From Hydrurus foetidus (lineage: Eukaryota), in assembly GCA_900617105.1 (NCBI GenBank), contig UYFQ01000574.1, positions 62,001 to 92,915 of the forward strand: DNA of 30,915 nt, given 5' to 3'. Both the position numbers and the translations under genes were made by a program. Shown here piece after piece: positions 1 through 30,915 of the stretch. Below the pieces are notes generated by a model. It worked only from the letters and a program-made list of their open reading frames with translations, was not told where the DNA came from and ran no database searches. The first letter of the stretch is position 1, and the number at the start of each line of letters is the position of its first letter.

Positions 1-2195
1 GGATGTGTTGATAGTTTTGTTCCGCGGTTCGCTGCGAAGTTAAAATACGATCATGGCGTTTATGCAGCGACTTCTATCAATGATGAAAAAACGGTGAAAT
101 TTCTTGCATGGGCTGAAAGTGAAGGTATCTGATTCAATAGTCTATCATCAAGCAGAAGAGAAATCAATTGAAAAGACAAACATCTGTGCTTTTTACTATG
201 AGAGTGTGTGGCACAGTTTTGATGCGTAATCTCGGCTTTTCATAGGGATTAAAGCGCCTAAGTGCAGTGTATCCAAATTTCCTGGGGGACTTCGAGGTGC
301 ACAATTAAATGCAGAAACATAACTCTAGACTCCAATTTGATGTAAATTAAATGTATATCTTCTCAATTTCTGGTTATTGCTGCAGGCATAGGAGCAGTCG
401 ACGACATTCCGGACAATTTTTTCTCCGTGTCTGTCCCCGCAGAATTGGTTCTTGAGACAAATAATAACAGACCACCGTCACCTTTCCTGACTTTCTGCTC
501 TGAAGAATTCTGGTCTCAGCAATGTAAATGGGACCATCGCTTGGCCTTGAAATTACTGTACGAAGTGAAAGGATTCGCTGCCAAATCTACGAGGAAACCA
601 TGGCTTGATAAATTGCCGAAATCTTTCAGTACTCCATGGCACTGGTCTAAGAACGAAATTTCCAAAACGCAATATACAGCATTGGAGACTAAAGTAGAAA
701 AACAGAAAGTCGACTGGCGCGTCTTTTATGATAAGTGGTTTTCTCATATCTCTAAGTCACCTGAGATTTTGCAAGTTACTTTCGAAGACTTTGTCTGGTC
801 AATGGAATGTGTCAACTCTCGCGCATTCTCAGGCATCTACGAAGGATCCTCTGCACAAGAGAGAAGAGGCCTCTACCTGTTCACTGGAGCGCTTACTCTC
901 ATATGGCCTCTCGCTGGATTGGGAACAGCAGAACAGTCCTTGGGTGCGGCAGTATTGGTAGCCATTTCAATTATCAGCAAGGATTTTTTTTTCTCGAGAG
1001 CAGCAGGACTTAAAAGATATGTCATTTGCCCATACATAGACATGTTCAACCACAAGTCAACTTGCACATCGGATGTATCTTACGGCTATTTCTCCGACAC
1101 TTTTGAGTTGACCACCCAAGGGTACAAAGCTGGAGAACAGGTTCGATCATTATCCATATAAAAGCGAATGAGTTGAAGTGTTGCACTATGATTGTTTTCC
1201 TACTGTCCCACTAACTCTGAATTCATTTGATATCATCTAAGATGTACATCAGCTACGGCAAGCAGTCCAACGATCGGCTTTTGCAGTACTACGGTTTCAC
1301 GGATTCAGACAATCCAAATGACCTCTACGATTTTGGGATGCCTTTTTTAGAACTCATTTTAAAACGTGCGGATGCAGTTAACGAAGCTGTATCTTTCCCC
1401 ACTGAACCCTCTCCGCCTGAAAGGTTACAGCAAATAGCTGGTGCAATGCAGAACACTGTTCTGGAGAGTTCAAAGGACTCCCTCCTGCAGAAGAATACTC
1501 TAACTCTCTCGAGTGGGGATGAGAAGACTACTCGATACTTCAAGACAGTGACATCCCCCACCGGTACTTTACTGTGCTGGAGAGATATTTCACACTTTAC
1601 TATAGATCAATTATGATGAGTTTGTCTGATCACGAATACTGCATTCCCTCCTATCACTCTCGCAGGCTTAGCTTCTCATTTTGACGACATAACTGTGCGT
1701 AGTATGAGGGCACTGTACTGCTCTACCACTGAGTGGAACGATCTAGTGAAGCTGTCTGGAGGATCAAGCAGTCTCAAGTCCCTCAACAATGCCGGCGCAA
1801 AACTATCTGCTGAAACAGAAATGACGGTTAATAAAGCTCTCCAATCACTGATTCGAATCGAATTGGCGGAGAAGGTGACCACTTTAGAGGAAGACAACTC
1901 AGAACTATCCGAGCTGGAGAGCTCTAGAATGTCTGCAGCATCTGCTAAGAGAGGCAAATATGATACCACGAAGGAGAGAAAGGAAAAAGACGCTACGAAG
2001 AAAGGGTTCGGAAGTAAGACAGATAGCGAGACAGATACTGTCAAAGTAGATACAGCAATTAGAAGCGATAGAAGAGAGGCGTCAATTGAAGTAGATCCCT
2101 CTGGCATCTACAGTGACGGAGACTTCGCAGCTCTGACCTTCAGAATTCAGAAAAAGAAGATTCTCATTGATGCATTGCAGGAGACTCTTAGTTGA
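1..2195 (+). CDS. SET-domain protein-lysine methyltransferase, Rubisco LSMT-like, 5'-truncated by the window. Exons about <1-124, 246-296, 386-1140, 1242-1563, 1666-2195
   Basis: Manual GT..AG splicing gives one continuous frame: KFLAWAESE-GIKAPK...GGLRGIGAVDDI...WSMECVNSRAF...CPYIDMFNH...GEQ|MYISYGKQSNDRLLQYYGF. These are LSMT/SETD3-class SET motifs, followed by a helical C-terminal region ending FRIQKKKIL. The N-terminal VDSFVP resembles the heterokont ASAFAP plastid-targeting cleavage motif. Confidence 0.9.
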
Positions 2196-2672
2196 CAGTG
2201 AAATAGTCCGATTAATGCATTTATTCCTCATGGCCCTTTTTATAACAATGTTGATCATTAAGTTTATTTCTATTGTCCACCGTACAAGAGGCAGAGAAAA
2301 AGCCAAGCAAGTTGGAAACCTCACGAGAACCTCAAGCTTTCTAAAATATAGGTGCCCTTTTTTTACGCAGAAAAATAGAGGGCCATTGAGATCAGCTCTT
2401 GAATGATGTCCAGAAAGAAGGGCTATCTGCAGACTGTTTTCTTTGAATCCAAAACACACGGGTTGAAGTCAATGACGCAGACTAGAAATTCTTCATACCT
2501 CATGTGAGCCAAAATAAAGAACCTGGAGTCAATTCCGTTGGCTGTCGATTCGGTAGACTGTATGTGGCAGCTCTCCGCAGTTGGAACATGTAATCTGCCA
2601 CCACCTGAGACCTGTGACACCATTGCATTATCTCAGACAATTTTCCTGTGATTGTCTTGAAACCCGGCTGTT

Positions 2673-5123
2673 ATGTTGTTGAAAATTCTTCTGCTTGCTC
2701 AGCAGGCCTTAGTCGTAACTTCTTTTAACTGGAGATCTGTGTCGTATGGATTCATAACAGCTTCGCCTCATCGGATGCGTCAAATACAAGTCTTGAGCAC
2801 AAAAGCGGATGATTCTGAATTCTTTTCTTTGGGAGACGTCAATACAAAGTCGAAAATTGATCGTGATACATTCCTTTTCGGCGAGAAAGTGTCCTTTGCA
2901 TCTTGCGGTGTCGGAGCAGAACTTACAGCTGCCTTGGAGGCAACTGGGAAGTTCAATCCAACATCGATCCAGGTGAAAACATTCAGTGCTATCGCAGAAG
3001 GAAGAGACGTCATAATCGGAGCTGAAACTGGATCAGGCAAAACTCTGTCATATTTGCTGCCGCTCATCCAGGGTCTACTGGATGAAGAAACGAAAAATGA
3101 TGATGACGATGATGAGTTATCCTTATCTATGGGGTCATATCCTTCCGCCATAATCATGGTACCGAATAAGGAGCTTTGTAGTCAGGTTTATCGTATGGCA
3201 AACGAGTTGATAAGCCACATTCCTCAGAAGGACAAAGTCAGCATAGGTGCGTATCAACACCTACAGATACTCATTAATGACGGACGTTGATCAGCTGCAT
3301 TTACCTCAAGCAGCGGAATTTCATTATCATTTCACAGGGCTCTTCACTCAGGTTTTGGATAGATGGCCTTACTCGCGATCCCAAATTTCCCCCAAAATCG
3401 CCGTTTGTACTCCAGCATTTTTGGCGAACTTCATAAGAGGCCCAAATATACTGGAAGAGAACCTCTTTAGAAGCCTAAGACAATTAGTATTAGATGAGGT
3501 GAGGAAATGTTTGCAATAGTTCTTTCTTAGAGTCTTGAATTTTTCGGAGATATTACGAACACTCCGCCCTCTCTGATGGATGAGCAGCTTTTGCTGCACC
3601 CCATCTACTGATAGTGTTTAGAAAAGCTGCAGATCAACACACACATGGAGGCAATCATACTGCTGTCACATAGCATTCTCCACTTCACAATAGTCCTCAT
3701 AATCACTAAAACTGCTATCTACAGGCTGACATGCTTCTTGAGGGATCGTATCTCGGAGATGTTGAAAAGGTTGTGGAGTCTTTCCGCCTCATACGCAGAG
3801 AGATGATAAGAGAGGGACAAATCGATGTGAGTTGGAGGGGTCGTGTGACTATTGATGCAACGCAGCTATCATTTGATTACTCTTCAAGTGGATCTGATTA
3901 TTAATGTGTGTCTACAGCTAGCGTGATATTACAGATTGGCTGCACACGGAACAGCTAATATTAGATCTACACTGAAGCCATAAATCTTTATTTTACTCGT
4001 CAGATCAACGACCGCGTTCTTCAGAACATTTTAGTGGCCGCCACGTTGCCCTCCTATGGATTGAGATCAATTGAGAAGTACATTGAAAAAAGATTTCCCC
4101 TGGTAAAGCGTCGAGAAGTCTGAGCCCGACATTATTTCATTTCAACTTTTCGCGTGACCACTGACTTATGGAATGACGATGATAAATAATTGAGATGCGA
4201 TACCATGCTGTGACTAATTTTCTGCTTTCATCTCAACAGGCGACTAGGATCAGCAACGATCACCTGCACAAGCACCATCCTAGAATAGAGCAATCGTTCA
4301 TCAAGGTGAGATAAGAGTTCTGTGTCGTCCATGCTGATACTCCTGCATGGTGTTTGACTGCAATGATCCTTCGAGAATCTTTCACTTCCTTCTTAATACA
4401 CACTGAATTCCATTAATTTTTTGCACTCAGACTAGGGGAGATCTTTTGTCGAGAAAGAGAATAGACTTAGTTGTAAGAGCTATTAGAGGAGAAGATATCT
4501 CAGTAGAGAGCGATAGTGTTGAGGAGGAAGAGGAAGAAGATGAGGGTAACGGAGATTTCAATGCAAGTGATTTCATGGGCTCCCCAGAGCCTGATAGTGA
4601 CAGCGATGCCTCTCCAGTAGTCCTTGTCAATGATGAAGATATCGTGCAGACGATGATATTCGTGAATACAGCTGACACGGCAAGCAGACTTGCCATTGAG
4701 TTAGGGAAAGCCGGTGTGCGTAGTGCGGAGTATCACAAGTTCGTGTCTGATGCTGACAAGCAAGAGAGCTTGAGACTGTTTAGAGAGGAGGAGGTGTCGG
4801 TGTTGGTGTGCACGGACCACGCCTCAAGAGGACTAGATTTGCCCAATGTGCGCCACGTCATACAAGCTGAATTCGCAGGCAATGTAGTGCAGTATCTTCA
4901 TCGCATCGGCAGAGCCTCAAGAGCTGGCGTTCTAGGCAAAGCCACAAACATATACGATGACAAATCTGCTGATCTGGTTACCAGCATATTATCTGATAGT
5001 GAGGAGAAAAAGATCGATCAGTCCTTCAGCAGAAGAAGAGGATTCAGGCAGAAAATCAAGAAGGATTTTAGGCGCACAACAGGCTGGACTCCCCCTGAGA
5101 GACCGAACAACTCTCAATACTGA
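2673..5123 (+). CDS. DEAD-box RNA helicase, probably plastid RH22-like. Exons about 2673-3246, 3338-3498, 3725-3826, 4004-4102, 4240-4305, 4431-5123
   Basis: Q motif (FNPTSIQ), motif I AETGSGKT, Ia PNKEL, Ib CTP, motif II LVLDE|ADML split by an intron, motif III variant AAT, V ASRGLD and VI HRIGRASRAG are present. All five introns are GT..AG and keep the frame. The N-terminus has a signal peptide followed by VTSF. Confidence 0.93.
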
Positions 5124-5824
5124 TATTGGTACCTGTCCTCCACTTATTATCTATGTTTTATGTTTATAGTGTTCATTTACGACCAATGTGTGATGCTGCA
5201 CATTCAATTATGATTCGGTAGGAGTACTGTTTTGCGCGCTGATATAAATTATCTGCTACTCCGAATTACTTCCATTGCTCTTTTTTGATTCGACCGCAAC
5301 TCCGGCAAATCCAGCGCATTCTAGTTCATCGTTACGTCAGTAATCTCTAACGCACCAGTTCATGACCGCAACAGCAGTACCGTAACGTGAAAGTAGATTA
5401 TTGCAGTACCATTCTTAGATACTTGCATAACCATGCCCACGATTTGGGCCCTTTCCAACACTAAGGAATCTGTCACAATGAACCCATGGATCACAAGTTG
5501 TGGCTTCGAATGGTATGAGGATGGCTCTGGATAGGATATCCAGGACTTCCTGACATACGGTTGAACGACGCTACAAATTGACTTCTAACTACTGCTTACC
5601 GTGATGCTGATGTTGCAGACAACATAATATGTCCTTCCATGCGCATTTTAAAAAAAATTCAAAAGCTTCTCCTTTTTTTGTACATTTTTCCAAAAGTAGG
5701 TATTTGAATTTGGGTGTATCCCAGATATTTCGGAATCTGGGTAAAAAAAACGATGGACAATCGTTGGGTTGGTGGATCCAAGGACCCTTTGGTGGATCAT
5801 TTCACATCAAAGTGGAATCGAATA

Positions 5825-6568
5825 CCGTCGCCGACCCTTTGTTTGCGGGGACTTGAGTGTACACTTTGGACATAGGTACTCTTTTCTGTCCAGGAGTCAC
5901 TATACACCACTTTTGGAGAATTTTTACTCATAGAATCACTGCAAACTCAATTCAGCGCCTCTTCCAGAGCTGAATGGTGCAAAATGTAGCTAGTGATGCA
6001 CTTAGTCAAGTCCAGAAGGGCCCATTTCGAAAGTGCACAAATGCAGCCGTTAGAGGCTTCACAAAAACCTCTCAATTTGGAGACATGGTACGTAGAGAGT
6101 TGAATAACTTTGACACCACTGCGTTGACTGGTCATCTGCGAGTTGATTACGCTAGCAAATTTAGCAAACAATCGCAAACTCGATTGTCCTAGCCGCCAAC
6201 ATGAACGGTTGATTTGAAAATTCATTTATACTCCGCTTACCTAATTTATCAGTCAGAACCCCAAATCAAGTTCCCGGACGTCAACCAAGAGGCTCTTCTG
6301 CGTTTGGAAGTAGGTTAAGAGTCTTGATAAGCTAGCAGTAGACTTTGGTCTCAGCAATCTGCTTGGTATGTTGGCTAGAAGTGTCATTTGCAGTGACCTA
6401 TGATTTATATCGTAGGCTACCATATTCACCAAATTTCGGTCATCAATAGCTCAATTTCAATTTACTGACAAATCTCACGCAGGTAGCAAACGAGGGGAAT
6501 CGCTGGGCAATTCTCAGCTGGAGGTTTCGGTGTGAATGCGGAGTATCATCGTCATCATATGTGTGCGT
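5825..6568 (+). repeat. Left inverted arm of the foldback element (744 bp)
   Basis: Reverse complement of 7109-7841, apart from an 18-nt versus 7-nt substitution at 5849-5866 / 7811-7817. Confidence 0.95.
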
Positions 6569-7108
6569 TACCTCACACTTCATTGCATTCATGCGCTGAA
6601 ATAAATCTTCCTTTTGAGATGTTCTAACAGTAGTCTAACAGTGTATCAAACATTATTTGCTTTGATGTATTTAGGACCGGTTTTAAAAGGAACTCAATTC
6701 TTTTTGGTTTAAATTAAGAAGAGTCGTGTCACTTGATATGGACATTTAATAGGTCGTGTCACTTTGAATCTCACTTAAAATTTACCTCGGAATTTCAGAT
6801 TACCAATTGCTGCCGATTGCTCTGCAGCTCATTCATCAATAGAATCTTTAGAACAGAATGTGTCTTGGTCGTTGCGTCTGTATATCAATCGAAAGATAAT
6901 CAATTCGCTCTATCGCTGTGATCGCATGTACAGGCAGTGCTTCAGACTCACGGATGAAAAACGTTTTTTTAATTCACCGCGAGAGAGTAAATGATTCTAT
7001 CGACAGCTAAAAAAGCGTGTTTAGATTCCCGATGTGCTTAAAACTTACAGCATTCAAGATTGAGAAGACGACTCAGATGATGGTAACTCATCGATAACAT
7101 ACTGTATT

Positions 7109-7841
7109 ACGCACACATATGATGACGATGATACTCCGCATTCACACCGAAACCTCCAGCTGAGAATTGCCCAGCGATTCCCCTCGTTTGCTACCTGCGT
7201 GAGATTTGTCAGTAAATTGAAATTGAGCTATTGATGACCGAAATTTGGTGAATATGGTAGCCTACGATATAAATCATAGGTCACTGCAAATGACACTTCT
7301 AGCCAACATACCAAGCAGATTGCTGAGACCAAAGTCTACTGCTAGCTTATCAAGACTCTTAACCTACTTCCAAACGCAGAAGAGCCTCTTGGTTGACGTC
7401 CGGGAACTTGATTTGGGGTTCTGACTGATAAATTAGGTAAGCGGAGTATAAATGAATTTTCAAATCAACCGTTCATGTTGGCGGCTAGGACAATCGAGTT
7501 TGCGATTGTTTGCTAAATTTGCTAGCGTAATCAACTCGCAGATGACCAGTCAACGCAGTGGTGTCAAAGTTATTCAACTCTCTACGTACCATGTCTCCAA
7601 ATTGAGAGGTTTTTGTGAAGCCTCTAACGGCTGCATTTGTGCACTTTCGAAATGGGCCCTTCTGGACTTGACTAAGTGCATCACTAGCTACATTTTGCAC
7701 CATTCAGCTCTGGAAGAGGCGCTGAATTGAGTTTGCAGTGATTCTATGAGTAAAAATTCTCCAAAAGTGGTGTATAGTGACTCCTGGACAGAAAAGAGTA
7801 CCTATGTCCAGAGAATTCCGCAAACAAAGGGTCGGCGACGG
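7109..7841 (-). repeat. Right inverted arm of the foldback element (733 bp)
   Basis: Reverse complement of 5825-6568. Confidence 0.95.
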
Positions 7842-8169
7842 TATGAGAAACCAGAAAGAGATCGATCTCTTGATCTGCTGTCCAAACTTCGAACACCAGA
7901 TGGCAATACAGTTCTAAATGGATCCCTTGTGCATGATAATGTACTTTGGACGAGTGCGACACATTTAAGGTGCGCTACTGGTTTCGATTTCCCACCGGTG
8001 TAGAGCGGACGGGGAATAAATCTGTTGGATGAGGAGTCAGGATATAAGTCATGACCACTAAAAGATAGAGATACTTGGTGCATATGGATTGAAGTTGCCG
8101 CGACGCAACGCATAGAAGAAAATCTTGTTTTCCTACACGGCTTCGAAACCAGAAGAGGATATCTAAATT

Positions 8170-10394
8170 ATGGAAAAATATTTCGACGTTCAGCCTGTCT
8201 CATTACTTCCGCGCTGGATGACCCGCAGCATCCTCTACATACTGTCGCTACTTTTGCTGTGGATTTTCGTCCGTCTTCTCTTCTCTGCATTGTCCAGTTT
8301 ATTGAAAGGTGGCAAGCTCTACTGACTCTTTCGTAACCAACAAATCGGCATCGTTATTCAGCACGATTGCTTCGAGAAAGTTCTAAGTCATTCTGTATGC
8401 TTGTCCTGAATGCGGCTACATTGTACATACATTATAAGCGATTCATAGGTTTAGCAGCACCATTCATGAGTCTTGTTGTTGTCTTGACATTTTGGTGACA
8501 GTTCCTCTTCACGAGCGTCCAAATTATCTTCAGATTCTCACACTTCGCCACCACTAATCCTATAATTTGCGTTTGTATGAAGGATTTGTTCCCACAGAGG
8601 AAACCAAGCGACCTGTAGACCCCTTCATAAATGGAGTCCACTACGCTGTGTCTTACTGGACTGAGAAAGGAGGCCGACCGTACCAGGAAGATAGACATCA
8701 GGAACTGAAGGGTAGAGGTTCCGACGACAGCTCTATGTATGGGGTATTTGACGGTACGGTTACACCTTTTTAAAATGCATTGGACCGAAACCTAATGCAC
8801 TTAAATCACTATTTCCCTACGACAAGCTGCTCATGGTGGCAAATGATGGCCATGGGTCATTTTCATTCACTTGTTGACCTACTGAATGAGAACCTTTTCA
8901 GCTACAACCAAAATCATTCATCCACTCCGATTGATTACAGGTCATGGCGGATGTCGAGCAGCACAATATTGCAAAGAAAACCTATTGAATTACACCTTAC
9001 AAGATTCCGAGTTCCTAGTGAATCCTGCTGAAGCGATGAAGAACTCTTTTATCAGGTGTCTTACTCGTAAATCATCAACATCAATTGTTCACTATGTGAT
9101 TCCATCCTATCATTTAATGGCGTTATTTTTGTTCTGGTTAGGACGGATGCGGAGTTTTCATCGATAGCTCGACAGCGGGTAATGTCCGATGGAACCACTG
9201 CAGTCACAGCTCTCATCCACAACAAGAGGATATACGTTGCTAATGCTGGCGACTCCAGGGCAATTGTAGTGCAGCAGGGGGGTCAGGCGAAATATCTTTC
9301 CATCGATCACAAACCCAACAGGTAGGCAGTTGTTTAGATAGCGCTCATTTTATTTGATACTAGTGATCAGTAACGTGTTAACATTGCTGTCAAAGAACGT
9401 ATGCATTCAGTACAAGCTGTGTAGTACTAGAGAAAGAACTTTCAAGCACCGCATCAACTTTAACTGTTTTCATTCACATCGTAGAGAGGATGAGGAGAAG
9501 CGCATTAGGAGTCTAGGTGGTGAAGTGGTGCACTGGGGACGGTGGCGAGTACAAGGGGTCTTAGCCGTTTCAAGGTACTCCGAACCCATTTCTTTATCCT
9601 CTTTAACCATCCTTTTCGCACAACCTCTGCTCACAAGTATCAAGTGTTATCCAATCATTACTGAAATAAGTCATCGCCATTTCTCCAAACAACCCTCCCT
9701 TGTCATTCATGCACTTCTCAACCCATGACCCCTCAATCTTTGACCCTTTAGGGCTATCGGTGATGTCACTCTTCAGCCATACGTCACTTGCCACCCAGAG
9801 ATCCTCGAGAGAGAGATAGGCAACGAAGATGAATACCTCGTGCTTGCCTCTGATGGCCTCTGGGTACGATTAGAGTATACTATTTATTGATTCATTCTAT
9901 GATATGAGGCGTCTTCGACTCCAATTAAAATATCGTGTCTGCCATGACGAAATTACCGTTACTCACGAGAAATTCCATATTTGATCATATAGGACGTCAT
10001 GCATAACGAGGATGTTGCACGTCTGGTGCTTCAAGCAGCTGGTCGGTGTTTCCTCACCTCTGCAAGGGAGCTGTGTGCGGAAGCCATGATCCTCGGGAGC
10101 ACAGACAACGTCACCGCACTAGTCATAGATCTCAGGTACTGTACTCTGCAGTATGTACGTGCGCTACACTCCGCACGCACATGTCTGGTGTCGTCAAATG
10201 ATTTGTCAACCATGCATATCTGAAAGTATGCACTCATCAAGGCACTAAGTCTACAAAGTGTTGTGTGTCGTACTTATCGCTGATGAATGTTTCCCAACTT
10301 GTTCTCCTATTTTCAATTACTCTTTCTGATCCATAACACTCTCTCCTCTCTGTCGCCACTTCACCTTAGGAATAGATGTAAGAAGCCGACATGA
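8170..10394 (+). CDS. PP2C/PPM protein phosphatase with an N-terminal hydrophobic anchor. Exons about 8170-8308 (uncertain), 8598-8753, 8941-9055, 9142-9321, 9485-9574, 9752-9863, 9993-10135, 10370-10394
   Basis: The spliced product contains [65 protein letters not shown] and GSTDNVT, the full PP2C motif set. The first exon (MEKYF...[18 protein letters not shown]) and its splice junction are less certain. Confidence 0.9.
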
Positions 10395-11285
10395 TCAAGC
10401 TGTCGCGTGTAAGCAACAGGCTATTCATTCCACCCCATATCTCGGTTTCGACCTCTCACCGACACAAATACATTCGGGACATAATTGCTCCTACCATTTC
10501 GTTTATCTTGAGAAAGAACCAGTGACGCATTCGGTATAGATGATGTAGATGCATAACACATTTGACTCGTGAATATATGTCGTTTATAATGCTCCGGAAG
10601 TTAGTAAACGGAAATACGGAATTACGTTACGGGTCCTACGACATCGTCACTAGGAGAACCCTCCCTCCCCTCTGAGTGAGAAGTACTCACGATGTGACAA
10701 CAACTATCTAGCCTTACAGACGGCCTGCGAGAAGATGTTCCGGCGGATATACCGATTAGGCATAGAGTGTCCCTTGGCTCTCATGCGCTTTATTTGAAAA
10801 TATTTTGGAGTACGGATGAACAACAATGACGGAGCATGTTGTATCATCCCGAAACGAAGTCGACAGTCAGGGCTGTCGTAACAGCCTTGTATTTCCAATC
10901 AAGCACACAGCTAATTCTTTGTACTTGTCTATTGTAACTTCGGGCATTACTTATTGCGACGCTGTAATAAATCATTGGCCTTTCGTTTGCTAGTGCAGAT
11001 ACTTTGAGTGTACTGCCGTACCATCATATCTCGAGGACAGTTTAATTGACGATTCGTATTTGTTTTCCGGTCAGGATAGAATCCAAACTGTTCTAAATGC
11101 CGCACTCAATGCACAAGCCAGATGTGATACCACATGCACTCCACCACTTCATGCACCTGAGGCAGTATGAAATAGTGTTCAAATCGAGTAGGTAGCCCAC
11201 CCCGTGAGCGAAGAGGGATAGGATAGACCGGTCCAATTGGCCCTCAATCCTCATGAGCTAGGAGCCTCCATATCGCAACAATGAT

Positions 11286-12866
11286 CTATTTAATTCCAAT
11301 ATCTGCTGTCAAGTCGTCATATATACTAACTGATTCTCTAGTAGGCCTGGCTATGATGACATCTGATTCTGCTTCCTCAGAAGTCTCATTTGCGACGGAC
11401 AGCTTCTCCAGTCTTTTCTCGTGATCTGATGACAACAGTTTCCCCAAAACGGGAGCAACAGCGCTAAGAACCGCTTTAGTTGTCAGCGCCCCCGCTTGAC
11501 TCAGAAGGATTTTAACAGGTGGGAAAGATAGAGCACTAGATAAGTCTGCTTGCAGAGGCAAATTAATGTCAACCCACACCTTCACAACGGCTGCGACAGG
11601 CAAAAACTCTTCGTCAGTTACGTTTGTCCCAGAGGTTGATTCAATGAAATCCGGAGATCTGGATGGTACATTCGACACGGGCTCCATGATAGTATTACTA
11701 TACCTATCCTCTACGATATTTGCTACAGCTGAATTCGGAGAAAATTCATCTTTCTGTGGTGACGTACTTTCTACCTCGTTACTGGCTGTCTCTTTTCTCG
11801 TAAAAAAAGAGCTGCGGAGACCGTTTGCTCTTGCAAAGAGGTTATTAATTCCTGACAAACGTCCTCTCCCTAGTGATCCCTGATTATTCCACTGCAGCTC
11901 AATGCGAAACCGAGCCTGAATGGAAGATTTTAGCACCTCGTCTTTCTCAACAGACGCATCAATCCCACTTTCTGATCCCTCTCCTTCTCTTCCACCACTA
12001 AAACTATTCGTTTCACTAACTGGAGGTCTGGCAGAAGATGTTTGTCCACCCCACAATAGCCATTCAGGAAGCGCATCAGAAAATCCCGCGGGGAAATTTG
12101 GTGCTGAGGTGTTCGCTTCGGAATCGATGATCACTTTCTTGGGGCTGACTGTGGGAATGAAATATATTGGGCCTGATTCCATAACGACTATCCCCTTTTC
12201 AGCATCGGGCTTTACTGAAACCTCTGTTCTTAAAGTAGCTGCCAAAAGAATACCAGAACTTCCACCTGCACCAAGCGTTGATGCACTAGTTATATCGCCA
12301 AGAGGCAGCGATAATATGAAGGTATCGGGAGAGGTTGACGAGCGTTCTACCAAGTTTGAGTCGAGCACGGAGTAGGATTCAACTGGAAGTGTCAGATATT
12401 TGAGGGCTGCCGCTGGGTCCCTTAGTGAAATCGAATACTTGTGACGGGAGCTGAACGATAGAGAAAGAGGGATACTTGACTTGACATCTGCAACAGATCT
12501 TGCACCGTCATTTCTTCGTTCCGCGCTTGGAGTCATTTTGCTAACCATCTCAGCTGCTTTTGTAAGTAAGAATTGAATCTGTGTAGACCTTTTTGATTGC
12601 TTTTCATGTTCCTGAGGACTCATGAGGACACGACTGCGATCAACTCGCACTCGGGTGATTTGACTCTTACCTACTATCACTGTCCCAGCCATTTGGTTCC
12701 CCACTCCACAATAAGCAGAGCATCGTTTGATCGATGAAATTAATGCAGTAGAGCCTGGAATCTTCAAAAGCAGGAGAATGATTACCACCAGAAATCTTGT
12801 GTGAATTCGAAGTGTGATTCCCAGGCTCCATAAGTCACATCGTGAAGCCGGCATAGCCGCAGTCAT
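11286..12866 (-). CDS. Intronless 526-aa protein, DUF1997-like, probably plastid-targeted, with long low-complexity insertions
   Basis: Long ORF with a hydrophobic signal (FLVVIILLLL). YLTLPVESYSVLDSNLVER and the C-terminal FPPVKILLSQAGALTTKAVLSAVAPVLGKLLSSDH resemble, from recall, the two ends of plant/algal DUF1997 proteins. Not verified by a search. Confidence 0.65.
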   Translation of the reverse strand: MTAAMPASRCDLWSLGITLRIHTRFLVVIILLLLKIPGSTALISSIKRCSAYCGVGNQMAGTVIVGKSQITRVRVDRSRVLMSPQEHEKQSKRSTQIQFLLTKAAEMVSKMTPSAERRNDGARSVADVKSSIPLSLSFSSRHKYSISLRDPAAALKYLTLPVESYSVLDSNLVERSSTSPDTFILSLPLGDITSASTLGAGGSSGILLAATLRTEVSVKPDAEKGIVVMESGPIYFIPTVSPKKVIIDSEANTSAPNFPAGFSDALPEWLLWGGQTSSARPPVSETNSFSGGREGEGSESGIDASVEKDEVLKSSIQARFRIELQWNNQGSLGRGRLSGINNLFARANGLRSSFFTRKETASNEVESTSPQKDEFSPNSAVANIVEDRYSNTIMEPVSNVPSRSPDFIESTSGTNVTDEEFLPVAAVVKVWVDINLPLQADLSSALSFPPVKILLSQAGALTTKAVLSAVAPVLGKLLSSDHEKRLEKLSVANETSEEAESDVIIARPTRESVSIYDDLTADIGIK

Positions 12867-13068
12867 GCCACAGCTGCTCTGAAAAAAAGATTACTTGACA
12901 GTATCGTGTACTGTCGATGAAAGTAGAGCGCTGAGTGCAGAGTGCATCATGGCAAGCAGTGGGCAACCTAAAAAAGCAGCAGATCTGACGACTGAATCTC
13001 ATCAAACCAGTGGGGTCAATCGGTAATCTCGTAATCCCAAAATTTTGTACCAAAAATCCGTTTGATAT

Positions 13069-13214
13069 TTGACTCTTGACTCTTGACTCTTGACACTTGA
13101 CTCTTGACTCTTGACACTTGACTCTTGACACTTGACTCTTGACTCTTGACTCTTGACTCTTGACTCTTGACTCTTGACTCTTGACTCTTGACTCTTGACT
13201 CTTGACTCTTGACT
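13069..13214 (+). repeat. Heptamer tandem repeat (TTGACTC)n, about 21 units, three of them the variant TTGACAC
   Basis: Read directly from the sequence. Confidence 0.97.
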
Positions 13215-13759
13215 GGTCCCGCATCCCGTAGGGGCCAGTCACTAGTCCTTCACCCTACACCTGCGGTATACAGAATATTTAGATCTTGTCAACCTGGAGC
13301 ATTCTTTGACTCTAACTTCCTATACTAAATTCTCTTTCTATTACTCTGTCTCAATAATTTTCTGAGCCTTTTTTACGCTGCACTCCAGATCATGTTGAAG
13401 GTTGCTTTTTTCGATGAATTATTGTGGAAGACGACAGCCATCATCACAGAAGATTTCATAGATTCGAATGTATCGATAGTAAACTAGCAATACAGCACTG
13501 TGTACTGTAGGCATTACATGCCACAGTATAGAGAAATAAATTGTATTACATGTACATGTACCTATTTGTGCACGTATCACATATTATATATATCATACAG
13601 TATTGAACAAAATAAGCCATACTGTGCAAACGAAACAAATCATAAAATGTATTTTGAGCCGTCTGCATCACAAGGAATCGACCAAGCAACGGTACATTAA
13701 ACTGTGACGCACCGAGTACGGAGGATGGAGGACACTGCTGCTGGGGAAGATAATTATGT

Positions 13760-14658
13760 GGGTACCAATTTGACTGCATTTGGAGCAAATAAAGCTGTTT
13801 CCCGATCAAATGAATCTTAATTTAGACCAAAAAAGTACGAAAAATGGAGCAAACATTTTCAGTATATTTCGCGATCAAATTAGTTCTGATATAAGGAGCA
13901 AAGTTAACCGAAATAGTAGCAAATATTGAGGGAATTTCCCACTTTTTTTTGGAGCAAAACGGTCTTCTATTTCTATCAAACCAATTGCAATTCCTCTCAA
14001 TTCGACTACAAATTCAGACTTTTTTGTGACTGACTGCTCAACTTCAGGCATCGCGGCGAAACTCAATTCTCTGTAGCCTGGCTCGACGCTGAGCCGAAAC
14101 CCTATGTCAGAAGCAAATGTCCTGTTGGATTTGATGATGAGCCTAGAGCCGTAATCACTTCCGACGCTAGAATCTCAGCAAAAAGAAAATTGGATAACTC
14201 GCACTGCAGCGGACGCTACAACCAACTACGCAGCCTATCTCGGGACAAAGCGAAGAAAATTGAAGAATCCATAACGCCGCTGCCGCAGTAGACAACGTGA
14301 TAACCAATTACTCATCCTATCTAGTACCGAGTCGAGTCGAGTTGAATAGGATTTGTAAGACTAAATACAAGATGTCACCTTCTAGCGTTCGCAGCGAAGG
14401 TGGAGAAGCAGCTGCAGGCTACTGTCTCAATTCAGTGAGACATTTGCTCCTATTACGGTTAACTTTGCTCCTTATATCAGAACTAATTTGATCTCAAAAT
14501 CGACTGGAAATGTTTGCTCCATTTCTCGTACTTTTTTGGTCTAAATTAAGATTTATTTGATCGGGAATTTGACAGATTTTATTTGATCGGGAATTTGACA
14601 GATTTTATTTAATCGAAAAACGGCCTCATTTGCTCCAAAAGCAGTCAAATTGGTACCC
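13760..14658. mobile_element. Non-autonomous TIR element (~900 bp) with ~165-215 bp imperfect inverted ends
   Basis: Ends read GGGTACCAATTTGACTGC ... GCAGTCAAATTGGTACCC. Inverted similarity spans 13760-~13925 and ~14442-14658, with repeated GGAGCAAA/TTTGCTCC sub-motifs. TGT(G) lies at both flanks as a candidate TSD. Confidence 0.8.
14553..14615 (+). repeat. 26-bp direct tandem duplication (TTATTTGATCGGGAATTTGACAGATT x2.4) inside the right TIR
   Basis: Read directly from the sequence. It is absent from the left TIR. Confidence 0.85.
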
Positions 14659-15054
14659 CTGTGGTCTCACTAGGACTCTGGGCGCTGGGACTGAGGGCTG
14701 CAGGAACGCGGGCAAAGGGAAAGGTGTGATGGGGCTGGTGCTATGGATAGCAATGTGGTTAGCTTACAGATAAATACAGCAGATATCATAGCAATGAATC
14801 GGATGGAGCGGATCGTCCTCGATCCGAACCGAACGTACGCCTGTACCCGTACATCTCGTACGGGTGTGTGGGTCACAGTGTACTAACTAACAAGATTCAC
14901 TATCAGAATACTAACTATTAATAACTAACTTGTGTTGAATACTATTTCAGACTGAGAACCTAGAGTTCTTTACTGAATAAACCTCCCTAAAATCCGTGAG
15001 GATCCAATTTAGGAGGAATCTTTGTGATTTAGTAACTCAATATGGTTTGACCGC

Positions 15055-15679
15055 CTAACGGTAGTTCGCGATGAATTCGCGTGGTATTAAGTGTTTGAGG
15101 TTCTTTCTGATCAAGAACTCATGTACTTTTTGCGATTTGCGCATGTGTGTCCACGGTTCCTAGGTGTTTTGTTCCTGGGTATAGTTGAGCCATTTCACAT
15201 GAAATGCGAGGGTCTTATAAGCTCGAATGTTGCCTTTCATCTCTAGAATATCTTCGATGAAGAATTCTAGGTAGTCCCTACGAGTAATGTCAGTTGGGTC
15301 GACATGAGTTGAGTCGAATTTAAAAAGGTTTATTTGAGTCATGTGGTACACTTTGTCTTTATGTGTTATTAGATCGAGTAATGTATACTCTGCGAAGTTG
15401 TGACTGACAACTCGCACTGAACCACACCATAGTGTGTTTATGCGTGTTTCTTGTGTTGTTCGCTGTTGCACAAGCACATATGTATCGACACCAAATTGTG
15501 TGATATTTGGAGATTGTTGTGCATTGTGGATGTCGTCTAATTCTTTGAGTAAACGTGCAGTGATTTGGATTAATTCATCCTGCAACGTTAACATCGTATC
15601 TGTTGATTTTGTTAGTGGCTGAAAGTCTAAACCGATTTCGTCTTGCATCAAGATCAATCGAGTTGCCGTAGATGAGTTG
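15055..15679 (-). pseudogene. 3' end of a chromovirus-type Ty3/Gypsy pol (integrase C-terminus plus chromodomain), with a nonsense mutation, truncated by the LTR at 15680
   Basis: VDTYVLV...LWCGSVRVVSH...YTLLDL...YHMTQINLF is a degenerate GPY/F region. It is followed by FFIEDIL...FHVKWLNYTQEQNT*EPWTHMRKSQKVHEFL, where the chromodomain TWEP has TGG changed to TAG. The natural stop is at 15055-15057. Confidence 0.85.
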
Positions 15680-16201
15680 TGTCGGCTTACAACTGCCATA
15701 AGTGCATGTTACAGCCGTAAATACCGTTAAGATAATCACCAATTAGCATTATAAATAATTCACATTTTAGTGTTTAAATGCATGTTAAGGAACACACAAT
15801 AGCATACAGTCAAGTCGCTTCCTCAATGCCATCCATATCGTATGCTATGCTATTGTTATAGTACCTCAAACATAGCCTTAGTTGAGCCGGGTAACATTTA
15901 GTACGAGACTCATCACCTACCATCCTTTCAGTATGTATAAGTGTATGAACTACTACCTCATTTATCATATGCAGAGATTTATCTCCTGCGATCAGACATT
16001 TTGGGAACTGCAACGTCAGAGTAACTTCTAGACGTTTGTCAGGTAGATTGCTTGCCACCACTCGTTACCTGCTGTGTCGCCAAACAAGTTTCTAACTCAT
16101 AATTAACTATTTCCCGTTGCACGATATTACATCGTGGGTCCTCACAACTTCCACTTGGCTTGACCACGGCGCCGCACATCAACGCCTGCTGACAACTGAC
16201 A
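15680..16201 (+). repeat. 5' LTR of the Gypsy element (LTR-A, 522 bp)
   Basis: TGTCGG...CTGACA termini, immediately followed by a PBS. The 5' boundary was fixed by alignment to 26080-26595 and by the end of the chromovirus coding remnant. Confidence 0.85.
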
Positions 16202-16214
16202 TGGTAGCGATTGA
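16202..16214 (+). promoter_or_regulatory. Primer-binding site TGGTAGCGATTGA (probably initiator tRNA-Met)
   Basis: TGG directly follows the LTR ...CA. TGGTAGC is complementary to the GCUACCA 3' end typical of many eukaryotic initiator tRNAs. Confidence 0.8.
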
Positions 16215-17309
16215 CCAGGTGTAGCTGTCTGGGGTCCTAGGGACCTTGGACCCGATTCCGTCTCTAGGTACACCTAAACTCCGTAGACTTCTAGGTAGAC
16301 TTCTAGCCATGCATAGGACGTTTCCTAGCGTTTGCCAGTTGTTTTCCTAACGTACCTAACCTAAGCAAGACCTTTCCCCATCCTAGCCTAAACCCTTCTA
16401 GGCCACAGTGACGTCACTCAGCCATTCCATCGTAGTTTCCACCGTCGTTTTCGTAGTTGCCATCGTCCATTTCATCCATCACCGCCCAGAAACTATCGTA
16501 TCGCTCCACTGGAGGGCTTCCAAGAGGTCCCACTCCTTCGTGATCGTTTATTTCTGGCCGAACTTCGTGCTATCCGCGAGGAAATCGAGAATCGCTGCCC
16601 AACTCCGGAGAATACTTGGGCCGACGACGACCCGAATCGTCCGCCAGACAACTCTCCGTCGCAGCAATCCATCGTACCCTCGACTCCTACTTCGAGAAAT
16701 CCATCGTCCGTTGGTTTTCCTCAAGTAGTTAGCCGAGCAGTAGCGAGTTCATCGCATCTAGTCGCCTCTAACCCCCAATCTTCTCACTCCACACACCAAC
16801 ACAACCCCCGAGTTAACTCGGTAGCTTCTGCTTTTCAGCATAGAAGATCGGCTTTTAAGCCTAGACCAGTTGTTCAGCGAGTTCTTTTGAGCTCGCTACG
16901 CTGTATACCAAGGTTTCCCCCAGAAGCCTTGCAAAATTTGCTTGAAACCCACGATTTCTTGTCTGTTTCATCTGATTTTAATTCACTTTCTGCACCGACT
17001 TATACGTCGACGTTCCCGGTGGTAATTCCAACCACCTCAAACCCAAGCAATCTACTTGGTTGCAAAAACATTCCGAGAGTGCATCTCGCTGAGCTTGAAT
17101 CCTCGCTTGACGAGTTGGCGGAATCGCTGTTTCCATACGAAACAGACCCGAATATATTTTCGACTTCACGAGTCGAAATATCTCGTAGATACCCCCAATT
17201 CATGGTGAAGAAATGACCTATACAGCCTTTGCGACGTGCTTCTGTTCCGCAAAGAGACCAAACAATACCGCTTACACAGCGAGAACCCTCAAATTCAAAT
17301 TTAAAGCTG

Positions 17310-20300
17310 ATGTCAAATTTACCTGCGGATTATTTAGCAGAGACTCCGTATGAGACCGGAGAGGAGTCAATGGAAATTGACGCCGTTCCTTCCAATTCAC
17401 ACCGTCATGGGCTACCTGACTTGGAAGATGGTGGAGAAATACCACGAGACAATTACGATTACTCTGAAGAGAGTGATATCGAGAACTCTCCGAGTAAATC
17501 GAGCCCGAGTAACTCGTCTAGTAGCTCTAGTAGCACTAGTAACCCCGATAGGCCCTTGACCTTACCTGAACTGTGTCAACAGGCATCGATGCGTGGTGAA
17601 GCTGGCGAAAGTACAGTCGCCCCGATTATCGAAAACGTGCGGCAGTCAACCCTCGTTCCCATCGTAGTCGATGTTCCACTCCGTACTCCTCAGTACAATA
17701 TGGAGCAGGTTGCAAGTGCTTTTAAACAGAGCATTACCGGTGGATTAAACCTCCAGAAACCGCTGTTTATCATTGATACCCCGAACATTACGGGAGAACA
17801 AGCTGCGAAGTTTCAAAATCAAGCCAATCAATGGCATGACAACTTTTTTACGCACCAGGTCGTCGTCGACCCCGCGACCTATGTCATACAATACGCTTTT
17901 GCAAGCGACCCAGAGTTTACTACACTCCCCAAAGATAAGTTTTCCACATGGTATAACCATGTTACAGTCAAAAAGGCTGCGACCATCATAACCAAATATT
18001 TTGGCGACAAAAATGATGTGGGTCGGACTCTCGTAGAGAACTTCGCGTCAATTGAAATTAATTTTTCTTTCACGAATGAGACCTACGAGAGGGAAACTTT
18101 CATGAAACTCAAGTCGCTTACAGCGACTTACGAGAACACCCAACCAATCACTCCAGAGCAGCATGCTGCACTGATAGTAACGATTGAGAAAAAACTCAAA
18201 CCTGATAGTCAACTAAAAAACGATTATTTCAGGGTGAAGGGTAACAATGGTAAACCCATTGCGAATGAGACCTGGGAGTCTGCATTCATCCGTTTTGGAA
18301 CGTGCATCGGACACGTACGTAAGCTTCTCAAAGAAGTCGCTAACTACGGTGACCCCGTTGGGAGACACTCTTACTCTTCGAGAGAGAGCCGCTATGATGA
18401 GCGAGTAACCCAGGTACCAAAAGCACAACAGATGATCATACCTGAACAGAGATCATTCTCTGCTGCTGTCTATGCTAAATCAGCACTAGCAGCACTGCCT
18501 CTCCCTCCCCCTGCTCAACCTATGCAAACGATGCAAGCTACCGCTCCCTTGGCAAGGAGAACATCAAATGACCCTCCGGTCCAGATGCGGCCCCAACCGC
18601 CACCTCCACCATGTCGCTCGTGTGGACATGCCGGACATGAGGTCCGAGACTGTCCGGCTCTGTTCTTTTCAGACGCCAACAATGAACTCCATCTGCTATG
18701 GAAGGACTCCACGATGGGTCACCTGTGGCTTCACCATGGGTTCCAAGCCTATGATGCGGGAGTCAAACTTCCAGGGTACGAGACCCAACACCTGAACAGA
18801 CCTCAGTCTGAATTCAAAGTGGGTATGCTATACCCACCCAAGAATCAGTTTAAGCGAACTCGTTTCGAGGGTACGCAGCCCCCGGCGCACGACCCCGCTA
18901 CAAATGCCCAACACGCGGAGAACCGCAGAAACAAAAAACAAGGTAATCCTTTGCACCAATCTGCTATCCTAGCAGCATCTCTGACTAAAATAGACATTGA
19001 TTCTAATTTTTTGTCTGCTTGGATTTTTATAAATCAGCTAAGCAGAGTCAGGAATGGGGCCAGGGTCACAACCCATACGTACCCCACCAACTACCCCCAA
19101 GGCCATAGGCCCCAAAGGGTTCTGGCGAAGGTTCTCCTGGATACCGGGAGCCTCCCCGGCGACTTTATTAGTCAGACTTTTGTAGATAACATTCACGGAG
19201 ATGATTTTGTTTACACATCTAATAACCCACTCACTATATGTTCTGGTCTCGATAACACTTGTTATGTTAGAGACCAGGTAATCGATATAGGCATGATTTT
19301 TGTCACAAACACTCTGTTAATTGAAACGATATTTTTAACAGTAAGGATTATTCCTAACACTATCGATTTAATTTTGGGTCGACCAACTCTTAGAAGTTAT
19401 GATTTCTTCACTTTAACCCCTTTTGAAATCGGGATGCCTAATGTGATAAACTCATTCGATAGAATGGAAGTTTTATTAGCTGCGGAGGGCATTCCGTCCA
19501 TACGTGAGTGCGAGAAGGGTGAAATGGCACGTCCTCATTCTGGTCATAGTACCATGCCATTCCACAAAACAGACTCTAACAGAGTAGCTCGCTGTTTTGA
19601 TGTCGGATGCTCTAGTCAACCGAGACCCTCTAGGGCTGAAACTATGTGTGACAGTTGTAACCATGTATCGACTCATGGTGGTGATCTACGTCTCCGAACG
19701 TACACCCTAGCACATTTATGTGAAATGGCAGATAGTGCTAAAACAGACGCTAGAGTGGAAACACCTAGTGGTATCGTAATCTCTTCAGACGAGATAGATA
19801 ATGAGAAGACCGATACTTTTCTCCCATTCTTGCCTAATCACATTAAGCAGAATGCTCCGCCTATAGGGCCAGAGGACTTTTTGTCACAAATAACAATTGA
19901 AGGGACGGAACACCAACAATTGCTTATTAGACGACTCTGTCTTAAATACGCAGACATATTTAGCGATAAACTAGCAGCTAAACCTGCTAGACTTCCTCCC
20001 TTTGTTATAAAAGTCAACAAGAGAGAATGGGAAAGTCCTAGAAATAGGACTGCCGTGCGTCTGCAAACCGTTCGAAAAGAACGTGAGATAAAACGAGCCA
20101 TCGATGAGATGTTGCGCTCGGGAGTCATTGAAGAATCGACGGCGGTTTATTATAGCCATCCTGTCATAGTACAGAGAACAGCTGATTTATACGGATTTTG
20201 CATTGACTATCGAAATCTGAATAAATGCACCGAGACTGCCAGCTGGCCGTTGCCGAACATTCGGGCTCTTTTCGAGCGAATCGGCCATCAACAGCCAAAC

Positions 20301-20945
20301 ATATTCGGAGTCATGGATCTAACTTCAGGCTACCATCAGGCACCTATGGATCATGCATTCAGGGTCCTGACTGCATTCATTTGCTATTATGGTGTATAAC
20401 AATTCACCAGACTACCCTTCGGTCCTCGGAGAGCCCCCTCTTACTTCCAAGAGATGATGGCGACTATAGTCCTCAATGGACTCATTTACATTTCATGTGA
20501 AATGTACTTGGACGATTGTATCGTCTTTGCACGAGGTCAGGATGAGTTCCTGGAGAGACTAGAACGAGTCTTTCGACGTTTTCGTTGTTTTGGTTTACTG
20601 CTTAAAGCAAAGAAATGTAGATTTGGTATGACCCAAATCGATTATGTCGGTCGACAAATTTCTTCCCAAGGCATTTCTATGTCTAAAGAGAAGATAGAAA
20701 CGGTTTTAAATTTCCCGAAACCCATGACCCTTACTTCTTTACGAAGTTTATTGGGCTTGGCGAACTACTTCAGGAACTTTGTTCCCTTTCATGCCGACAT
20801 AGTCGCTCCACTTCAAAAGATGATCGACCCTAAAGGGCGTAAAAAATCTAAAATTGACTGGAACGAACAGGCAGATAAGTCTTTCTTTGCAATAAGAAAA
20901 GCAATATCCCGCTGCCCACTTCTTCATTTTTTAGATGAAGTGTGA
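17310..20945 (+). pseudogene. Gypsy gag-PR-RT copy 1, with a premature TAA at 20397-20399 in RT, truncated before RNase H
   Basis: ORFs 17229-20399 and 20454-20945 are in the same frame. TAA here corresponds to TAC in copy 2. The first ATG is at 17310. Confidence 0.9.
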
Positions 20946-21082
20946 TTTTTTTCTTTTTTTTAGAAATACCACGAGACAATTACGATTAGTCTGAAGAGAG
21001 TGATATCGAGAACTCTCCGAGTAAATCGAGCCCGAGTAACTCGTCTAGTAGCTCTAGTAGCACTAGTAACCCCGATAGGCCC

Positions 21083-24000
21083 TTGACCTTACCTGAACTG
21101 TGTCAACAGGCATCGATGCGTGGTGAAGCTGGCGAAAGTACAGTCGCCCCGATTATCGAAAACGTGCGGCAGTCAACCCTCGTTCCCATCGTAGTCGATG
21201 TTCCACTCCGTACTCCTCAGTACAATATGGAGCAGGTTGCAAGTGCTTTTAAACAGAGCATTACCGGTGGATTAAACCTCCAGAAACCGCTGTTTATCAT
21301 TGATACCCCGAACATTACGGGAGAACAAGCTGCGAAGTTTCAAAATCAGGCCAATCAATGGCATGACAACTTTTTTACGCACCAGGTCGTCGTCGACCCC
21401 GCGACCTATGTCATACAATACGCTTTTGCAAGCGACCCAGAGTTTACTACACTCCCCAAAGATAAGTTTTCCACATGGTATAACCATGTTACAGTCAAAC
21501 AGGCTGCGACCATCATAACGAAACATTTTGGCGACAAAAATGATGTGGGTCGGACTCTCGTAGAGAACTTCGCGTCAATTGAAATTAATTTTTCTTTCAC
21601 GAATGAGACCTACGAGAGGGAAACTTTCATGAAACTCAAGTCGCTTACAGCGACTTACGAGAACACCCAACCAATCACCCCAGAGCAGCATGCTGCACTG
21701 ATAGTAACGATTGAGAAAAAACTCAAACCTGATAGTCAACTAAAAAACGATTATTTCAGGGTGAAGGGTAACAATGGTAAACCCATTGCGAATGAGACCT
21801 GGGAGTCTGCATTCATCCGTTTTGGAACGTGCATCGGACACGTACGTAAGCTTCTCAAAGAAGTCGCTAACTACGGTGACCCCGTTGGGAGACACTCTTA
21901 CTCTTCGAGAGAGAGCCGCTATGATGAGCGAGTAACCCAGGTACCAAAAGCACAACAGATGATCATACCTGAACAGAGATCATTCTCTGCTGCTGTCTAT
22001 GCTAAATCAGCACTAGCAGCACTGCCTCTCCCTCCCCCTGCTCAACCTATGCAAACGATGCAAGCTACCGCTCCCTTGGCAAGGAGAACATCAAATGACC
22101 CTCCGGTTCAGATGCGGCCCCAACCGCCACCTCCACCATGTCGCTCGTGTGGATATGCCGGACATGAGGTCCGAGACTGTCCGGCTCTGTTCTTTTCAGA
22201 CGCCAACAATGAACTTCATCTGCTATGGAAGGACTCCACGATGGGTCACCTGTGGCTTCACCATGGGTTCCAAGCCTATGATGCGGGAGTCAAACTTCCA
22301 GGGTACGAGACCCAACACCTGAACAGACCTCAGTCTGAATTCAAAGTGGGTATGCTATACCCACCCAAGAATCAGTTTAAGCGAACTCGTTTCGAGGGTA
22401 CGCAGCCCCCGGCGCACGACCCCGCTACAAATGCCCAACACGCGGAGAACCGCAGAAACAAAAAACAAGGTAATCCTTTGCACCAATCTGCTATCCTAGC
22501 AGCATCTCTGACTAAAATAGACATTGATTCTAATTTCTTGTCTGCTTGGAATTTTATAAATCAGCTAAGCAGAGTCAGGAATGGAGCCAGGGTCACAACC
22601 CATACGTGCCTCACCAACTACCCCCAAGGCCATAGGCCCCAAAGGGTTCTGGCGAAGGTTCTCCTGGATACCGGGAGCCTCCCCGGCGACTTTATTAGTC
22701 AGACTTTTGTAGATAACATTCACGGAGATGGTTTTGTTTACACATCTAATAACCCACTCACTATATGTTCTGGTCTCGATAACACTTGTTATGTTAGAGA
22801 CCAGGTAATCGATATAGGCATGATTTTTGTCACAAACACTCTGTTAATTGAAACGATATTTTTAACAGTAAGGATTATTCCTAACACTATCGATTTAATT
22901 TTGGGTCGACCAACTCTTAGAAGTTATGATTTCTTCACTTTAACCCCTTTTGAAATCGGGATGCCTAATGTGATAAACTCATTCGAAAGAATGGAAGTTT
23001 TATTAGCTGCGGAGGGCATTCCGTCCATACGTGAGGGCGAGAAGGGTGAATTGGCACGTCCTCATTCTGGTCATAGTACCATGCCATTCCACAAAACAGA
23101 CTCTAACAGAGTAGCTCGCTGTTTTGATGTCGGATGCTCTAGTCAACCGAGCACCTCTAGGGCTGAAACTATGTGTGACAGTTGTAACCATGTATCGACT
23201 CATGGTGGTGATCTACGTCTCCGAACGTACACCCTAGCACATTTATGTGAAATGGCAGATATTGCTAAAACAGACGCTAGAGTGGAAACACCTAGTGGTA
23301 TCGTAATCTCTTCAGACGAGATAGATAATGAGAAGACCGATACTTTTCTCCCATTCTTGCCTAATCACATTAAGCAGAATGCTCCGCCTATAGGGCCAGA
23401 GGACTTTTTGTCACAAATAACAATTGAAGGGACGGAACACCAACAATTGCTTATTAGACGACTCTGTCTCAAATACGCAGACATATTTAGCGATAAACTA
23501 GCAGCTAAACCTGCTAGACTTCCTCCCTTTGTTATAAAAGTCAACAAGAGAGAATGGGAAAGTCCTAGAAATAGGACTGCCGTGCGTCTGCAAACCGTAA
23601 GTGAGATAAAACGAGCCATCGATGAGATGTTGCGCTCGGGAGTCATTGAAGAATCGACGGCGGTTTATTACAGCCATCCTGTCATAGTACAGAGAACAGC
23701 TGATCTATACAGATTTTGCATTGACTACCGAAATCTGAATAAATGCACCGAGGCTGCCAGCTGGCCGCTGCCGAACATTCGCGCTCTTTTCGAGCGAATC
23801 GGCCATCAACAGCCAAACATATTCGGAGTTATGGATCTAACTTCAGGCTACCATCAGGCACCTATGGATCATGCATTCAGGGTCCTGACTGCATTCATTT
23901 GCTATTATGGTGTATACCAATTCACCAGACTACCCTTCGGTCCTCGGAGAGCCCCCTCTTACTTCCAAGAGATGATGGCGACTATAGTCCTCAATGGACT

Positions 24001-24463
24001 CATTTATATTTCATGTGAAATGTACTTGGACGATTGTATCGTCTTTGCACGAGGTCAGGATGAGTTCCTGGAGAGACTAGAACGAGTCTTTCGACGTTTT
24101 CGTTGTTTTGGTTTACTGCTTAAAGCAAAGAAATGTAGATTTGGTATGACCCAAATCGATTATGTCGGTCGACAAATTTCTTCCCAAGGCATTTCTATGT
24201 CTAAAGAGAAGATAGAAACGGTTTTAAATTTCCCGAAACCCATGACCCTTACTTCTTTACGAAGTTTATTGGGCTTGGCGAACTACTTCAGGAACTTTGT
24301 TCCCTTTCATGCCGACATAGTCGCTCCACTTCAAAAGATGATCGACCCTAAAGGGCGTAAAAAATCTAAAATTGACTGGAACGAACAGGCAGATAAGTCT
24401 TTCTTTGCAATAAGAAAAGCAATATCCCGCTGCCCACTTCTTCATTTTTTAGATGAAGTGTGA
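21083..24463 (+). CDS. Gypsy gag-PR-RT copy 2: uninterrupted ORF (first ATG 21116) lacking the native N-terminus, RNase H and integrase
   Basis: 1126-codon ORF with CCHC, LLDTGS and YLDD. It ends at CPLLHFLDEV*, just before the expected RNase H TDAS motif. Confidence 0.85.
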   Translation: MTLPELCQQASMRGEAGESTVAPIIENVRQSTLVPIVVDVPLRTPQYNMEQVASAFKQSITGGLNLQKPLFIIDTPNITGEQAAKFQNQANQWHDNFFTHQVVVDPATYVIQYAFASDPEFTTLPKDKFSTWYNHVTVKQAATIITKHFGDKNDVGRTLVENFASIEINFSFTNETYERETFMKLKSLTATYENTQPITPEQHAALIVTIEKKLKPDSQLKNDYFRVKGNNGKPIANETWESAFIRFGTCIGHVRKLLKEVANYGDPVGRHSYSSRESRYDERVTQVPKAQQMIIPEQRSFSAAVYAKSALAALPLPPPAQPMQTMQATAPLARRTSNDPPVQMRPQPPPPPCRSCGYAGHEVRDCPALFFSDANNELHLLWKDSTMGHLWLHHGFQAYDAGVKLPGYETQHLNRPQSEFKVGMLYPPKNQFKRTRFEGTQPPAHDPATNAQHAENRRNKKQGNPLHQSAILAASLTKIDIDSNFLSAWNFINQLSRVRNGARVTTHTCLTNYPQGHRPQRVLAKVLLDTGSLPGDFISQTFVDNIHGDGFVYTSNNPLTICSGLDNTCYVRDQVIDIGMIFVTNTLLIETIFLTVRIIPNTIDLILGRPTLRSYDFFTLTPFEIGMPNVINSFERMEVLLAAEGIPSIREGEKGELARPHSGHSTMPFHKTDSNRVARCFDVGCSSQPSTSRAETMCDSCNHVSTHGGDLRLRTYTLAHLCEMADIAKTDARVETPSGIVISSDEIDNEKTDTFLPFLPNHIKQNAPPIGPEDFLSQITIEGTEHQQLLIRRLCLKYADIFSDKLAAKPARLPPFVIKVNKREWESPRNRTAVRLQTVSEIKRAIDEMLRSGVIEESTAVYYSHPVIVQRTADLYRFCIDYRNLNKCTEAASWPLPNIRALFERIGHQQPNIFGVMDLTSGYHQAPMDHAFRVLTAFICYYGVYQFTRLPFGPRRAPSYFQEMMATIVLNGLIYISCEMYLDDCIVFARGQDEFLERLERVFRRFRCFGLLLKAKKCRFGMTQIDYVGRQISSQGISMSKEKIETVLNFPKPMTLTSLRSLLGLANYFRNFVPFHADIVAPLQKMIDPKGRKKSKIDWNEQADKSFFAIRKAISRCPLLHFLDEV

Positions 24464-24600
24464 TTTTTTTCTTTTTTTTAGAAATACCACGAGACAATTA
24501 CGATTAGTCTGAAGAGAGTGATATCGAGAACTCTCCGAGTAAATCGAGCCCGAGTAACTCGTCTAGTAGCTCTAGTAGCACTAGTAACCCCGATAGGCCC

Positions 24601-26076
24601 TTGACCTTACCTGAACTGTGTCAACAGGCATCGATGCGTGGTGAAGCTGGCGAAAGTACAGTCGCCCCGATTATCGAAAACGTGCGGCAGTCAACCCTCG
24701 TTCCCATCGTAGTCGATGTTCCACTCCGTACTCCTCAGTACAATATGGAGCAGGTTGCAAGTGCTTTTAAACAGAGCATTACCGGTGGATTAAACCTCCA
24801 GAAACCGCTGTTTATCATTGATACCCCGAACATTACGGGAGAACAAGCTGCGAAGTTTCAAAATCAGGCCAATCAATGGCATGACAACTTTTTTACGCAC
24901 CAAGTCGTCGTCGACCCCGCGACCTATGTCATACAATACGCTTTTGCAAGCGACCCAGAGTTTACTACACTCCCCAAAGATAAGTTTTCCACATGGTATA
25001 ACCATGTTACAGTCAAACAGGCTGCGACCATCATAACGAAACATTTTGGCGACAAAAATGATGTGGGTCGGACTCTCGTAGAGAACTTCGCGTCAATTGA
25101 AATTAATTTTTCTTTCACGAATGAGACCTACGAGAGGGAAACTTTCATGAAACTCAAGTCGCTTACAGCGACTTACGACAACACCCAACCAATCACCCCA
25201 GAGCAGCATGCTGCACTGATAGTAACGATTGAGAAAAAACTCAAACCTGATAGTCAACTAAAAAACGATTATTTCAGGGTGAAGGGTAACAATGGTAAAC
25301 CCATTGCGAATGAGACCTGGGAGTCTGCATTCATCCGTTTTGGAACGTGCATCGAACACGTACGTAAGCTTCTCAAAGAAGTCGCTAACTACGGTGACCC
25401 CGTTGGGAGACACTCTTACTCTTCGAGAGAGAGCCGCTATGATGAGCGAGTAACCCAGGTACCAAAAGCACAACAGATGATCATACCTGAACAGAGATCA
25501 TTCTCTGCTGCTGTCTATGCTAAATCAGCACTAGCAGCACTGCCTCTCCCTCCCTCTGCTCAACCTATGCAAACGATGCAAGCTACCGCCCCCTTGGCAA
25601 GGAGAACATCAAATGGCCCTCCGGTCCAGATGCGACCCCAACCGCCACCTCCACCATGTCGCTCGTGTGGACATGCCGGACATGAGGTCCGAGACTGTCC
25701 GGCTCTGTTCTTTTCAGACGCCAACAATGGACTCCATCTGCAATGGAAGGACTCCACGATGGGTCACCTGTGGCTTCACCATGGGTTCCAAGCCTATGAT
25801 GCGGGAGTCAAACTTCCAGGGTACGAGACCCAACACCTGAACAGACCTCAGTCTGAATTCAAAGTGGGTATGCTATACCCACCCAAGAATCAGTTTAAGC
25901 GAACTCGTTTCGAGGGTACGCAGCCCCCGGCGCACGACCCCGCTACAAATGCCCAACACGCGGAGAACCGCAGAAACAAAAAACAAGGTAATCCTTTGCA
26001 CCAATCTGCTATCCTAGCAGCATCTCTGACTAAAATAGACATTGATTATATTTCTTGTCTGCTTGGATTTTTATAA
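24601..26076 (+). pseudogene. Gypsy gag copy 3, frameshifted near 26047 and cut by the Copia insertion
   Basis: Matches copies 1 and 2 up to TTTATAAATC (26079), then switches to TGTCGG of LTR-B. Confidence 0.9.
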
Positions 26077-26079
26077 ATC

Positions 26080-26595
26080 TGTCGGTATATAACAGCGATA
26101 AGTGCTAGTTATAGCTGTATATTACCATTTGTATAATCAACAATTAGCATGATAGGATATCATAAGTAAACACATTTTGTAGATTGTTATTGGTGTGCAA
26201 TGTGCACCAAGTCGCTTCCTCAATGCCAATTCGTATCACGTATATTGCCATTGTTACACCATAATAACCACAGCTGTATAGTATTTATCCGGTACTTGGT
26301 ACCAAAAGTCTAGCTTTTAGTACAAACGTCATATTTACAGTTGAGTAGCTACTATCTCGCCTATACAACAACGTAGATATAAATCTACGAGAGCCAGTCA
26401 AATTGCATGCGCATGACGATTGAGATCTTATTATTGTACGGCAGGTAGAAATGATGTGCAACATGAATTAATGTTTTGTGGCCTCCGTGCCAGTTTCTAA
26501 TTCTTAAATCGAATATACTAACCAAACCTTTCCATCTTAATTTGGCCATCCACGATATGTCCTCCCGACTTCGTGCCAACCCGTGGCAACTCACA
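26080..26595 (+). repeat. 5' LTR of the Copia element (LTR-B, 516 bp)
   Basis: TGTCGG...CTCACA. It starts exactly where the Gypsy copy 3 sequence stops, is followed by a PBS, and is colinear with LTR-A. Confidence 0.88.
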
Positions 26596-26608
26596 TGGTA
26601 GCGATTGA
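26596..26608 (+). promoter_or_regulatory. Primer-binding site TGGTAGCGATTGA
   Basis: Identical over 13 nt to the Gypsy PBS at 16202 and directly after the LTR CA. Confidence 0.8.
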
Positions 26609-26659
26609 AGCCTTCAAGACTTCAGAGATAGTTTTTTAGAGCCTCTGCCCCAGAGAAGC

Positions 26660-28180
26660 ATGGTCAAAGGAAAGAAAGGCCTGGGGCCATTCTCGTCAGA
26701 AGAAGACGAAGAGCCTCCGTTGCCAACACCTAACCCACTAATCCCTACTCTCCCTCTGATTCCTGCATTAGGAATTGAGGAGCCTCCCATCGGTGTTGTA
26801 ATCGATGAGGAAAGCCCTCAATTCCGGGCAGCTTTAGATAGACGAATCGCTCAAATCCAGTTGCTAAGAGATGAGAGCCCGATTATAGATAACCCGTTAG
26901 GGTTGATCGACATCGCGCCAAGGGTGGATCTGCCGTTAGGCGATCAACCCTCGTCTAGGAGCACTGAGATGAGAGCGATTCTTACAAACCTCCGTCCGTC
27001 AAGTCCTATGCCGTCCGATGATGAATCGTCCTTTAGCAGTAGCAAAATTTCTAGTAGATTGAATAACGGAGGAAACCCTCGCAAAAATTTTTCGAGCGAG
27101 TCTTCAATAACGACAATGAAGGGTCGAAAGGACTCTAATAATAACAACAAGAACAAAATCGGATCGACGCCGAAGCAATCAGAATTTTGGGATAAGGATA
27201 GCAGCAGTAGTGACGAGGAACAAAATAACACATATTCGAAGAAGAAACCATGTGAAAAGATGGTCAAACGAATACACTACCAACGAAATTCGACAGTGCT
27301 CATATCAGAAATATCAAAATACATCATTGACATAAATACGCCAGACAAATTTCACCGTCTGCGTATGATACATTCGGTACTATCAACAACGGGGTTACTT
27401 ACCCTTATTGAAGGTCATCATACCGAGCCAATAATGACAGACGAAAATATTCATGGGTTCTCAAATAGAAAAATTATACTAGTTCCTAGAGTTGAATATG
27501 AAGATGAGAAATCAATTGACTCACTATCATCGGAGCCAATTATCGAAAGAGTAGTTCTCGAAGAAGATGATGCATTCCACTATATTCATGATAATGATAG
27601 ACTATTTTCTCTAGTTTACATTATGTTTTCAAAAACTTTGCATCATAATATATCAATAATAAATCAAAAGTTACGAAACGGAATTGCATCTTATCGAGAA
27701 ATGATCAATTACATCTTCGGTCAAAAGCAACAGGACGTGAAATTCGCAAGAAAAGCGTTGGACACGTACCAAATAAATCCAAGTGTTCATTTTAGATTAG
27801 AATACTCTAAATGGGAACAATTATTCTCTAATCTAGAACACGCACAGAGTAGAATGATGACTGACGTCGAGAAAATGGCTTGGGTATCAGATCGGTTAGA
27901 TTCTGACCCAAGACCTAAGATCGCTTCATCATTTGCTGCATGTGTCGTGAATAACACAAGTTATAATGAGTCGATGGGAATTATGTTGAGAGTCGCAGAT
28001 GCAATGCCGCCTGAAACAGCGGTCATTCGCATGGCGAGTGTCACATCTTTTCCTGAAACGTCAAGTAGCTCTGAATATTCTCTGTATCAAAATACAATTC
28101 AAAATCAGTCTCAAGCGAAGTTAAATCAATATCAATCCTTGTCAAATCCGCCGCAAAATCCGGGTAAAACAACAATATAA
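26660..28180 (+). CDS. Copia gag-like ORF (segment 1), continuing by a +1 frameshift near 28165
   Basis: Starts about 50 nt after the PBS. A Pro/Ser-rich N-terminus is followed by a helical region (RNGIASYREMINYIFG) reminiscent of the Copia gag capsid. Confidence 0.65.
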   Translation: MVKGKKGLGPFSSEEDEEPPLPTPNPLIPTLPLIPALGIEEPPIGVVIDEESPQFRAALDRRIAQIQLLRDESPIIDNPLGLIDIAPRVDLPLGDQPSSRSTEMRAILTNLRPSSPMPSDDESSFSSSKISSRLNNGGNPRKNFSSESSITTMKGRKDSNNNNKNKIGSTPKQSEFWDKDSSSSDEEQNNTYSKKKPCEKMVKRIHYQRNSTVLISEISKYIIDINTPDKFHRLRMIHSVLSTTGLLTLIEGHHTEPIMTDENIHGFSNRKIILVPRVEYEDEKSIDSLSSEPIIERVVLEEDDAFHYIHDNDRLFSLVYIMFSKTLHHNISIINQKLRNGIASYREMINYIFGQKQQDVKFARKALDTYQINPSVHFRLEYSKWEQLFSNLEHAQSRMMTDVEKMAWVSDRLDSDPRPKIASSFAACVVNNTSYNESMGIMLRVADAMPPETAVIRMASVTSFPETSSSSEYSLYQNTIQNQSQAKLNQYQSLSNPPQNPGKTTI

Positions 28181-29972
28181 TCCAGCTTATAATTATGATA
28201 TTAATAACAAGAATAAAATTCAAGATGCTAGATCCTTACCTGACAATACTGGAGACAATAAAAGACCGGTTAAAAATGGTGGATATTGTTTTGGATTTCA
28301 AAAAGGAACTTGTAACAGACCAACATGCAAATACAAGCATGAAATGAATCCAGACAATGAAAATAAAATCCAACAACCACAACCAAATACAATTCCTTAC
28401 AAAAAGTCAGTACAATTTGATTTAAGTCAAGCACAAATTGACTCAGTAGGACCAAAGGTTGGTGACCCAAGTATACGGGGTGGATATTCAAAAGCGCAAA
28501 TTAAAAGATTAAATTGGATGAGATCTCAAGATAATGAAACTGAACATCAGGTGCGTGCATTCTCAAGTTGGGGTAACCCTTCTGCACCACCTTATCAGTC
28601 AAATGAAGAAAAACACAATACATTAATGCGAGTGCGAATAACACCAAATGATCAAAGAATAATAAAAACTGATAGGCAAAATCAAGAATATAAAAATAAA
28701 ATTTACAATGGAAAAATGAATCAAAATGAAATGAAAAGTCATCAAAGAGCTCTACTCCAAAATGTTCAAAATAATTATTCTGCATGCTCTATTCCCCAAA
28801 GGGCAATCAATGCCGCAATACTATTAGCCGAACAATACTATTTGTTTCATTTATATGTAATGGAATATAATAGAAATGATCCTGCAACAACAATAGTTCC
28901 TTATATCTTTTTATTCAAAAACAAAAGAACAATTAAGGACAATCAAGAAAGAGCAAATCAGTACACTGATCTTTTTGGGTGGCATAAAAATCCATCTACT
29001 ACACGTAGAAAGGATATACGCACTCCAACAGTTAAATGGATGCACCTGATGTATCAGATAGGAGCTACACTATTACAAGCATGTATAGTTCTCCCTCCTG
29101 CTGATGAAAAGGCCGGACCTCATCACTTTATGAAATTCAATCCATACTGTATTGACGGGGTGACGGAAAAATATATTCCTTCAACTAGACCAGGACACTA
29201 TTGGTCTCAAATGACTTGTGTTAGTGAATATGCGGAAGTAATAAAACGTCTTGATCAATATACACAATACAATGAAGTAATTAATAATACATTATTCATT
29301 GATACAGTTTTGCACGCAATCATATTCGACTTTGTCGCATTTGCGGGACAACATGTTGGATATTACCACGAGAAATCAAATCTGGATAAAGAAGACTTAT
29401 TAAGAAGATCACTAAAAATGGATATACTTAAAGAAAATGATCCATCGTTTGTTATGTTTGGAATTAGAGATGCATTCTTAGTAATAGCAAGACTAGTAAG
29501 ACCAATTAATGACTTGGTAAAAAGAACATTGTCATCACCATTAACGAATGAATTAGATGAATTAATACACTCACATCAAACGTCAAAAGACGTGGTCAAA
29601 AAACCAATGATAACAGTCCTATATGACAGAGCTCAATCACCGATTTTTGATGTAGATGTAGTAACAAGAACAACTGAAGAATTGTCTCCAATGTATATAC
29701 ATACATCAGATCAAAGTGATAATGAATCAAGTGATATGTCATATGATAGAGTTGATATTCCTGATAGTCCAATATCAATGGAATCTATTAAATCACCTCC
29801 ATTTAGTATTGAAACACCTAAATACATTGAATATGTTGGAGGTGTAAGAATTGAAGACTATGATCAGCTTGGAAAATATAGAAAACTAAAAGGTTATGAT
29901 GTAAATCAACCTAAACCAGAACCAGAAATAGATAGTAATATATGCAATAACAGAATTTGTAAAAGATGTTAG
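28143..29972 (+). CDS. Copia polyprotein segment 2: CCCH zinc finger plus a ~540-aa region of unknown function
   Basis: The frame is open upstream of the listed ATG (28344) and encodes YCFGFQKGTCNRPTCKYKH at about 28284-28340. No recognisable motif was found downstream. Confidence 0.65.
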   Translation, partial: QIRRKIRVKQQYNPAYNYDINNKNKIQDARSLPDNTGDNKRPVKNGGYCFGFQKGTCNRPTCKYKHEMNPDNENKIQQPQPNTIPYKKSVQFDLSQAQIDSVGPKVGDPSIRGGYSKAQIKRLNWMRSQDNETEHQVRAFSSWGNPSAPPYQSNEEKHNTLMRVRITPNDQRIIKTDRQNQEYKNKIYNGKMNQNEMKSHQRALLQNVQNNYSACSIPQRAINAAILLAEQYYLFHLYVMEYNRNDPATTIVPYIFLFKNKRTIKDNQERANQYTDLFGWHKNPSTTRRKDIRTPTVKWMHLMYQIGATLLQACIVLPPADEKAGPHHFMKFNPYCIDGVTEKYIPSTRPGHYWSQMTCVSEYAEVIKRLDQYTQYNEVINNTLFIDTVLHAIIFDFVAFAGQHVGYYHEKSNLDKEDLLRRSLKMDILKENDPSFVMFGIRDAFLVIARLVRPINDLVKRTLSSPLTNELDELIHSHQTSKDVVKKPMITVLYDRAQSPIFDVDVVTRTTEELSPMYIHTSDQSDNESSDMSYDRVDIPDSPISMESIKSPPFSIETPKYIEYVGGVRIEDYDQLGKYRKLKGYDVNQPKPEPEIDSNICNNRICKRC

Positions 29973-30915
29973 TGATGATGATGATGAAAATGCAAATGAA
30001 AACTTGGAAGAAAGACAAATTAGATATAAAAATAAATTTGAAAGTTTAGTAAAAGAACATGATTCAAAAAGACTAAAATTAAATGAATCTGAAGATAATG
30101 ACAAGATGAACGAATCAAATGAAATTAATGAAAGTACTGATATTCAACCAATAAAAAACCAATTGAAATCTCTAAGAATAAATCATAATATTAAATCAAT
30201 GAAAATGCAAGGGCAAATAATATTCGACTCTGGTGCGTCAACATGTGCCACATCTGATCCTACGCTCCTACGTCACATAATATATGGTCAGGGTATCAAA
30301 GCAACTCCAGCTTTCGGTCCCGCCATCGAATCAAAAGCGACAGGACTATATGGACCATTGGGTCTCGACATTATACTTATGGAAGGGATGAAAGAAACAT
30401 TAATTTCAATATCCCAACTATGTAATGGCGGACTATCTGGATCACAAAATGTTGTTATATTTACATCAGAAGGAATGAGATGTTTTTCAATAGAATCTAT
30501 TAGAGAAGCATTGGCACTAATAGATAAATTAGGAATTGAGATTATTCGTGGTTACATATCAAATGGTGTATATGTATATAATCAAAATGAAGAAAAAGTA
30601 ATCAATAAAGTTGTTAGTAACAAAGACATAGTTCAAAAAACACCTTCTCCTAGTTGTAAAGAAACAATAATAAAAACGAATATCCCAGCAACTTTATATT
30701 TGACACAATTTAAACCCGTGTCATTATATGACCACGTACACATGGTTACCGGACATCCCGGAAATATTGGAATGTTATGGCATCTAAAGAATTCTACCAA
30801 TGCAAAATTTACTGAAGAGAATGCAAATAAACAACGCGGTCCATGCAAAGGTTGCGTATATGGCACCATGCATCAAACTGGGACTGATCACAGAAGAGAA
30901 CATAGAGATCTTCCC
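29932..30915 (+). CDS. Copia pol segment 3: aspartic protease and integrase HHCC region. 3'-partial and missing from the ORF track
   Basis: The frame is open from 29932 to the window end. DSG is at 30226, His residues at 30739 and 30754, Cys residues at 30844 and 30853. Confidence 0.88.
   Translation, partial: MVIYAITEFVKDVSDDDDENANENLEERQIRYKNKFESLVKEHDSKRLKLNESEDNDKMNESNEINESTDIQPIKNQLKSLRINHNIKSMKMQGQIIFDSGASTCATSDPTLLRHIIYGQGIKATPAFGPAIESKATGLYGPLGLDIILMEGMKETLISISQLCNGGLSGSQNVVIFTSEGMRCFSIESIREALALIDKLGIEIIRGYISNGVYVYNQNEEKVINKVVSNKDIVQKTPSPSCKETIIKTNIPATLYLTQFKPVSLYDHVHMVTGHPGNIGMLWHLKNSTNAKFTEENANKQRGPCKGCVYGTMHQTGTDHRREHRDLP

What the first reader, a model, noticed from the sequence alone, without database searches (positions are those of the whole stretch)
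15680..26608. A Gypsy and a Copia retrotransposon share a homologous LTR and an identical PBS
Seen: LTR-A (15680-16201, 522 bp) heads a gag-PR-RT (Gypsy) element, and LTR-B (26080-26595, 516 bp) heads a gag-PR-INT (Copia) element. They are colinear end to end. Both start TGTCGG, and my manual alignment of the first ~71 positions gives about 55 matches. They share an exact 21-mer CAAGTCGCTTCCTCAATGCCA (15811-15831 and 26208-26228) plus the blocks CAATTAGCAT, CACATTTT, CAGGTAGA and AGTTTCTAA. Both end CAACT(G/C)ACA and are followed by TGGTAGCGATTGA. Similarity stops right after the PBS. Known: LTRs evolve fast and are normally not alignable across the two superfamilies. Inference: an LTR+PBS module was swapped across superfamilies, for example by co-packaging and template switching. 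That would give two unrelated coding cores a shared promoter, primer and integrase att ends, and possibly cross-mobilisation or co-silencing.
Basis: partly seen in the sequence, partly recalled or inferred. Interest (0 to 1): 0.9.

Follow-up and report, generated by a model that had tools for sequence, protein, structure and literature searches.

The report
Gypsy element wearing a Copia LTR
Two unrelated kinds of jumping gene in this eukaryote genome carry related end-repeats and the same priming site, likely because a Gypsy-type element took over the control end of a Copia-type one; whether a whole family carries it, or only this copy, is untested.

Summary
LTR-A (15680-16201) and LTR-B (26080-26595) are homologous (local z 25; 0 of 400 shuffles reach it). 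Overall identity is only 57% against 48% for shuffles, concentrated in three islands. LTR-A heads a chromovirus (Gypsy) core; LTR-B heads a PR-INT core whose relatives carry Copia RT. The cores share no same-strand DNA. A chromovirus LTR in the same window and a sister Copia's LTR resemble neither, so this is not general LTR conservation. A B-like LTR follows a Copia-type polypurine tract in public contigs, so the LTR clan looks Copia-native and LTR-A borrowed. The identical PBS is probably just a shared host tRNA primer, but it offers the crossover point. The weak link: no 3' LTR lies in the window, no genome was available, no listed contig bridges either PBS, and this Gypsy copy is rearranged (3.5-kb triplication, truncated RT). 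Contig depths hint that LTR-A travels with the Gypsy family. Verdict: old Copia-to-Gypsy LTR capture at family level about 55%; one-locus chimera about 33%. No printed precedent across superfamilies turned up in six searches.

The parts
14660..14877 (-). LTR-C: 3' LTR (218 bp) of an older chromovirus; control LTR, unrelated to A and B
   Evidence: 76% to the LTR that follows INT-chromodomain and a purine tract in L173; z<1 against A and B
15061..15679 (-). Integrase/chromodomain end of that older chromovirus, cut by the LTR-A insertion
   Evidence: tblastn 60% to P0102/P0103, matches run up to the LTR-A edge; P0103 has rve and Chromo
15675..15679 (+). Candidate left target-site copy AGTTG of the LTR-A element (right copy not in window)
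   Evidence: sequence
15680..16201 (+). LTR-A, 522 bp, homologous to LTR-B
   Evidence: covered by many variant contigs in 4 of 4 runs
15811..15831 (+). 21-mer shared exactly with LTR-B
16202..16214 (+). PBS-A, identical to PBS-B over 13 nt
   Evidence: primer tRNA inferred, not found
16215..16508 (+). Gypsy 5' leader; the LTR/core joint lies here, probably in its first few bases
   Evidence: no similarity to the Copia leader; coding homology starts at 16509; two ENA frames match 16221-16310 only
16509..20945 (+). Chromovirus gag-PR-RT, broken by stops at 17214-17216 and 20397-20399, truncated before RNase H
   Evidence: 56% to P0009 residues 1-1430; RVT_1 E 2e-11; relatives have RT-RH-INT-Chromo
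20946..20961 (+). T-rich filler at the tandem junction, repeated at the second junction
20962..24479 (+). Second tandem copy of the 3.5-kb gag-PR-RT unit
   Evidence: 98.9% over 5128 nt
24480..26079 (+). Third copy, cut by the Copia insertion after AAATC (26075-26079)
   Evidence: copies 1 and 2 and contigs of public runs continue uninterrupted at this place
26080..26595 (+). LTR-B, 516 bp, 5' LTR of the Copia element
26208..26228 (+). 21-mer shared with LTR-A
26596..26608 (+). PBS-B
26660..30915 (+). Copia gag (CCCH finger), PR and start of INT, in three frames (breaks near 28125-28180 and 29932-29972); runs off the window before RT
   Evidence: colinear with Copia polyprotein P0162 (27-45%) and 65% to P0133; these have SH3_retrovirus then RVT_2

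Best explanation
A chromovirus (Gypsy) core sits behind an LTR and primer site homologous to those of a Copia element, likely because a Gypsy lineage captured the Copia module long ago and has since likely multiplied with it. Shown: the LTR homology, the unrelated cores, the end of similarity at the PBS. Inferred: both elements are primed by one host tRNA (probably initiator Met), so the PBS is the only homology two unrelated elements share. In a mixed particle the Copia plus-strand strong-stop DNA (U3-R-U5-PBS) could anneal through the PBS to a Gypsy minus strand; alternatively a Gypsy nested in a Copia could lose the DNA between the two PBSs. A second exchange at the polypurine tract/U3 border would be needed to give two matching LTRs and a replicating family, whose Gypsy integrase would have to accept the Copia TG...CA ends. 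The LTRs then diverged to 57%, keeping three islands (5' end, 21-mer, 3' end plus PBS) that likely carry att and promoter functions.
For: Homology far above shuffles. Controls negative: chromovirus LTR-C and two relatives give z 0.9 or less against A and B, though they match each other at z 24-50; the first 95 nt of a sister Copia's 3' LTR (L260) give z 1.0 or less. Copia-native polarity: two X9 contigs put TACGGGGTG before a B-like LTR start, and the Copia in L260 has TACGGGGAG before its LTR, whereas the chromovirus in L173 has a different tract and a 220-bp TGTG LTR. In X9 the LTR-B contig has depth 274; the two closest Copia-internal contigs have 137 and 172. For LTR-A in X5, depth stays in one range from LTR (485) through U5 (541, 264) into the leader (339, 324), near the Gypsy RT total (475). 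A third LTR variant keeps the same three islands (one X8 contig; one X9 contig shows two).
Against: No 3' LTR of either element is in the window and no genome is held. No listed contig bridges PBS-A or PBS-B by 31 nt on both sides, and the tables are cut. The tool states that contig depth is no copy number; near-identical Gypsy gag contigs in X5 have depth only 65-72, so LTR-A is about 7 times deeper than they are, which a separate Copia subfamily would also explain. Other X9 Copia-internal contigs have depth 50-153. This Gypsy copy is rearranged. Two ENA frames match the leader at 16221-16310 and then run into different sequence just short of the PBS, so relatives can carry this leader without PBS-A next to it. 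The PPT seen in X9 precedes a B-like variant, not B itself. Co-packaging across superfamilies is not shown.
Confidence: 0.55

Rival explanations
1. One-locus chimera. LTR-A is the 5' LTR of a second, diverged Copia subfamily. A Gypsy core was joined to it once, here, by deletion between two identical PBSs of nested elements or by a single plus-strand transfer. The product is a dead end.
For: LTR-A is Copia-type by sequence; LTR-A is deeper than the near-identical Gypsy gag contigs; the locus is nested four deep and rearranged; nested Copia/chromovirus joints also occur in L260 and L176; ENA frames show the leader in another context.
Against: Needs a breakpoint within a few bases of the PBS at one locus. 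Depth does not drop to single-locus level across U5 and leader in any of 4 runs, though no bridging contig is listed.
Confidence: 0.33
2. The transfer went the other way: a Gypsy LTR clan was captured by the Copia, which then amplified.
For: Symmetric with the alignment; LTR-A also matches no LTR of the sister Copia L260.
Against: B-like and L260 LTRs share the Copia tract and TGTC start; the only chromovirus LTRs seen are of another type. These chromoviruses are distant (about 48% in pol), so polarity is weakly rooted.
Confidence: 0.06
3. No transfer: deep common ancestry or convergence on the same host factors and primer. HMM consensus trees have grouped chromovirus LTRs with Copia LTRs.
For: PMC3601003, abstract and LTR phylogeny section; identity is low outside three islands.
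Against: That paper says its consensus alignments are not accurate except at the terminal repeats. Here 77% over 75 nt, an exact 21-mer and equal length are shared, while same-superfamily LTRs of the same or related hosts share nothing.
Confidence: 0.03
4. Assembly artefact: the graph was crossed at the shared PBS, or the triplication is a mis-join.
For: High-copy repeats; no bridging record listed.
Against: A 13-nt shared word is shorter than usual assembly k-mers (general knowledge); tandem copies differ by 0.7-1.1%; the Copia insertion has a clean edge.
Confidence: 0.03

Closest known systems
LTR swapping between autonomous and non-autonomous partners in soybean (Du et al. 2010, Plant Cell; only the reference title seen; paper not held; content recalled)
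   Same: An LTR moves onto a different internal region by inter-element recombination.
   Different: Recalled as occurring between related partners within one Gypsy lineage; here the cores belong to different superfamilies and both are protein-coding.
Chimeric TRIMs with LTRs donated by other families in sugar beet (bioRxiv 10.64898/2026.03.01.708851; passages seen)
   Same: LTR modules reshuffled between divergent families, attributed to template switching.
   Different: Non-coding elements; the passages seen describe no Copia LTR on a coding Gypsy core.
Gmr9/GmOgre minisatellites acquired by other retrotransposon families (PMC3305785; abstract and discussion seen)
   Same: Sequence modules pass between LTR families.
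   Different: Internal minisatellites, not the LTR and PBS.
Chromovirus LTRs clustering with Pseudoviridae in HMM consensus trees (PMC3601003; passages and section 15 seen)
   Same: LTR tree discordant with Pol tree; recombination raised as one explanation for a different discordance.
   Different: Motif and composition level, not directly alignable LTRs with a 21-nt identity in one genome.
Yeast Ty1 and Ty3, plant Copia and chromoviruses using initiator Met tRNA (recalled, no call)
   Same: One PBS shared across superfamilies.
   Different: Their LTRs are not alignable; explains the PBS identity only.

Membership tests
Ty3/Gypsy, chromovirus branch (upstream core) | RT of the RVT_1 type following gag and protease | tested here: met
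   RVT_1 E 2e-11 in 20400-20942; 56% to P0009 over residues 1-1430
Ty3/Gypsy, chromovirus branch (upstream core) | Order RT-RH-INT with C-terminal chromodomain | tested here: inconclusive
   This copy ends before RNase H; the order and Chromo are present in the three close relatives scanned, P0007, P0009, P0153
Ty3/Gypsy, chromovirus branch (upstream core) | Two matching LTRs and a target-site duplication | not testable with these tools
   3' end not in window; no genome
Ty1/Copia (downstream core) | Protease followed directly by integrase, not RT | tested here: met
   DSGA motif then H-x3-GH...CxxC in 29932-30915, colinear with P0133 residues 98-349, whose rve begins at 351; Pfam itself did not hit this stretch
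Ty1/Copia (downstream core) | RVT_2-type RT downstream of INT | tested here: inconclusive
   Window ends first; 4 of 5 homologues carry RVT_2, after SH3_retrovirus
Ty1/Copia (downstream core) | TG...CA LTR, PBS, insertion edge; 3' LTR and TSD | tested here: inconclusive
   5' features present, empty site seen; 3' end outside window
Family-level LTR swap | Homologous LTRs on non-homologous cores, break at the LTR/PBS border | tested here: met
   cores share only one 22-nt opposite-strand match
Family-level LTR swap | The new LTR-core joint occurs in many independent copies | tested here: inconclusive
   Depth hints only; no bridging contig listed
Family-level LTR swap | Recipient's 3' LTR is of the donor type; LTR tree discordant with RT tree | not testable with these tools
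   No A- or B-type LTR found outside the window in any held collection
Initiator-Met tRNA priming | PBS complementary to the host tRNA 3' end | not testable with these tools
   Host tRNA genes not held; 0 tRNAs in 76 pattern hits; assignment rests on recalled TGGTAGC-type PBSs

The most novel reading that the evidence does not exclude
A multi-copy chromovirus family replicates with a Copia-derived LTR and PBS at both ends: a stable capture of promoter, att ends and primer site across the Gypsy/Copia divide, with the shared tRNA primer site as crossover point, and a clan of at least three LTR variants spread over both superfamilies in one genome.
Probability: 0.55. Interest if true: 0.8.

Novelty: new variant of a known kind. 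Interest (0 to 1): 0.62.

Why it matters
Gypsy and Copia are treated as separate lineages whose LTRs do not mix, and families and solo LTRs are classified by LTR sequence. A family-level capture would show that the cis module is portable between them, that a Gypsy integrase accepts Copia ends, and that a shared primer site can be a recombination bridge. It would make testable whether LTR or integrase sets expression and target choice, and would give a concrete route to the LTR/Pol tree discordance reported at consensus level (PMC3601003). As a one-locus chimera it is a curiosity.

Tried and rejected
No host genome. The 21-mer or 20-mer had 0 hits in metagenome, viral and genome contigs. Gypsy and Copia proteins found no viral loci. 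Bacterial genome searches found retroelement contigs only in G001 and G012: 2 of 19, 1 of 401, 1 of 401, 2 of 151, 2 of 41; neither holds an A- or B-type LTR; the one PBS word in G012 is chance. A frame across PBS-A found 0 representatives. tRNA pattern: 0 of 76. No RNA holder listed, no evidence either way. PDB: 0. Atlas unanswered, so host lineage is undetermined. Earlier findings: nothing in 5 look-ups. A 5' hairpin in the first 45 nt folds weakly (about -6 kcal/mol) and differently in A and B, without shuffle control; not used. The LTR-C-like piece beside a Copia RNase H in L176 is in opposite orientation; rejected as a second swap. Literature: searches and passages of PMC9804982, PMC11403837, PMC4668562, PMC4379980, PMC3701649 gave no cross-superfamily LTR sharing; one search (PBS word) gave 0. 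The library lacks most subscription papers and repeat databases; no supplements were read, and repeat libraries in them could hold such cases.
Full report
Observation. Both LTRs are at the stated coordinates, with the same start, end and 13-nt PBS. Their similarity is far above chance: global score 781 against 449+-25 in 500 shuffles, strict local score 336 against 76+-10 with 0 of 400 shuffles reaching it, and nothing against the reverse complement. It is old: 56.6% strict global identity against 47.8% shuffled, carried by the first 75 nt (77%), the 21-mer region and the end plus PBS; the four later segments score z 1.8-3.0 each. It stops at the PBS (z 0.65) and does not extend upstream (z -1.3).

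Anatomy. The host is a eukaryote (split genes with DEAD/Helicase_C, Rubisco LSMT and PP2C domains); its lineage was not determined. The locus is nested. An older chromovirus end lies on the minus strand with its own 218-bp LTR-C. The LTR-A element is inserted in its integrase. Behind PBS-A, homology to a 2018-residue chromovirus polyprotein begins at 16509. The core stops before RNase H and a 3.5-kb gag-PR-RT unit is repeated three times with the same T-rich junction. The LTR-B element is inserted in the third unit after AAATC; units 1 and 2, and contigs in public runs, continue uninterrupted there. Neither 3' LTR is in the window.

Classification. Upstream core: RVT_1; 293 homologues, the best 74-83% identical and carrying RT, RNase H, integrase and chromodomain. 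Downstream core: 5 homologues at 45-65%, 4 with RVT_2, in the order integrase, SH3, RT; the window is colinear with a 2049-residue Copia polyprotein from gag to the start of integrase. The Copia's own RT is outside the window. The two cores share only one 22-nt opposite-strand match.

Controls. LTR-C and two relatives from L173 and L260 match each other (z 50, 24) and neither A nor B (z 0.9 or less). The first 95 nt of a sister Copia's 3' LTR (L260, 67% to P0133 in RT-RH) match neither A nor B (z 1.0 or less), while A and B match over the same length at z 9.9. So A is closer to B than either is to the other LTRs at hand of its own superfamily.

Which superfamily owns the LTR. The Copia is covered over all 30 bins by many variant contigs in 4 of 4 runs. 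In X9 one LTR-B contig has depth 274, the two closest internal contigs 137 and 172, others 50-153. Two X9 contigs place TACGGGGTG before a B-like LTR start; the Copia in L260 has TACGGGGAG before its LTR; the chromovirus in L173 has a different tract. A third variant matches B only at the 5' end, the 21-mer region and the end plus PBS (one X8 contig, sides 35 and 22 letters, which the tool flags as weak). I infer a Copia-native LTR clan with constrained islands, rather than recent gene conversion.

The open joint. Whether LTR-A belongs to the Gypsy family is not shown. For: in X5 depth is 485 in the LTR, 541 and 264 in U5, 339 and 324 in the leader, 475 in RT. Against: near-identical gag contigs there have 65-72; depth is no copy number; no listed contig bridges the PBS; 671 loose ends were not shown. 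Two ENA frames match the leader at 16221-16310 (87% over 30 residues) and diverge 6 nt short of the PBS. That fits a break at the PBS but does not tell a family from a single locus. No further A- or B-type LTR was found in any held collection (see Tried and rejected).

Mechanism (inferred). The PBS reads like an initiator-Met site (recalled; host tRNA not found), which Gypsy and Copia often share, so its identity is ordinary. It is, however, the one homology available for a plus-strand transfer or a deletion between nested elements. A replicating family needs a second exchange at the 3' end. Shared promoter use, cross-mobilisation and co-silencing through the 21-mer are untested, and at 57% identity the first two are doubtful today.

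Comparison and verdict. LTR exchange between families is known (Du et al. 2010, title only and recall; sugar-beet preprint passages; PMC3305785), and chromovirus LTR consensuses have clustered with Copia ones (PMC3601003). Searches found no alignable LTR shared by a coding Gypsy and a coding Copia; the library is incomplete. Family-level capture 0.55, one-locus chimera 0.33, reverse direction 0.06, convergence 0.03, artefact 0.03. New variant of a known kind; interest 0.62, 0.8 if the family-level case holds.

Noticed in passing
window 5813-7853: Perfect 705-nt inverted repeat (5864-6568 / 7109-7813, 540 nt apart) with short outer arms; foldback-like element or artefact.
   Followed up: no
window 13062-13214: Array of about 22 TTGACTC-type 7-mers.
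   Followed up: no
window 13760-14658: About 900-bp element with long imperfect terminal inverted repeats, abutting the end of LTR-C; likely a non-autonomous DNA transposon.
   Followed up: no
window 17435-26079: Tandem triplication of a 3.5-kb internal gag-PR-RT unit without LTRs, copies 0.7-1.1% apart, same T-rich filler at both junctions.
   Followed up: partly
G001 (L172-L176) and G012 (L177, L256, L260): Two bacterial species-representative genomes contain eukaryote Copia and chromovirus contigs, one 92% identical to window 29652-30574; probable contamination.
   Followed up: partly
L171 960-2290: The Copia protease fragment runs into an unrelated Thr-rich repetitive reading frame; not identified.
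   Followed up: no
L260 1-601: 3' LTR of a sister Copia is interrupted after 95 nt by an LTR-C-type chromovirus end in reverse orientation.
   Followed up: partly
window 16221-16310, proteins P0182 and P0183: These ENA frames continue 35 residues past the match and end in Met-stop, which on the other strand could be an LTR end with a different PBS; back-translation only, speculative.
   Followed up: partly
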